A stretch of DNA of 57,920 nt from a virus (taxonomy: Duplodnaviria; Caudoviricetes). Positions within the stretch are counted from its first letter, which is position 1. Each line of letters starts with the position of its first letter. The notes under the pieces are model-generated. The model did no database searches and was not told the origin of the DNA. It saw only the letters and a list, made by a program, of their open reading frames with translations. Location of the stretch: positions 1 to 57,920 of IMG/VR virus record IMGVR_UViG_3300011115_000450. One strand, 5' to 3'. Shown in pieces: positions 1 through 57,920 of this stretch. Position numbers and translations under genes: made by a program.

Positions 1-236
1 CTTGTAACGCTGGATAACTTCTTCTGCCTTGGCAAAAGCACTGGTATGTTTCGCGTCCCAGACAGCCTTGCCTTCGTAGGTTAGGCCATCCAATGTGCAG
101 CCCATGAAGTGATAGTCCATGCTGATCCGTGTCGAATTGACATTAGTCAGCTTATGGCCCGTCTGCTTCTCATACCAATACCGATTGAGCGGCTCAGTAA
201 ACAGGCCCATCTGAACAGGCAGGATGTCGCTAAGAT
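1..236. repeat. Terminal direct repeat, left copy (probable circular assembly overlap)
   Basis: 1-236 matches 57685-57920 except T110 vs G57794; it falls inside a coding gene. Confidence 0.95.
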
Positions 237-378
237 CATCTTGCCCAACTTCTCCAATCTTCTGCCGCCAAAGGTGCATGATCTTAACGTCATCGCCACC
301 CATCAAGATATTGGCTTCAGAGCCGCCAATCACGTTCATACGGAACTCTTGCTGTTCCTTGGTTAATCCTAGTTGCAT
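1..378 (-). CDS. YqaJ-like viral recombinase/exonuclease, 5' part (continues across the junction into 57684-57271)
   Basis: ATG at 378 with upstream GGAGAG; MQLGLTKEQQEFRMNVIGGSEANILMGG..LWRQKIG..MGLFTEP, a typical YqaJ N-terminus. Confidence 0.85.
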   Translation of the reverse strand, partial: MQLGLTKEQQEFRMNVIGGSEANILMGGDDVKIMHLWRQKIGEVGQDDLSDILPVQMGLFTEPLNRYWYEKQTGHKLTNVNSTRISMDYHFMGCTLDGLTYEGKAVWDAKHTSAFAKAEEVIQRYK

Positions 379-467
379 GTCACTCTCCGAAATGCGCTTT
401 GTAAATAATGGTCAGTATGTATGCAGCTATGCTGCCAGCCACACCAATGATCACTCCAAAGATGAAG

Positions 468-683
468 TCACCCGTCATCCCGCACCTGTGGGATTTCCAT
501 ACCCAGCTTTTCAAGAAGCGTTTCCTTGGGGCCATTCCACATCAAGACAGCTTCCTCATGCGCCGTCTCACCAGCGTAGGGAACAGTGTCAATCAGGATG
601 TGCAGGGCTGTGCGGTTCAGCGTTGGCATTTCGTGGATCTCGACCCGAACGTCCTTGACGTTCATAAAATGTGTCGTTGCCAT
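468..683 (-). CDS. Hypothetical protein
   Basis: 71-aa ORF preceded by the phage RBS motif GGAGAAAACCACATG. Confidence 0.7.
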   Translation of the reverse strand: MATTHFMNVKDVRVEIHEMPTLNRTALHILIDTVPYAGETAHEEAVLMWNGPKETLLEKLGMEIPQVRDDG

Positions 684-715
684 GTGGTTTTCTCCAGTTT
701 TTTCATATCGCGGGG

Positions 716-757
716 TTGCGATATATTTTTTTTATGCTAGTTTAATTCTTAAATCAA
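716..757. promoter_or_regulatory. Overlapping divergent sigma70-like promoters
   Basis: AT-rich gap between divergent operons; + strand TTGCGA-16-TAGTTT (TG-extended), - strand TTGATT-17-TAAAAA. Confidence 0.45.
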
Positions 758-783
758 GTGCCTTTTTACGGAGGGGGTCAAAA

Positions 784-921
784 ATGTTTTACATCGTGGA
801 AAATTTGTTTTGGTCGATCATCTGCTCAGGCATGGTGTTTGGGATCTTTATGACCCTCGACAAAATATCGCAGCAGCCAGTGTGCAAAGGGGCCGTCCAA
901 TGGACATCGTTGATAAACTAA
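784..921 (+). CDS. Small membrane protein
   Basis: GGAGGGGG RBS; hydrophobic LFWSIICSGMVFGIFM segment. Confidence 0.55.
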   Translation: MFYIVENLFWSIICSGMVFGIFMTLDKISQQPVCKGAVQWTSLIN

Positions 922-1145
922 AGGACTCTTATTCTTTCTTAGGAGATCCCCTGCACCGAGAGGCATGGGAGAGAATCGAACGACTGGAGACTGTTTTGGG
1001 GGCTTGTTCTGAATATCTGGAGCGTTACGCCGATGTCATCGACGGTGATGACGGTATCCCAGAGCCTAATGGAGCAGCGATCCTGTGGGGCCGTGTCCGT
1101 GTCGTGTTGGAATGGAAGGGAAACGATGTCTGGATTCCAGAGTAA
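900..1145 (+). CDS. MDIV-family small protein (orphan relative of the 44.7-46.4 kb array)
   Basis: MDIVDKLK..HREAWERIERLE resembles MMDIVERLR..AADEIERLR. Confidence 0.65.
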   Translation: MDIVDKLKDSYSFLGDPLHREAWERIERLETVLGACSEYLERYADVIDGDDGIPEPNGAAILWGRVRVVLEWKGNDVWIPE

Positions 1146-1503
1146 GCGCAAATCAGCAAACCGATTCGGTGTTGTTGCGCCAGAGCTGCGCACGTTAGAC
1201 GGCCATGTGTTCGCTTCCAAGAAGGAGATGACGCGCTACGCCGAACTGAAAGTTGGCATCCGAGCGCAGATCATATCGGATCTTGAGTTGCAGCCGAAGT
1301 TCCCAGTGTTTCTGCCCAGCAAGGATGGAACCAAGGAAGGCTTGTTCTGCACCTACACGGCAGACTTTCGCTACAAGAAGGATGGTGTCGAGGTGATCGA
1401 GGAGTTGAAATCCTCTGGAACGGCCAAGGATGCGGCCTATCGGCTACGCAAGAAGGCTGCTGAGATGTATCACAATATAAAAGTATCGGTGCTGATCAAA
1501 TGA
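1126..1503 (+). CDS. DUF1064-like PD-(D/E)xK endonuclease
   Basis: DGHVFASKKE..DLELQPKF..YTADFRY..IEELKS motifs. Confidence 0.8.
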   Translation: MSGFQSKRKSANRFGVVAPELRTLDGHVFASKKEMTRYAELKVGIRAQIISDLELQPKFPVFLPSKDGTKEGLFCTYTADFRYKKDGVEVIEELKSSGTAKDAAYRLRKKAAEMYHNIKVSVLIK

Positions 1504-1613
1504 CAGAGATTGATGTGTTGACCATCCTGATGGCTGCGCCGCTGTTTGTCACCCTATGGGTGGGTGCGGCTGTGCTGGTGAAGATTGTTGTAACAAACTG
1601 GAGGAAGCTATGA
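1500..1613 (+). CDS. Small membrane protein (37 aa)
   Basis: ATGA overlaps at both ends; MTEIDVLTILMAAPLFVTLWVGAAVLVKIVVTNWRKL. Confidence 0.6.
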   Translation: MTEIDVLTILMAAPLFVTLWVGAAVLVKIVVTNWRKL

Positions 1614-1864
1614 ACGGCGAGATGTTCAACGAAGACAAGATGATCGACCTGAAAGAGCGGACGAACCTATTGAAAGCCGTTTCCGAAATTGCCAAAGCAA
1701 CAGAGGAGATGCCCCATCATCTCGTCATCGAGGCTTGCCTGATCACGATGGTGTCTCTAGTTGCCACAACGATCCCGCCGCAGAAGCACCAAGTCGTCAT
1801 CACCAGCTTGGGCCAGACCATGCGCAAGATGTTGAAAGAGTGCAGCGTGAATATGCAGCAATGA
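1610..1864 (+). CDS. Hypothetical protein
   Basis: GGAGG RBS, ATGA coupling. Confidence 0.65.
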   Translation: MNGEMFNEDKMIDLKERTNLLKAVSEIAKATEEMPHHLVIEACLITMVSLVATTIPPQKHQVVITSLGQTMRKMLKECSVNMQQ

Positions 1865-2325
1865 ACAAGGAAGAGATTGTTGCTCGTCTCAAGTCCGATA
1901 TGGAGCGCAACCCTACCTTTGCTGGTCGGGTATGGTCTGATGACTATGTGCGCGTTTGGATAGCAGGGGAAATTGCTTTGGGTGAATTTACCAAAAACCT
2001 ACCCTCATTCGAGACCAAGTTTTTCGGTGATGGCGGAGAGGACTCTTTCGTCATGATTGAAGGCCGTCGGTATACGATCAACGTCAAGACCAGCAAAAAA
2101 CCTTACAACCTTGTCGCCGAGCCTAAGCGCAACAAGGCAGACATTTACTGTCTGGCTCGGTATTTCGTCGAAACAGACAGGGCAGTCCTTCTTGGCTGGC
2201 AGTGGGGGAGCATCCTACACAAGACCGAGCCTAGAAAGCTGGCAGACAACGGTGTCCCTTTGCACACCCTGCCGCAGCACGAACTAAGAGACATGCAGAT
2301 ACTTCAGGAGAAGATAGATGGCTGA
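1861..2325 (+). CDS. Hypothetical protein, possible PD-(D/E)xK-fold nuclease
   Basis: ATGA coupling; GEIA..GDGGED..INVKTS resembles the GDGGxD..IDVKT motif. Confidence 0.55.
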   Translation: MNKEEIVARLKSDMERNPTFAGRVWSDDYVRVWIAGEIALGEFTKNLPSFETKFFGDGGEDSFVMIEGRRYTINVKTSKKPYNLVAEPKRNKADIYCLARYFVETDRAVLLGWQWGSILHKTEPRKLADNGVPLHTLPQHELRDMQILQEKIDG

Positions 2326-2695
2326 AGTTGAGGATATGGGAACCACCAAACGGGGGAGGCTATCACCAAGGGTAAAATTATCAATCTGGGAGAGAGAGCA
2401 TGGCAAGTGCATGATGTGCGAAGTCAAGCTCAGGCCGGGCAAATTCATCTTCGAGCATGTCCGCGCTTTGGAACTAGGTGGGAGTGATACTGAAGATAAT
2501 GTGAGGTTAACGTGTCTAGGATGCGCAACGGAAAAGACGAAGGTGGACCACCAGACGGCAGCGAAAGCCAAACGCCAGAAGGTGAACACGCTTGGATTAA
2601 AACAGTCACGGACGCCGCTTCCAGCTGGGAAGAACAGCAAATGGAAACGGAAAATGAATGGGCAAGTCGTTCTAAGAAGGGAACAGGATCAATGA
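2318..2695 (+). CDS. HNH endonuclease
   Basis: CMMC..FEHVRALELGGSDTEDNVRLTCLGC. Confidence 0.85.
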   Translation: MAEVEDMGTTKRGRLSPRVKLSIWEREHGKCMMCEVKLRPGKFIFEHVRALELGGSDTEDNVRLTCLGCATEKTKVDHQTAAKAKRQKVNTLGLKQSRTPLPAGKNSKWKRKMNGQVVLRREQDQ

Positions 2696-3027
2696 ACACT
2701 CAAGATATTTTGGTTACAGCACAGCAGACAATCAACAGTCGGGGCAAGGACTACGGTGATCTTAAAACCAATTTCACCCGCGCTTCTATCATTGCCAGCG
2801 TGACCACCAACAAAAACATTACGCCTTATGATGTTGCGTTGATCCTGTCAGCCGTCAAACAGTCACGATTGGCCCATGACCCTAGTAACCAAGATTCTTG
2901 GGTTGACTCTGCCGCCTACCAAGCTATTGCAGCTCAACTCGTCAATACGCCAAACCGGACGAACGATGCGTTCGCCGCAGAGGTCGAAGCTAAACTGAAT
3001 GAGGTTCAAAACAATGTTACAGCTTAA
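2692..3027 (+). CDS. DUF6378-like phage protein
   Basis: IL..A..TINSRGKDYGD..NF..K.SRL..DSWVDSAAY. Confidence 0.75.
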   Translation: MNTQDILVTAQQTINSRGKDYGDLKTNFTRASIIASVTTNKNITPYDVALILSAVKQSRLAHDPSNQDSWVDSAAYQAIAAQLVNTPNRTNDAFAAEVEAKLNEVQNNVTA

Positions 3028-3265
3028 TCCATCAATGGTCGTAGGCACTCCAAACGGAAGAGCAATCGCTATTCTTGTTATTAACCACGGATCTCAGCTG
3101 CCCTTGGAGTGGCTTGTCATCAATGACAAAACACAGGAGTTCGAATCATGGCGCACTCAAGACATAAAGCACTACTTGCCGTTGCGGCCATCATGGTTGG
3201 ATGCCTCACCGGAGGATGCTCCATTGTCGTCTACGACGGTTCAAAGCACCACCGTGATCCTTTAA
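3014..3265 (+). CDS. Hypothetical protein, paralog of 44512-44715
   Basis: MLQLNPSMVVGTPNGRAIA..W vs MIIQLDPTIPMDTPKGPAKA..W. Confidence 0.65.
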   Translation: MLQLNPSMVVGTPNGRAIAILVINHGSQLPLEWLVINDKTQEFESWRTQDIKHYLPLRPSWLDASPEDAPLSSTTVQSTTVIL

Positions 3266-3289
3266 TTAAACCTGAAAGCATACCCAAAG

Positions 3290-3565
3290 ATGCACAAGCT
3301 AGATCTCGAAACCGTCCGTAAGGCTCTAGACCTAGACCCTACTGTCACGCATATCCGAGATTATCTGGCTCTCTATGATGCGTTCGGTGTCGCAGCCTTC
3401 TGTGTCACCGATGCAAAACCACACATGAAGGGGTTAAGCCGTCAGGCCGTATCCAAACGGCTCCGCGATCTTTGCGGGGCTGGTCTTGCTAAACGACAGC
3501 CAACAGAGCCTAAAAAGGCATCCAGAGGCCGTCCAGTTTACTTTTATGTCCTAATCGAGTTATAA
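3290..3565 (+). CDS. Winged-helix DNA-binding protein
   Basis: GLSRQAVSKRLRDLCGAGLA..RGRPVYFY. Confidence 0.65.
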   Translation: MHKLDLETVRKALDLDPTVTHIRDYLALYDAFGVAAFCVTDAKPHMKGLSRQAVSKRLRDLCGAGLAKRQPTEPKKASRGRPVYFYVLIEL

Positions 3566-3593
3566 TGCACTCAAGGCATAGCCTATAATGCGC

Positions 3594-3633
3594 AAAACCC
3601 CCGTCGGGCGTATCCTGACGGGGGTTTATTTTT
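3594..3633. terminator. Bidirectional rho-independent terminator between convergent operons
   Basis: AAAACCCCCGTC-loop-GACGGGGGTTTATTTT. Confidence 0.85.
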
Positions 3634-6600
3634 ATCTGCCGTAGGCTTCTTTCAGCCTTTGCAGTGGGGACTTCTCGACATCTTTTGACGCATTGATGTA
3701 AGCGCGGGTTGCGTTCATCTGCTCCCTCATCAAATCTTCGATGTCAGAGATCTGCTTCTTCTTCGCCAAGGGGGACAATTTATCGTCACCCTTGATGTGG
3801 TCGATGTCCTCACGGTAATCGTTCAGGATCTTGTCATTCTTCCGCACAAGATCGGGAAGGCTGTTCTTGCGAACAAGATTGTTGCCCCGTGTCTGGATGC
3901 CAAGTTCTTCAGTAAGCTGGTTGACCTTGCGCTCCGCAGCTGGGCTACCGGACGATGCCGCTTCTTCCCACGCATTGTTAAGCAGCTGCTCCTTAGCGAA
4001 GATCTCTTTGCGCTTGTCGTAGTAAGCACCTTCACTAATGTTGGCAGACTTCGTAACAATACGACGGAACAATGGAGACTCTTCCATCGGGGTCGGGATA
4101 CCTTCAAGCCCATCCACAATGGATTTATACGTCCTTTGAACGTATTGACCCGTCTGACCAGCAAGGCTCTTTGCCCAGTAGTCAATAGTTCCGGGGTAAA
4201 GATCAATCTTGCCCTTCTCAAACTCATCGCCGCCCGTAATGCGGTTTAGGTAGCTTGCAAGATCAACAGTCCAGCTTGGGGTTTTGCTGGAATATTGTTC
4301 GGATGCTGGCTTCTCAGCGTTCTTTGTCCCCGGCTCTGGGTGGATACGGTTCCCAAAAGAATCCCTGTTCACCGCAAGCTGAACAACAGGAAGCACGAAC
4401 CAAGGCAGGATTGCGGACCAGAATGAACCTTGGCTTGCAGGGTTGAAGGAATCGACCGCGCTTGCGGCAATGTTAACAGCAGCATCTTCTGCCGTCATAT
4501 TGCCAGTTGCCACAGCAGCCATGTTATCGCCGATGTTCCAAGCCGACTTGATAAGGAAGCCCAAATCAAACTTGTAGAAATTTCCGTCTTTGTTTTTGAC
4601 GGGGATGATGACGTTCTTTGAGCGTTCCCAGCCCTTTACCTGAGTGTAGTAGGTGTTTTTTCCGGGGTCATTTTCGTCATCATCGTTCATCCAAACGCCA
4701 AGCAGGCCAGTCAGGAAGGCCAAGAAGATTATGCCATACAGAGCGCGACGGAACCGCTTTGACATCAAGAACCGAGCGAAGTTACGGATACCGCCAACAC
4801 CAGCCGACAGGAACGGCTTGAGAGCGTTAAGCCCCGGCATCCATGCGCCCTTCTTCTGGAAGTTCACAGTGGCATTGAGAGACAGATCCGCAGCCTTGCC
4901 TTGGGTATAACCACCCTTCCGAGCTGCGAGATAGACGGCAAAGCGGACGGTGCTTTCGAAGATCTGGTTTGTCTTTTCCAGAGCCGCAATGGTCAGCCGG
5001 CCAGACTCCATCATGCCATGCACAAGTTTCTCATTAGTGGTCTTTTTGTCGTAGAAGGCTTTGAACATTTCACGGCTGATCTTGCTCTGAACCTTTTCCA
5101 AGTTTTCAAAGCCGCCATATTCCATCCTGCCGCCGCTTAAGATCCACTCATCATATAGAGCTTTGTCCTTTGCGCTTAACCCGCCGACTGTCTCGGCCTT
5201 GGCAATGATCTTCCCTGCGCCAGCCAGTTCAGTCATAAAGTTGGTGGCAAAGCCTTCCTTTGTCCCATACAGGGCAATCATCGCGTCCTGAACGTCGCGT
5301 GGGAAGTTAGTCAGGAAGAAGTCTGGAACCCATGCCGTATTGATCTTCGACATGAAGCGGCCAATCTCAAACGTGAATTTGGCCAGCTTCGATGGCGAAT
5401 CATTTGGAAGGTTCTTCAATGATTTAACCAAGCGAACCATTGCAGGGTTTTCATCATTGAACACGATGTAGCGGCTTTCACCACTGATCTTAAACGGAAT
5501 GGTCACTTCACTCCGGTAGATGCTGGTATCAGGACGCTGACGAACGGTCCCGTCTGCCGCAAGGTATTTAACCATCGGCATGTTTTTGCTGTCGAGGATC
5601 TCGGCAAAGTTTACGTTCGGGTTGTTCTTGATCAGAAGATAAAGAGCGCGGTCTACCCTGTTCTTTTCCTGACGAACAATGCCATCCATGCGCTGTTGGA
5701 TCAGGTTCTGGAATGGATTATAGGCTCTGCTTTTGCGGCCCATAGACGCCTTATATTCCTTGCCCGATACGCTGAACCCAAACCCACGGCGAAGTCCACG
5801 AGAATTTATTTCTGCATCTGCATCCTGTTCGGCATAGCCGCGCAAAGGAACATAGAAATCATACCCACCTTCGGAGTAAGGTTTTGTATATTCGTCGTAT
5901 TGGTCCTGTGTCAGCAGACCAGCGGCAAGACGTTCTTTAAGGTCAGCCCTGATTATCGGGCGAACGAACTTTTCATCAAGTCTAACTAAGGTATCATAAA
6001 TACCCTTCTTTTTGAGGGCATCCTCGATGTCCTGCGCATCATCATTCTCCATGCCTGACCCGCCATGAGGGAACCGTTTAGGGTCTCGTTTGGCCATCTT
6101 GGCATTACGTTCTGGAGCGTGACGAGCATACACAAACTCGACAAGATCAGCTTCTTCGATCTTCAGTTTCGCCATCTCATCCAGCAATGGCTGAAGCTCT
6201 TTGTCCCAAACCTGTTCCTGCCGAGCGACAACCCGATTGTTGAACAGGCCAATAGACATTTCAACATCCATTGTCTCAGGCAGCTTAGAGCCACGCGCCT
6301 TCTCAATGGCACGTTGGATCATGGAGATGTCGTTATACTTGTCAACGAGGCCATACATCAATTCGGATTTAAGAGTATCCTCGTGAACTTCATAACTTTG
6401 AGGGGTTGGTGGACCTTTGCGCTTTTGACGCAATGCCATGTAAGCAAGATCAGATGTATTGACCCCCATCTTATCGGCCATAACATCGGCTTCCATCTCC
6501 AGACGATCAGCCATGCCACCGACATAGAAGTCATTGAAGATCGAGTCCATGCTCTTCTTGCCGAACAGCTTGTTCACGACATTGCGGAACCGACGGTAGG

Positions 6601-9600
6601 TCAGCCAGACTTTGCCGAACACTTCGTAAGAAGCGCGACCCATTGCCACTGCCTTTACATTAGCATCAGCCTTGGCCCCGAACATCCCCATCGCATAGGC
6701 ATCTTGCTCTGACGTAGACAGAGCTTCAATCTTTTCGACAGGCACACCGTAATACTGAGCAACAAGGCGATTGTTCTCTGGCCGAGCGTCAGCGATTGCC
6801 TTGCGCTCTGCTGGTGTCAGCTTGTCCTCAAGGGAGTGCCATGCTTCATGGTATGTCGCGTCAGGGAGCGATGCGCCATGCTCAAGGCTTGTCGCCAGAT
6901 AGATCATGTTGGTTAGACGGTCATTCGAGCCGGAAGCATAATCATCCAGCTCACCACCGGAATCCATTGCAGCCTGTGAGTCCGTGACCTTGATCTGCTC
7001 CACAAACTCAACACGGGCCTTCTCACCCAGTGTCCGCTTGATGATACCTTCAAACTCTTTGTAGGCTTCAGGGACCACATGGGCTGTTTCGGTTTTCAGA
7101 GCAGGACGTAATACCGAATATGAGGTTTTGTTGACATTAGCAGCACCCTCGAAGTTGGCCCCAATTTCAAGTATCCGCGCAAAAAATTGATCCGCTACAT
7201 CTTTCGAGATATAAGGCGTAGTCATTTTTCTGCCGTTTGAGTAGAACCCTGATCCTCCAAGAAGTTCCCTTAACTTCCCATCAAGGAAATATGCACCGCC
7301 CTTAGATCTCGCACTGTTAACGCTAACCTGATACCCGGTATATTCTTGTTTGATAAGAACAGAGGCATCATCTTTACTTACAATAAATTTCTTTGGCGCA
7401 CTATTAACGGCAGCTTTTAACTCAGCTACTGTTTTTATCTTAGTTTTTGTTCTCCTCAAAGCAAATTCAAGATCTTTAATCATACGATTCAGCAAGATCC
7501 CTTGCTCAATTTTCCCATCTTCTGTTGTGAAGTTGATGATTTGTCCTAGACCATCGTTAATGTCAAACCCAGCAAGGATATTTCCCGTAATAATAACACG
7601 GCGTTCTTTAGCTCCACCCTTGGCAAGCATGTCAAATGTTTCGACAAACGACTCAGCCTTGTCGGTGATCCGGTTCCTGTCTAAACTATCTACAACAACT
7701 TTATCTCCAGACCCTCCACCAGCTTGCATTTGGCTCAACTTGACATTCATTATCGGAGATCCAGACGGAAACGCCAATGTCACCGTCCAGTTGCTTGGAA
7801 CAAATGGATTGGCCGACCTGTCAGAAGTCTTAAACCCGATAACCAAAGCCTGTCCGGTTTCGCCAGATGGCAATGTTGCGCGAACTCGCCGACCGGGACA
7901 AAGCATTTTGGCAAATTCCGTAAAGAATCTTTCTTGCGTATCAAATTTATCTTTAACTCTTATTTTCCTGTCTGGATCTTCAAGGTCGTCAAGAGATTCT
8001 TTAACGTAAACATTAAATTTTTCCCGATATTCCTTGACCAAATCAACATGTTTTTTAACAAACATATTATTAAGATCGTTTAGTGCAGTTACATCATTCC
8101 GTTCAAATGCTTGAGATTTGGTAAGATAGTCCTCGTCAGACCAACCAGATACGTCTTTAAGGTCAAACTTTTTAAACGAAACTTTTGGGAAAGAAACTTG
8201 CTGTGCAAAGCTACCCATCCCCTGCTCGGCAAGAACCTTATTGATTGCATCTCTTGCTGTGATGGGCTTGCCAAGTCGGTTTACGTTATAAAGCCCGTAA
8301 ACAACAGCATCGGAAAACGGGCTATCTCCCGTTGCCTCACGAGCAACAGCACTTTCAATGATCTTCGCCTTGAGATCAAGGCTCTTGGCCTCCAAGGTGC
8401 TAATTCCTTGCATCTCAAGCTGGGAAAGAAGATCTGCATATCTGCCCTCAAGATCTTCATAAATATCTTTCTGCTGATGGATTTCCAGCAACGGAATACG
8501 GCCAGTAAGCCTAGCCATAAGGCCTTCTACATCCTGCCTTACGCCATTCTGGCTGTCGCCTTCGTGGCTGCTCCGAGTATCAATATCAAGCATCAAGGCT
8601 ATTTCAGGGTTATCCTGCATAAATTGATATGCAACCAGATCACCATATTCATTCAAGAAGTCTGGAATATTCTCAGCAGTCAATGCGCTCTTACGGGCTG
8701 ATGTCGTAATGGCATTGAGTGATGCCATTTTCTTTGCAAGCACAGCAGCTGGACGTTTTTCTGCCGGAATATCGGCAACCATTTGAGTGTATTCAGGGAC
8801 AATGACCTGACCTGTGCGATGAACACGGCCAAGGGTCTGCATGTGAGTGTCAATGTTTTCGTTCGGTTGAACGATGATCATGTGACGTTGACGAACATCC
8901 TTAAAGCCCTGCTTCGCGTGGAGGGAAAGGCCAGTCGATCCAGATTTGTTAATGACAACCGCATCCAATTCCCCGCTATTGAAGTCAGAGATTGTTTTGT
9001 TTTTGCCTCTTGCAGTCGTTGCATTGCCCGGACGAGTAGCTAGGACAGGTGCGCCAACCTTGTTTTGGCCAGTCCTTTTTTTGCCATCACCGCCGCTATA
9101 GTCAAGGATAACTTGACGTCCAGTGATCTCACCAACCTTATAACCCTTTTTCTCCAAACCATACTTAATGTAGTCAATCGGAGAAATTGATAGATCGCCA
9201 AAGTCAATGCTTTCAATAAGATTTCTGGCATCGTTATACGCTTCAACGCCAGCAAACCCAAGCTCCTCATCTGTCAAATAGTGGTTTTGACCTTTTTCGC
9301 CCTTCTTCATAAAAGGTTTTTTGATAGTAAGTGTTCTTGTTCTATTAAGATACCGAATGAGCAAATCACCAAAAGTTAGTTCAACTGTATCGCCGATAGA
9401 CAAACCAAGATCATTAGCCGTTGTTTTTAAGAATGTTTCCATTGTGTTGGCAACAGTCAAAACAGGCTTCTGCCCATCCTCGATTGCCTTGAGAGCAATT
9501 TCGACGGACGGCTTTGCTTTCATTGCCAACAAAAGTTGATTGATCAGGTTGTGCATGATCGACGTAAAGTTTGTCGATTCTGCTCCTGCCCCGCCTGTAG

Positions 9601-12600
9601 ACCCATCAGAACTTACTGACGATGCGTCTGCCCTGATTGCCGCAGATATGCCCATTGCAGATTCTTTGACATACCCTGAAAATTTGTTGATCAGCCCCAT
9701 TGAACGAGAGAAATCATTATAGATTTCCTCATCCACCCCAACTAACTTTGCATCATATTTCACGCCAGCAAAAGTTCTCTCTCGGCGCATATATTGCCCA
9801 GACTTGGCAAGTGTTGCCGAAAGCACCGACATCAGAGGCACACCGCCTCTTGTCAACAATTCTGGAAGATCTTTGATGTTCCCAACTGCAAGGCCCATAT
9901 CCGTCTTAGCATACAGATCCATGACATCTGGACGTTTTGCAAACGTAGCCGATGAATAAAATGTTCCTTGTGAAAGTTGAGTAAGTTCGCGGGTAAAGTC
10001 AGCCCTGTTTAGTTCTTCATTTTTATTTTTTCCACGGGTTGCAGCTCCACCGCCACCAGCATTATGGCTTTCATCCAGAATAAGGATTGAGCTACTAGCC
10101 ATGCTATGCAAAAACTCACGGCGTAAGGTGTTTTCCCCTTTAACCGTTTGCATCTGCGAATATGTGGTAAAAATTATATCGTATCCGGGTAGCTTTTTTG
10201 TTTCGATTGCATCCCTAAAAATCTTTTCCTGATTTGGTGGGGTAGTAAGTTTTTTCCCGTCCTCATTATCATCAAGGTCGATTGGTTGGCTGACATTTGT
10301 CATAAGGATTTTCGGGTCGCGGCCAAGGTATTTTGGCAGACCGATGCCTTCCTCATTCGACATATCTCGCCACATATCCTTGTAGAGATTGTCTTTCTCT
10401 GTGACGAAGATTGGGGTCAGCTTGTTGATCAAGGCATAGCGAATGATACCAGCATTGATGCGGCCTTTGCCGATCCCTGTTTGGTCGCCAATGATGAACC
10501 CAGCACCTTTTTCAAGGTTGTCAATCGCCAAGGCAAGCGCATCAATCTGTTCGCCTGAAAAATACTTTTCCAGTTCCTCTGGCTTATATTTTAGCCGGTC
10601 GGCAACAAACGCATCAATGTCCCCACGCTTTTCTTCCAAAGCATCGAGGGCGTATTCCATTGCCGCTTTCATGTTGGCGGGGGCAAGTGTCCCCAATCCA
10701 GCTGACTGTTGAGCTTTTGGCACATAAGGAAGCTGTGTTTCAGTTTCCTCTTCGTGCTTCAGTTCGGCTCGTTTGGTATTAGCCAGTTTATTGAATCGCT
10801 CGGACTTTTGCTCTGGAGTGCCATCTTCAGATTCTTCGGGGTTAACGCCCAATCCAGATCCAGATTGTTCAACGTCAGGTTCGCCACGAATACCTTCAGT
10901 GGTTTCAGTTTTGGTCGGCTTGTTAGTATCCCCCCCTTGAACATTAGGGCGTCCACTAGATCCTGCTCTTGTTCCAGCTCCTTCCCCTCCAGTTTCTGAA
11001 ACTGGCTGAGTAGGTGCTGATACAGTTGTTGCTTCGGACTCATTTGGGATTTTCTCCTTAATCTGCTCCCAAGATGTGAGGAGTGGTGGAACTTTTGCAG
11101 CAGGGAGCGGCAAAGCTGATTTGCCCTTACCCTTGATCACGATGACATCAACAGGCCATGCCGCACCCTGTCTTTCATACAGTTTGCCGGCAACCGTGAA
11201 GTGATCTGTTACATTGTAATTGTCATACAGTGTCTTGAAGAACTCACGCTTTGCTTTGCCATGATAGGCATCAGACCGAGCTTTATCCGTCACGGCCATA
11301 GGATGAACGCTGCCTATGATCAAGACAGCATTTCCGTTTTCATTCATGTGATCCAGTGCAGCATGGGATATGGCGTGATCAATCTCAGACGTTTGATAGC
11401 CATTCTGAACCCAATCCATGTCAAAGGATCTAGTGCTTCCATTCTCAGCCTTGACTGTTCCGAACGGTGGGTTGGCAATGATTACGTCAAACTTTCCTTT
11501 AACAAAGCCATAATATGACGCATCTTTGGCAGTTGGCTCAAACCCAAGTGCTTTAAGATTATCGCGGCGCACACGATTGATCTCATTAACAGTCGTATTC
11601 TTAGGGTTGGCTTCAATGACAAGCGCACCGTTGCCAGCTGTCGGCTCAAGAACGCTCTTATCCCAGTTTACCCCAGCAAGACGGGATGCCACATAGGCAA
11701 GCGGGATTGGTGTAGAATACGCTTGGTTGGCAATGCTTTCGCTTGTCCTAGCAGTGAGCTTCGGCTGGGCGTCATACAGCTTTTGCAAGACATCGAATTT
11801 GCCTTGAGGTGTGTTGGCTTGCATCCATCGAGGCAAACTTGGATCGTTCAGTGCGACCTGACGAGCAAGAACAACCAGCGCAAGCTCAATCCCTTCTTGA
11901 ATTTCCTTGTCAGAAGATCCTTTTATCTGCGGGTGGTTTCTCAGTGTCCCCATCTGGAGAAAATCAAGGCCAGACTCTTTACCATCTTGAAGATATGGGT
12001 AAACCGTCCCTGCAATGTGGTCGATCTTATTGGTGTTTGGGCCAAAGAAGTCATAGCTCACCTTGTGCTGCTCAACGGCAGGGGGAGCGGCTTCTTCTTC
12101 CGCTACTTCCTCTTCCTTGGGCTTTGGTTTCTCTTCATCAGCAGGAGTAGCCGGAGGTGTTACAGTTTCCTCTTCAGGAGGCTTGGTTTCCTCTGGAGCA
12201 GTAGATTCCTCTGGAGGTGCTGTTTCTTCCTTGCCACCTTGCGGCTTCTGCTGCTCAGGCATTTCGGCATACTGGCTTACAGCGACAACCTCATTGCCGA
12301 AGTGGGTTGTTGTAAAGAATGATGGGACATTGCCGTTTGCATCGACAACCTTGGTCTTTTCACCTTGCCACAACTCAAGAGGATATTTGCCAATCTCAGG
12401 GGTGTTTGTGTATGGAACCTTTGACTGAGATGGGGATGCGCCCCACTTACCGTCAGGGTTTTTGGTGACAAGCGTCGCTGTGCCATCGTTATGATCAACA
12501 ATCGCCCACTCTTTGTTGTCAGGCGGAGCAAGTGCATTTGCGCCATCACGATCCAAGAACACAGTTTTTTCGCTCTGAGGCTTGATACCTTCATCGCCGG

Positions 12601-14482
12601 GATGCTCAGGACGAGGAGCTTTGTTGCGGATGGTTTTGCCATCCGTTGTCATCTCATACTCAGACCCTTTGGAGGTCTTGAATGTAAACGCATGTTCAAC
12701 AGGCGCAGTCTCTGGTTCAGCAGCAGGCTTCTCACCAGTTGGAGTTTGTGGCTCTTCAATCGTTGGTTTGGTTACACCTGTAGGCTCTTCAACACTTGGT
12801 GCTTCCGGCGGGGTAGTGGTTTCCGTCGGGACAGGAGGACGAAGAGACTGCAACCCTTTGATAATGTCATCTTGTTGCCAAGGAGCAAGGTTTTCCCACG
12901 GGGTGTTGCCCGGCACATTGGGGGTCCGCTTTTTAATTTCTAATTGCAGAACGCCTAGATCTGGATTGCCGTTCTTATCTTTCGGCAGCTCATTGATAGC
13001 ATCACCAATAGGACGGCCACCACGAGCTTCGTTCTCCGCCTTTTCTTTTTCTATCCGAACCTGTTCTGCCAAAGCATCGAGATTTGGTTTTTCAGCCGTA
13101 GCAGTGGTCGTTGTCGTAGATGTTTCAGTTGCTGGCTTTGCGCCACCTTCAGGGGGAACAGAGGCCGGGGGAGTTTCCGGCCTCTGCCCCTCAACACCAT
13201 CCGGGGGGGTGGATGATGGAGTCTTTTTCTTTCCTGTATCAAGAAGCTCTTCAACAGTAGTGCGTGGCTTGAAGATCTGGTTGTATTCTTCAGGGGTCAG
13301 AGGCTCAGGCTTGATGCCCTGCTGTGCAAGATCACGAGCCGTTGCAGCTCGTTCTTCAGGACTCATAATAGCAATGTCATCAGCACCGAACTTGCCGCCC
13401 TTGAGGATCTCGGCTTCGGTGACGGATTGGTTACGGGCCTGTGGCTGTTCAGCCGCACCGCCGCCAGCTGGTCCACCTTCCTTTGGCTGACCGCCTTCTG
13501 GTCCACGACCACCGCCCTGTGGTCCTTCCAGCAAACGGTTTGAGGGTGGGCCTTTTGGCCTTCCACCGCCGCTTGGGATAAAACCAGCAGCTTCAAACGG
13601 CAACCCAGTCGCTACGCCTTGGACGTATTCTTTAAGGATCTCTTCTCCGGTCGCTGGCTCTTCATCGTTGACCATCCGCTTCACGCCAGATCCAGTAATA
13701 GATACGGCTGGATATGCTACACCAACTCGTTGGAGCATCCCCTTAAGCCCACCGCCTCCGGGGATCATTCCATAAATTGCACCCTGAGCAGCAGAGATGC
13801 CAGCTTCTTTCATAGCTGCCGCATCAATATCTGACTTATTCTTCATGTAGACGGCGTTGAATTGCTCGGCGTCACCGAAATCGCCACCGCGCTTGCGGGT
13901 CTGGTTAATCAATGCACGAGCATAAGCATCTGCCCCAAACGAAAATGTGCCAGCAGCAGCAGCACCAGCAGGACCACCAGCCATTGTTCCAGCAATAGTG
14001 GCCCCCATAGGCACAATGCTTTCAACCATGCCTTGCCCAGTTTCCTTGGCAAAACCACCAGGATCTTCCTGAACGGCTTTGATAAAGCCTTTTTCTTTTT
14101 CGATCTGGCTGAACTTGGTTGGGTTTTTTTCGCGTTCAGCGTCACGTTTTGCAATGGTATCGAGTGAGCGTTGCAGTGCAGCAACGTCAGCAGGGTCTTG
14201 CGAACCAAGGTTTGCAGCACCGCTGTAGTATGCGACGCCGGGAATATCACCAATGGGAATATCACTGATGTCTGACGCAGGAGCCATCGGCCCAGTTGTG
14301 CTGGGAGCAAATGACATTGGGTCTATAGGAGCAACTTCTTCCTGAGCTACAGGGGCTTGAGTTACCTGTGCTGCTTCTGGACGGCGGGGAGGAATAGGTG
14401 TTTTGAAAACCGGATCATTTTCCCACCATTTGCTGTTGGACTGACCTTGATAAATAGGGTCGTTACTCCACCATTGCGCCAT
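3632..14482 (-). CDS. Large polyvalent DarB-like virion/ejection protein: N6-adenine MTase, strawberry-notch-type SF2 helicase, HExxH zincin, LPD38-like C-terminus
   Basis: VLEPTAGNG and NPPF (MTase); GDQTGIGKGR, DESH, GSTGLSLHA, QTLGRVHRTGQ (helicase); YHEAWH; last gene of the structural operon after the ejection proteins. Confidence 0.85.
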   Translation of the reverse strand: MAQWWSNDPIYQGQSNSKWWENDPVFKTPIPPRRPEAAQVTQAPVAQEEVAPIDPMSFAPSTTGPMAPASDISDIPIGDIPGVAYYSGAANLGSQDPADVAALQRSLDTIAKRDAEREKNPTKFSQIEKEKGFIKAVQEDPGGFAKETGQGMVESIVPMGATIAGTMAGGPAGAAAAGTFSFGADAYARALINQTRKRGGDFGDAEQFNAVYMKNKSDIDAAAMKEAGISAAQGAIYGMIPGGGGLKGMLQRVGVAYPAVSITGSGVKRMVNDEEPATGEEILKEYVQGVATGLPFEAAGFIPSGGGRPKGPPSNRLLEGPQGGGRGPEGGQPKEGGPAGGGAAEQPQARNQSVTEAEILKGGKFGADDIAIMSPEERAATARDLAQQGIKPEPLTPEEYNQIFKPRTTVEELLDTGKKKTPSSTPPDGVEGQRPETPPASVPPEGGAKPATETSTTTTTATAEKPNLDALAEQVRIEKEKAENEARGGRPIGDAINELPKDKNGNPDLGVLQLEIKKRTPNVPGNTPWENLAPWQQDDIIKGLQSLRPPVPTETTTPPEAPSVEEPTGVTKPTIEEPQTPTGEKPAAEPETAPVEHAFTFKTSKGSEYEMTTDGKTIRNKAPRPEHPGDEGIKPQSEKTVFLDRDGANALAPPDNKEWAIVDHNDGTATLVTKNPDGKWGASPSQSKVPYTNTPEIGKYPLELWQGEKTKVVDANGNVPSFFTTTHFGNEVVAVSQYAEMPEQQKPQGGKEETAPPEESTAPEETKPPEEETVTPPATPADEEKPKPKEEEVAEEEAAPPAVEQHKVSYDFFGPNTNKIDHIAGTVYPYLQDGKESGLDFLQMGTLRNHPQIKGSSDKEIQEGIELALVVLARQVALNDPSLPRWMQANTPQGKFDVLQKLYDAQPKLTARTSESIANQAYSTPIPLAYVASRLAGVNWDKSVLEPTAGNGALVIEANPKNTTVNEINRVRRDNLKALGFEPTAKDASYYGFVKGKFDVIIANPPFGTVKAENGSTRSFDMDWVQNGYQTSEIDHAISHAALDHMNENGNAVLIIGSVHPMAVTDKARSDAYHGKAKREFFKTLYDNYNVTDHFTVAGKLYERQGAAWPVDVIVIKGKGKSALPLPAAKVPPLLTSWEQIKEKIPNESEATTVSAPTQPVSETGGEGAGTRAGSSGRPNVQGGDTNKPTKTETTEGIRGEPDVEQSGSGLGVNPEESEDGTPEQKSERFNKLANTKRAELKHEEETETQLPYVPKAQQSAGLGTLAPANMKAAMEYALDALEEKRGDIDAFVADRLKYKPEELEKYFSGEQIDALALAIDNLEKGAGFIIGDQTGIGKGRINAGIIRYALINKLTPIFVTEKDNLYKDMWRDMSNEEGIGLPKYLGRDPKILMTNVSQPIDLDDNEDGKKLTTPPNQEKIFRDAIETKKLPGYDIIFTTYSQMQTVKGENTLRREFLHSMASSSILILDESHNAGGGGAATRGKNKNEELNRADFTRELTQLSQGTFYSSATFAKRPDVMDLYAKTDMGLAVGNIKDLPELLTRGGVPLMSVLSATLAKSGQYMRRERTFAGVKYDAKLVGVDEEIYNDFSRSMGLINKFSGYVKESAMGISAAIRADASSVSSDGSTGGAGAESTNFTSIMHNLINQLLLAMKAKPSVEIALKAIEDGQKPVLTVANTMETFLKTTANDLGLSIGDTVELTFGDLLIRYLNRTRTLTIKKPFMKKGEKGQNHYLTDEELGFAGVEAYNDARNLIESIDFGDLSISPIDYIKYGLEKKGYKVGEITGRQVILDYSGGDGKKRTGQNKVGAPVLATRPGNATTARGKNKTISDFNSGELDAVVINKSGSTGLSLHAKQGFKDVRQRHMIIVQPNENIDTHMQTLGRVHRTGQVIVPEYTQMVADIPAEKRPAAVLAKKMASLNAITTSARKSALTAENIPDFLNEYGDLVAYQFMQDNPEIALMLDIDTRSSHEGDSQNGVRQDVEGLMARLTGRIPLLEIHQQKDIYEDLEGRYADLLSQLEMQGISTLEAKSLDLKAKIIESAVAREATGDSPFSDAVVYGLYNVNRLGKPITARDAINKVLAEQGMGSFAQQVSFPKVSFKKFDLKDVSGWSDEDYLTKSQAFERNDVTALNDLNNMFVKKHVDLVKEYREKFNVYVKESLDDLEDPDRKIRVKDKFDTQERFFTEFAKMLCPGRRVRATLPSGETGQALVIGFKTSDRSANPFVPSNWTVTLAFPSGSPIMNVKLSQMQAGGGSGDKVVVDSLDRNRITDKAESFVETFDMLAKGGAKERRVIITGNILAGFDINDGLGQIINFTTEDGKIEQGILLNRMIKDLEFALRRTKTKIKTVAELKAAVNSAPKKFIVSKDDASVLIKQEYTGYQVSVNSARSKGGAYFLDGKLRELLGGSGFYSNGRKMTTPYISKDVADQFFARILEIGANFEGAANVNKTSYSVLRPALKTETAHVVPEAYKEFEGIIKRTLGEKARVEFVEQIKVTDSQAAMDSGGELDDYASGSNDRLTNMIYLATSLEHGASLPDATYHEAWHSLEDKLTPAERKAIADARPENNRLVAQYYGVPVEKIEALSTSEQDAYAMGMFGAKADANVKAVAMGRASYEVFGKVWLTYRRFRNVVNKLFGKKSMDSIFNDFYVGGMADRLEMEADVMADKMGVNTSDLAYMALRQKRKGPPTPQSYEVHEDTLKSELMYGLVDKYNDISMIQRAIEKARGSKLPETMDVEMSIGLFNNRVVARQEQVWDKELQPLLDEMAKLKIEEADLVEFVYARHAPERNAKMAKRDPKRFPHGGSGMENDDAQDIEDALKKKGIYDTLVRLDEKFVRPIIRADLKERLAAGLLTQDQYDEYTKPYSEGGYDFYVPLRGYAEQDADAEINSRGLRRGFGFSVSGKEYKASMGRKSRAYNPFQNLIQQRMDGIVRQEKNRVDRALYLLIKNNPNVNFAEILDSKNMPMVKYLAADGTVRQRPDTSIYRSEVTIPFKISGESRYIVFNDENPAMVRLVKSLKNLPNDSPSKLAKFTFEIGRFMSKINTAWVPDFFLTNFPRDVQDAMIALYGTKEGFATNFMTELAGAGKIIAKAETVGGLSAKDKALYDEWILSGGRMEYGGFENLEKVQSKISREMFKAFYDKKTTNEKLVHGMMESGRLTIAALEKTNQIFESTVRFAVYLAARKGGYTQGKAADLSLNATVNFQKKGAWMPGLNALKPFLSAGVGGIRNFARFLMSKRFRRALYGIIFLAFLTGLLGVWMNDDDENDPGKNTYYTQVKGWERSKNVIIPVKNKDGNFYKFDLGFLIKSAWNIGDNMAAVATGNMTAEDAAVNIAASAVDSFNPASQGSFWSAILPWFVLPVVQLAVNRDSFGNRIHPEPGTKNAEKPASEQYSSKTPSWTVDLASYLNRITGGDEFEKGKIDLYPGTIDYWAKSLAGQTGQYVQRTYKSIVDGLEGIPTPMEESPLFRRIVTKSANISEGAYYDKRKEIFAKEQLLNNAWEEAASSGSPAAERKVNQLTEELGIQTRGNNLVRKNSLPDLVRKNDKILNDYREDIDHIKGDDKLSPLAKKKQISDIEDLMREQMNATRAYINASKDVEKSPLQRLKEAYGR

Positions 14483-14494
14483 CAAAGTCTCCTA

Positions 14495-15226
14495 TTAAGC
14501 CGGTGGCTTATTGCTTCTGTCCGGTATCGTTCTAATTGTTCCGTCGGGATCTTTATACTGAGAGTTTGCCGGCAAAGCGTTACGCTCTTGCTGATTCCGA
14601 GGAATGTAGTAGAAACCTTCCTTCGGGATTGATTCTAGACTAATCGGCCCACCACCGCCACCAGAATTTCCACTTCCACCAGCACCTTGTCCACCAGCAC
14701 GAGCCTGTTTCTTGGCCAGCGCATCTTTGAATGGTCTCATAGCCTCTTCGTATGCTCTGTTCCGGCGGTCATATTCGGCTTGTTTATCAGGCAAAATTTC
14801 CCCCGTCCGAGGGTTTCGCAACAGCCGATCATCTAAGTTAAACTGCTCACGATACAGCTTGTCAGCGTTTGCAACCCGACTCAGATCCTCAACGCTTGGG
14901 CCAAGCTCTGCATCCCTATCCTGCTTCTGCTGCATCAGCCACAAACGGGCAGTTGCTTCCTTAATCTGTGCTTGTTTATCTTCAGCCGCAGTTTTCTGTT
15001 CACGGATGGCCCGAAGCGGACCAGCTGCTGCATTGGCTGCATTGGAAATGCTTTCACCAAACCCGCCAGTCCGTGTCGGGGCAAACATGCCACCAGCAAT
15101 CGCCAGCATGACAGGATCGACATTGCCCAGCATGGACTGAGGTTTGTTCTGCGCCTCCTGCAACATCGTTTCGCGCTGCTTGTTGAAGTTATACAGATCC
15201 TGCAAGGGGTTCATTGATTCAGCCAT
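14495..15226 (-). CDS. Putative ejection/internal virion protein
   Basis: Position; LAIAGGMFAPTRTGGFGESISNA followed by a coiled coil. Confidence 0.6.
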   Translation of the reverse strand: MAESMNPLQDLYNFNKQRETMLQEAQNKPQSMLGNVDPVMLAIAGGMFAPTRTGGFGESISNAANAAAGPLRAIREQKTAAEDKQAQIKEATARLWLMQQKQDRDAELGPSVEDLSRVANADKLYREQFNLDDRLLRNPRTGEILPDKQAEYDRRNRAYEEAMRPFKDALAKKQARAGGQGAGGSGNSGGGGGPISLESIPKEGFYYIPRNQQERNALPANSQYKDPDGTIRTIPDRSNKPPA

Positions 15227-15229
15227 GAC

Positions 15230-16369
15230 TTATCTCCCGCGACCACGAGTTGACCGACGATTGTTGTTCCGTTTCTTCTGCCCACCCTTGGCAAATTTGA
15301 CTTTGGACAGATCAGGGTCAATGCTTGCTACCTGAGCAAGTGGGGCTTTCATATCTGCCACTGCATCAACCTTCCCACCTTCAGCCTTGCCGGTAAAAGC
15401 GTTCAACAATGAATAGCCACCGATCATCTGCGACAATGGAGATGCGCCATATTGGCTTGCAGGGCCAGTGTTCTGGTAGTTTGTTTGAGTTCCATACGGC
15501 AACCCACGGATCAAGGCATTGAGCATGGACAGCTGCTGATTGGGGTAGTCACGCTGTTGCATGAAGTCATTGTAAGCCATATCAAGGCTTTTCTGACCTT
15601 GCTGCTGCTGTGTATTACCGACAGCTTCCAAAGCGGCCAGATCTTTGAAGTTAACAGTCTGCCCAAGGTTTGCCAAAGTTCCCATCTGACCAGCCGCCTG
15701 AAGCTGATCACGGGCAGTCTGCGATGCAAGGTTGCCTGATAGCTGGCCTAGATTGCCGTAGCGGGAAAGATCACTCTGCGCCGCAGTCATTGCGCTGTTG
15801 TAGCCCTGCTGCAAAGCCTTGTCCTGTTCGCTTAGAACGGCTTCTTGCGTATCGCGCAGACCCTTACCAACCGCACCCTGCATTGCGCTAGAGCCATATT
15901 GCCCAGCGCGAATGAAGTTCTGGTTGATGTTGGGCAGTAACTTTTCTTTAAGGTTTCTGCCTCCAAGTGTGGCGATCTGATCCGTGACGTTGGACATATA
16001 CGGGTTCATATACCCGCCAACAACATCGGCAGCTGACTGGCCTGATGCTTGAATGAATGGGTTTGCAGCCGCAGATGCGTTATTGTTTTGAACCGCACCA
16101 CCAGTCATATCCAGTGCATTTTGAAATGTGGGGGCGTATTGCCCAACAGAACTTTGCGTCTGGGAAAATGCTTGCTGTTGCTCAGGAGTGAATTGAGCAA
16201 GGCGCGGACCCCCATATAGTTGATATGGTTCTGCCGATACCGCATTAGCTCGATTCAAAAGGCCGAGCGTGTAGTCCGTCATAAACGTCGGGATGCCCGT
16301 TGTTGATTTCCCGTATGTTGTCGTGGCGGCAGGAACCTGTCCTTGGAAAAGAAAATCAAGCATACCCAT
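15230..16369 (-). CDS. Putative DNA-ejection (pilot) protein
   Basis: Q/A/G-rich, with the YMNPY and GQYGSS motifs seen in podoviral ejection proteins. Confidence 0.65.
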   Translation of the reverse strand: MGMLDFLFQGQVPAATTTYGKSTTGIPTFMTDYTLGLLNRANAVSAEPYQLYGGPRLAQFTPEQQQAFSQTQSSVGQYAPTFQNALDMTGGAVQNNNASAAANPFIQASGQSAADVVGGYMNPYMSNVTDQIATLGGRNLKEKLLPNINQNFIRAGQYGSSAMQGAVGKGLRDTQEAVLSEQDKALQQGYNSAMTAAQSDLSRYGNLGQLSGNLASQTARDQLQAAGQMGTLANLGQTVNFKDLAALEAVGNTQQQQGQKSLDMAYNDFMQQRDYPNQQLSMLNALIRGLPYGTQTNYQNTGPASQYGASPLSQMIGGYSLLNAFTGKAEGGKVDAVADMKAPLAQVASIDPDLSKVKFAKGGQKKRNNNRRSTRGRGR

Positions 16370-16371
16370 CG

Positions 16372-17469
16372 TTAAGCTCCTTTCACATAAGAAAGCGGAC
16401 CTTTGGCAGATGGAGCAAAATTACCCTGAGCCAACGATTTACCTTTATGTTTTCGTATGTTTTCGCGCATTTCGTCAAGTTTTTTAGCCCCTGCATCTGA
16501 CGATCCATCGCCAAGCATAGAAACTGTTTGAGCATCAATTACATACTCTCCATCTGACAATCGAGCGGGGATGCTATCCGACGTTCCAGTGCCGCCCCCT
16601 TTGACATACCGCCCCTGTGCAGCAGGAAGCCTATTGTTGTTAAAAAATGATTGTTGTGGACCATACCCATAATTGGTGTCTACCTTGTATGCAGTTTGTT
16701 GCCGATCAAATGGGACATTAGACAAGTGACGGCCCTGTCCATAGTCATCATCATTTTGCCCAGCAACACCTGTTTTCTTGCCCCCACTGTTGCTTGCCGC
16801 CGCAGCCCCCATCAACAAAAGAGGGGCCATTTTCATTAAGTCAAACCCACCTTTACCACCAAACATGCTGCTAAAAATGCTAGACCCGCCTTTTGCAGAA
16901 GCATTGCCGCCAGTGGTTCCAGTAGAATCTGCAATGCTTGCATCTCTTACGCCGCCAGCCGTTGATCCGGCATTTGCAGCTGCGGTTGGACCCATGCCAA
17001 GATAATCCAAAACATACGGTGACGCGCCACCGGCCAAACCGCCGATTAATGCCGCTTTCCCGCCACCTCCTGTCAGCAGTCCAGCACCGGCCCCTAGCAA
17101 CCCGCTGCCAATAGCCGTAGAGGCTGTTGATGATAACCCAAGGCCAAGAGCGTCATTGATGCCTGATCCGAGATAATCGCCAGCACCAAGAAGCGTTGCA
17201 CCAATACCCACAGCAGGGCCAACCCAATCTTTAACATCATCCCACATGCTGAAGGCAGGAATACCTGTCTGCGGGTTGATCTTAGGCTCACCAAACTGCT
17301 GCTTCATCCATTCGTATTCGTCCTTGTTAATGTGGACGATCATGGTGTCATCGTGCTGGCCAGCTTTGCTAACGCGATTAGCGGCTTCGTTTAGGCCACC
17401 ACGGGCATACTTTTCAGGGCGAGCAGAGAAATTTACAGACACAGGAAATGTATCGACCATTTTACTCAC
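16372..17469 (-). CDS. Putative ejection/internal virion protein
   Basis: Gly-rich hydrophobic segments; GTGTSDSIPARLSDGEYVI motif. Confidence 0.65.
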   Translation of the reverse strand: MSKMVDTFPVSVNFSARPEKYARGGLNEAANRVSKAGQHDDTMIVHINKDEYEWMKQQFGEPKINPQTGIPAFSMWDDVKDWVGPAVGIGATLLGAGDYLGSGINDALGLGLSSTASTAIGSGLLGAGAGLLTGGGGKAALIGGLAGGASPYVLDYLGMGPTAAANAGSTAGGVRDASIADSTGTTGGNASAKGGSSIFSSMFGGKGGFDLMKMAPLLLMGAAAASNSGGKKTGVAGQNDDDYGQGRHLSNVPFDRQQTAYKVDTNYGYGPQQSFFNNNRLPAAQGRYVKGGGTGTSDSIPARLSDGEYVIDAQTVSMLGDGSSDAGAKKLDEMRENIRKHKGKSLAQGNFAPSAKGPLSYVKGA

Positions 17470-17701
17470 CTGTCACAGTTTGGAGCAATCTTTCAGCCCA
17501 ATCACGCCAATCGTCAAACTCGTATGGATCTGGAACGTATCCCTGCCACTCATTGTTAATAAGCATAACAGACCTTGCCCATTCCCGCCATTGTTTTGGA
17601 TCTTCCAAACGGCCCAAATATCCCCCATTTTTAATGAGTTCAGGGGCCATTTTGTCGGTCCACTCAAAGACATCCATCATTATTGGGTTGATACCGATCA
17701 T
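17462..17701 (-). CDS. Hypothetical protein
   Basis: Coupled ORF; PDPYEFDDWRDWA. Confidence 0.65.
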   Translation of the reverse strand: MIGINPIMMDVFEWTDKMAPELIKNGGYLGRLEDPKQWREWARSVMLINNEWQGYVPDPYEFDDWRDWAERLLQTVTGE

Positions 17702-19503
17702 CCAAGCACCGTCCCGTCTGCTGGTTCGATATGCGCCAAAGTCTGCCCAAGTTGATAATCGCCACCCACCGCATTGCTGATGAACTTGAACCTCATCTGT
17801 CTGCGGATTGTCTTGAAATACACAACCTGATCCTGCACAGGCATCCCGTCCGTCACTTCAGGAAAGTATTGTGGGTCTGTGCTGACTTCAGGAGATCTAG
17901 CGTTGGCCCGGCCCGTAACCTCAACAGACATTTCACCCTTTTGAACGAAGTCTGGCTCAATCATCACAACGCGCAAGCTCTTATTCTGAGAGTCATTTGC
18001 GGCAGGAAGGCTGATGTCAGACGTTTCAAAGTATGACAGGATTGGAGTCAACAATGACCCTGTGTTTTCGTCTAGCCCTTTTTCGTGCATCCAAAGGGAA
18101 TAACCAGTCAGGGCATTAACGGTGATCTTGAACCCAGATCCGCCGCCACCAAGCGCGGTAGATGCTACGGTTAAAATGTCGCCTACCTGATAATTGATGC
18201 CAGTGTTTACCAGTGTGACGCTTGTAACTGCGCCACTAGCTACAACGATATTTGCCGTCGCTTCCGAACCGCCGATATATGTGGAGCCTGAAGTGTAGAT
18301 TAGCGGGACTTGGTAGTATGTTCCATCCGTATAGCTAGATCCGGGGATAAGCGTTCCAAGTTCGAGAATGGAGTTGATGCTCGTTGTCCCGGTCATCAAA
18401 GGATATTGGAACACTTTTGCGTATTGACCGTTGCTGCGGCCATAGTTTGGTAGGATTGTGTCATACCAAGTTTGCTCACGCACATTGTAGATAACAGCAT
18501 GGGTGCAATTTTCCGCATCCCCGAACGGGAAGCACCACCAGATTTCACCCCACCGAGGAACCTTAAATGAATAGACCTTCTGACGCTGGTTGTAGTTCAG
18601 ATTGTCGTAGAACCAATTAAGGTTCATGTCGTTCGGGACTTCTCGAACAACGCCGTTATACATCATAAACTGGTCAACCCCAGCCCAGAAATACACGCCG
18701 TTGTATTCAACGACACACTGTTGCGAAAGGATTGAGCTTTCGTCGGTCAGTGTATCGAATGACCACGTTGCGTCGCCGCCAACATACGACACGCGCAAGA
18801 GGCTATCCAAACTCCACAGCAAAGCAGAGGGAGCATTTGCTGCACCGCCGCGAGTCACAATTCCAAATACTATCTTCTGCGCTGTGACATAGGCATCACC
18901 ACCGCCATTTGCCACCGTCCAATCGGTAAGATCATCTGGAGCAGACCAAGCAAAATAGCCGTTTGACCCATAGGCTGTTAGATACGGGTGCATGACCAAC
19001 ACGCCACCAGAAACAGATGGTGATGTCCCGCCAATAGGCACAAGGCGGTCAATCGAGTTCATCGGACCGCCATAGATAGGAAGTGCTGCATCGCTCGAAA
19101 TATCGGCCAAAGAAGGAGAAGCATGAGCAATTAAAGCCGCAGAAGCTGTGATTGGGTCATAGATTGCGTCCATGCTCCAAATGTTGTTGCCATCTTTTGT
19201 GAATGTCAGTGGGGTTCTGTCATACGTCTGAGATGTCGCAAAGTCATCCATGCCAACGGTAATTTGCTCTAGGTAGTTTGCGCTACCAATATGCAGATAC
19301 AGAATATTGTTGTTTGACCACGAATAAATGCCAGTCGCAATTCCACTGACGCTGTTTGACAGCTGCTTGTAGCCACCCATTTTACGAGGCAGTTTTCTGT
19401 GGAATCTGCACCACTGGCCATCAACGTAGAAGTCACCTTCGTATTTGGTTCCGTCACGTTTGATGCCAGCTAATGATGCTATTTTGACTGGTTTTGTGGC
19501 CAT
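17698..19503 (-). CDS. Putative tail nozzle / DNA-stabilisation protein
   Basis: 601 aa, beta-rich; EIWWCFP..AVIYN..W; located before the ejection genes. Confidence 0.6.
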   Translation of the reverse strand: MATKPVKIASLAGIKRDGTKYEGDFYVDGQWCRFHRKLPRKMGGYKQLSNSVSGIATGIYSWSNNNILYLHIGSANYLEQITVGMDDFATSQTYDRTPLTFTKDGNNIWSMDAIYDPITASAALIAHASPSLADISSDAALPIYGGPMNSIDRLVPIGGTSPSVSGGVLVMHPYLTAYGSNGYFAWSAPDDLTDWTVANGGGDAYVTAQKIVFGIVTRGGAANAPSALLWSLDSLLRVSYVGGDATWSFDTLTDESSILSQQCVVEYNGVYFWAGVDQFMMYNGVVREVPNDMNLNWFYDNLNYNQRQKVYSFKVPRWGEIWWCFPFGDAENCTHAVIYNVREQTWYDTILPNYGRSNGQYAKVFQYPLMTGTTSINSILELGTLIPGSSYTDGTYYQVPLIYTSGSTYIGGSEATANIVVASGAVTSVTLVNTGINYQVGDILTVASTALGGGGSGFKITVNALTGYSLWMHEKGLDENTGSLLTPILSYFETSDISLPAANDSQNKSLRVVMIEPDFVQKGEMSVEVTGRANARSPEVSTDPQYFPEVTDGMPVQDQVVYFKTIRRQMRFKFISNAVGGDYQLGQTLAHIEPADGTVLG

Positions 19504-21062
19504 TACCCAAGCCCTACCGCATAAGCGATTGCGACATTTGTTGTTTCTGCTGTTGAGTAAACATCAAGGGCAGTTCGTGCCGCTGTAGCTGTGACTGTCG
19601 CAACCGGGATGGAGAACCCTGCACCTGAGCCGCCGATGCTTGTGTTAGCAGCCGAAAGAGTATCCCCTACAAGATAGCCAGATCCGGGGTTAACAAGCGT
19701 TACAGCCGAAACCGCACCAGCAGCAACTGTAATATTTGCTGTTGCGCCAGTTCCAGATCCACCTGTGAGGGCAACGGCTGGATAGCTTCCCGTCCCAAGA
19801 TAGCCAGACCCCCCAGTGATTGAGCCAAGGGTTGCAATGGCATATGGCGAAGTGAACAGAGTCTTGCCAAGCGTTGATGCGCCAAGTGTAGTCTGAGCCG
19901 CAGCCTGAGTTGTCGTTGCAAACAGCGCAATACCAGTTGAGCCACCGCCAAGATTAATCAAGGCTTGCGATGCTGTCGTTGCTCCAGTGCCACCGTTGGC
20001 AATCGAAATAGGTGTGGAGATGCCAGCTGTTGCCGCATTGACTACGTTGGTTCCGTCGCAATACAGGATAGCGCGAGAGTTTTGCGGGACGGCATACCCA
20101 GTTGCTGTCGGCGAAGTCCTGATGGTGACAGTGAAAGACCCAGTTGTTGCGTTATCGACCCAATATTGCTGGATTGTCGGGGGAACAATCACATTAATAT
20201 CGGCGTTAAGCGCACCAGTGAATTTGTAGGCAATCCTATTCTGTTCAGCAGATGACAGCGTGTAGTTATATGGATTGGGAGTTGATGAGCTTGGCAACAC
20301 AATCTGAGTGTAATCAAACGCAAAGTTTACGTTCTGGCCAAACCCGATTGTGTAATAGCTAGTGCCGTCGCAGAAGATAATGCAGGACTCTGTTGGGGCA
20401 ATATCCTTCGTCAGAGATCCGTCGATGGTTGCCGACCCAGATGGGTTGATAGTAAGAACACCCGTCCCTTGGTTGCGAAGATTAACGAACCAGTCACTCC
20501 CCACCGTAACAGGGTTATCAAGGGTCAGAACGCCACTGGAGCCAGTCCATAGCACAACACTAGCTCGTTGCGCCGATGATATTGAATAGCTGGTAGAAAT
20601 GGAAAGGACAGGCATTGACTGGTTAAGAGTCGTCGTGATTGCCTTAATGCCGTATCCAGCAAGAGCCGCAGCGTTACCAGACCCAACCGTTGCGCCATAC
20701 TGAAGAGCAACCCACACCCCAGCAGCAGTCGTATTGTCGCTGACATAAACTTGCCAAAGCTGGCCAGTCGTCGGAGCGCAAATCGTTGTCCCCGCCGCAT
20801 TAACAATCGTAAAGGTCTGTGTCCCGACATTGTTAAAAAGGATTGTCTGGCCAGTTGACGCTAGATTTGCATCTGGCAGGAAGATCTTCTTCCCGCTTGT
20901 CGTGCAGTTAACATCGACAATCGCAGCTGCAATATCAACGACATTGTTGGTCTCAAGCGGCCATGAAAGGACAACATCAGCAGGACTGAGCGTCAGTGCA
21001 TAGTATGACACATTGCTTGGGTAGATCGTGGACCCACCAAACACATTTGTATAAACGCTCAT
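19503..21062 (-). CDS. Tail/structural protein
   Basis: T/S/G/A-rich beta protein; ISIANGGTGATTA fibre-type motif. Confidence 0.6.
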   Translation of the reverse strand: MSVYTNVFGGSTIYPSNVSYYALTLSPADVVLSWPLETNNVVDIAAAIVDVNCTTSGKKIFLPDANLASTGQTILFNNVGTQTFTIVNAAGTTICAPTTGQLWQVYVSDNTTAAGVWVALQYGATVGSGNAAALAGYGIKAITTTLNQSMPVLSISTSYSISSAQRASVVLWTGSSGVLTLDNPVTVGSDWFVNLRNQGTGVLTINPSGSATIDGSLTKDIAPTESCIIFCDGTSYYTIGFGQNVNFAFDYTQIVLPSSSTPNPYNYTLSSAEQNRIAYKFTGALNADINVIVPPTIQQYWVDNATTGSFTVTIRTSPTATGYAVPQNSRAILYCDGTNVVNAATAGISTPISIANGGTGATTASQALINLGGGSTGIALFATTTQAAAQTTLGASTLGKTLFTSPYAIATLGSITGGSGYLGTGSYPAVALTGGSGTGATANITVAAGAVSAVTLVNPGSGYLVGDTLSAANTSIGGSGAGFSIPVATVTATAARTALDVYSTAETTNVAIAYAVGLG

Positions 21063-21722
21063 TTAAGCCTCCGTCCTTGACGTAGAACGATCAGTGATCT
21101 TCTTGATGTCCTCTGTGTTAAGAGAGGCTTTAGCGTCGTCGTAAAAGTTTTTCCACACCCCAATGCGCTCATCGTTCTTGAGGAAGGGGGTTGCTTCCAA
21201 CAAAGCACCATACAGAATAAGCTGCGGAGCGTATTCCGTCAGCCAGTTTGTTTGTTGCTCTGTGCTGAGAAGGGGAGGAAGCTCGTAATAAAGGACTTCA
21301 AACGGATAGTTCTGATCAGGGGTCGCAGCAAAAATCCAGTTTGTATAGCTGTAATCTGCGTAGAACTGTGGCGCACCAAAAACAGTTTCATCGGGCCAGA
21401 AGTTGCGAAGATACTCGTAGGATCGTGGAAAGATTTGATTGCGGGTGTTGTATGTTGCGCCACTTCCAAAGTTTATGGAGATTGTTTCGCGCCATCTGTC
21501 CGGCTTGGGATAGACGGCCAATCCAGCCACCATCTGCGAGGTGGTGACAACCTGAAAGCCTTGGATCTTCAGTTCACGCGAGATGCGGCGTTCGGCAAGC
21601 GTAATCAGTCTCGGAATCTGTTCAAAAACAATGGGGTCAACTTCAGCAGAATACCCGCGCTCAAGGTAATTTCTTACATCAGCTTGCAACTCATTGAATG
21701 TCATTCCGGTTTGGGATGTCAT
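21063..21722 (-). CDS. Putative head-tail adaptor protein
   Basis: ITLAERRI..ATPDQNY..NWL..APQLILYGALLEA. Confidence 0.6.
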   Translation of the reverse strand: MTSQTGMTFNELQADVRNYLERGYSAEVDPIVFEQIPRLITLAERRISRELKIQGFQVVTTSQMVAGLAVYPKPDRWRETISINFGSGATYNTRNQIFPRSYEYLRNFWPDETVFGAPQFYADYSYTNWIFAATPDQNYPFEVLYYELPPLLSTEQQTNWLTEYAPQLILYGALLEATPFLKNDERIGVWKNFYDDAKASLNTEDIKKITDRSTSRTEA

Positions 21723-22318
21723 GCCAAGAACCTTTCATACGCACTTGCCAACTTTACATCATATTGGTTCTGAGCGTAAGCGGGTCCGTTGTATTTTTTA
21801 GCAAATCCGGCCCAATCTTTGTTCTGTATTTCATCAACCAGCCCAGCGGACCTAATAAAGTTGGCCATGTGCTTCAGTTGGTTGCCTTCACTCTCCATTG
21901 CCTGTTCAACCATCTCGGCAACAGACGATGCTCCAGCGGCTTTGTAGTTCGATCCCATGATCTGCCCAAGTCCCCATGACGTAGCCAGCAAAGCAGCATC
22001 TGGGTCTATTTCGTAAGCGGCTTCGATCTCCGCATAGACCGCATCAGACCCTCTAGGGTATGGCTTCTCACCCCATTTTGGGTAAGCCAGACCAGCCTCA
22101 ACAGCCAATTCCAGCTTCTCTGGCTGGGCCTTGAGCCACTTGTAGAAATGATGCCGTTCAAACAAAGCCTTTGGCCGGCCAGCTGCGTCGAACCCAGAAC
22201 CAGCCGCTTCAACAGACATAACAGCGCGAAGGGCAGCTGGTTCAATGTCTAATTCATGCGCCGTAGCCACAACGTCATCCGGCTGAATTTTTGCCGCAGC
22301 ACCTTTGAACCCGTTCAT
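21719..22318 (-). CDS. Endolysin, N-acetylmuramidase (DUF3380 type)
   Basis: AVMSVE..G.GF..LFERH.F..SWGLGQIMGSN..WAGFAKKYNGP.Y..N.YD.KL. Confidence 0.9.
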   Translation of the reverse strand: MNGFKGAAAKIQPDDVVATAHELDIEPAALRAVMSVEAAGSGFDAAGRPKALFERHHFYKWLKAQPEKLELAVEAGLAYPKWGEKPYPRGSDAVYAEIEAAYEIDPDAALLATSWGLGQIMGSNYKAAGASSVAEMVEQAMESEGNQLKHMANFIRSAGLVDEIQNKDWAGFAKKYNGPAYAQNQYDVKLASAYERFLA

Positions 22319-22833
22319 TTCTTATCTCCAACCATAGCGTCAGTCTTTGCTTTGCTGCCAGCCGACGATCCAAAGTAAAACTGCACGATGCCCGTCCATG
22401 CTGTTCCAAGCGCACCGAGCATATAGATCAGTGTTTCAGAACCTGTTGGTGGCACACCTTTAGTCAGCAGCCAAGTTAAAATACCAAAGAACCCAAACGT
22501 GACCAAGATGGCCATTGCGCGGGGAATCCAGTCATTCGTGTGCATCTGCATATTTCGTGCAGAATCACGGTCCCCAGCTGCAATCTTCTCAAGATCAATG
22601 TCCAGCTCCTTCATTTTTAACTTGAAGGTGGCGTCTGTCTCTTTCAGCTTCTGCAACTGCTCTGGCGTGGCGTTCATTAGAGCGGCTGACACATCGGATT
22701 CGCTTGCATCCTGATGGCCGAACATTGCTTCCGAAAGAGTTTTCACTGCTAGCCCTGCGAGGGGACCACCAAGTGCTGTCGCTACTGTTGGTGCTACCTG
22801 AGCCAAAAGGCCACCGATTTTTGAAAGGTCCAT
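22315..22833 (-). CDS. Putative holin
   Basis: APTVATALGGPLAG..DRDSAR, two TM helices, YFGSS; adjacent to the endolysin. Confidence 0.7.
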   Translation of the reverse strand: MDLSKIGGLLAQVAPTVATALGGPLAGLAVKTLSEAMFGHQDASESDVSAALMNATPEQLQKLKETDATFKLKMKELDIDLEKIAAGDRDSARNMQMHTNDWIPRAMAILVTFGFFGILTWLLTKGVPPTGSETLIYMLGALGTAWTGIVQFYFGSSAGSKAKTDAMVGDKK

Positions 22834-23304
22834 TCATTTCATCCCCAAAAGTATGATCCCAACACAGAAAATTACCGCAACCCCAAACATGACAATGACG
22901 GTGACTACGGTTGCTTCCTTGATTTCCTCAAGTTTAGCGGCCCTAGCCTTCTCATCTTCCCATTTCTGGCGTTCAATTTCCTTGCGGATGTTAATCACCT
23001 CGCGCTGGACCTGATCCCATGCGGCCAGCCCATATGTCCCAACAAACAGGTTTCTGGCTTTAAGCGTTAGATCAAGAGCTTCAGCTTTGGCAGTATACCG
23101 TTCGATAGCAATCTGCTCTGCGCCTTTGGTGTTGAAGAATGTCTTCTTTGGTGGATCCGCTGCTATCTGCGTAAGTTTGGCCAGACTTCCCCATAGATCC
23201 GACAGATCCTTTGCCATGTGCTGGATCTCTTTTCCAGCAGCAATGCCAACCTTCAACCCGCTATATGCGGTTTGGGCGACAGCAAGGATTGTCAGCGGGT
23301 CCAT
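22834..23304 (-). CDS. Membrane protein
   Basis: MDPLTILA N-terminus, coiled coil, C-terminal TM helix. Confidence 0.65.
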   Translation of the reverse strand: MDPLTILAVAQTAYSGLKVGIAAGKEIQHMAKDLSDLWGSLAKLTQIAADPPKKTFFNTKGAEQIAIERYTAKAEALDLTLKARNLFVGTYGLAAWDQVQREVINIRKEIERQKWEDEKARAAKLEEIKEATVVTVIVMFGVAVIFCVGIILLGMK

Positions 23305-23537
23305 TATTTGTCTGCCTTCGACTCAAGACGGTCAAATATCTTTCCAAGAATGTCTTTAACTTCCTTGATCTCGCTCTTGAACTCATCCTTGCGAATGTAG
23401 TTTGCCGGAAGATCAACCTCTATCTTATGCACGTTTGTGCGCAGATCTCCGACAGCATCCCACAAAGCCTTGCCAAACCAACCAAGGCCAGACATGACAA
23501 TGCCGATCAAGATGTTGATGATCTGTTGCATTTCCAT
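23304..23537 (-). CDS. Small membrane protein (lysis-associated?)
   Basis: N-terminal TM helix plus coiled coil ending RLESKADK. Confidence 0.65.
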   Translation of the reverse strand: MEMQQIINILIGIVMSGLGWFGKALWDAVGDLRTNVHKIEVDLPANYIRKDEFKSEIKEVKDILGKIFDRLESKADK

Positions 23538-24760
23538 TACGCAATTTCCGCTTCAGCCGTGTAATGAACTGCACACTGGTTGCCAGCTGCTGTAGCGGCT
23601 GGAGAAGTTGCAGTGAAGCCAAACCCAGTTTCACCTGAGTTGACAGCCGTTGTAACCGTAAAATCGGCTGGAACCGTGATGTTCCTAGCCTGAGCATTGG
23701 CCGCAGATGGGTTGTAGAACGTAATAGTTGTTGGAGTCGTTCGCATTGTTGGTCGTAGCTGAATTGGCCCAGCTGCCATTGCAGTAGATGCCGCTACAAT
23801 TTGACCAAACGTCAACGCCCCGACAAGCCCTGCGTTCTGTGCTGGAGCTGTCCCTTGAGAAAACGACTTTTGGTAATAGCGTTGATTAGCCAGCAACTCA
23901 TGGCCATACAGGTTTTCTTCAAATGGAGTGGCAACGGCCCCATCCTCAAACTGCACACCAGTGACATAGAATGTTGCTGCTGATACAGCCACGACGTTAA
24001 CCGAGCTAGTTGCGCCAACATAGTTTGCCGATGCCCATGTTGACGCTGCACCAAGGAACGACGAACCAGCACCCATATTGAAGCGAACCCGGATACCAGC
24101 ACCATTGGTTGTCAGCCATGTTCCAGTTGTATCTCCGGGTATTGTGACGCTGACGCGCTGCCAGACACCGGGAGCGTCCACGTTGAATACAAACGGGTAT
24201 GAGCGGTTTCTTGCGCTGTTTGTCAAAGCCCCGCTATGCGTCCCCGTGATTGAACTAAAGACGTAGAACGAAAGCGTTACAGACTCAGCAAAAGTTGTCC
24301 CCCACCCAAGGTCAGAAATGTTGTAGCCTTCGATGGGCTGTTCAACAGCAAAATAGTCTGATGATGCTGGTGTGTATGCTGACGAGGAAATCACTCCAAG
24401 ATAATACTGGAATGGGTAGCTCACTGTTGTGATTGGGGTTGTCGTATAGCGACCTATTGTGAACTTAGAACCAGTTGAAACATAATATGCCCAACGATCC
24501 AAAACATATGTCAGTGTAGCTGTTGTTGTTGCTGAAACAGCAGTCCCTTCGTTACGCTGATCAAATGTCATATTGCCATTGATAAGTCGATTCCGAATGA
24601 AAGAGTATGGCGGCTTAAACGATCCATTGAGTGTTGTTGCGCCCGGAACTGTAAGCCCATTCCCAAGGGATACGTTGCCGCTCGTGTCCATCGCAATGTT
24701 GGTTACGGGTGAACCTGATGAGGCTGGGTTAAGGATGTTTGCTACGTTAAGAGTGGACAT
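23537..24760 (-). CDS. Tail fibre / receptor-binding protein
   Basis: RNRLINGNM..DQR..LDRW..VTGVQFE.G..ATPFE..ELLANQRYYQKS. Confidence 0.75.
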   Translation of the reverse strand: MSTLNVANILNPASSGSPVTNIAMDTSGNVSLGNGLTVPGATTLNGSFKPPYSFIRNRLINGNMTFDQRNEGTAVSATTTATLTYVLDRWAYYVSTGSKFTIGRYTTTPITTVSYPFQYYLGVISSSAYTPASSDYFAVEQPIEGYNISDLGWGTTFAESVTLSFYVFSSITGTHSGALTNSARNRSYPFVFNVDAPGVWQRVSVTIPGDTTGTWLTTNGAGIRVRFNMGAGSSFLGAASTWASANYVGATSSVNVVAVSAATFYVTGVQFEDGAVATPFEENLYGHELLANQRYYQKSFSQGTAPAQNAGLVGALTFGQIVAASTAMAAGPIQLRPTMRTTPTTITFYNPSAANAQARNITVPADFTVTTAVNSGETGFGFTATSPAATAAGNQCAVHYTAEAEIA

Positions 24761-24770
24761 CTATGCCTCC

Positions 24771-25643
24771 TTAAGCCCAAGTGCCAACGCTGGTATTAGC
24801 ACCAGTGATGCCTATCGGATAGATTAGCATGTAAGACCCTTGGATAATAGTCGAAGTTGTCGGAACCGCGCTGTATGCGAACTGTGGGTTCAAGCCAACA
24901 ACGTCAGTTGCAACGTCGATCACACCCTTGATAAGCACGTTATGGCTTGATGCTGCCGCAGCTGAAGCCGCAGATACGGTCACAAGCGTTGAGAAACCTG
25001 TAGAAATGTTGTTGCCCATTTGGTTGGCAGCAGCAGGAGTAAGTGCCAAAGCTGCCGTATCCGATATGACCGTATACTGATGCGATGTTAGCGTTCCGCT
25101 TGTTACAGCAAGTGCATATTGGATTGCCGCAGCGTTGGCTGATGTCTTTGCCGTTGAAAAGTAAATTTCATATGCGTATCGAACACCCGCCGTTAAATTG
25201 CACCCAACGCCAAAGATGGAGAATGTGGTTGCCGCAGTGGGGCCAGTTCTTACAGCGTTTAAGGCATAATACTGAGCAGTAGGAATGACCCCACGCTGTT
25301 GAGACAGTGGTGTCCCCATGAAGATTGGGTTTGCGGATGGGCTTCCAAACTCAAGTGTCCCTGTTGCAGCTGTGGCAAGAACCACGCCAGCGGCAATGTT
25401 GATAGGGGCCGTCGATGTCGTTCCAGCCTTGATTGACACTGTGGCTTGTGGCGACGTTACACCAAACCCAGTGTTGCCGTTTGATTCTGTGCGCGACCGT
25501 TCAACACCATTGGTCGCTATGCCAATAGCACCAGCCGCAGGGAAGAAGATCCCAGTATCTGCATCCGTTCCCTGATAGGCTGGAACCGCAGCTGTCCCAT
25601 CCAACCCGCTTATACCGCTTGTCGCATTGAGGAGGATTGTCAT
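24771..25643 (-). CDS. Tail fibre-like protein
   Basis: DGTAAVPA..DADTGIF..GNTGFGVTSP. Confidence 0.7.
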   Translation of the reverse strand: MTILLNATSGISGLDGTAAVPAYQGTDADTGIFFPAAGAIGIATNGVERSRTESNGNTGFGVTSPQATVSIKAGTTSTAPINIAAGVVLATAATGTLEFGSPSANPIFMGTPLSQQRGVIPTAQYYALNAVRTGPTAATTFSIFGVGCNLTAGVRYAYEIYFSTAKTSANAAAIQYALAVTSGTLTSHQYTVISDTAALALTPAAANQMGNNISTGFSTLVTVSAASAAAASSHNVLIKGVIDVATDVVGLNPQFAYSAVPTTSTIIQGSYMLIYPIGITGANTSVGTWA

Positions 25644-25646
25644 GGT

Positions 25647-27005
25647 TTATGTCCCTGATAGCTGATACTGAGGTGAAAATGTGTAGTTAGTTCCAGATGT
25701 CGGCGCAAATGATGATCCTGCATCAAGGTTTGCTGGAGTTGTAAAAACAAAAGCTGGAGTAGACGATGCCAAACCAGTTGCGTCTGTTACATAGCTAAAA
25801 TCAGAAATTGTATATGTTCCAGTAGTTGTTGTTGGTGTAGCGGTGTTAGGTATTGTTACGTTTGTTAAAGTTTGGTTTCGCACAATATTACCATTCACTG
25901 ACATTTTTACAAAAACAGTTGTATAAATACTAAAACTATTGCCTTTTGCCTTGCCAACTAAATACACATTACCGCTTTGGTAAAATGTAGAAAGCGCAAC
26001 AACCCCATCAGTAGTCCCTCCAGTCAATGTTAAACTTTTGAAAGATGAAACACTTAAATCAGACATGGCTATTTTTAGAAACCCAGCTTGATTTTTCCCC
26101 GCCCCATAAGCGTCAACAATCGCTACAGCAAGATAAAAATATGTGCCGTCTGAAACAAATTGTTTGTTAACGCCAAATGTGTAAACTGAAGAAGGTGGAG
26201 AAATAATATTAAATGCTAAGTTTGTTCCAGATGTATTGTATTTTGAAAAAAAGATAGCTTGCGTAGTTATAGTAGCGGAATTGTATGAAAACCCTGATAA
26301 AACATATATATTGTCAGCTGAGTCAATGTATGTTTCAAGCGGATAATTTGCGCCCGCCCCTGCAACTCCAGTATATGTGATTTCTCTTTGCCACGTTATT
26401 GCAGCAGTTGCTGCGGATAGTTTCATTATAACCGTTCGCATAACAGTTGCTGTTATTTTATATACGCAAAGAATAACTTCTCCTGCATTGTTTATGTTGA
26501 TATTTGAAGTGCCATAAATTGTTCCAGATTCAGCAAGATTCTTTTGCCATTGAATTGCAAATGATGAGTTGTATTTAATGATGTAAAACCCAGTCGCGCT
26601 AAAACCAACGGCATAAAGATTGCCTGATGAGTCTAAAGTGCAATCCAAGAACTGTGTTATACCTGTAACGGTCCTGTAATTTATCGCTGTTGTTGAAATT
26701 GGACTAGCAGGGATAACGCATAATGACCCTAATCCCTGTGTTATAGAACAAATTTGCGAGCCAACTCGCTTGGGCCTGAAAAGACCACCCGTGTAATATG
26801 TTGATGCCGAGGATGTTAAATCAGCTGTTAAATTTGCGTTATACGCTTGGCTATCGGTTCCAAGAACTGACCCATCCGTAAACTGAACAAGACTTTCAAT
26901 CGTAAAATTTATTAGCCCTTGAGATTGGATAAGAAGATACGGGCTTGATCTTCCAAACCCATATGCTCTTGCAGATGTTGCCCCAAGTGTGTTGATTAAA
27001 GGCAT
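25647..27005 (-). CDS. Beta-propeller-like tail-associated protein (AT-rich gene)
   Basis: LDSSGNLYAVG..IIKYNSS..WQK repeats. Confidence 0.65.
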   Translation of the reverse strand: MPLINTLGATSARAYGFGRSSPYLLIQSQGLINFTIESLVQFTDGSVLGTDSQAYNANLTADLTSSASTYYTGGLFRPKRVGSQICSITQGLGSLCVIPASPISTTAINYRTVTGITQFLDCTLDSSGNLYAVGFSATGFYIIKYNSSFAIQWQKNLAESGTIYGTSNININNAGEVILCVYKITATVMRTVIMKLSAATAAITWQREITYTGVAGAGANYPLETYIDSADNIYVLSGFSYNSATITTQAIFFSKYNTSGTNLAFNIISPPSSVYTFGVNKQFVSDGTYFYLAVAIVDAYGAGKNQAGFLKIAMSDLSVSSFKSLTLTGGTTDGVVALSTFYQSGNVYLVGKAKGNSFSIYTTVFVKMSVNGNIVRNQTLTNVTIPNTATPTTTTGTYTISDFSYVTDATGLASSTPAFVFTTPANLDAGSSFAPTSGTNYTFSPQYQLSGT

Positions 27006-27012
27006 AGATAAC

Positions 27013-27555
27013 CTACTTAAACTGTGACAATGTTGCTAGGGCAGTAAATGCGGCTGATCCAGTTTTGATGATTGTGTATGTGTAAACGTCTATGCCAGAG
27101 GCGTTTCCAGCTGTGGGAGCAGCTCCACCTTGCCACTTTGGCGTTACGGATGCTCCATCAACAGTCATAGCCGTTTGATAATATGAAGCTCCTGATGCAC
27201 CCTGTGTAACCATGAACACAACCGTTACAGCCTGACCTGTTGCCAAAACGGTGTTTAGGCTTGTTGTTCCATTCCCGCGAAAATTTACCGTGAATGTTCC
27301 TGATGCCGCCGTTGTATAATACAAGACTGATTGGGTCAGCACATCATAGTTCAAAGCACCAGTTGCTGCAGATGCAGATACCGTGACGGTTTCACCAATG
27401 TTCTGGAATGTGGCAGCAAGGGTGTTTGTGCCGCTGGTAGGCGTGTCACTTAGCAGCTTAGTTCCAGATGTTGGCAACTGAAGCACGTTGGCAACAGCAG
27501 TGGACGATGCCTGAAGCTCCGTATATCCAGCAGATCCTGAAATTCGTAATGGCAT
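27013..27555 (-). CDS. Tail-associated protein
   Basis: KWQGGAAPT..IDVYTYTIIKT motif. Confidence 0.65.
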   Translation of the reverse strand: MPLRISGSAGYTELQASSTAVANVLQLPTSGTKLLSDTPTSGTNTLAATFQNIGETVTVSASAATGALNYDVLTQSVLYYTTAASGTFTVNFRGNGTTSLNTVLATGQAVTVVFMVTQGASGASYYQTAMTVDGASVTPKWQGGAAPTAGNASGIDVYTYTIIKTGSAAFTALATLSQFK

Positions 27556-27565
27556 GACTCTATCC

Positions 27566-27775
27566 TTAAATAATGGCCCAAGAGCTGCCAGTCGGGATTG
27601 TTACTGTGACGCCAGTGTTGATCGTAACAGGGCCAGTAGACGAAGCGTTCTGTCCCGTGGAGATGGTATAGCTGGATGATACGGTCTGATCGTTCTGGTA
27701 AAAAATCTGGTTGCCGGAGCTGCCTGTCGGCTGCGTCGGGTTTGGGATCGTATCAAGATAACCTGTTCCAGACAT
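27566..27775 (-). CDS. Small structural protein
   Basis: GPVTINTGVTVTIPTGSSW. Confidence 0.65.
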   Translation of the reverse strand: MSGTGYLDTIPNPTQPTGSSGNQIFYQNDQTVSSSYTISTGQNASSTGPVTINTGVTVTIPTGSSWAII

Positions 27776-27787
27776 ATCTGCCCCCTG

Positions 27788-28114
27788 TTAGGTAATGTTC
27801 AGAACGGACACGATGGCATCAGCAGACGTTACCGTATTGGAAATAACCTTCAATGCGTCGCCTGTAATCAGCACAACCTTTTGATCGCCACCAATCGCCA
27901 CAAACGTGCGCCCTACTGGAATCGTAGCGTTATTCACAATGTAGTAGTCAACGGCTGAACGAGTGAAATACAGGCTTGCCGTAATTGCCGAAGCCGATGT
28001 GTTACAGATCGTCGCACCGATAATGGTTGTCTGTGTTGCAGCTGCCACCGTGACAAGGGTTGAGGCGGCGGTGGTAACATTCTTTGCTGCGTAAGACGTA
28101 AATGTGTTTGCCAT
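27788..28114 (-). CDS. Structural protein
   Basis: AGGAG RBS; MANTF.. beta-sandwich-like sequence. Confidence 0.65.
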   Translation of the reverse strand: MANTFTSYAAKNVTTAASTLVTVAAATQTTIIGATICNTSASAITASLYFTRSAVDYYIVNNATIPVGRTFVAIGGDQKVVLITGDALKVISNTVTSADAIVSVLNIT

Positions 28115-28125
28115 CTTTGGTCTCC

Positions 28126-28593
28126 TTAGAACCCAAATACCTTCTGGATAAGCTGCCACTTACCAGATGTGCTGTTATACATGAAAGTCAGATAGTCATA
28201 TTTACCAGCACCGCTTGTCGCTGACGGCAAAGCAATATCTGTCGAACCCTGATATGTCGATCCCCACGAGAACGTCTGGACGGCATCAGACTTGAGCCGG
28301 ATCATCAGACGCTGGCAATCAGTGGGGGTTCCCGTTGGGTTTGCGATTGTCAAAGCACCAATGGTCTGTGTGTTGAACTGCTCGGCAATGTCTGTCGTGT
28401 CGATGTTTGGCGTGATTGTCCTCGCATCAGCAACAAGGACAACACGGACAGAGAACGCCAGAGGAATGGTTGCAAGCGTTGTGCGGTAGGTTGCGCCGTT
28501 CTGAACAATCATCAAAGACGAGCTTGCAGAGACCGTTGGAGCCAACGGAAGCTGCGAAATTGAGATTGGGACAAGATTTGACGGGACGCTCAT
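28126..28593 (-). CDS. Structural/tail protein
   Basis: ISISQLP N-terminus; coupled ORF. Confidence 0.6.
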   Translation of the reverse strand: MSVPSNLVPISISQLPLAPTVSASSSLMIVQNGATYRTTLATIPLAFSVRVVLVADARTITPNIDTTDIAEQFNTQTIGALTIANPTGTPTDCQRLMIRLKSDAVQTFSWGSTYQGSTDIALPSATSGAGKYDYLTFMYNSTSGKWQLIQKVFGF

Positions 28594-28892
28594 GGAATGA
28601 AATATCCGTTCATGTTTTCGTTGATGATGAAGTAGTTGTCATCTTCCGTAACGATCCCAGCAGGGTCTGTCGCTATATTAACATCAGGCCGCACAAAAGG
28701 TAAGGTAATCTTTTCAGGCTGTCTGGCCGGCAAACGATACGGATCTAGCTCATCACGGTCAGCCAGACACACGCGCAACCCCGGAGAGTTCATATCTGGA
28801 AACAGTTCGTCCAGAGACATCTTCCTATTGCATCGGTCACATACGCCGATGCCCAATGTAGATCTGCCTCGTGTGTCCAGATAAATTGGCAT
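28590..28892 (-). CDS. Conserved phage protein with CxxC motif
   Basis: GVCDRC..GLRVC..D..DP..RPD. Confidence 0.65.
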   Translation of the reverse strand: MPIYLDTRGRSTLGIGVCDRCNRKMSLDELFPDMNSPGLRVCLADRDELDPYRLPARQPEKITLPFVRPDVNIATDPAGIVTEDDNYFIINENMNGYFIP

Positions 28893-28893
28893 G

Positions 28894-29949
28894 TTATGTC
28901 GTATACATTGAGATGTTTGGAGCAACCATGAACGGAGAGTTATCACGCTCTTCGTTGAAGGCGGCGGTCATTTCACGGGCAGCAATAGGCTGAAGCCGCT
29001 CTGCCATAGCAATGTCCACCTGTGGGATCTCGTAGCACAAGCGAAGAGCCAGTTCCCATGTGATCGCATCAACCCAACGCTGCGGCAGTTCGATTGTCTG
29101 CTGCAATGTGCCAACATCCATAATGTGACGTTGCCGCCAAGTCACGAATTGCGCGAACTGAGCTTGGTTATCAGGGACTGGCCAAAGTCGCGCAATCGGC
29201 GCAGCGAGTTGGCGATCCAGCCAAAACTGCAAAGGGCGACCTTGAAAGGTTTTGTTAGGAAGGTTGGTGTAGTCATCTTGATTGAGACGAGCGAAAGGAA
29301 TCTCTGTCGGATTTCCTGCCACGACAAATTCTGCCACATCGAGCGTTGCTCCACCTGTTTCACGGACTTTCCAATACTGAGCTTGGATGCTTGGATTGAG
29401 ATCATACCAATTCCAACCGCCAGCAGTGTATGTTGTTGCGCCGGGGGAGAGAACGTCAACGTATGTGATGTTGTCCAAGGAATACGAAAAAACTAGCGTA
29501 TAACTTGCGGCAGTTTTCATATTGATGCCAAGCGTCGTTACGATTTGCGCTTGAGACAGATTTAGGACGATGTTTCCGTTCGGAGCCGTTTGAGTGCAAG
29601 CCGTCGTAAGATCCTCATCTTCCGCATAGTCGGCGGTTCCCGAACTGGATGTTGCCGTCCCATTGAAACGGGACAACCACCGATAGTTTGAGTTGAGAAG
29701 ATCCACAGTCCCCGTCGGCATAGTCACATAGCCATTGCCAAGGTAGAAAGGCAGGATCAGCTTCTCAATGGTCCAGAGCTGGATGCCTTTGTTGCACAGA
29801 GCAGAAATCATCAAATAAAGGCTTTTCAGGGCGGTGTCCTGCATCTCAGACGAGACTGTTTCAGGCGGGACTTTCACCCGTCTGAACGCCTGGTCCAAAA
29901 TGCTATTCGTATTGAATAGCGTTGCGCTGACCGTCCCTGACGTAGCCAT
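28894..29949 (-). CDS. Putative head-completion/adaptor protein
   Basis: MATSGT..GIQLWTI..Y..LPNK..QGRP.Q.W..P.RW. Confidence 0.6.
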   Translation of the reverse strand: MATSGTVSATLFNTNSILDQAFRRVKVPPETVSSEMQDTALKSLYLMISALCNKGIQLWTIEKLILPFYLGNGYVTMPTGTVDLLNSNYRWLSRFNGTATSSSGTADYAEDEDLTTACTQTAPNGNIVLNLSQAQIVTTLGINMKTAASYTLVFSYSLDNITYVDVLSPGATTYTAGGWNWYDLNPSIQAQYWKVRETGGATLDVAEFVVAGNPTEIPFARLNQDDYTNLPNKTFQGRPLQFWLDRQLAAPIARLWPVPDNQAQFAQFVTWRQRHIMDVGTLQQTIELPQRWVDAITWELALRLCYEIPQVDIAMAERLQPIAAREMTAAFNEERDNSPFMVAPNISMYTT

Positions 29950-30842
29950 TAGATCTTACCGCCTTTTTTACGAGCGATGCCCTGCAATGCAAGAGGTGAT
30001 GGTGGAGTTGCATTATCAAGATCAGGACCAGCATTGCTGTTCTGACCAATCATTCCGGGGAGTTTAGGGCCACCGGAAGGATACTGCTTTGGTGGCTCTA
30101 CCTTTTTGGTGAAGCCCTTGTCGGAACGCATCTTGCGCATCCCACCCATAGCAAAGCCCTCTGGATCTGACTCATAACCAGTCTGCTTGCGGGTGTTGTA
30201 AAGGTTTTTCAGCGACTTGTTCAGCTGCCTTGCGGGAGCCATCGCATTGTCTTGAACTTCACGGGATGCTTTAGCTACCTCGGTGCGTTCAGACCGCATA
30301 CCACCTTCAGCATAACCGCCTTTGGCTTTCTTCATAATTGCGCCACCGCGCTTCTTCTGAACAATGTCAGCAAGTTCCTGTTCAGCCTTTGTCCGAGATA
30401 CACCGTAATTGTAGTTGCTCTTTACTGGCTTTGGCGATTCATCTTCGCCGCTTCCAATAACAATCGCTGGCTCCCCAGCTTTGCCCATTCGGACGCCGGG
30501 CATACTATATTGCTTGCGCACAAACTCAGGCTGGCTTGTCGATCCCGACCGGTAATCGTTCTCTTCCGCAACATTCTTCATGCGAGAACCAGCTTTATCA
30601 GGGGTAAAGCTCTCATCACCGGGGCCATGTGGCCCAACATCAACTTTTGGTTTGGGCTTTGCCAATTCGGTTCCATACATTTTGCCACGGAACTCAAATG
30701 TCTTGTCGCCGCGCTTACGGGCTTCGCCAAAGGCATCGTTAAACTGAGAGCGGATAGACCCGCCTTCAGCCTTCTTCATAACCTTGCCACCCCAGCAATA
30801 GTGGCCTTCCATCATTTGCTGTTTTGTCTTGAAGCCCTTCAT
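29949..30842 (-). CDS. Basic internal head protein with repeated xxxGG motifs
   Basis: KAEGG, KKRGG, KAKGG, YAEGG, FAMGG, KKGG. Confidence 0.6.
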   Translation of the reverse strand: MKGFKTKQQMMEGHYCWGGKVMKKAEGGSIRSQFNDAFGEARKRGDKTFEFRGKMYGTELAKPKPKVDVGPHGPGDESFTPDKAGSRMKNVAEENDYRSGSTSQPEFVRKQYSMPGVRMGKAGEPAIVIGSGEDESPKPVKSNYNYGVSRTKAEQELADIVQKKRGGAIMKKAKGGYAEGGMRSERTEVAKASREVQDNAMAPARQLNKSLKNLYNTRKQTGYESDPEGFAMGGMRKMRSDKGFTKKVEPPKQYPSGGPKLPGMIGQNSNAGPDLDNATPPSPLALQGIARKKGGKI

Positions 30843-30994
30843 TTTGCTCTCCTAGCGGCAGCTGCGTTGTCAACGAGATTGGGGTATGGGCGACCAGCTT
30901 TCTTGGCCGAGGCTTTGGCAGATGCAACCTGAGAAGGAGTCAGCGTTTTGCTCTTCTTCTTTGGGTTCTTAGTTTCCCAAAACTTCTTTTCCAT
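30839..30994 (-). CDS. Small basic protein (51 aa; not in the ORF track)
   Basis: MEKKFWETKNPKKKSKTLTPSQVASAKASAKKAGRPYPNLVDNAAAARRAK; ATGA-coupled. Confidence 0.65.
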   Translation of the reverse strand: MEKKFWETKNPKKKSKTLTPSQVASAKASAKKAGRPYPNLVDNAAAARRAK

Positions 30995-30995
30995 A

Positions 30996-31244
30996 TCAGC
31001 AACCCCATGCTTTCAACGATTTGTTGATACGGCTATTGGGATCGTTGGCCGTCTTAGATGATGTCAGTTTGCTTTTCATCCCAGACATTCTGGCGCAAAA
31101 TGACTTATGGCGCGGATTATCGGAATCTTTGCTTGGAGCTTTCAGGTTCATTCCTTGGGCCTTAGCAGAGGCTCGACCCTTTGCATTTAAGCCGCCGGAA
31201 GGGTTTTTGCCTTCTTTACGTTGCCATGCAGGGGTCTTTGCCAT
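30996..31244 (-). CDS. Conserved basic phage protein (DUF6321-like)
   Basis: AWQRKEGKNPSGGLNAKGRAS..SFCARM..SRINKSLKAWGC. Confidence 0.75.
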   Translation of the reverse strand: MAKTPAWQRKEGKNPSGGLNAKGRASAKAQGMNLKAPSKDSDNPRHKSFCARMSGMKSKLTSSKTANDPNSRINKSLKAWGC

Positions 31245-31249
31245 GTCGA

Positions 31250-31654
31250 TTATCCGTAGGTTTTGATGCACTCAAGGACGATGGTATACATATCACCAGC
31301 AGAAGCATCTGATGTGGTAAACGCCACATTGCCTGTCTTTCCGGTTCCTGCATTGTTCTGCAAGCCGCCAAACGAGTCAAAGCTCATATCGTAGGTAGTA
31401 TTCTGAGGGATCACCCAGCAGAACAAATCTGTGGTTGCATCCCAAAGGATGCGAACTTCCATACCATGAGTGTTGGCCCAGATGCGGTTGATCTTCACAC
31501 CAGTGCAAGCCTGACCAAATTGGTTAACTGCAAGGTTGGCAACGATCACTTTGTTGACAGCGGTTTCACCAGTGCCATCAGAGATGTTGGTAAACTTTTG
31601 GATTACAAGACGGTCCCCATCGAGAAGCGTCTGTGTTGCTACTGTATCGACCAT
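31250..31654 (-). CDS. Structural protein
   Basis: AGGAGG RBS; FTNISDGTGE motif. Confidence 0.65.
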   Translation of the reverse strand: MVDTVATQTLLDGDRLVIQKFTNISDGTGETAVNKVIVANLAVNQFGQACTGVKINRIWANTHGMEVRILWDATTDLFCWVIPQNTTYDMSFDSFGGLQNNAGTGKTGNVAFTTSDASAGDMYTIVLECIKTYG

Positions 31655-31670
31655 AATACCCTCCTATGGG

Positions 31671-31696
31671 AAGAAGGGGGGATTGCTCCCCCCAAT
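31671..31696 (-). terminator. Putative terminator hairpin
   Basis: GGGGGGA-GCAA-TCCCCCC-TTCTT on the - strand. Confidence 0.55.
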
Positions 31697-31698
31697 CA

Positions 31699-32427
31699 TT
31701 AAGCAGGGGTTACGCCGATTGCAGCAGTCTGCGTTGCATTTGGACCAGCCTGTGCGCCAGTCAGAGCAATGCCGATTACAAGGCGACGAGAGCCGTTTGC
31801 CGCAGTCGAAGCTGGCAGGAATGTGCCACGAACGTCGCCAGTTGCGTTTGTCGCTGGAGAAGTCGTATCAGCGGCAGTGAACGTGCCAGCATTGTCAGCA
31901 ACAGCGTTATTCCAGCCAGTGCGGAACAGGTAGCCAGCATCGGTCACGCGATATGGCAAGCCAAACGTATCACCATTGCCAACCGACAAGTTGCCAGTCA
32001 GAGCAGCAGATACCGCCACCTGAGTGATGGTCACAAATGCTTTCTTGCCGCTTACAGTGCTAGTGCCGTTGCAAGTCAGCAATTCAGTCTGGGCCTGACC
32101 ATAGTAGTCAGTGCCAGTGACCGTTACGGTCTGGGTCGTGTTACCAGCGTTTGAGGTCACGATTGACACGTTACGAGCATAGTCAAATGTCGCCACACCA
32201 GAAGTCGCCGATGCGCCATTGATCGTTGCATTACCAGCAGCAGCAACAGCCTGAGCAGCGCAAACTGCGGTGGCCGACAGTGCGGCAGGAACAATGTCAA
32301 AGGTATAAGTGCGTCCAAGTGGGCCAACGCCACGACCAATTACGCCGGGGTTCCCGCCGGATGCCCAGCTGTTTGTCTGAGGACCAGTAGCAGTCCCCAT
32401 ATATAAATCGTCACTCTGTTGTCCCAT
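31699..32427 (-). CDS. Capsid decoration / structural protein
   Basis: AAGGAG RBS; A/T/G-rich; ATNATGDVRGT motif; directly after the capsid gene. Confidence 0.65.
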   Translation of the reverse strand: MGQQSDDLYMGTATGPQTNSWASGGNPGVIGRGVGPLGRTYTFDIVPAALSATAVCAAQAVAAAGNATINGASATSGVATFDYARNVSIVTSNAGNTTQTVTVTGTDYYGQAQTELLTCNGTSTVSGKKAFVTITQVAVSAALTGNLSVGNGDTFGLPYRVTDAGYLFRTGWNNAVADNAGTFTAADTTSPATNATGDVRGTFLPASTAANGSRRLVIGIALTGAQAGPNATQTAAIGVTPA

Positions 32428-32474
32428 TGGTCTGCTCCTTGAAAAGTTTGACCGTTTCAGATGATGTAGTATGC

Positions 32475-32503
32475 AACAAAGGGGTGGAAATATCCACCCC
32501 CTT
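32475..32503 (-). terminator. Terminator/hairpin after the major capsid gene
   Basis: AAGGGGTGGA-TATT-TCCACCCCTT-TGTTG. Confidence 0.6.
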
Positions 32504-32513
32504 GCTAGTTTTT

Positions 32514-33431
32514 TTATACGCCAGCAGTGCCAAACACGCCGCGAGGATCGGTCCAACCGAACACATAACGCTCGGTAGCCTTGTAGCGCATGGAGTCGGT
32601 TTCGAAGTCACCTTCCATGCTCTTTTCCAGCGGACGGCGCATCAACAACTTCAACCCTTCTGGAGCGTCTGTCTGCACCCACCATGCGGTGTTTGAAGTC
32701 AAACGGGACAGATTGGCCTGACCACCGGACAAAACGCCGGTTGTGGTCAAAGGGTTGATGTCATTGTTGTTAGTGCCAGTGCGCAAAGCCGACTTCATCA
32801 ACACTTCAGCTTGGAAGAAGTTGGAAGGCGAAACGACCAGCTTTTTAGGCTCAAGACGGATCTTCTTGCCGTTGTTGTCAACAGCCTGACGGATCTGGAT
32901 GAGCATCTGCTCCAGAGAAGTCTGGGACAGTGCAGCTGCCGTGGACAGGACGTTCGAGAACGTCTGACCGTTTGCGATAGGATGCGAAGCGTTAACAAGC
33001 GAAACACCGTCGCCGCCGTTATAACCAGCAGTGAACGAGTAGTTCAGGATGTTAGCACCAAGCGTTTCCTTGGTTTCGATGAGCGAACGAGCAAGATGCT
33101 CTGCGTAGGTGCGGCCAATCGAGATATGATCGCCGTCCTCAACGAGAACCTTGGTGAGCGCAAAGGCCATGCCGTATACACGGTAGGTGTATCGGGCAAG
33201 GAACAGAACGCCGCCGCTCTGGTAGGTTACGGCAGTGCCGTCAGGAAGTTCTGGTGCAGCACCAAAACCATAGAGAACTGGCTCTTCGTGATAGTTGCGC
33301 GGAATACCACGCTGTTCACGGAAAACCTGTTTCCATTCATCCGAACGGACATTGTAGATGCCGTCAAAGGTTTCGTTCAGGATCGGTTCAACGACTGAAC
33401 GAAAGTCAGTAGACCTCATTGGAAGTGCCAT
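32514..33431 (-). CDS. Major capsid protein
   Basis: 305 aa; GFGAAP..DG..Y; GGDGVSL..HP; EGDFET..RYKATERY.FGW.DPRG..G; position after the scaffold. Confidence 0.85.
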   Translation of the reverse strand: MALPMRSTDFRSVVEPILNETFDGIYNVRSDEWKQVFREQRGIPRNYHEEPVLYGFGAAPELPDGTAVTYQSGGVLFLARYTYRVYGMAFALTKVLVEDGDHISIGRTYAEHLARSLIETKETLGANILNYSFTAGYNGGDGVSLVNASHPIANGQTFSNVLSTAAALSQTSLEQMLIQIRQAVDNNGKKIRLEPKKLVVSPSNFFQAEVLMKSALRTGTNNNDINPLTTTGVLSGGQANLSRLTSNTAWWVQTDAPEGLKLLMRRPLEKSMEGDFETDSMRYKATERYVFGWTDPRGVFGTAGV

Positions 33432-33445
33432 AGTTCAAGCCCTCC

Positions 33446-34015
33446 TTAGTAAGAAGCGCGGTCAGCGACGTTCTGATGTTCAGAGATCTGGACCTGAACA
33501 ATCGGGTATGCGTCGCCCCAAGCGTTGTTGACATAGTTGGACAGACCGATGACACGAAGCTGTGCATTGGTTGCGGCGGAAGCAACATCAAGCTGCGCAG
33601 TGGACAGACCGGTAGTGGTATTACCCGTTACACCGTTAATGTCATACTGCTGACCGATTTTATCAATCGACAGTGCAGCATTTGCCTGAATTTCATAAAC
33701 GATTGTGTAATCGGTCGTGAAGTAGGCAATGATGTTTGTGCCAGTCGTGCCACTTGGCCAATAGTTGCCAACACGCTGACGGCCAGTGGCATCAACCCAT
33801 TCAACACCCATGAAGGTGCCAATGACTCGTTCGCCAGCAGCTGCTTGAACAATATAGCCTTCATAACCAGTGTCGGTCGAAAGGCCATAACGGACGGGCA
33901 TGGACTGAAATACATCAGCAGCATACCCAGATTTGATTTGGCCGCTATACGGGCGGGTCGTCCCCATCGGGGAGTAGACCGCACGAAGGCCAAACGGTGC
34001 GGAAGTTGAAGGCAT
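33446..34015 (-). CDS. Capsid-associated (cement/minor capsid) protein
   Basis: APFGLR..G.F.G.E; immediately upstream of the capsid gene. Confidence 0.6.
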   Translation of the reverse strand: MPSTSAPFGLRAVYSPMGTTRPYSGQIKSGYAADVFQSMPVRYGLSTDTGYEGYIVQAAAGERVIGTFMGVEWVDATGRQRVGNYWPSGTTGTNIIAYFTTDYTIVYEIQANAALSIDKIGQQYDINGVTGNTTTGLSTAQLDVASAATNAQLRVIGLSNYVNNAWGDAYPIVQVQISEHQNVADRASY

Positions 34016-34031
34016 TTCTTCATCCTCAAAG

Positions 34032-34547
34032 TTAGCGGTTCATGGGGGAGCGCAAACTAGAAAGACCATCACCTTCTTGAATATCCGACCCCATTTGCTT
34101 GGCTTGATTCCGAATGAAATCGGCAGTATCAGCCAGTTTTTGCTCCTCTTGCCGAGGCCGCTCATGGTGCGATTCATGCATATACGCTTCATAGAGACGC
34201 ATAGGCAGTTTGAAGGCAACCATTTCATTTACACCAATCATGCCAGCATATTCGCCTGTTTTGATGGAAATGTAGTCCCAACCGGGAATTTCCTCAGGAG
34301 TCACTGGAACATAACCAATGGAGCGACGATAATGGATCGAGTCACGGGGGTTTGTGGTTGTCAGCCAGCAAACATGGTATCCGGGAAGATCAGGTAGATC
34401 CGGCAGCGCAGATTGATAGAGTGAAGCCTTGAACATATCCAAACGATCTTCATCAGTCACAACTCTGTTTTCGGTAACAGGGCGGTCCGACATAGCGCGG
34501 TTGGCTCTGGCAGAATCTTCACTTTTCTTAATACGTTCGTCTGACAT
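34032..34547 (-). CDS. Conserved head-module protein
   Basis: PDLPGYHVCW..GYVPV; between scaffold and capsid. Confidence 0.6.
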   Translation of the reverse strand: MSDERIKKSEDSARANRAMSDRPVTENRVVTDEDRLDMFKASLYQSALPDLPDLPGYHVCWLTTTNPRDSIHYRRSIGYVPVTPEEIPGWDYISIKTGEYAGMIGVNEMVAFKLPMRLYEAYMHESHHERPRQEEQKLADTADFIRNQAKQMGSDIQEGDGLSSLRSPMNR

Positions 34548-34565
34548 GACGATTTCCTTTCGAGG

Positions 34566-35489
34566 TTAACGGCTTGAGTTCTGTTTGTCGTATTCTTGAT
34601 ATTTTCGCACATACTTCTTGCGGGTCTCTGGGTCATCCCAAAGATTCGCATCCTTCAGTGCTTGAATACGAGACGCAGACAGAGGAACTTGTTCTCGTGT
34701 TGTCGCCCGTGGAGAATACTCACCACGACCAGCAACAGGTGGGCCTGAACTCCCGCGCTTCCGGTCAACAGCAGAACCGAGCCGCCGTCTCACACGCGCA
34801 TCCAATTCGTCCCAATAGTCCTCACTCGAAGGTGCAACACCTTTTTGCCGAGCCTCTTTTGCCCATGCCTCATCAATGGCACGAGCTACAATCGAATCTT
34901 CGTCCTCTCCCGCAGGATTGAACCAAGAGTTCTCTTGCATCCACTGTTTAGCTAAGTTTTCCGTCCTTGCGTCCAAAGATGGAACTTTTTGCTGCAACTG
35001 GGGATTGGTTAACTGACGCTTCAGCTCTTCAGCCTCATGCGCCATTTTGACACTTTGCTCACGGAGACGTTGCGCTTTAATCGCTTTGTCACCATCGCCA
35101 GTCTCAAATGCTTCCTTCAACGATGCTTCAGCATTGGCTATCTGCTGCAAAGCATAGTTGTATCGCTGTTCAGCGATGCTGGCGTCGGATTGAACATTGC
35201 GGCTTTCAAGAGCCTCAAGTCGTTCCTTGGCCATTGCAAGTTCAGTTAAAAGGACAGCGTTTTCTTCCCGCGCCCGTTTAATACGATCCTTCTGACGCGC
35301 TTTCTGACGCTTCCGGCGAAGCTGGCGGGTGTTCTCTTCACTGCCATCTTCTCCTTCATCCTGAGCATCACGCTGATCGGACTCAAGACGTTCGTCCTCA
35401 TCATCATCGTCATCTTGCTCGTCGATCTCGACAATTTCGAGTTCGTGATCGTGTTCGTCATCTTCGTGGAGATTGCGTTTGTCGTTCAT
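34566..35489 (-). CDS. Putative scaffolding protein
   Basis: Acidic N-terminus, long coiled coil, W..ENSWF..EDYWDELD.R. Confidence 0.65.
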   Translation of the reverse strand: MNDKRNLHEDDEHDHELEIVEIDEQDDDDDEDERLESDQRDAQDEGEDGSEENTRQLRRKRQKARQKDRIKRAREENAVLLTELAMAKERLEALESRNVQSDASIAEQRYNYALQQIANAEASLKEAFETGDGDKAIKAQRLREQSVKMAHEAEELKRQLTNPQLQQKVPSLDARTENLAKQWMQENSWFNPAGEDEDSIVARAIDEAWAKEARQKGVAPSSEDYWDELDARVRRRLGSAVDRKRGSSGPPVAGRGEYSPRATTREQVPLSASRIQALKDANLWDDPETRKKYVRKYQEYDKQNSSR

Positions 35490-35497
35490 GTCACACC

Positions 35498-35926
35498 TCA
35501 AATATATGCCTGAACTGACAATGGATCGCCAGTTACTGTGCCAACAATATCAAGGTCGTTAAAGATCACGAACTCAACCTTTTCTCCAAGCTCACCGGGG
35601 AGATCCCGGCGCCATCTTGATCCAGCATACTTCGGAACGAACACAAAGTCACCATGTTTATACCAAGCCCCTTCAGGCCAAAGCTCCATTGTGTTCCGAT
35701 TGCGAAATGCCAAAGGTCCTACTCCCACGACCTTTGCCACTTGCGTATTGTCTGCTTCTGCCCCCTTATCGTAGTCGGACAGAAGTATCCCCCCCTTAGT
35801 CACCTTTTTGGCCCGACGGATTTGGACCAAAACACGAGAGCCTGTTGGCGCAATACCGAAATCAAAATCGGGAAATGCAACATCAAGTTCTGATGATTGG
35901 GGATTCACCACGGCGATATTGACCAT
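35498..35926 (-). CDS. groES: GroES-like co-chaperonin
   Basis: PTGSRVLVQ..TKGGILL..AKVVGVGP..GDFV..KYAG..IFNDLDIVG. Confidence 0.8.
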   Translation of the reverse strand: MVNIAVVNPQSSELDVAFPDFDFGIAPTGSRVLVQIRRAKKVTKGGILLSDYDKGAEADNTQVAKVVGVGPLAFRNRNTMELWPEGAWYKHGDFVFVPKYAGSRWRRDLPGELGEKVEFVIFNDLDIVGTVTGDPLSVQAYI

Positions 35927-36131
35927 GATCGTCATCCTCACTTTCATTGTAGACAGCCGTTTCGATAGTCTCCACGGCTCGTTTAAGGCCAGCATAATTA
36001 CCGACCATACGCCCATATTCATAGGCATCTCGTTGAGCTGGGCTAGAAAGCGCACTATGAGCCAATTCGTTCAGCTCCTTTTTCAACGCTATAATAACCC
36101 GCTCTATAAGCTGGTAGTCAGTTCTTCCCAC
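35883..36131 (-). CDS. Hypothetical protein
   Basis: EYGRMVG.YAGL; in operon. Confidence 0.6.
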
Positions 36132-36363
36132 CGCGCTTCAAACCTTTCATCGACTCCTGACGGTCGTGCTTGGCATCCATTGGGGACTTTTCCCAATTCT
36201 TCATGGACATTCCATGTTTCTTTGCCAGCTTCTTATCCTGCGCCATATCCTTTGCAGAATTCTCGAACATGCCACCTTTTTTCATAGGGGCAGCTGCACC
36301 TTTATGCTGTGGGATAGATTGACCCATAGCCATGCGCTTGTGTTGTGAAATTGGACCAGCCAT
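36118..36363 (-). CDS. Small basic protein with KKGG/KRGG motifs
   Basis: AAGGAG RBS; follows the portal gene. Confidence 0.6.
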
Positions 36364-36364
36364 T

Positions 36365-38812
36365 TTATTCTCCTTGTCTACCTAAACCTGTGCCATTTTT
36401 GATGTTGGTGCGCTTACCAGCCTGTATCTCAGACGCTGCAATGAGCATGGCGGTTTGATTATCCTCTTGGTTAATCTTCTCGCGCATTTGCAGCTCTGCC
36501 ATCTTAGCCTGAGAAGAGGCTTCGATCTTTTGTTGTTCAACAGCAACCTTAGCCTGATCGGCTTGAGATTTAGCCTGAACGGCCTGTTGTTGAACCTTGG
36601 TTGTCTCCATCGCAACTTGCGTTGGGTCCATTGGTTTTGGATTGAGCGACTGCATAAACTGGATAGCCTGTTGCACAACTTGCGGGATGCCACCCAGCAA
36701 TGCTTGAGCTTCTTGGTTAACCAGCCCACTTGCAGCAGCAAGCATACGGTCAAATTCCTGATCAATGATCGGGTCTTTAATGTCCATCAGCTCTGACACA
36801 TCACGCCCCGCCGCATCAGAGGTAATCTTAACAATCTCGTTCACATACCAGAGTGCGATATGATCCTTAACATGGTTCATCATAATAGGGATGATGACTG
36901 GAGCAATGATTGGATTAGCCCCAAGAGCAGGATTTGTCAGATAATCAAGATGCACTTTCAAGTGAGCAACATGATCCTGATCGGGGAAGGCAATCAAACT
37001 CTTGCCCATTGTCCCAGCCAAGTTCTCATTGACGGCATTAAGACGCTCTGGTTTTGGAAGCGGAACCAAGAGCTTTTTTGCGTTCGGGATTTTTGTCCGC
37101 TCAAGGATAAGTTCTTCAACCTTACGCAAATCGTAAAGCTGCGGCATTGCGCTTGCGCGTTGCTCGATAATCTGGATCTGAGCAAATCGTTGCATCTCAG
37201 AGAAGATGTTAGGATCTGACACTGGGACCACATCAAGCGGCCCTTCAAAGTCAGAACGCTTAACCATCAGTTCTCCGGTTTGGGCAACAACTTCTGCCTC
37301 ATCCAGATAATACGAGTTCAAACGGTGCAGGACTTTGAGAGTCTTGCCCATCGAGTCATGCAATCGAGCATGAATCCCGTTAAACACCGTCATGCCCTGT
37401 TCAATCAAAGCAAGGGTTGTCCCCACCGGCAAACGGTCTGGATTGTCGGAAAGATCTTCAAACGTCGTGCGCACAACACCTTTGGCCGAATCGACCAAGA
37501 AGCCCATCAATGTGTAGAGCGTCTGGGACGGGCCGGGGAACGGCAATTGCATGAACATCTTGCGGATGTCATCGTTGTTTGGCGTTCCTTCGATTTCAAG
37601 AATCTGTGTAGGCTGCACGTTCAAAGACTGACCGCCCTTGGAGCCACCTTTCAGCTTCAGTCCAGTCTGGCTGTTCTGGATGTGTGCGCTATCCAACAAA
37701 GCACGAAGCGAACCAGTGATAGAAGCAGCAAGGCCACCAATCATATGCACAATGCCGATTGGGTATGCGCCACGCCAAGGGACAAACGGGAACTCAATGA
37801 TCCAATCTAGCGCAATGCGGCGAGGATCTGCCTCATCCCAGTTGCGATAGATGGAAAGAATGGTGGATGTCGAGTGGTCAATCGTAATGATATACGGGGC
37901 CACATCCCCTTTTGTAACGGTGTCCTCATTGATCTCGCAGTCAATGTAGACTTCGTAGATCATCCGCAAGCCATCGTCATCATAGGCATCTGTCTGTTCG
38001 CGGCCTTCAATCTTATCGTTGGCGGCTTCAGCCTTGGTCTGTTCTGGCGGTGCAGCATTCGGAAGATCGACATCCCGATATAGGCCGGATGCAACGCGAC
38101 GCTCATACTCAAGGCGTGTAATCTGCTGACGCTGAGTCTTGCGCTCTGCCGTATAAAACGATGTTGCAGCAAACGGCAGATACATGTCATCAATGGTGAT
38201 CAGGAATGGGCGCGGACGCTTTAAGCGTTTGTCCCATGTCAATTTGAGATACTGCGCACCGCCCAACGGAACCTGTGTCAAGAGTTGTTCAAGTTCTGAA
38301 CGAAACTCTGGCATTTGTTCAGTTAGCTGCCAGTTCATGTAACGGCTTTTGCGCTTGGCCTTGTCTATCTTTTCTTGTGTAGACTCACCAATGATCTGAT
38401 CTTTGACAGGTCCGCTGTCTGGGCCGCTGCGGGGGAACAGTTCTTTGATGGCTCGTGCTGCAAAATCAATGCAAACTTCTGTCAAAATTGGATGAACAAC
38501 ACGGCTTGCACCCTGAAACTGTGCGCCGCCGGGGGCATCGTCACCTAAACCTGTGCGACGGATGCCTTCTTCATATTGTTTGTCCCGCAGCTTACGAGCA
38601 TCTTTGTCGCGCTGGATCGACTCAAGAATGTCATCAGCCAGATCTGCCATGATGCGATCTGGCATGTATTCTGACAGGTTAGCATAAAACTCAGGGTTTT
38701 CTTCAACCTCTGAACCAAGCGTAATGATAGCTCCACCGTCATCGGTATATTCAATGTCGTCGTGGTCATCATCATCGTTCTGGTCTTGATTCATGCTGTT
38801 TGGATCAACCAT
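36365..38812 (-). CDS. Portal protein
   Basis: 815 aa; [22 protein letters not shown]; [12 protein letters not shown]; [12 protein letters not shown]. Confidence 0.8.
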
Positions 38813-38813
38813 G

Positions 38814-41774
38814 TTATGTGTTCCGCATCCTGTTTAATGGACCTACTGCGCCGCCTTCAGCTTTGTAAAACGACTGTTGTGGACCGTATCCATAGCGATA
38901 ATAGTTTATTCTTGGATCAACATACTGACGGCCAGATGACTGGAACCGGGCAACAGGAGTTAATTTTTCTTCGGCTTTTTGTTGGGCAATCATTGCCGCT
39001 GCAATCTGTGCAGCTGTTGGGCTTCCACCACCACCACCGCCACCACCAGATGGCATTTGCGGGATGACTCCAGCAGGGAGCTTAAATTGAGAATCAATCT
39101 TTGGAACGTCCGCTATTTGGAAAGGTGCCATCTGCGAAGTTGGGGCCATCAAGTTTGAAATTCTGGCTCTGGTATCAACCCCTTCCATATTTGGGGTTTT
39201 AATGCCAAAATCTTCTCTAGCTGGTTGGTTCGCGTATTCATACGGCGAAAGATAATTTGGCACAGCAGCTGCACGAACAGCGTCACTATCCCTATACATG
39301 TCTGAAGGAGGCCGTGAACCCATAAGATAATCAGATGCACTTGGGTTTCCGGTTAATTTAAGCCCTAAGTTTGCTAATGCTCCGTATGGGCCAAGGATTA
39401 CTCCCGGAAGAGCATCGGCAGCAACTCTTAACCCAGTTCCAACTGGGTCATCAATAACGCCTCTAACCGCATCTTCTGCTCTGCCATAAGCCTTGTTTGC
39501 AAAAGCTGTTACTGGGTTGTTATCCCTAAGCCCTTCAGGAGGAACAGGAGGAATAGGAATTGGAGCAGCTACTGGAGGAGGAGAAAGAGAAAACGGATTT
39601 GTTGACTCTGCTGTCATACCTTCAGTTCCAACAGCAGGAGCTACTGACCCTGCTGGGTTTGGCCCTCTAGCAACAGAAGGTTGGGGCGGGTTTGGTAACA
39701 AACTATCAAAATCAATTGTCCGTTGCACATCAAATGGGTCTGTTGGTGCGCGGGTTTGATCTTGCTTAGTAGTTAAATTATCCGGTGAAGGGCGAGGTTG
39801 GTTTGTTACCGGATCAGGTTGTATTACGCCATTTTTAGACAAAATCGGGTTATTTTGGCTACCATACGGGCCAGAAGGAGGAGCTGGCGTTGTCCCAATG
39901 CTTTTGATGTAGTCAATGAAATTGTTGCCAGCATTTTTAATTGCATCTGTAGCTGACGAAATAATGTCCGTATTTTGTGCTTTTGGCTGTTGCGTTGCAT
40001 CAGGAGCTTTGAACTCAACTGTTTGCTGAACTTGGGGCTGAACATTATTGTCGCCACCAGCCCTTGTTTTGTCCTGATCTTTGTTCTGGTCAGCAGGATT
40101 GGCGTTTGGCAGTGTTGCAGCATTAGCGTTCCCCACAAGCGCGTTGCTGATAAGGTCAAGGATACCGGGAGACGCAGCTTTGTTTGCCGCATTTTCTATG
40201 GGCGTTGAAGCTGGTTCAAGGCTTTTGGTATAATCAGCAATGGCCCCAGTTAACGGGTCAAACGCCGTCATGCCGCTAACATCAGCCCCAAAAGAAACGG
40301 TTGGCGCATTGTTCGCCCCAGACACATCGCCCACGCCAAACTGGCTGACTTGGCCAATAGATGATTCAGGTGACAGGCCATATAGGTTGTAACCTGTCTG
40401 AGCAATTTCAGAAGTTATGCTGGATGTATCTATAGATGCGTATGGGTTTCCATAATCTTGATACCCCATATATGGGTCATATACCGAAGATGACTGCGGC
40501 CCAATGTCATAGTTTGCATATGGGTTTATTTGGGAACTATAATCATAATTTGCAAAGTTTGATGGCTGGGACCAATACGATTCATTAACAAACGGGTTAA
40601 AATAGTCATAATTTGACATGCCCATTGTTGAAGATGACGGCCCATAATCGGATACATTATAGTTGTAGTTTCCATAATCATACGCTGAATAACCGGGGTT
40701 ATATGACGTATCAATGGATGTTGTCGATGGACCGCTAGAAATTGACATATACGGGTCTTCATCAAACTGAGGTAGCCCTGTCTTAGGGTTTATAGTTCCC
40801 GACCCACCCATCTGTTTAAGCATTGCTGCTTCGCGGGGGTTAATATGGGCAAGGATCGTATCCCCGTTGTTCCCCATCTTGGCCAGAGACTTTGCAGCTG
40901 CATAGCGCATGGGGGCAGAAGTGAGGAACTTGTCAAAGTTCAACCCGCGCTTCTGAAACTCCTGACGCATCTTCTCTTCAATAGCAGAGGTCGTGGACTG
41001 GTTTGCTTGTGGCGGCAAACCGCCTTTAGGCTGGGCTGGGATCTTGCCGCCCTTGGCCATTGCAAAGCCGCCTTTAGCCATCATGCCATTGATCTGGTCT
41101 TGCGCATCCTGTGGAACACGGTTGGCCAACATGCCTTCTTGCGGCTCAGATACAATGCCACCTTCAGCAAAACGGCGTTCGTATGTTGCGCCAGCGTTAT
41201 AACTTGGTTTGCTTGGTTCCATGCCGTAACGGCGTGTAGATGACCCGTGGATAGACAGCGTTGCCGGGTTTGGCCCGTCTTTTTGGCCGACATCCACTGT
41301 TACATTGCCGGACAAACCGCGCATTTTATTGCTGATGGAGATAGGAGTAGCAGTGGCGTTTATCCCACCATCTCTACCCAACACAGCGTGAAGAGGAATA
41401 ACGCTTGGGTCTTTTTCAGACATTCCAAGCCCTTTTAACTTTTGATGCTGTTCTTTGGCGTATCCCATCAACGTGTCCCCGCGAGATAAGGGGGATAGCT
41501 GGTTGTCGTATGGAATTTCACCAATCTGGTTCTCTTGCCCGTAGTTCATGCCTTCAGCAAGGTTAAGTCTTTCCAGAGGGGATTCATCGCGCCCTTGACG
41601 GTCTGCTAGGCTTCTTTTGTCCGCAAGAATAGCATTAACGTCTACCTTTGGGGCTGTGATTTTTGAAGGTTTGCCTGAATTAGCCGTCCCCCCGATATAC
41701 CCAGCATTGTTAAAGGTCTTGAGAACCTCTGTTTGCTTTGCAAGCTCTTCGGGGGTTGGGTAATTATATGGCAT
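38814..41774 (-). CDS. Large low-complexity virion-associated protein
   Basis: 986 aa between TerL and portal; shares motifs with 16372-17469. Confidence 0.65.
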   Translation of the reverse strand: MPYNYPTPEELAKQTEVLKTFNNAGYIGGTANSGKPSKITAPKVDVNAILADKRSLADRQGRDESPLERLNLAEGMNYGQENQIGEIPYDNQLSPLSRGDTLMGYAKEQHQKLKGLGMSEKDPSVIPLHAVLGRDGGINATATPISISNKMRGLSGNVTVDVGQKDGPNPATLSIHGSSTRRYGMEPSKPSYNAGATYERRFAEGGIVSEPQEGMLANRVPQDAQDQINGMMAKGGFAMAKGGKIPAQPKGGLPPQANQSTTSAIEEKMRQEFQKRGLNFDKFLTSAPMRYAAAKSLAKMGNNGDTILAHINPREAAMLKQMGGSGTINPKTGLPQFDEDPYMSISSGPSTTSIDTSYNPGYSAYDYGNYNYNVSDYGPSSSTMGMSNYDYFNPFVNESYWSQPSNFANYDYSSQINPYANYDIGPQSSSVYDPYMGYQDYGNPYASIDTSSITSEIAQTGYNLYGLSPESSIGQVSQFGVGDVSGANNAPTVSFGADVSGMTAFDPLTGAIADYTKSLEPASTPIENAANKAASPGILDLISNALVGNANAATLPNANPADQNKDQDKTRAGGDNNVQPQVQQTVEFKAPDATQQPKAQNTDIISSATDAIKNAGNNFIDYIKSIGTTPAPPSGPYGSQNNPILSKNGVIQPDPVTNQPRPSPDNLTTKQDQTRAPTDPFDVQRTIDFDSLLPNPPQPSVARGPNPAGSVAPAVGTEGMTAESTNPFSLSPPPVAAPIPIPPVPPEGLRDNNPVTAFANKAYGRAEDAVRGVIDDPVGTGLRVAADALPGVILGPYGALANLGLKLTGNPSASDYLMGSRPPSDMYRDSDAVRAAAVPNYLSPYEYANQPAREDFGIKTPNMEGVDTRARISNLMAPTSQMAPFQIADVPKIDSQFKLPAGVIPQMPSGGGGGGGGSPTAAQIAAAMIAQQKAEEKLTPVARFQSSGRQYVDPRINYYRYGYGPQQSFYKAEGGAVGPLNRMRNT

Positions 41775-43227
41775 ATGGGTTCACCACGGGTTTTTGGTAA
41801 TGGACCTGAGTGTCGTTATCTTCTTCAGATATGGTTACTCTAGCATTATCTGCCAAATATCGCAAAGCCTGAGTTGTGGCATCGACGTAATCGTCATGCC
41901 TGATCGACCCTTCCCCCCGAAATGTGCAAAGCTGGTTAATCAACTCGTTTGTCCACGTTGCTGGTTCCCCTGCAATCTTCTTACTTTCTACCACATGGAA
42001 CAATCCTGCGTGGAAAAAGTGCGAAACAGCATGAAGGCGTTGCAGTTTTGAAGCTCTTCCCGGATTGTAAGCGTATGGGAACAATCCTTCTCTGTAAAGC
42101 ATCTGCCGCAAGGAAATGCCGGACCCTTTATCTTCAATGATCATAATATCGGGCTTTTTACCCATAGAAAGAGGCTTGTTGCTGCCAAATTGCGGTTTGA
42201 TTTCAGCCCGGAACTCGTCATCACCCCACCGAACGGTCATTTCTTTCTTGGCTCGTTCAATCAAATCCGGCAAACCAAGGTGATCTTGCCAGCAATCCAG
42301 CAACAAAAAGCCTGTTTCACCGTCATGGTCAAAATATCCTATGACAGCACAGGCCGTCGGATCTGGATCTTTGCTCTTTTTGTCTTGGGTTTTCTCTGTG
42401 TAGGCCGTATCAAAACTAACAACAATGACTTGGAACGGTGGCAAATGGCGGGTTCTTGGCCAGATATTGATCCATTCCCGTTTGATGATGCCGCCTTCTT
42501 CCGCATCCAGCAGTTCACCAAGAAGCTCTTGCCGTCCTATCTTGGTTCCCTTGTATTGCTCCAAGGACTTAAAAAACGATTGCGGGAGATTGGCTTCGTT
42601 GTCGTAAGTTGATCCCCGAATCAACAATGAGTCAGGAAGGGTGACTAATCTTCGCACCAAAGGAACAGGCCGTGGCGTTGTGGTCCAGATAACTTGCGGG
42701 TGATCACCAAGGCGCATACCAAATTGCAGCATGTCCCACACTTCCTGTGGATCTTCCCATGCTGCCAACTCGTCGCACCAAGCCCAGTGATGCTGTGGCC
42801 CACGCAAACGGTCAGGTTCTGATGCGGAAAACGCTTGAATCGTAGACCCGTTGACTAGCGTCAGTTTCAGGTCAGACTTATTAAACGAAAGTAGTAGTTC
42901 CCGTGGCATTGTGTTGAGGATGCCAGCTGGTCCTTCGATGCAAACGGACTGGGCATCATATCTGGTCGGGGCAATGATGGCTCCGTAAGACTCAGGATTG
43001 CTCCATGCTTGCCACCAAGCCCACTCTGCACCCATGCGTGTTTTACCAAAACCGCGCCCTGCCATCACGCCACAGGTTGACCAGTCATGGTTTTCTTCAA
43101 TGATCTGGTTTGGTCTGGCCTGTTGAAACCATTTCAATCGTGCAAGGATAGCAATCCGGCCATGTTCATCAAGGCCGGATACTTCTTTTTGAACAATCTT
43201 AATGGCTTCTTCAGGGTTAAGCTGCAT
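41764..43227 (-). CDS. terL: Terminase large subunit
   Basis: Walker A AGRGFGKT, Walker B WCDE, TTTP, nuclease SFDTA..HDDYVDA. Confidence 0.95.
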   Translation of the reverse strand: MQLNPEEAIKIVQKEVSGLDEHGRIAILARLKWFQQARPNQIIEENHDWSTCGVMAGRGFGKTRMGAEWAWWQAWSNPESYGAIIAPTRYDAQSVCIEGPAGILNTMPRELLLSFNKSDLKLTLVNGSTIQAFSASEPDRLRGPQHHWAWCDELAAWEDPQEVWDMLQFGMRLGDHPQVIWTTTPRPVPLVRRLVTLPDSLLIRGSTYDNEANLPQSFFKSLEQYKGTKIGRQELLGELLDAEEGGIIKREWINIWPRTRHLPPFQVIVVSFDTAYTEKTQDKKSKDPDPTACAVIGYFDHDGETGFLLLDCWQDHLGLPDLIERAKKEMTVRWGDDEFRAEIKPQFGSNKPLSMGKKPDIMIIEDKGSGISLRQMLYREGLFPYAYNPGRASKLQRLHAVSHFFHAGLFHVVESKKIAGEPATWTNELINQLCTFRGEGSIRHDDYVDATTQALRYLADNARVTISEEDNDTQVHYQKPVVNPYAI

Positions 43228-43514
43228 TAGAAAGTAATAGGCTCTTTGGTCACGGTTTTCAATGCCGCCTGACCAAGCGGGGTATCAGCAAGCATACCAA
43301 GCTCTTCCATATACAGGGCAATCATAGCCTGTTCTTCTTTGACTTTTTCCTGATCTTTTTTCCGCAATGCAACAATCTGCTTGATGATCTTGGCATCAAA
43401 GCCACTCAGTTTGGACTCCGTGTAAACGTCTTTGATGTCCTGAGCGACAGAGGCTTTCTCTTCCTCCAGCTTCTCAATACGTTCGACGTAAGACTTTAGT
43501 TGGTCATTTCCCAT
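43227..43514 (-). CDS. gapR: GapR-like nucleoid-associated protein (DUF2312)
   Basis: QLKSYVERIEKLEEEKA....DIKDVY.E.K..GFD.KI.KQIV.LRK. Confidence 0.9.
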   Translation of the reverse strand: MGNDQLKSYVERIEKLEEEKASVAQDIKDVYTESKLSGFDAKIIKQIVALRKKDQEKVKEEQAMIALYMEELGMLADTPLGQAALKTVTKEPITF

Positions 43515-43701
43515 CTTTCTTTTCCTTTTTGATTGGTGCTTTGTAAATACGGGCCACGGTTAAAGCCCGTTGATCATAGAACAGAACCGTTTCCCCCGCT
43601 TTGAATTGCTTGATTATAGGCGTGACTGATGGCGGGATAGCTGCTTCAATCAGCAGATTCTCCCCCGTATCATTGATCAATTCGTAATTGATAGATTGCA
43701 T
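43504..43701 (-). CDS. Hypothetical protein
   Basis: AAGGGGG RBS; overlaps the gapR start. Confidence 0.55.
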   Translation of the reverse strand: MQSINYELINDTGENLLIEAAIPPSVTPIIKQFKAGETVLFYDQRALTVARIYKAPIKKEKKDGK

Positions 43702-44010
43702 GTTACCCCCTTTATCAATGTTACCCCTCACGGCTTGGGTAACGTGTCTGGCATTGCGACTCAGCACGGTCTTTCAACCATGATGACGTATCCAGATCAA
43801 ACGCCGATGTTGGTCGTGATGGACTTATCTGGGATAAGACCCCAACAGAGCGGCAAACTTATTTGTGGGCGGGGTGGCTGACGCTGTTCTGCTTCGCCAC
43901 CCCTACAAAGTTGAAACAGCAAAAAAACTTCTACCCACCAGCCTATAACCCGATTTCTATTCGCCACGGATCAGATCCAGTGGTCGGGGGGAGGCCAATC
44001 CCGTATTTGT

Positions 44011-44038
44011 AATTTAGCACTGCTAAAATTTTTATCAA
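44011..44038 (-). promoter_or_regulatory. Putative promoter of the late operon, overlapped by a palindrome
   Basis: TTGATA-16-(TGC)TAAATT; TTTAGCA-C-TGCTAAA at 44013-44027. Confidence 0.55.
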
Positions 44039-44047
44039 GCACTTTGT

Positions 44048-44075
44048 AAAAAAAAGCCCCACATTTCTGTGAGGC
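44048..44075 (-). terminator. Rho-independent terminator ending the small-gene array
   Basis: GCCTCACA-GAAA-TGTGGGGC-T8. Confidence 0.85.
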
Positions 44076-44131
44076 AAGTCTGGGAGGAAGCTACGCAACA
44101 CGGACAAGGTAGACCAGCAAAGTTGGATGTG

Positions 44132-44299
44132 TCAATCCTCATCTTCATCCACAAAGTCTGTGATCTCCAATGCCTCGTTGATTTGGTTTACCAACGCATT
44201 GCTGGCAGGGATCTCACTGAATGGACGGACAATGGATAGCTGGTGCTTTACACTTGCAAGCGCAAGCCGGGCATGTTCGAGCTTTTCTTTAATGGTCAT
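44132..44299 (-). CDS. Hypothetical protein (55 aa; not in the ORF track)
   Basis: AAGGTGAG RBS; MTIKEKLEHARLAL..DEDED. Confidence 0.6.
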   Translation of the reverse strand: MTIKEKLEHARLALASVKHQLSIVRPFSEIPASNALVNQINEALEITDFVDEDED

Positions 44300-44308
44300 T
44301 GCTCACCT

Positions 44309-44515
44309 TTATATTGTTGCTGTTATCTGCATTTTTTCCAAAACTTCTGGTGTTTGCCCATAGTTTGTGTTCCGCCACTGCACCTCAATGACAACGCTAC
44401 CTTCTGAAATACTTTTTACGGCTACGGTTTCATAGTTTCCGGTAGACTTCAAAGTATCAACAATGTCTGAAATGCGTTCACCGATTGATGGTTCTTTGTC
44501 TATATCTTGCATCAC
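44309..44515 (-). CDS. Hypothetical protein
   Basis: GTGA coupling with RBS. Confidence 0.6.
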   Translation of the reverse strand: MMQDIDKEPSIGERISDIVDTLKSTGNYETVAVKSISEGSVVIEVQWRNTNYGQTPEVLEKMQITATI

Positions 44516-44715
44516 TTCTCTCCTTGTCTTTGGTCCATTGATACATTGGCTTGCAGCTTCACTTTAGGGTTTGGCCATGTCCAACACTCACCCGTTGCAT
44601 CCGTAAAACACACCCACAACAAATGATGTTCTTGGCCGTAGTCGATCATAAAATGCGCCTTGGCTGGGCCTTTGGGCGTGTCCATCGGGATGGTGGGGTC
44701 AAGCTGGATGATCAC
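44512..44715 (-). CDS. Conserved small phage protein
   Basis: QLDPTIP..TPKG..A.F.IDYG.EH.L.WVCF..TGECWTW.N. Confidence 0.7.
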   Translation of the reverse strand: MIIQLDPTIPMDTPKGPAKAHFMIDYGQEHHLLWVCFTDATGECWTWPNPKVKLQANVSMDQRQGEK

Positions 44716-45056
44716 TCATCACCTGTTGCTTTGGCAATGGCGGCTTTTGCTTGTTCTTCTGAGATCATATCCACTTCAAGCAAAACCTTGACCGCTTGAT
44801 GTATGGTATAATCCAAAAATGCTTCTTTGTCGGTTTGATACTGAGCAAGGACATACCTACCCATCGCCTTTACTCCCTCACACACAGAATGACCTGTCGC
44901 GCCCATGTCATCTAGCATTTGGTTCAATGCCTTCAGCAATTTTGCATTTTGCTGGCGCAGACGTTTGATCTCGTCAGCGGCAAGCGCATCAAAGTTGTAT
45001 TGGTTGTTTACATATTGCCGTGATCTTTCCCGCAACCGTTCAACAATGTCCATCAC
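44712..45056 (-). CDS. MMDIVE-array gene 6
   Basis: MMDIVERLR..AADEIKRLRQQNAKLL..AKATGDE. Confidence 0.75.
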   Translation of the reverse strand: MMDIVERLRERSRQYVNNQYNFDALAADEIKRLRQQNAKLLKALNQMLDDMGATGHSVCEGVKAMGRYVLAQYQTDKEAFLDYTIHQAVKVLLEVDMISEEQAKAAIAKATGDE

Positions 45057-45391
45057 TCATCCCCTGTTGCTGTGGGCGGTTTTGGTAGTAGCATCCAATG
45101 AGTCGGCATTAAATCATCTTGGTCGATTGGCATATACAACGGACCAAAGCCAAGGTAATACCTTTTAGGTATTCCAACTAAAAACCACCCAATGTGATGA
45201 ACTGTTCCAGTAGAATGAACCTGTTTCATATCCCCCCATTTACAAATAAAAATTTCACCGTTTAAATGTTTAGATGTTGCCAAAAAATGCGTTCCATCTT
45301 TTGGTGCTGTTTCAATAGTTTGCCAATTTACCGTTTCTTGTCTTGTGTCGTATGAACTGTCCCACAGAACTTTATCAACAATGTCCATCAT
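45053..45391 (-). CDS. MMDIVE-array gene 5, DUF551-like
   Basis: MMDIVDK..WQTIETAPKDGT..PTHWMLLPKPP-TATGDE. Confidence 0.75.
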   Translation of the reverse strand: MMDIVDKVLWDSSYDTRQETVNWQTIETAPKDGTHFLATSKHLNGEIFICKWGDMKQVHSTGTVHHIGWFLVGIPKRYYLGFGPLYMPIDQDDLMPTHWMLLPKPPTATGDE

Positions 45392-45693
45392 TTATCCCCT
45401 AGGGCTTTCAATGCGGTCTTGCGGTGTGATGACAGCAACAGCTGCAATGTAACAACCGCATCTTCGTTTTTTGCAATAACCTTTGATGGCGCAGCAATCT
45501 CTTGCAACGCTTCCCGCAACCGTTCAATGTCGCCATCTAATTTCCGCAGTTCACCAAATGCCGCTTGCAACGATGCGCGTTCAAACTCCACTTGTTCCCG
45601 CAAGCGTTCAATCTCGTCAGCGGCTTTGCCAACCAAGTTTTCAATATATTCGTCAGATTTTAACGACCGCAACCGCTCAACAATGTCCATCAC
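45388..45693 (-). CDS. MMDIVE-array gene 4
   Basis: MMDIVERLR..AADEIERLRE..IERLREAL..ALGDK. Confidence 0.75.
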   Translation of the reverse strand: MMDIVERLRSLKSDEYIENLVGKAADEIERLREQVEFERASLQAAFGELRKLDGDIERLREALQEIAAPSKVIAKNEDAVVTLQLLLSSHRKTALKALGDK

Positions 45694-45926
45694 TCACCTC
45701 CTGTTGCTTTGGCGATGGTTTGCTTAACAATGCTTTGAACAAACGACGATGCCATGCCACCATATGCAGGGCTACCGTAACTGTCCTGCGCCACACGGTC
45801 TAACCGTTTCAATCCTTCCAACAACTCTGCATTTTGCTGGCGCAACCGTTCAATTTCGTCAGCGGCTTCATGGGATTCCCTTGTTGCCAAATGCGGTGCG
45901 CGTAACCATTCAACGATGTCCATCAT
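45690..45926 (-). CDS. MMDIVE-array gene 3
   Basis: MMDIVEWLR..AADEIERLRQQNAELL..AKATGGE; start at the ATGA overlap. Confidence 0.75.
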   Translation of the reverse strand: MMDIVEWLRAPHLATRESHEAADEIERLRQQNAELLEGLKRLDRVAQDSYGSPAYGGMASSFVQSIVKQTIAKATGGE

Positions 45927-46123
45927 TTGCTTCCTGTTGCTTTGGCATGAAGCGCAGGAACACGGAGCCATGCCCATGCGCTGGTCGCCATCCACACCCT
46001 GCCAAACTTGTCTTGATAATAATAAACTGGGCCGCCCCACGGGTCTGTAAACCTATACTCGCCCCGAACCATAGGTCTGCCTCCTGTTATGTGGGCAAGC
46101 AACCGTTCAACAATGTCCATCAC
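45923..46123 (-). CDS. MMDIVE-array gene 2
   Basis: MMDIVERLL..AKATGSK. Confidence 0.75.
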   Translation of the reverse strand: MMDIVERLLAHITGGRPMVRGEYRFTDPWGGPVYYYQDKFGRVWMATSAWAWLRVPALHAKATGSK

Positions 46124-46434
46124 TCACCTCCTGTTGTTTTACCAATGGTAATTTCTTGAATTGCCCCATTTGTTACCAAATGCCATTTAGGAGACGGATA
46201 AAAACTAATGTTGGGTGAACTTGCAACCGCACCAGTATAATCCACCGTTGCCTGTAAAAGTTCTTTTAACTCTGCATTTTGCTGGCGCAGCAGTTCAATC
46301 TCGTCAGCGGCTGGTGTCATAGCTTTGCGCCATGCCTGACGTTGGCCCTCTGTATACCATTTGCCGTCATTAAACTCACCGCCGTTAATGGTTTCAGCGG
46401 CCTGTTGTGCTAATTGCTCAACAATGTCCATCAC
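46120..46434 (-). CDS. MMDIVE-array gene 1
   Basis: MMDIVEQL..AADEIELLRQQNAELK..KTTGGE. Confidence 0.75.
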   Translation of the reverse strand: MMDIVEQLAQQAAETINGGEFNDGKWYTEGQRQAWRKAMTPAADEIELLRQQNAELKELLQATVDYTGAVASSPNISFYPSPKWHLVTNGAIQEITIGKTTGGE

Positions 46435-46515
46435 TCACCTCCCCACTCCCACAATTAACCAAATCACCCCAAGCCAAAAAACAAAAAGTATGTAATCAAC
46501 CATCCCCTCCATCAC
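46435..46515 (-). CDS. 26-aa transmembrane peptide
   Basis: GGAGG RBS; MMEGMVDYILFVFWLGVIWLIVGVGR fills the gap exactly. Confidence 0.5.
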   Translation of the reverse strand: MMEGMVDYILFVFWLGVIWLIVGVGR

Positions 46516-46763
46516 TACCTCCATGTCCCATTGAAGTTCGGGGTTTTGTAAATCACAGACCGAGATCTCCCTTTCGTATAACGCACATGGCACACAGAGT
46601 TGCTCGACAACTCCTTCCCAAAAGCAAACCCAATCGCCTCTGCCTTCAAACTCAGCCAGTCCTTCAAATCCCCCTTAAACACAGTTGCCGCACCATCCCC
46701 ATACAGCACACCACTCTCATCCCGCTGATACACCGTAACCGTAAAGGAAATCTTTTTTGTCAT
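46515..46763 (-). CDS. Hypothetical protein
   Basis: GAGGG RBS before MTKKISF. Confidence 0.55.
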   Translation of the reverse strand: MTKKISFTVTVYQRDESGVLYGDGAATVFKGDLKDWLSLKAEAIGFAFGKELSSNSVCHVRYTKGRSRSVIYKTPNFNGTWR

Positions 46764-47015
46764 ATCACCCTCAATCTTGGATATTAGCCGCACTTGTTGG
46801 ATTATGCACAGGTTTGGGGGGATGTAAATCAAAAGTTTGAAAAAATTTGGGGGGGGTCTGTATGTTGTGGGGTCAATCTCCGATTGGGGGTGACGGCTTC
46901 GGCAGAGCCGACGGCTGGCGACGGCGAAGCCGAAAGAGAGACGGAACGGGAAGGGAGAGAATGAAATAGGCTGTAAATGTCCTATTTCAGCCTCATTTTA
47001 GGACACAGAGGCCGC

Positions 47016-47378
47016 TTATGCCTCCGACATCTCACTCGCCAGCAGCGTGATGGTGGGCTTTTCCCGCTGTCTAGCGAGATCAGCCAGCACTTGGAGAGCC
47101 TTTCCTAGCTCACTCTCGACCCGCAAGGGCTGCACTGCATCCCCTTTAACCTCAACGCTGGCTAGCCTCGCATGAACGTAGGGAGCGGCAGCAATGGCGC
47201 ACTGGACCCGATCCCTGTGATCCTGCTTTTCGTCCTGCATCACAGCCAGCAGGAAGGCCAACGGACTGGTCTCTGGCGATAAGCTACTGATCTTGTTGAT
47301 CTTATCCAGCGAGATCGTCGGTCTGTTCTTCGATCCTGCCTTGCGTCCCGCGCCGACTCTCGCGCCTCCCTTACCCAT
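47016..47378 (-). CDS. Putative terminase small subunit
   Basis: GGARVGAGRKAGSKN..PLAFLLAVM.D..R..CA.AAAPYVHARL. Confidence 0.65.
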   Translation of the reverse strand: MGKGGARVGAGRKAGSKNRPTISLDKINKISSLSPETSPLAFLLAVMQDEKQDHRDRVQCAIAAAPYVHARLASVEVKGDAVQPLRVESELGKALQVLADLARQREKPTITLLASEMSEA

Positions 47379-47695
47379 TTCGTGTCCTTTCGCTGATTGT
47401 TTCCGTCTAACAGGCTGGAAACATTAGAGCAGGATCGTCTGAAATTCAATGATTTCTCCCCTGCTGGTTGAATGATCTGGCTTTGCTGGTTGATTGTTTC
47501 CCCTGTCCCTTTGATATGCCTGTCCCCTTGTTAGTCTCTCCCCTAGGTGAGGCTGTGATCGGCATCAGCAACAGGCTGTTGGCGAATTTTCCGAAACTGC
47601 CCGATCCTGCGCGAGATTCGCCTCCGCAGCCGTCGATCAGGCTAGGCAGATACCCGACGAGCGACACTCTGCTCGATCACAGGGTTCGAGACGAT

Positions 47696-47724
47696 TTGAC
47701 AAAATGTCCGAATCAGGGCATTGT
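47696..47724 (+). promoter_or_regulatory. Putative sigma70 promoter of the early operon
   Basis: TTGACA-17-CATTGT; a second TTGACA at 47743. Confidence 0.45.
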
Positions 47725-47770
47725 GTCCTGACTAACCGCTCATTGACATCGTGAAACCCAGAAACAACCT

Positions 47771-47830
47771 AGCCGAAACGGGAGGCCTCGCGCCTTCCGT
47801 CGCAGGGATAGAGACCTGCTCGACAAGGCT
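47771..47830 (+). ncRNA. Type II hammerhead ribozyme, variant core (U3-A8, C4)
   Basis: AGCC-GAAA-CGGGAGGC/GCCTTCCG-TC^-GCAGG/CCTGC-TCGACAA-GGCT; predicted cleavage after C47801. Confidence 0.75.
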
Positions 47831-47846
47831 CATAGGAGAAACCACA

Positions 47847-48161
47847 ATGGACATTGAGAAAGAAATTGCCACCAAGATCGTCCGCTCGGCACTGGCCAAA
47901 CGCTGGTCTGTCTCGGTTCACGATGACATCACCAACGAGGGCGAATGGACGGTTAGAAAATCGCGCCATATGCCTCAAATCATGGAAGCACTGGCCACGA
48001 CCGAAGGCGACATCCTGCTGCTGCACGATGACGAAGGCAAACAGGTCGGGATGATCGTCCTGATCTGGGGAAATGGCGAGGATTTGATACACGACCATTC
48101 AGCCAAACTTCAGATCCGCGAGGATGGCTGGATTTACGGGATCGAAGGCAAGGATCACTAA
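47847..48161 (+). CDS. Early-region hypothetical protein
   Basis: GGAGAAACCACAATG RBS. Confidence 0.75.
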   Translation: MDIEKEIATKIVRSALAKRWSVSVHDDITNEGEWTVRKSRHMPQIMEALATTEGDILLLHDDEGKQVGMIVLIWGNGEDLIHDHSAKLQIREDGWIYGIEGKDH

Positions 48162-48216
48162 GGCATTGCAATCCGAGAGGCAGGACATCCCTGCCTCTCC
48201 CGTGGCAATGTCGCCA
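48162..48216 (+). ncRNA. Unrecognised structured intergenic motif, copy 1
   Basis: GGCATTGC-AATCC-GAGAGGCAGG..CCTGCCTCTC-CCGTG-GCAATGTC-GCCA. Confidence 0.7.
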
Positions 48217-48232
48217 GCTAGGAGAAACCACA

Positions 48233-48439
48233 ATGTTTCGTATCACATATTTCGGCGCCTACTCGGTCAACCAGCTAGCCCGAGTGTTCGACGATTATCA
48301 CGACGCGATCGAATATCTCGACAAGCAATACAAAGTCATCCACTGGGAAGAGGATGAGGATCATCCTTGGCACTTCGACGTTGCAGTCGCCAAAGGACCG
48401 ACCGGAACCTACGCAGTCGAGCCGATCATCAGCGAATAA
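48233..48439 (+). CDS. Early-region hypothetical protein
   Basis: GGAGAAACCACAATG RBS. Confidence 0.7.
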   Translation: MFRITYFGAYSVNQLARVFDDYHDAIEYLDKQYKVIHWEEDEDHPWHFDVAVAKGPTGTYAVEPIISE

Positions 48440-48451
48440 GGAGATAACACC

Positions 48452-48637
48452 ATGACGCCACGCTTTTCAGGACTGCCGAAGTTCAGCGACGATCCCGTCC
48501 AGAACGCAGAGATGACCGCCGAGTATTTATGGGACTGCCGCATTGCAGGGGAAGACCCGTATGGCGGCGGTTCGTATGACGATGACCCAGACGAATACGA
48601 CGAATACGACGAATACGAGGACGAAGAAGAGGACTAA
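48452..48637 (+). CDS. Small acidic protein
   Basis: AAGGAG RBS; C-terminal DDDPDEYDEYDEYEDEEED. Confidence 0.7.
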   Translation: MTPRFSGLPKFSDDPVQNAEMTAEYLWDCRIAGEDPYGGGSYDDDPDEYDEYDEYEDEEED

Positions 48638-48639
48638 GC

Positions 48640-48693
48640 TAGTGCAATCCGAAGGCAGGGCCGATCCCCTGCCTTCCCGTGGCACTACCGCCA
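48640..48693 (+). ncRNA. Unrecognised structured intergenic motif, copy 2
   Basis: TAGTGC-AATCC-GAAGGCAGGG..CCCTGCCTTC-CCGTG-GCACTA-CCGCCA (compensatory outer stem). Confidence 0.7.
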
Positions 48694-48714
48694 ACAACGA
48701 GAGGAGAAAACACC

Positions 48715-48972
48715 ATGATCTATGTAAACATGACCGACAAGGCAATGAGCGGCTGGGGAGAGGCGCGAGGCGGTTTAAGTTATTACTGCGTCGCCTGTGA
48801 CACTTGGGATCAGGCCGCAGCTATCGAAAAGGCAGCGCGAGATCGCAAAGAGATGATCAGGATCGCAAAATCCGACAAGCCTCGTTACGGGCATGGCCAC
48901 ACAAGGATCAAGCACTTCGATGAATTGGGCGACGTATGGAAAGGCTACTACAAGCCGAGCGTCGCGGCCTAA
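48715..48972 (+). CDS. Early-region hypothetical protein
   Basis: GAGGAG RBS; YVNMTDKAMSGWGEA. Confidence 0.75.
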   Translation: MIYVNMTDKAMSGWGEARGGLSYYCVACDTWDQAAAIEKAARDRKEMIRIAKSDKPRYGHGHTRIKHFDELGDVWKGYYKPSVAA

Positions 48973-49024
48973 CATTGCAATCAGGGGACAGGTTCGCGCC
49001 TGTCCTCGCGTGGCAATGTTGCCA
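48971..49024 (+). ncRNA. Unrecognised structured intergenic motif, copy 3
   Basis: AACATTGC-AATCA-GGGGACAGG..CCTGTCCTC-GCGTG-GCAATGTT-GCCA (compensatory inner stem). Confidence 0.7.
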
Positions 49025-49041
49025 GAACGGAGAAAACCACA

Positions 49042-49386
49042 ATGCAAAAACCATACAATGCGATCCCAAAGCCCACTTGGTCCCCTTGGGGACAGCCCGA
49101 CCATGCAGAGCAGCCAATGGCTGGAATCTGGTCGATTTATACACCAAGCCACGGCGGCTTCTATGTTTCCGCCGAACGGCGCAAGGACATGCCAGCAGAA
49201 TGGCTCGCCATGTCATTCGTCGGCAAAGGCAAGGACGGCTGGTTCGAAGAAGATGTTGATTGGTGCATGGTTGCCCTAGCCTTTCCCGACGAATGGAAAG
49301 CATGGCGCGGATCAGCAGGGGAGACCGATCTCGAAGCCGCGCAGCGGACCATGACCGAATGGGTTCTGAAACGGAGAGCATCATGA
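49042..49386 (+). CDS. DUF7007-like protein
   Basis: SPWG..GIW...TPSHGGF.VS.ER..WFEEDVDW. Confidence 0.7.
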   Translation: MQKPYNAIPKPTWSPWGQPDHAEQPMAGIWSIYTPSHGGFYVSAERRKDMPAEWLAMSFVGKGKDGWFEEDVDWCMVALAFPDEWKAWRGSAGETDLEAAQRTMTEWVLKRRAS

Positions 49387-49583
49387 CCAATGCAGAAATA
49401 GCCCACTATCTTCGCTGCAATCTGTTTGCGGAGCGCGAGACGGTCCCCGACGCTATAGATTACGCTTTCGACGTTCTTCGCCGTCTCGAACCAGATGATC
49501 GCCTAATGGCCTACACGGCGATGATGGTCTTAAATAACACCATCGCTAAACAGATCGAGCGGAATGAGGGGAGGCCGCAATGA
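49383..49583 (+). CDS. Hypothetical protein
   Basis: ATGA coupling, GGAG RBS. Confidence 0.65.
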   Translation: MTNAEIAHYLRCNLFAERETVPDAIDYAFDVLRRLEPDDRLMAYTAMMVLNNTIAKQIERNEGRPQ

Positions 49584-49759
49584 AAATCAAAACGTTCAAG
49601 AACGGTGCTTACGCTACATTCGAAAAAACCATACACGGCTATTATCTTGTGACATGTCGCGGACCCAATGGTGCGCTAATCGACAAAGTAATGTGCGACG
49701 ATTATGCCAACGCTCGCGCCTATTACAAATCTTTCGCGGCTATTGCGCGGCAGTCTTGA
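49580..49759 (+). CDS. Hypothetical protein (59 aa; not in the ORF track)
   Basis: GGAGG RBS, ATGA coupling; MKIKTFKNGAYATFEK.. Confidence 0.65.
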   Translation: MKIKTFKNGAYATFEKTIHGYYLVTCRGPNGALIDKVMCDDYANARAYYKSFAAIARQS

Positions 49760-49813
49760 CATTGCAATCCGAAGGCAGGGCTACCCCCCTGCCTTCCCGT
49801 GGCAATGTTGCCA
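49758..49813 (+). ncRNA. Unrecognised structured intergenic motif, copy 4
   Basis: GACATTGC-AATCC-GAAGGCAGGG..CCCTGCCTTC-CCGTG-GCAATGTT-GCCA. Confidence 0.7.
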
Positions 49814-49832
49814 GTATGAGGAGAAAACCACA

Positions 49833-50465
49833 ATGCTACTTGATATGAAACTGCTTAAAGCCGTCCGTGTCGCAGCCTCGACCGAAGAGACCCGCTATTA
49901 TCTGCGCGGGGTGTTCGTCAAAGCACAAGGCGAGCATGTCGTTCTGTGTGCCACTGATGGTCACAGGATGATCGTCGCCAGACACAAGATCGAAGAGGGC
50001 GACGAATATCCGCTTAACGGGTTCATTATCCCGCTGCGCCTGATCGACCGTATCAAGATCGCCAAGCGGAGAATGGGCGGCAACGATGATGGTGCGCTGT
50101 CCTTTGACGGCGACACGATCACGATCCGCTATGCTGGTGACGTTTTCGTCGATCAGATAGTGGACGGGACATTCCCCGACTACACTAGGGTAGTCCCGAA
50201 GGGCTGGTCAAACGAGCCAGCACAATACAACCCAGCCTACCTTGCTGATTTCGCCAAGGCCGTGAAAATCGTGTCGGATGACGTTAAGCCGTCGATCACG
50301 GTCCACTACAATGGTCTTGACCCTGCCGTGGTCAACCTAAACGGCGGCAACATATATGACTGGTTTGGCGTGATCATGCCAATCAGGGGAGATCGACCGT
50401 TCCCAGACACCGAATGGGCGAAGCCACCCAAAGCGCAACCAGATCAAGCCGATCAGGCTGCATAA
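49833..50465 (+). CDS. DNA polymerase III beta-clamp-like protein (short form)
   Basis: AASTEETRYYLRGV..ATDGHRM..DGTFPDY.RV.P..GVIMPIR. Confidence 0.8.
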   Translation: MLLDMKLLKAVRVAASTEETRYYLRGVFVKAQGEHVVLCATDGHRMIVARHKIEEGDEYPLNGFIIPLRLIDRIKIAKRRMGGNDDGALSFDGDTITIRYAGDVFVDQIVDGTFPDYTRVVPKGWSNEPAQYNPAYLADFAKAVKIVSDDVKPSITVHYNGLDPAVVNLNGGNIYDWFGVIMPIRGDRPFPDTEWAKPPKAQPDQADQAA

Positions 50466-50475
50466 GGGGGATCGC

Positions 50476-50763
50476 ATGTTTACAGTCGCAATATGCCTAG
50501 CTGATCGCGCCTATGGTGGCCCCGAAGAGGGGGGTTGGTATTACGGGTGCGGTATCCCTGCTGATGATTATGCAGATCTGGTGCAAGGTTTCAGCACCAG
50601 AGAAGCCGCCGACCGATACGCTGATTATCTCGAAACGACATGCGTCGCGCTCAACGAAGGCAAGCCCGACATTAACAGCGTGTTAAGCGAAGGCCGCTAC
50701 GTTGCGGTGGTGTTCGAGGGCTACCCTCGACACTGGCCCGACCGAAAGCCGACATACGAATAG
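50476..50763 (+). CDS. Hypothetical protein
   Basis: DRAYGGPEEGGWYY motif; RBS. Confidence 0.7.
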   Translation: MFTVAICLADRAYGGPEEGGWYYGCGIPADDYADLVQGFSTREAADRYADYLETTCVALNEGKPDINSVLSEGRYVAVVFEGYPRHWPDRKPTYE

Positions 50764-50818
50764 GCCGAAACTGGGGGGCAACCCCCAGTCATCCCGTCAA
50801 GCGGGGTCTGACGAGGCC
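50763..50818 (+). ncRNA. Type II hammerhead ribozyme, canonical core
   Basis: GGCC-GAAA-CTGGGGG(GCAA)CCCCCAG-TC^-ATCCCG/CGGGGT-CTGACGA-GGCC; predicted cleavage after C50790. Confidence 0.9.
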
Positions 50819-50844
50819 GTCAGTCAACACAAAGGAAAACCACA

Positions 50845-51075
50845 ATGGATTTTGAAGTGAAGCTAACATCAATGCAAAAGCTAACGATCCAACATGCGTT
50901 CTATCGCGCCAGATTGAAACTGGAAGAATGGGATGAGAGTTTGAAAGACAAAGACATGCCCCTAAGCAAAGCAGCATATGCAGAGGATAGGGAAAAGATG
51001 GCAGAAATAGACACGCTCCTCAATGATGCTTGGGAAGCGAAATTAAACGGAATTTTGAACGGAGAAAAGGCATGA
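50845..51075 (+). CDS. Hypothetical protein
   Basis: AGGAAAACCACAATG RBS. Confidence 0.7.
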   Translation: MDFEVKLTSMQKLTIQHAFYRARLKLEEWDESLKDKDMPLSKAAYAEDREKMAEIDTLLNDAWEAKLNGILNGEKA

Positions 51076-51172
51076 GCGAATATCTTGAGGATTTGTTGAT
51101 CGACCTCGCAAACTGCGCGGGGTTCGTGATCTGGTCGAGCCTGATGCTATTCATCATGTGCGTGTTTGGCTG

Positions 51173-51355
51173 ATGAAATGGTTTTTGGTCACATTCAAAG
51201 ATGGGTCGCGGGTGGAAACACTCGCGCCTCACCATCGTTCGATCCGTAAAGAATACGGGCCAGACGCAATCCTGTTCATCCGCGAGATCACGGATGAGCC
51301 ACACGAAAAAAAACGGTATTACAACCCCTCTAGCAGACAAGGGAAACCACAATGA
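51173..51355 (+). CDS. Hypothetical protein
   Basis: MKWFLVTFKDGS; coupled ORF. Confidence 0.5.
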   Translation: MKWFLVTFKDGSRVETLAPHHRSIRKEYGPDAILFIREITDEPHEKKRYYNPSSRQGKPQ

Positions 51356-51546
51356 ACAAGCCAGTCTTTACAATCACTGTTGAATATACAGGGTTTAAGG
51401 AATTTGTTATCGAGGCTGATCGTCTCAAAGGTTATGATTTCGCCGATCTATTCGACAATCCTCAAGGCTTTGATCAGATCACCAATCCTCACGTTACTGC
51501 AACCGATCTTCGCATAATTGATTGGCGGCTTGTTCGCCCTGATTGA
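51352..51546 (+). CDS. Hypothetical protein
   Basis: GGAAACCACAATG RBS. Confidence 0.65.
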   Translation: MNKPVFTITVEYTGFKEFVIEADRLKGYDFADLFDNPQGFDQITNPHVTATDLRIIDWRLVRPD

Positions 51547-51555
51547 AAGGAATTG

Positions 51556-51735
51556 ATGATGAAAAAAATGTATGAAGTCGAAGCCTACGTTAAGTTTACC
51601 ACGGTCGTATGGGCAGAGGATTCCACAGAGGCCCAATGCGAGGCTGTGTTGATCCCTTGGAGCAAATGGGACCATGAGGACGTTCAAGATACACACGCCG
51701 AAGAAACATATGAGGATGCAAGCCGTGACGATTAA
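51556..51735 (+). CDS. Hypothetical protein
   Basis: AAGGA RBS. Confidence 0.55.
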   Translation: MMKKMYEVEAYVKFTTVVWAEDSTEAQCEAVLIPWSKWDHEDVQDTHAEETYEDASRDD

Positions 51736-51889
51736 AGAATTGAAAGATTACCTAAGCGCAAAACACAAATCGCAAGTGCAACTAGCCAAGGAATACGATA
51801 TTTCGGATCGAACGGTGCGCCGCTGGATCAGTGGTGAATCGCCGATCCCAAGGTGGGTGGCGATCCTAGCCTCTCACAACCTACTCTGA
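51725..51889 (+). CDS. Small XRE/Cro-type HTH protein
   Basis: SQVQLAKEYDISDRTVRRWISGESPIP. Confidence 0.75.
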   Translation: MTIKELKDYLSAKHKSQVQLAKEYDISDRTVRRWISGESPIPRWVAILASHNLL

Positions 51890-51894
51890 TCGTT

Positions 51895-51933
51895 GCCCCC
51901 CGCGAGATCACCACAAACTCGCGGGGGGCTTTT
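51895..51933 (+). terminator. Rho-independent terminator of the early operon
   Basis: GCCCCCCGCGAG-loop-CTCGCGGGGGGC-TTTT. Confidence 0.85.
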
Positions 51934-51944
51934 CATCGCCTCAA

Positions 51945-52919
51945 TCAATCTGGCTTGAGACGAAAGGCTTTAGGGTGCGAAATATAGCTCTCATGCCTCA
52001 CAGTAGCAAGGTCGCCCAACCCGATTATGTCGTTCCAGTCTGCTCCCGTGACATTCGGTGTAGCAACGATGACATCCAGTCCTGTTTTCACTAGGGTCCA
52101 ACCCAGCCGATACGCTGCAAGCTGGCCCACGAAGTTTCGATCATTGTCCGCAAAGATCACCACGCGCTCCACTCCCGACGGGGGTGTCCATTTCGCCATG
52201 ATAGACGCGCTGATGGTGGCCCAGACAGGTATGCCGAAGATCACATGCGCTGACAAAGCCGTCTCGATCCCCTCCGCCACACCAAGTATGTGCTGGTATG
52301 GCATGAGCCTGATGGCCGCACCCTCTGGTATCGTGCTGCTCATGATCATCTTGGTTTTGCCGATCTGCGCCTTGTTCCCAGACAAATCCAAGAATGTTCT
52401 ATGAATACTCACTGGCCTATTATTCAGATCGACAACCTTGGCAACCATCGCGGGGAAGGTCCGCCTCTCTTCTGGATGCCACAGATCAGCATTATAGCGA
52501 AGCGCATTAGAAGCCCACTGGTGGCCTGTTCTGCTCTTTAGATACAACCACACTGGGTCGCCCTCTGAAACGGGCTGGCTGGCCGTCCATGTCTTATTGA
52601 GAGCCTCTCTCTTCTGCTGGTCTGTTACCTCTGGCTTGTCGTTCACTTTTCTCTCCACTGTGCCAAGAATGTCGCGGACCTTTTGCATCGTCTCCACAGT
52701 TGTCCATCCTTTGACCTTTGACAGCAATGTGAAGCCGCTTCCTGCGCCGCATTGATTGCAATAGAACGTGCCTCGATCCTCTTTGTTGTCCCAGATGAAC
52801 CGATCCTTGCCCCCGCAGTTCGGGCATGGGCCGTGTTTCTTTTGCAGATATTTCCCGTCGATCCCGTAATGCGTCAGGATACCATGCCATCTGCCTCTCG
52901 CAGCCTCGACCGTATCCAT
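51945..52919 (-). CDS. Primase (P4-alpha-type zinc ribbon plus TOPRIM)
   Basis: HGPCPNCGGKDRF..CNQCGAG; AEGIETALS; IFADND; DWND. Confidence 0.9.
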   Translation of the reverse strand: MDTVEAARGRWHGILTHYGIDGKYLQKKHGPCPNCGGKDRFIWDNKEDRGTFYCNQCGAGSGFTLLSKVKGWTTVETMQKVRDILGTVERKVNDKPEVTDQQKREALNKTWTASQPVSEGDPVWLYLKSRTGHQWASNALRYNADLWHPEERRTFPAMVAKVVDLNNRPVSIHRTFLDLSGNKAQIGKTKMIMSSTIPEGAAIRLMPYQHILGVAEGIETALSAHVIFGIPVWATISASIMAKWTPPSGVERVVIFADNDRNFVGQLAAYRLGWTLVKTGLDVIVATPNVTGADWNDIIGLGDLATVRHESYISHPKAFRLKPD

Positions 52920-54421
52920 CACTTGCGGACCCAGTTGTTCGCGCCGACAGCCTTGCGCCGCTTGATCCACGCATGTTTGACGTAATTGATCGTCTGCAAT
53001 GATGGTTCCAGCGGGATCTGGATGAAAGCCTCATTGGGCGAAGTCTTGAACCGATCCTTGAATTGATGATAGGCCCAGCCGCTCTTGTATCCCTTCTGCT
53101 TGGCGATGCCCTTCAGTTCACGGTAATATTTTTCCTGCTCGTCAAACGGGGTGAGTGTGCCTTCGTAGGTCTTGTTCTTCCCCTTGCCCTTCACTTCAGC
53201 CAGAGTTCCATCAATGTTAAAGACATTCGATGGTGCTTTAGGCTCGAACCCGCAATTCGGGCAGACCCTGAGCTTGGCTGGCTTCAAGAACGTGCAGCTA
53301 GGACATTCTTTCGGCAATGGTTCGTCGCGTTCTTTGCCCTTGCTGGCCTCGTCCTTCTTGCCATTGTTCAGCTTGGTATGGTGGATGTCCGTGACAAAGC
53401 CCAGACGCAAGGTGGTATCTGAATGATCGAGGATCAGGCAATCCGTCTTGCCTTCTGCCCTACGCAAGCCTCGACCCATGATTTGAACATAGAGCATCTC
53501 GCTCTTTGTCGGTCGTGCCAGCACAAGACAGGCAACGAACGGCAGATCGACCCCAGTTGTCAGCACACCGACATTGGCAATGATCCGCAGTTCACCGCGC
53601 CTGAACCGATCACACATGATGTCACGATCTTCGATGGGTGTTGTCCCGTCCATGTATCCGCAGGGGATGCCAGCCTTGTTGAACGCATCCGCAATGTTCG
53701 CAGCATGGGCGCGATTGACCGCATAGACCAGCGTCGGACGGTATTCTGCCTTGGTCAGCCATGTCTCGACAATATCGGCGACCAGCTTGGGCTTGTTCAT
53801 CGTGTCGCCCAGTTCTTCAAGATCATAGTCACCCGCAACGGTCTTGATGTTGCTCAGGTCAACATGGGACGGGGCGAACGCACGAAACGGTGACAAAATC
53901 TCCTTGTCGATCAGTTCCTGTGTTGTCGTGCCGATCACCAGCTTGGAATACAGCTTGCCCAGTCCCTTGGTCCAAGGTGTCGCGCTCAGGCCGATAATGG
54001 GAACATTCGCCCACTCAGGATCATTGAACCACTGCTCGTAGAGCTTGAACACGACATGGGCTTCGTCGATGATCACAAGATCCACTTTGGGTATCTTCCT
54101 GCGTGTCAGCGTCTGCACCGAACAAATCTGCACAGGCTGATCAGCGTCAGTCATCTCGTGATTGCCCTGCATCACGCCGATGTCGTAAATATCATCGCCG
54201 CGAAAGCTCTCGATGGTCTGGGTGATCAGGCTCAGTGCGGGAACCGTAAAGATCACGGTCTTGCCCTTGCCGATAGCTGATCGAATGATGGATGCCGCTG
54301 TCGCTGTCTTGCCAGCACCCGTTGGCAACTGGAACATGATGCGGTTGTGGCCTTCAGCAAGAGCGGTTCGCAGATTTGCTATCCCTGCCTCTTGGTAGTC
54401 CCTTAGCTCGTGATACGCCAT
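52919..54421 (-). CDS. SF2 DEAH helicase with C-terminal zinc finger
   Basis: LRDYQ, PTGAGKT, DEAH, SATP, QIMGRGLR, CPSC..CPNC. Confidence 0.95.
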   Translation of the reverse strand: MAYHELRDYQEAGIANLRTALAEGHNRIMFQLPTGAGKTATAASIIRSAIGKGKTVIFTVPALSLITQTIESFRGDDIYDIGVMQGNHEMTDADQPVQICSVQTLTRRKIPKVDLVIIDEAHVVFKLYEQWFNDPEWANVPIIGLSATPWTKGLGKLYSKLVIGTTTQELIDKEILSPFRAFAPSHVDLSNIKTVAGDYDLEELGDTMNKPKLVADIVETWLTKAEYRPTLVYAVNRAHAANIADAFNKAGIPCGYMDGTTPIEDRDIMCDRFRRGELRIIANVGVLTTGVDLPFVACLVLARPTKSEMLYVQIMGRGLRRAEGKTDCLILDHSDTTLRLGFVTDIHHTKLNNGKKDEASKGKERDEPLPKECPSCTFLKPAKLRVCPNCGFEPKAPSNVFNIDGTLAEVKGKGKNKTYEGTLTPFDEQEKYYRELKGIAKQKGYKSGWAYHQFKDRFKTSPNEAFIQIPLEPSLQTINYVKHAWIKRRKAVGANNWVRK

Positions 54422-54465
54422 GTGGTTTTGTCCTGTCGTGGTTTCCCTACTCTTACTTATAAGTT

Positions 54466-54888
54466 CTATTCTACCCTTTGCTGGTTCTTATCCCTTCCAT
54501 TCCATTCCATTCCTACGCCTACCATTCGTTTACCATTCGTGGAATCTTCGTCGAATGTTCCAAGAATGTTTGGGTAACGAGACTTCTGCGGCTTGTCAAT
54601 GCGCTGATGTTTCCATCCATTGATCTGGATATAGTCAATGTTTTCAACGCTGTATAAAGTTATCAGATCGTTCTCAGCCAATTCCAAGACCATTCTGTGA
54701 ATCTCATCAGAGGAAATATCGTCGGATGGGAAGATCTGCGCCTTCAATTTCTTCTCACTCAGGGTCATACGGCCCTTGTCGTCGGCAAAGTTCCACGAGC
54801 CGATGAAAAGCAGCCGACTTAACGGGCTGCAATTCATCACTTGTTCGCTCGTCCAAAACTCAGGTTTGATGGTCCTGATACGAGCCAT
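54466..54888 (-). CDS. Phage replication-initiator-like protein (N-terminal wHTH domain)
   Basis: MARIRTIKPEFWTSE..RLLFIG.W..ADDKGR..W.HQRID. Confidence 0.75.
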   Translation of the reverse strand: MARIRTIKPEFWTSEQVMNCSPLSRLLFIGSWNFADDKGRMTLSEKKLKAQIFPSDDISSDEIHRMVLELAENDLITLYSVENIDYIQINGWKHQRIDKPQKSRYPNILGTFDEDSTNGKRMVGVGMEWNGRDKNQQRVE

Positions 54889-55226
54889 TACAACCCCGCT
54901 TTCAGTATCTTATAGATCATGGCTTCTGCGCCCTGCCTTGAACGGTTCACCGCCGCTGCCACATCATCAAAGCTGGCGGTTTGCACCCAGACATTGATGG
55001 CAATGTCCTTTTCTTCATTTGTCCAATTCTTCGCGCCCTTCGGCCTCCCTCTGGAGTTTAATCTGTTTTTCAATGTCTTAATGTATTTGCGTGGCCGGCC
55101 AACTGGTCGTTTGATCTTCCCTTCTGGGGGTGGGGCTTTTGCTTCCTGCTCTCTCTTTGCCTTCTCAAACAAAGCTTCTGCCGCTTTAGCAAGCATGTGC
55201 GCGATTATTTCCAGATCAATTTTCAT
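54888..55226 (-). CDS. AT-hook plus HTH DNA-binding protein
   Basis: KRPVGRPRK, RGRPKG, WTNEE..VAAAVNRS. Confidence 0.65.
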   Translation of the reverse strand: MKIDLEIIAHMLAKAAEALFEKAKREQEAKAPPPEGKIKRPVGRPRKYIKTLKNRLNSRGRPKGAKNWTNEEKDIAINVWVQTASFDDVAAAVNRSRQGAEAMIYKILKAGL

Positions 55227-55470
55227 TGTGGTTTCCTTTGTGGTTTGTTCCTAAGAGTTCTGCAATCTCATCCACAATCCTTATGGATGCCTTCTCGAAG
55301 GCTGCTTGATCAGCCATGTATTTGACGTAACTATCTTTGAAGTCCTTCCTTACCAGTGCCTCTACGCCTGAGACGAGATCGCAGGATTCGATCTCCTTAA
55401 ATTCTTGCAGTCTTTTGTGCCAAGCATACCAGACTTCGGCTTTCTGAATTACTTGTAACAATTCGCCCAT
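55216..55470 (-). CDS. Hypothetical protein
   Basis: In operon, coupled. Confidence 0.6.
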   Translation of the reverse strand: MGELLQVIQKAEVWYAWHKRLQEFKEIESCDLVSGVEALVRKDFKDSYVKYMADQAAFEKASIRIVDEIAELLGTNHKGNHNEN

Positions 55471-55968
55471 CTAGAACCTCTGCCTGTCTGTCCACTGGTT
55501 CATCAGCTTCTGTCTCTTGATCTCAAGCGACACAGCCTTGGCAACGGACTCTGGGGTAAATACTCGCTTGTAGTGGCACTCGCACCAGCTGGTCCCGACA
55601 AGGACAGGATCACCGCATACGAATGTCAGGTCTTTCCCTTCGATAAACCGACACTGAGATTTGTCAGCATCCAATAGTTTAACCCTGCCGTAAACAATAT
55701 CGTCCTTAATCTTGGGGGTGAATATCTTGGGGGGCGGCTCTGTTGACAGGGTGACAGTTTTCTTACGCTCCACCTTGGGTGGTTTGGTTGGGTATGGCTT
55801 TGACTTATAGATACTCATCTGGATTTTCCTTCGATGCAGTAATCCAATCACGGAGTTCCGAGTTCTCCCAGTCAACGCTTCAGAAATGGCCTTTGCAGAT
55901 TTCCCCTCCTTAGCCATAGCCACAGCTATATCAATCTCTCCTATTGTCCACGGTGTTTGCAGTTTCAT
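55471..55968 (-). CDS. gcrA: GcrA-like cell-cycle regulator
   Basis: WT..G.SA..I...L.G.TRNSVIG..HR; LLD....CRF..G....CG......WC..H. Confidence 0.85.
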   Translation of the reverse strand: MKLQTPWTIGEIDIAVAMAKEGKSAKAISEALTGRTRNSVIGLLHRRKIQMSIYKSKPYPTKPPKVERKKTVTLSTEPPPKIFTPKIKDDIVYGRVKLLDADKSQCRFIEGKDLTFVCGDPVLVGTSWCECHYKRVFTPESVAKAVSLEIKRQKLMNQWTDRQRF

Positions 55969-56413
55969 AATAAGACCTCACGCTCTCTCCCATCATTTCA
56001 GACATTTCGTCTAGAAGAACGTCCATGTCCAACTCAGGGATGACTTCCTTTGTGATTGCATCGACTGACAGGGTGAAGAACTTTCTAAACTTGTCCTGAC
56101 CCATCGAGGCAAAGCTAATTGATTGTGTCTTGAACCACACCTGACCATCATGCCAGACGGTCTCATCAACATAGCCAAGCCTGACTTTCAGCCATTCAAG
56201 GAGCTGCTCTGGCCTTGTGTAGTGCGGATGGTTATCGACCACCAGCTGCAACAGGGCCATGAACAATCTGTGTTGTCGAGGGCTTCGGGGGCGAGATGCT
56301 TTGACAAACAAGTCCATGCCATCTGGTATCTCCAACAGCATCTCACGATCCCGTTCTGTGACTGGCAATAACCTGTCCCCACTTCGTCTCATTATCATCT
56401 CGCCCCCGCTCAT
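55931..56413 (-). CDS. DUF1367/NinB-like recombination-associated protein
   Basis: RPRSPRQHRLFMALL..LK...G..SISFASM.Q..F..F. Confidence 0.7.
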   Translation of the reverse strand: MSGGEMIMRRSGDRLLPVTERDREMLLEIPDGMDLFVKASRPRSPRQHRLFMALLQLVVDNHPHYTRPEQLLEWLKVRLGYVDETVWHDGQVWFKTQSISFASMGQDKFRKFFTLSVDAITKEVIPELDMDVLLDEMSEMMGESVRSYYETANTVDNRRD

Positions 56414-57066
56414 TACGCTGCGCTCCCCCCGTTAGCAGCAGCGTTGACTTTGTTCTGTGTCTCAGTCCAGAGTTCCGTGATCACTTTGGCATCTGCGGTG
56501 GTCAACGTCTGCTTGATGTCACGCCACTTTGTCGCCCAAGCCTGAAGATCATTCTTGCCGACGCACCCTTCAAGCTCTTCTGACATCTTGTTCAACATCG
56601 CTAGGCTTTCAGCCATCGGTAACATTGTGATCACTTTTGTAGGGGGCGAAGCCTTTGGTTTCACACCCTTGGTATCAACATCCTTGGTGTCCTCACCATC
56701 TGTGTCATCTTCACCAGCAACACCGACGATTGCCGACAAAGCCTGACGCTTGGCATAGGTCAATGCCGCACCCATTTGCTGATGGGTTCCCATCGGGCTG
56801 ACAGGATAGACACCTTCGATCCACTGACCACCCGAATGGGTAAGGCGCGTATGCAGGACAATCCCTGTGTCGGTAACGTCTGTCATCTGCATGATCGAGA
56901 TGCCATGCTTAGACAGGGATGGACGGACTGCACTCAGCACCTCGCCCAAATCAGCATACTTGGATTTGAAGTGTGGATTAACCCGATTGAAGGATGGGTT
57001 CTTCACTTCAGCCTGTGCCTTGGCAAGAGCCGCAGCGATCTCGTTAATTTGCTCTGACGTTCTCAT
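56413..57066 (-). CDS. erf: ERF-family ssDNA-annealing protein
   Basis: IAAALAKAQ..NPHFKSKYADL..HSGGQWIE..Q.MGAALTYAKR..L.AIVG...EDDTDG. Confidence 0.9.
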   Translation of the reverse strand: MRTSEQINEIAAALAKAQAEVKNPSFNRVNPHFKSKYADLGEVLSAVRPSLSKHGISIMQMTDVTDTGIVLHTRLTHSGGQWIEGVYPVSPMGTHQQMGAALTYAKRQALSAIVGVAGEDDTDGEDTKDVDTKGVKPKASPPTKVITMLPMAESLAMLNKMSEELEGCVGKNDLQAWATKWRDIKQTLTTADAKVITELWTETQNKVNAAANGGSAA

Positions 57067-57274
57067 TTTCAACTCCCGGATTGTAATTCTTAATCTGCTC
57101 TTCAATAGCTTCTATGACGGTATTCATAACCAAAATCCTGAACGGGATAGGCTGGTCATTGAACCAATCTCCGAAATGGATATTGATATAGAACTCCTCA
57201 CTCTCTTCGACTTCAAGACCAAGAGTTCCTATCAGGTTATACCCATCAATTAGGTTAACTTTAGCAATATTCAT
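57044..57274 (-). CDS. Hypothetical protein
   Basis: ATGA coupling to the YqaJ gene. Confidence 0.55.
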   Translation of the reverse strand: MNIAKVNLIDGYNLIGTLGLEVEESEEFYINIHFGDWFNDQPIPFRILVMNTVIEAIEEQIKNYNPGVENENVRAN

Positions 57275-57920
57275 TTTGCACCTTTGATGGTTATGGCCCC
57301 GTTCGATGCGCGAGATGCAATGATCCCGTGGCCGTATGCTTCCTTGACGTCTGGCTCGATCAATTCCTTGATCCGCTTCTTCGACGATTCATGGGACTTG
57401 GCGATAGGAAGCGTCTTGATGAAATCTGACGCAGCTGATGCCCATGCGTTGTTCCCAGTCATATCGACCTTGCGCTCGACGGGGCCGTCATACTTGGGCG
57501 CGACAATCACAGGCTCGATCTTGTTCTGGACGCAATACCAAAACTCTTCTTCACGGGATATGAGGCTTTGTGCGTATTCCTCATCCCATTCAATGTCGAT
57601 TTCTTCCCATTTGTGGTTTCCATAAAAAACCGACAGGACAGCCATCTTAACATTGCAGCAAATCATATTGTGGAACATCTGCGGCTTGTAACGCTGGATA
57701 ACTTCTTCTGCCTTGGCAAAAGCACTGGTATGTTTCGCGTCCCAGACAGCCTTGCCTTCGTAGGTTAGGCCATCCAATGTGCAGCCCATGAAGGGATAGT
57801 CCATGCTGATCCGTGTCGAATTGACATTAGTCAGCTTATGGCCCGTCTGCTTCTCATACCAATACCGATTGAGCGGCTCAGTAAACAGGCCCATCTGAAC
57901 AGGCAGGATGTCGCTAAGAT
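57271..57920 (-). CDS. YqaJ-like exonuclease, 3' part
   Basis: CTLDG..WDAKH..Y.PQ.FH.M. Confidence 0.85.
   Translation of the reverse strand, partial: LSDILPVQMGLFTEPLNRYWYEKQTGHKLTNVNSTRISMDYPFMGCTLDGLTYEGKAVWDAKHTSAFAKAEEVIQRYKPQMFHNMICCNVKMAVLSVFYGNHKWEEIDIEWDEEYAQSLISREEEFWYCVQNKIEPVIVAPKYDGPVERKVDMTGNNAWASAASDFIKTLPIAKSHESSKKRIKELIEPDVKEAYGHGIIASRASNGAITIKGAK
57685..57920. repeat. Terminal direct repeat, right copy
   Basis: Matches 1-236 with one mismatch. Confidence 0.95.

Follow-up and report, generated by a model that had tools for sequence, protein, structure and literature searches.

Natural and engineered departures from the consensus hammerhead core have been described in several systems. 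According to the sections of Perreault et al. (2011, PMC3088659) on which we draw here, the C3-G8 pair of the core is replaced by covariation to U3-A8 in several natural hammerheads, a swap already known to be active in vitro, and a viroid hammerhead with a U4C change is weak in vitro and sufficient in vivo (citing Ambros and Flores 1998). The same source places the 5' end of an early transcript of halovirus HF2 within 3 nt of the cleavage site of a variant hammerhead, and states that about 40% of hammerheads use a pseudoknot, the others having unknown contacts or none. When a type III hammerhead was mutated pairwise, every single or double change in the CUGA turn left little activity, with the exception of a C:G to G:C swap (PMC9901934), and a natural A6C hammerhead variant was found to prefer Mn2+ (PMC7151607). 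In phage DNA, several self-cleaving motifs have been described next to small ORFs without a known function, and their role was left open in a 2017 review (PMC6155905).

The window analyzed here is a 57,920-nt stretch of DNA, and its source record is a complete virus genome. The encoded proteins are phage-like and include a large terminase, a portal protein, a helicase, a RusA-like protein, and the product of a 3,617-aa ORF. An initial annotation had placed a type II hammerhead at 47771-47830 on the plus strand, with the layout AGCC-GAAA-stem III-GUC-stem I-UCGACAA-GGCU, and every one of these elements was found at its assigned position. The 8-bp stem III, the 5-bp stem I, and the core U3 C4 G5 A6 C7 A8 A9 were likewise correct in all details. 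The parts of the element are as follows:

47771-47774, plus strand: 3'-side strand of stem II, AGCC (positions 11.4 to 11.1), paired with 47827-47830 in the minimum free energy (MFE) fold
47775-47778, plus strand: core GAAA, that is, G12, A13, A14, and A15.1, read from the sequence
47779-47799, plus strand: stem III hairpin CGGGAGGC[CUCGC]GCCUUCCG, 8 bp including one G-U, with loop CUCGC, from the MFE fold
47800-47801, plus strand: U16.1 and C17, with the predicted cut between 47801 and 47802
47802-47819, plus strand: stem I hairpin GCAGG[GAUAGAGA]CCUGC, 5 bp, from the sequence and the MFE fold
47820-47826, plus strand: core U3 C4 G5 A6 C7 A8 A9 (UCGACAA), read from the sequence
47827-47830, plus strand: 5'-side strand of stem II, GGCU (positions 10.1 to 10.4), from the sequence and the MFE fold

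The MFE fold of 47765-47850 was a three-way junction of -30.3 kcal/mol (z = -3.0), and a single one of 200 shuffled sequences folded as well. The helix order, from the 3' strand of stem II through stem III and stem I to the 5' strand of stem II, with closed loops on stems I and III, was present in the sequence, the MFE fold, and the descriptor match given below. The pair A47778-U47800 (A15.1-U16.1), also in the MFE fold, adds to the eight pairs of stem III, and the cleavage triplet GUC is formed by G47799, U47800, and C47801. The nucleotides G12, A13, and A14, the pair A15.1-U16.1, C17 (H17), G5, A6, A9, and the pair G10.1-C11.1 were all in place (47774-47778, 47800-47801, and 47822-47827). 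The 3-8 tertiary pair was present as U3-A8 (47820 and 47825) instead of C3-G8, and position 47821 held a C where the CUGA turn has the uridine U4. The core therefore departs from the consensus at three positions outside N7 simultaneously, and its remaining nucleotides are intact. By inspection, neither flank contained a complement to the loop GAUAGAGA, either in the window copy or in its orthologue on viral contig L030, and a search of these two copies for tertiary contacts, including a pseudoknot between loop I and stem II, found none.

The element was then compared to the described systems. Like the type II hammerheads of phages and prophages in the Rfam family RF02276, it has the permuted helix order, G10.1-C11.1, and A15.1-U16.1, and it is likewise intergenic, directly upstream of a ribosome-binding site (RBS) and near another hammerhead; unlike them, it has the core UCGACAA rather than CUGANGA, no loop I/tail pseudoknot that we could find, and no match to the family at E<=10. 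It carries the same isosteric replacement of C3-G8 as the natural U3-A8 covariants (PMC3088659), and at least 11 distinct U3-A8 contig sequences with U4, including that of L030, have the same stem II. To these covariants the window adds C4, which among the matches listed was shared only by contig L016 and its copy L206. The U4C change is common to the window and to hammerheads with a CCGANGA core (the viroid U4C variant and phage examples), but those retain C3-G8 and mostly have a clear pseudoknot, whereas the window pairs C4 with U3-A8. In haloviruses HF1/HF2, as in the window, a variant-core hammerhead lies at the head of a viral operon, there that of an early polycistronic transcript. These viruses are archaeal, and their hammerhead is a salt-adapted variant with different core changes and a mapped transcript end. 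We regard HF2 as the closest functional precedent (PMC3088659).

To place the pattern against chance, we used a type II descriptor consisting of GAAA, an A-U-closed stem III of at least 5 bp, a position 17 other than G, a 7-nt core with at most 3 changes from the consensus, a stem I of at least 4 bp, and a stem II of at least 3 bp. It matched twice in the window, at 47771-47830 (3 core deviations) and at 50764-50817 (0 deviations). In 100 dinucleotide shuffles it found 0.13 sites per shuffle, with one or more sites in 13 of the 100. The pattern on its own is thus suggestive, being only modestly above chance, and it is the comparative data (L030, L016, and the family alignment), not the pattern alone, that set the element apart from a chance match. 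The expectation that standard searches would miss it was borne out, since no hammerhead match at E<=10 was obtained in an Rfam scan of 47650-47950, a whole-window scan, or a genome search. The 37-bit threshold of RF02276 (Hammerhead_II) was not reached by the window element, and the L030 orthologue scored 18.3 bits. The window copy is a hammerhead-family element overlooked by the standard Rfam model. Two other candidate identities were rejected: freshwater-2 (RF02980; 17.4 bits versus a cut-off of 49.9, E = 2) and an Rfam xanthine match to the region were both at chance level. A blastn search of 47000-49000 against GenBank phages gave no match.

The RusA-like protein encoded 2 kb downstream of the element has relatives on four viral contigs, of which the L030 copy is 90% identical, and in the orthologous intergenic region of that contig, positions 3690-3755 aligned to the window element. 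Stem II and the entire stem I hairpin were identical between the two. Stem III of L030, CGGUCC[CCUCUU]GGACCG, has a different sequence in which pairing is kept by compensatory changes, and the flank directly upstream of the element (about 47749-47770) was far less conserved in the alignment. The L030 core is UUGAUAA (U3 U4 G5 A6 U7 A8 A9), from which the window differs by U4 to C and by U7 to C, position 7 being free. An exact search with stem I returned just L089 and L375, both with the same sequence as L030, leaving one distinct orthologue, and a search for relatives with the downstream protein P0002 found none. Relative to this sole orthologue, C4 is specific to the window lineage.

A second lineage with the same core came from a strict pattern with fixed GCC-GAAAC, GUC, and UCGACAA-GGC. 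This matched 28 viral stretches, about the estimated chance number, and only L016 was structured among them. L016, an unrelated phage with an identical copy in L206, reads AGCC-GAAA-10 bp stem III-GUC-8 bp stem I-UCGACAA-GGC; its stem III is perfect, and its stem sequences are unrelated to those of the window, while the core is the same. Loop I of this copy (CUGGCU) can pair with AGCCAG of the 3' tail in a 6-bp pseudoknot, a kind of tertiary contact that many hammerheads have (PMC3088659), and an RBS and ATG follow. When metagenomes and genomes were scanned for UCGACAA, only L206 was well structured among the 239 matches listed, a lower-bound count that covers forms with this stem II. With the pattern relaxed to accept either pyrimidine at position 4 and any nucleotide at position 7, 133 matches were listed, 30 of them well structured and representing 13 distinct U3-A8 sequences. 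Position 4 is C in two of these 13 (the window and L016) and U in the other 11, and most show loop I/tail complementarity and a downstream RBS.

We trained a covariance model on nine of the U4 sequences, with the window excluded. It ranked the window element first within the window (20.9 bits, E about 1e-3), a score whose independence is limited by the use of a window-derived pattern to find the training sequences. In six of these loci the model also found second hammerheads that the pattern had not picked out, with CUGAYGA cores, about 500 nt away. MAFFT did not recover the correct structure when all 13 family sequences were aligned, and a model-based alignment of 19 hits (17 distinct rows) was used in its place. 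In these 17 rows, which are fitted to the model, 98.6% of cells were paired and 13 of 17 pairs showed double-sided changes; none of 500 shuffles reached this pairing level, nor did a slid control come close. All eight pairs of stem I covaried across the family, and GAAA and GUC were each invariant in the 17 distinct sequences. When RF02276 was applied to the U3-A8 copies, L070 scored 49.1 bits and other copies 34 to 36 bits, L016 not being listed, and the family grades continuously into Rfam-positive hammerheads such as L070. The proposal of a hammerhead-family element having a compensatory U3-A8 swap and an added U4C change is supported, and the swap itself, which the initial annotation took as established, is a published natural covariant (PMC3088659). 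These data also show that a standard hammerhead model can miss clear homologues, in that the window element has no Rfam match though its orthologue and family are recognizable.

Position 4 was examined in the frame with an otherwise standard core. A complete scan for CCGANGA (C4 with C3-G8) gave 77 matches in 72 stretches, and 39 of the 77 were well structured, representing 37 distinct phage sequences, many with clear pseudoknots. For the CUGANGA frame, at least 90 structured cases were present among the 137 matches listed, and the share of C4 is by this comparison at most about 30%. Four of five C4 copies tested with RF02276 scored above 37 bits (41 to 47.7) and the fifth scored 33.6. Given these 37 distinct structured cases and the four tested copies that passed RF02276, U4 is not an absolute feature of hammerheads. 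Although the U at this position is commonly depicted as invariant, an appreciable minority of the phage type II elements carry C instead. Both C4 and U3-A8 are established natural states of phage hammerheads. Their combination, U3-C4-A8, is rare and was found in two lineages among the matches listed. The novelty initially attached to the core was for this reason overstated as far as the single changes are concerned, U3-A8 being published and frequent in phage contigs and C4 being present in the distinct sequences counted above. The rarity of the triple combination stood, and the novelty of this core within a type II family is modest. Our literature searches found no description of a U3/C4/A8 core, and the 20 results listed for the sequence itself were unrelated primer matches; Figures S6 and S7 of PMC3088659, in which tested core variants are listed, may include C4 or the combination, and PMC13481778 contained nothing on core variants.

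The surroundings of the element contain these further features:

47696-47701 and 47743-47748, plus strand: two TTGACA boxes conserved in L030, a possible promoter/operator region
47835-47839, plus strand: Shine-Dalgarno sequence AGGAG, 5' of the ATG at 47847
47847-48161, plus strand: downstream gene P0002 (104 aa), from the ATG at 47847 to the stop at 48161, matching PHROG 5680 (E 4e-12) from residue 3
50763-50818, plus strand: canonical, paralogous type II hammerhead with 0 core deviations and a predicted cut after C50790

The genes upstream of the element are on the minus strand, which places it in a divergent intergenic region as the leader of the first plus-strand gene (ATG 47847), at the head of the operon as originally proposed. 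The product of this gene, P0002, matches PHROG families of unknown function, and its start region, GGAGAAACCACAATG, recurs within the operon. Eight plus-strand genes (47847, 48233, 48452, 48715, 49042, 49833, 50845, and 51352) have in common a start region that reads GGAGAAA(A)CCACAATG or differs from it only slightly; hammerheads precede two of the eight and a structured repeat of about 55 nt precedes four. The start of the RusA-like gene is probably 49833 rather than the longest-ORF ATG at 49704. A consensus promoter scan called none upstream of the element, and its one match, TCGACA-17-CACAAT, which overlaps both the hammerhead core and the ATG and was within shuffle expectation, was discarded. 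At 47703-47718, flanked by a TTGACA box and a weak -10-like hexamer, is the inverted repeat ATGTCC-N6-GGGCAT (ATGTCC-N6-GGACAT in L030), a possible operator for the divergent control region.

The second hammerhead of the operon, 3 kb downstream, has the sequence GGCC-GAAA-CUGGGGG[GCAA]CCCCCAG-UC-AUCCCG[UCAAG]CGGGGU-CUGACGA-GGCC. The UAG stop of the ORF upstream overlaps its first bases, an RBS and an ATG (50845) follow it, and it is conserved in L030 and L031. It scored 27.5 bits on RF02276 (E 4.6e-5), under the cut-off of 37, and for that reason the Rfam scans of the window omit it. Related phage contigs bear several hammerheads and twisters. With its two hammerheads, one variant and one canonical, and its four structured repeats, each directly upstream of a gene start, the operon is a compact system in which to address the role of intergenic ribozymes in phage mRNAs, the question left open in PMC6155905.

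Taken together, the above-described comparisons lead us to favor the reading that the element belongs, by descent and architecture, to the type II phage hammerheads, that it lies in an operon leader, and that it probably self-cleaves. A transcript carrying it as the 5' leader of the first plus-strand operon gene would fold into the three-way junction and cleave itself between C47801 and G47802, and the leader would be removed. The stem III hairpin, bearing a 2',3'-cyclic phosphate, would form the end of the released leader. The new 5' end of the mRNA would lie 33 nt before the Shine-Dalgarno sequence and would consist of a 5'-OH followed by the stem I hairpin. A 5'-OH and hairpin ends would be expected to slow exonucleolytic and 5'-end-dependent decay. 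In the MFE fold, CCU at 47768-47770 pairs with AGG of the RBS, a pairing that is not conserved in L030. After cleavage, just the 4-bp stem II would link the two products, and stem II and the CCU/AGG extension would be expected to fall apart; to judge from the CCU/AGG pairing, product release could free the RBS. If transcription began 3' of position 47771, part of the ribozyme would be missing.

Cleavage at C47801/G47802 has most likely been retained, perhaps at a slower rate than with a consensus core. A cytosine at position 4 lacks the N3-H that is donated by the U-turn uridine. A slower rate would be expected from the weak viroid U4C variant and from the poorly active CUGA-turn mutants. If the triple-variant core cleaves, it would widen the sequence space for hammerhead searches and provide a natural test of the interplay between the U-turn and the 3-8 pair.

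The same activity data bear on a less probable explanation, to which we nevertheless give real weight: that the element is a dead relic, descended from an active U3-A8 hammerhead of the L030 form, in which U4C abolished useful cleavage. The RNA would then have been kept as a structured leader, either stabilizing the 5' end or modulating access to the Shine-Dalgarno sequence. The core deviates at three positions at once, no tertiary contact was detected, Rfam gave no hit, and C4 is lineage specific with respect to the only orthologue, L030, all of which is as expected of a relic. The much weaker in vitro activity of the viroid U4C variant (PMC3088659), the poor activity of the CUGA-turn mutants (PMC9901934), and the MFE pairing of CCU 47768-47770 with AGG of the RBS point in the same direction. 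Conversely, the rest of the core is intact, and C4 is frequent in phage hammerheads that are otherwise perfect. Moreover, in the unrelated phage L016, UCGACAA is accompanied by long stems and a 6-bp pseudoknot, and keeping these would serve no purpose if this core were dead.

It is also conceivable, and in our judgment improbable, that the U3-C4-A8 core marks a selected, conditionally active subclass in which cleavage would depend on pH, through protonation of C4, or on a particular metal ion, for which the Mn2+ preference of the natural A6C variant (PMC7151607) is a precedent. If so, the phage would time or gate the removal of the early-operon leader by the state of the host cell.

We consider it more doubtful still that the element is a non-ribozyme regulatory leader, such as a protein-binding site or a freshwater-2-like cis-regulatory motif, with only the appearance of a hammerhead. 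It does match freshwater-2 weakly and lies directly upstream of an RBS, and a different structured repeat occupies other intergenic sites of the operon, but the freshwater-2 score is at chance level, L030 bears a published hammerhead core variant, and the family grades into L070, which is Rfam positive at 49.1 bits. A chance resemblance with no function, for which the 0.13 descriptor matches per shuffled window could be cited, has very little probability left and is effectively refuted by the conservation in L030 with compensatory change, the identical core with different stems in L016, and the covariation in the family alignment; the paralogous canonical hammerhead in the same operon also speaks against it.

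Several other structured RNAs were observed in these searches. Canonical-core hammerheads in which a U is inserted between A9 and stem II (CUGAYGA-U-GGC or GAC) were seen at L056:3156-3229, L037:2453-2527, L093:13172-13238 (minus strand), and similar sites; stem II of L093 covaries (GAC/GUC). Twister ribozymes share phage contigs with C4 or U3-A8 hammerheads (L390:5043-5101; L070:662-719, minus strand; L381), with scores of 59.7 bits for twister-P1 (below the cut-off of 67.2) and 37.7 bits for Twister-P5 (at the cut-off), and a 1.2-kb stretch of L381 carries three hammerheads, one with U4 and two with C4. RAGATH-26, an RNA motif linked with hammerhead and twister loci, gave partial matches of 23.6 bits, with the internal part missing, in two relatives of the window phage (L031:8134-8169 and L032:6108-6143).

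The structured repeat of the window occurs in four plus-strand copies, at about 48164-48214, 48647-48700, 48973-49025, and 49762-49815, each directly 5' of the RBS of a gene. It consists of an outer helix, CAUUGC/GCAAUG, an inner helix of 9 to 10 bp, and a conserved internal loop, AAUCC / CCGUG, followed by UGCCAG. Ten of its 18 predicted pairs covaried in six copies. It had no Rfam match, and outside the window it was found only in the relatives L523 and L485; it may serve for RNase III-type processing or for protein binding, or it may be an unrecognized ribozyme. A near-palindromic hairpin of about 100 nt lies at 49207-49306, inside the ORF at 49042-49386. A miRNA-precursor model matched it on both strands, and we take the family name to be spurious and the long inverted repeat to be real. 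On the minus strand, a CyVA-1 RNA (RF02965) was found at 43863-43940 (47.4 bits versus a cut-off of 41.4), between the end of the terminase gene and small minus-strand ORFs. The 3,617-aa ORF, at 3632-14485 on the minus strand, matches large phage proteins of unknown function over its C-terminal 900 aa and contains a methyltransferase-like stretch near residues 917-1064.
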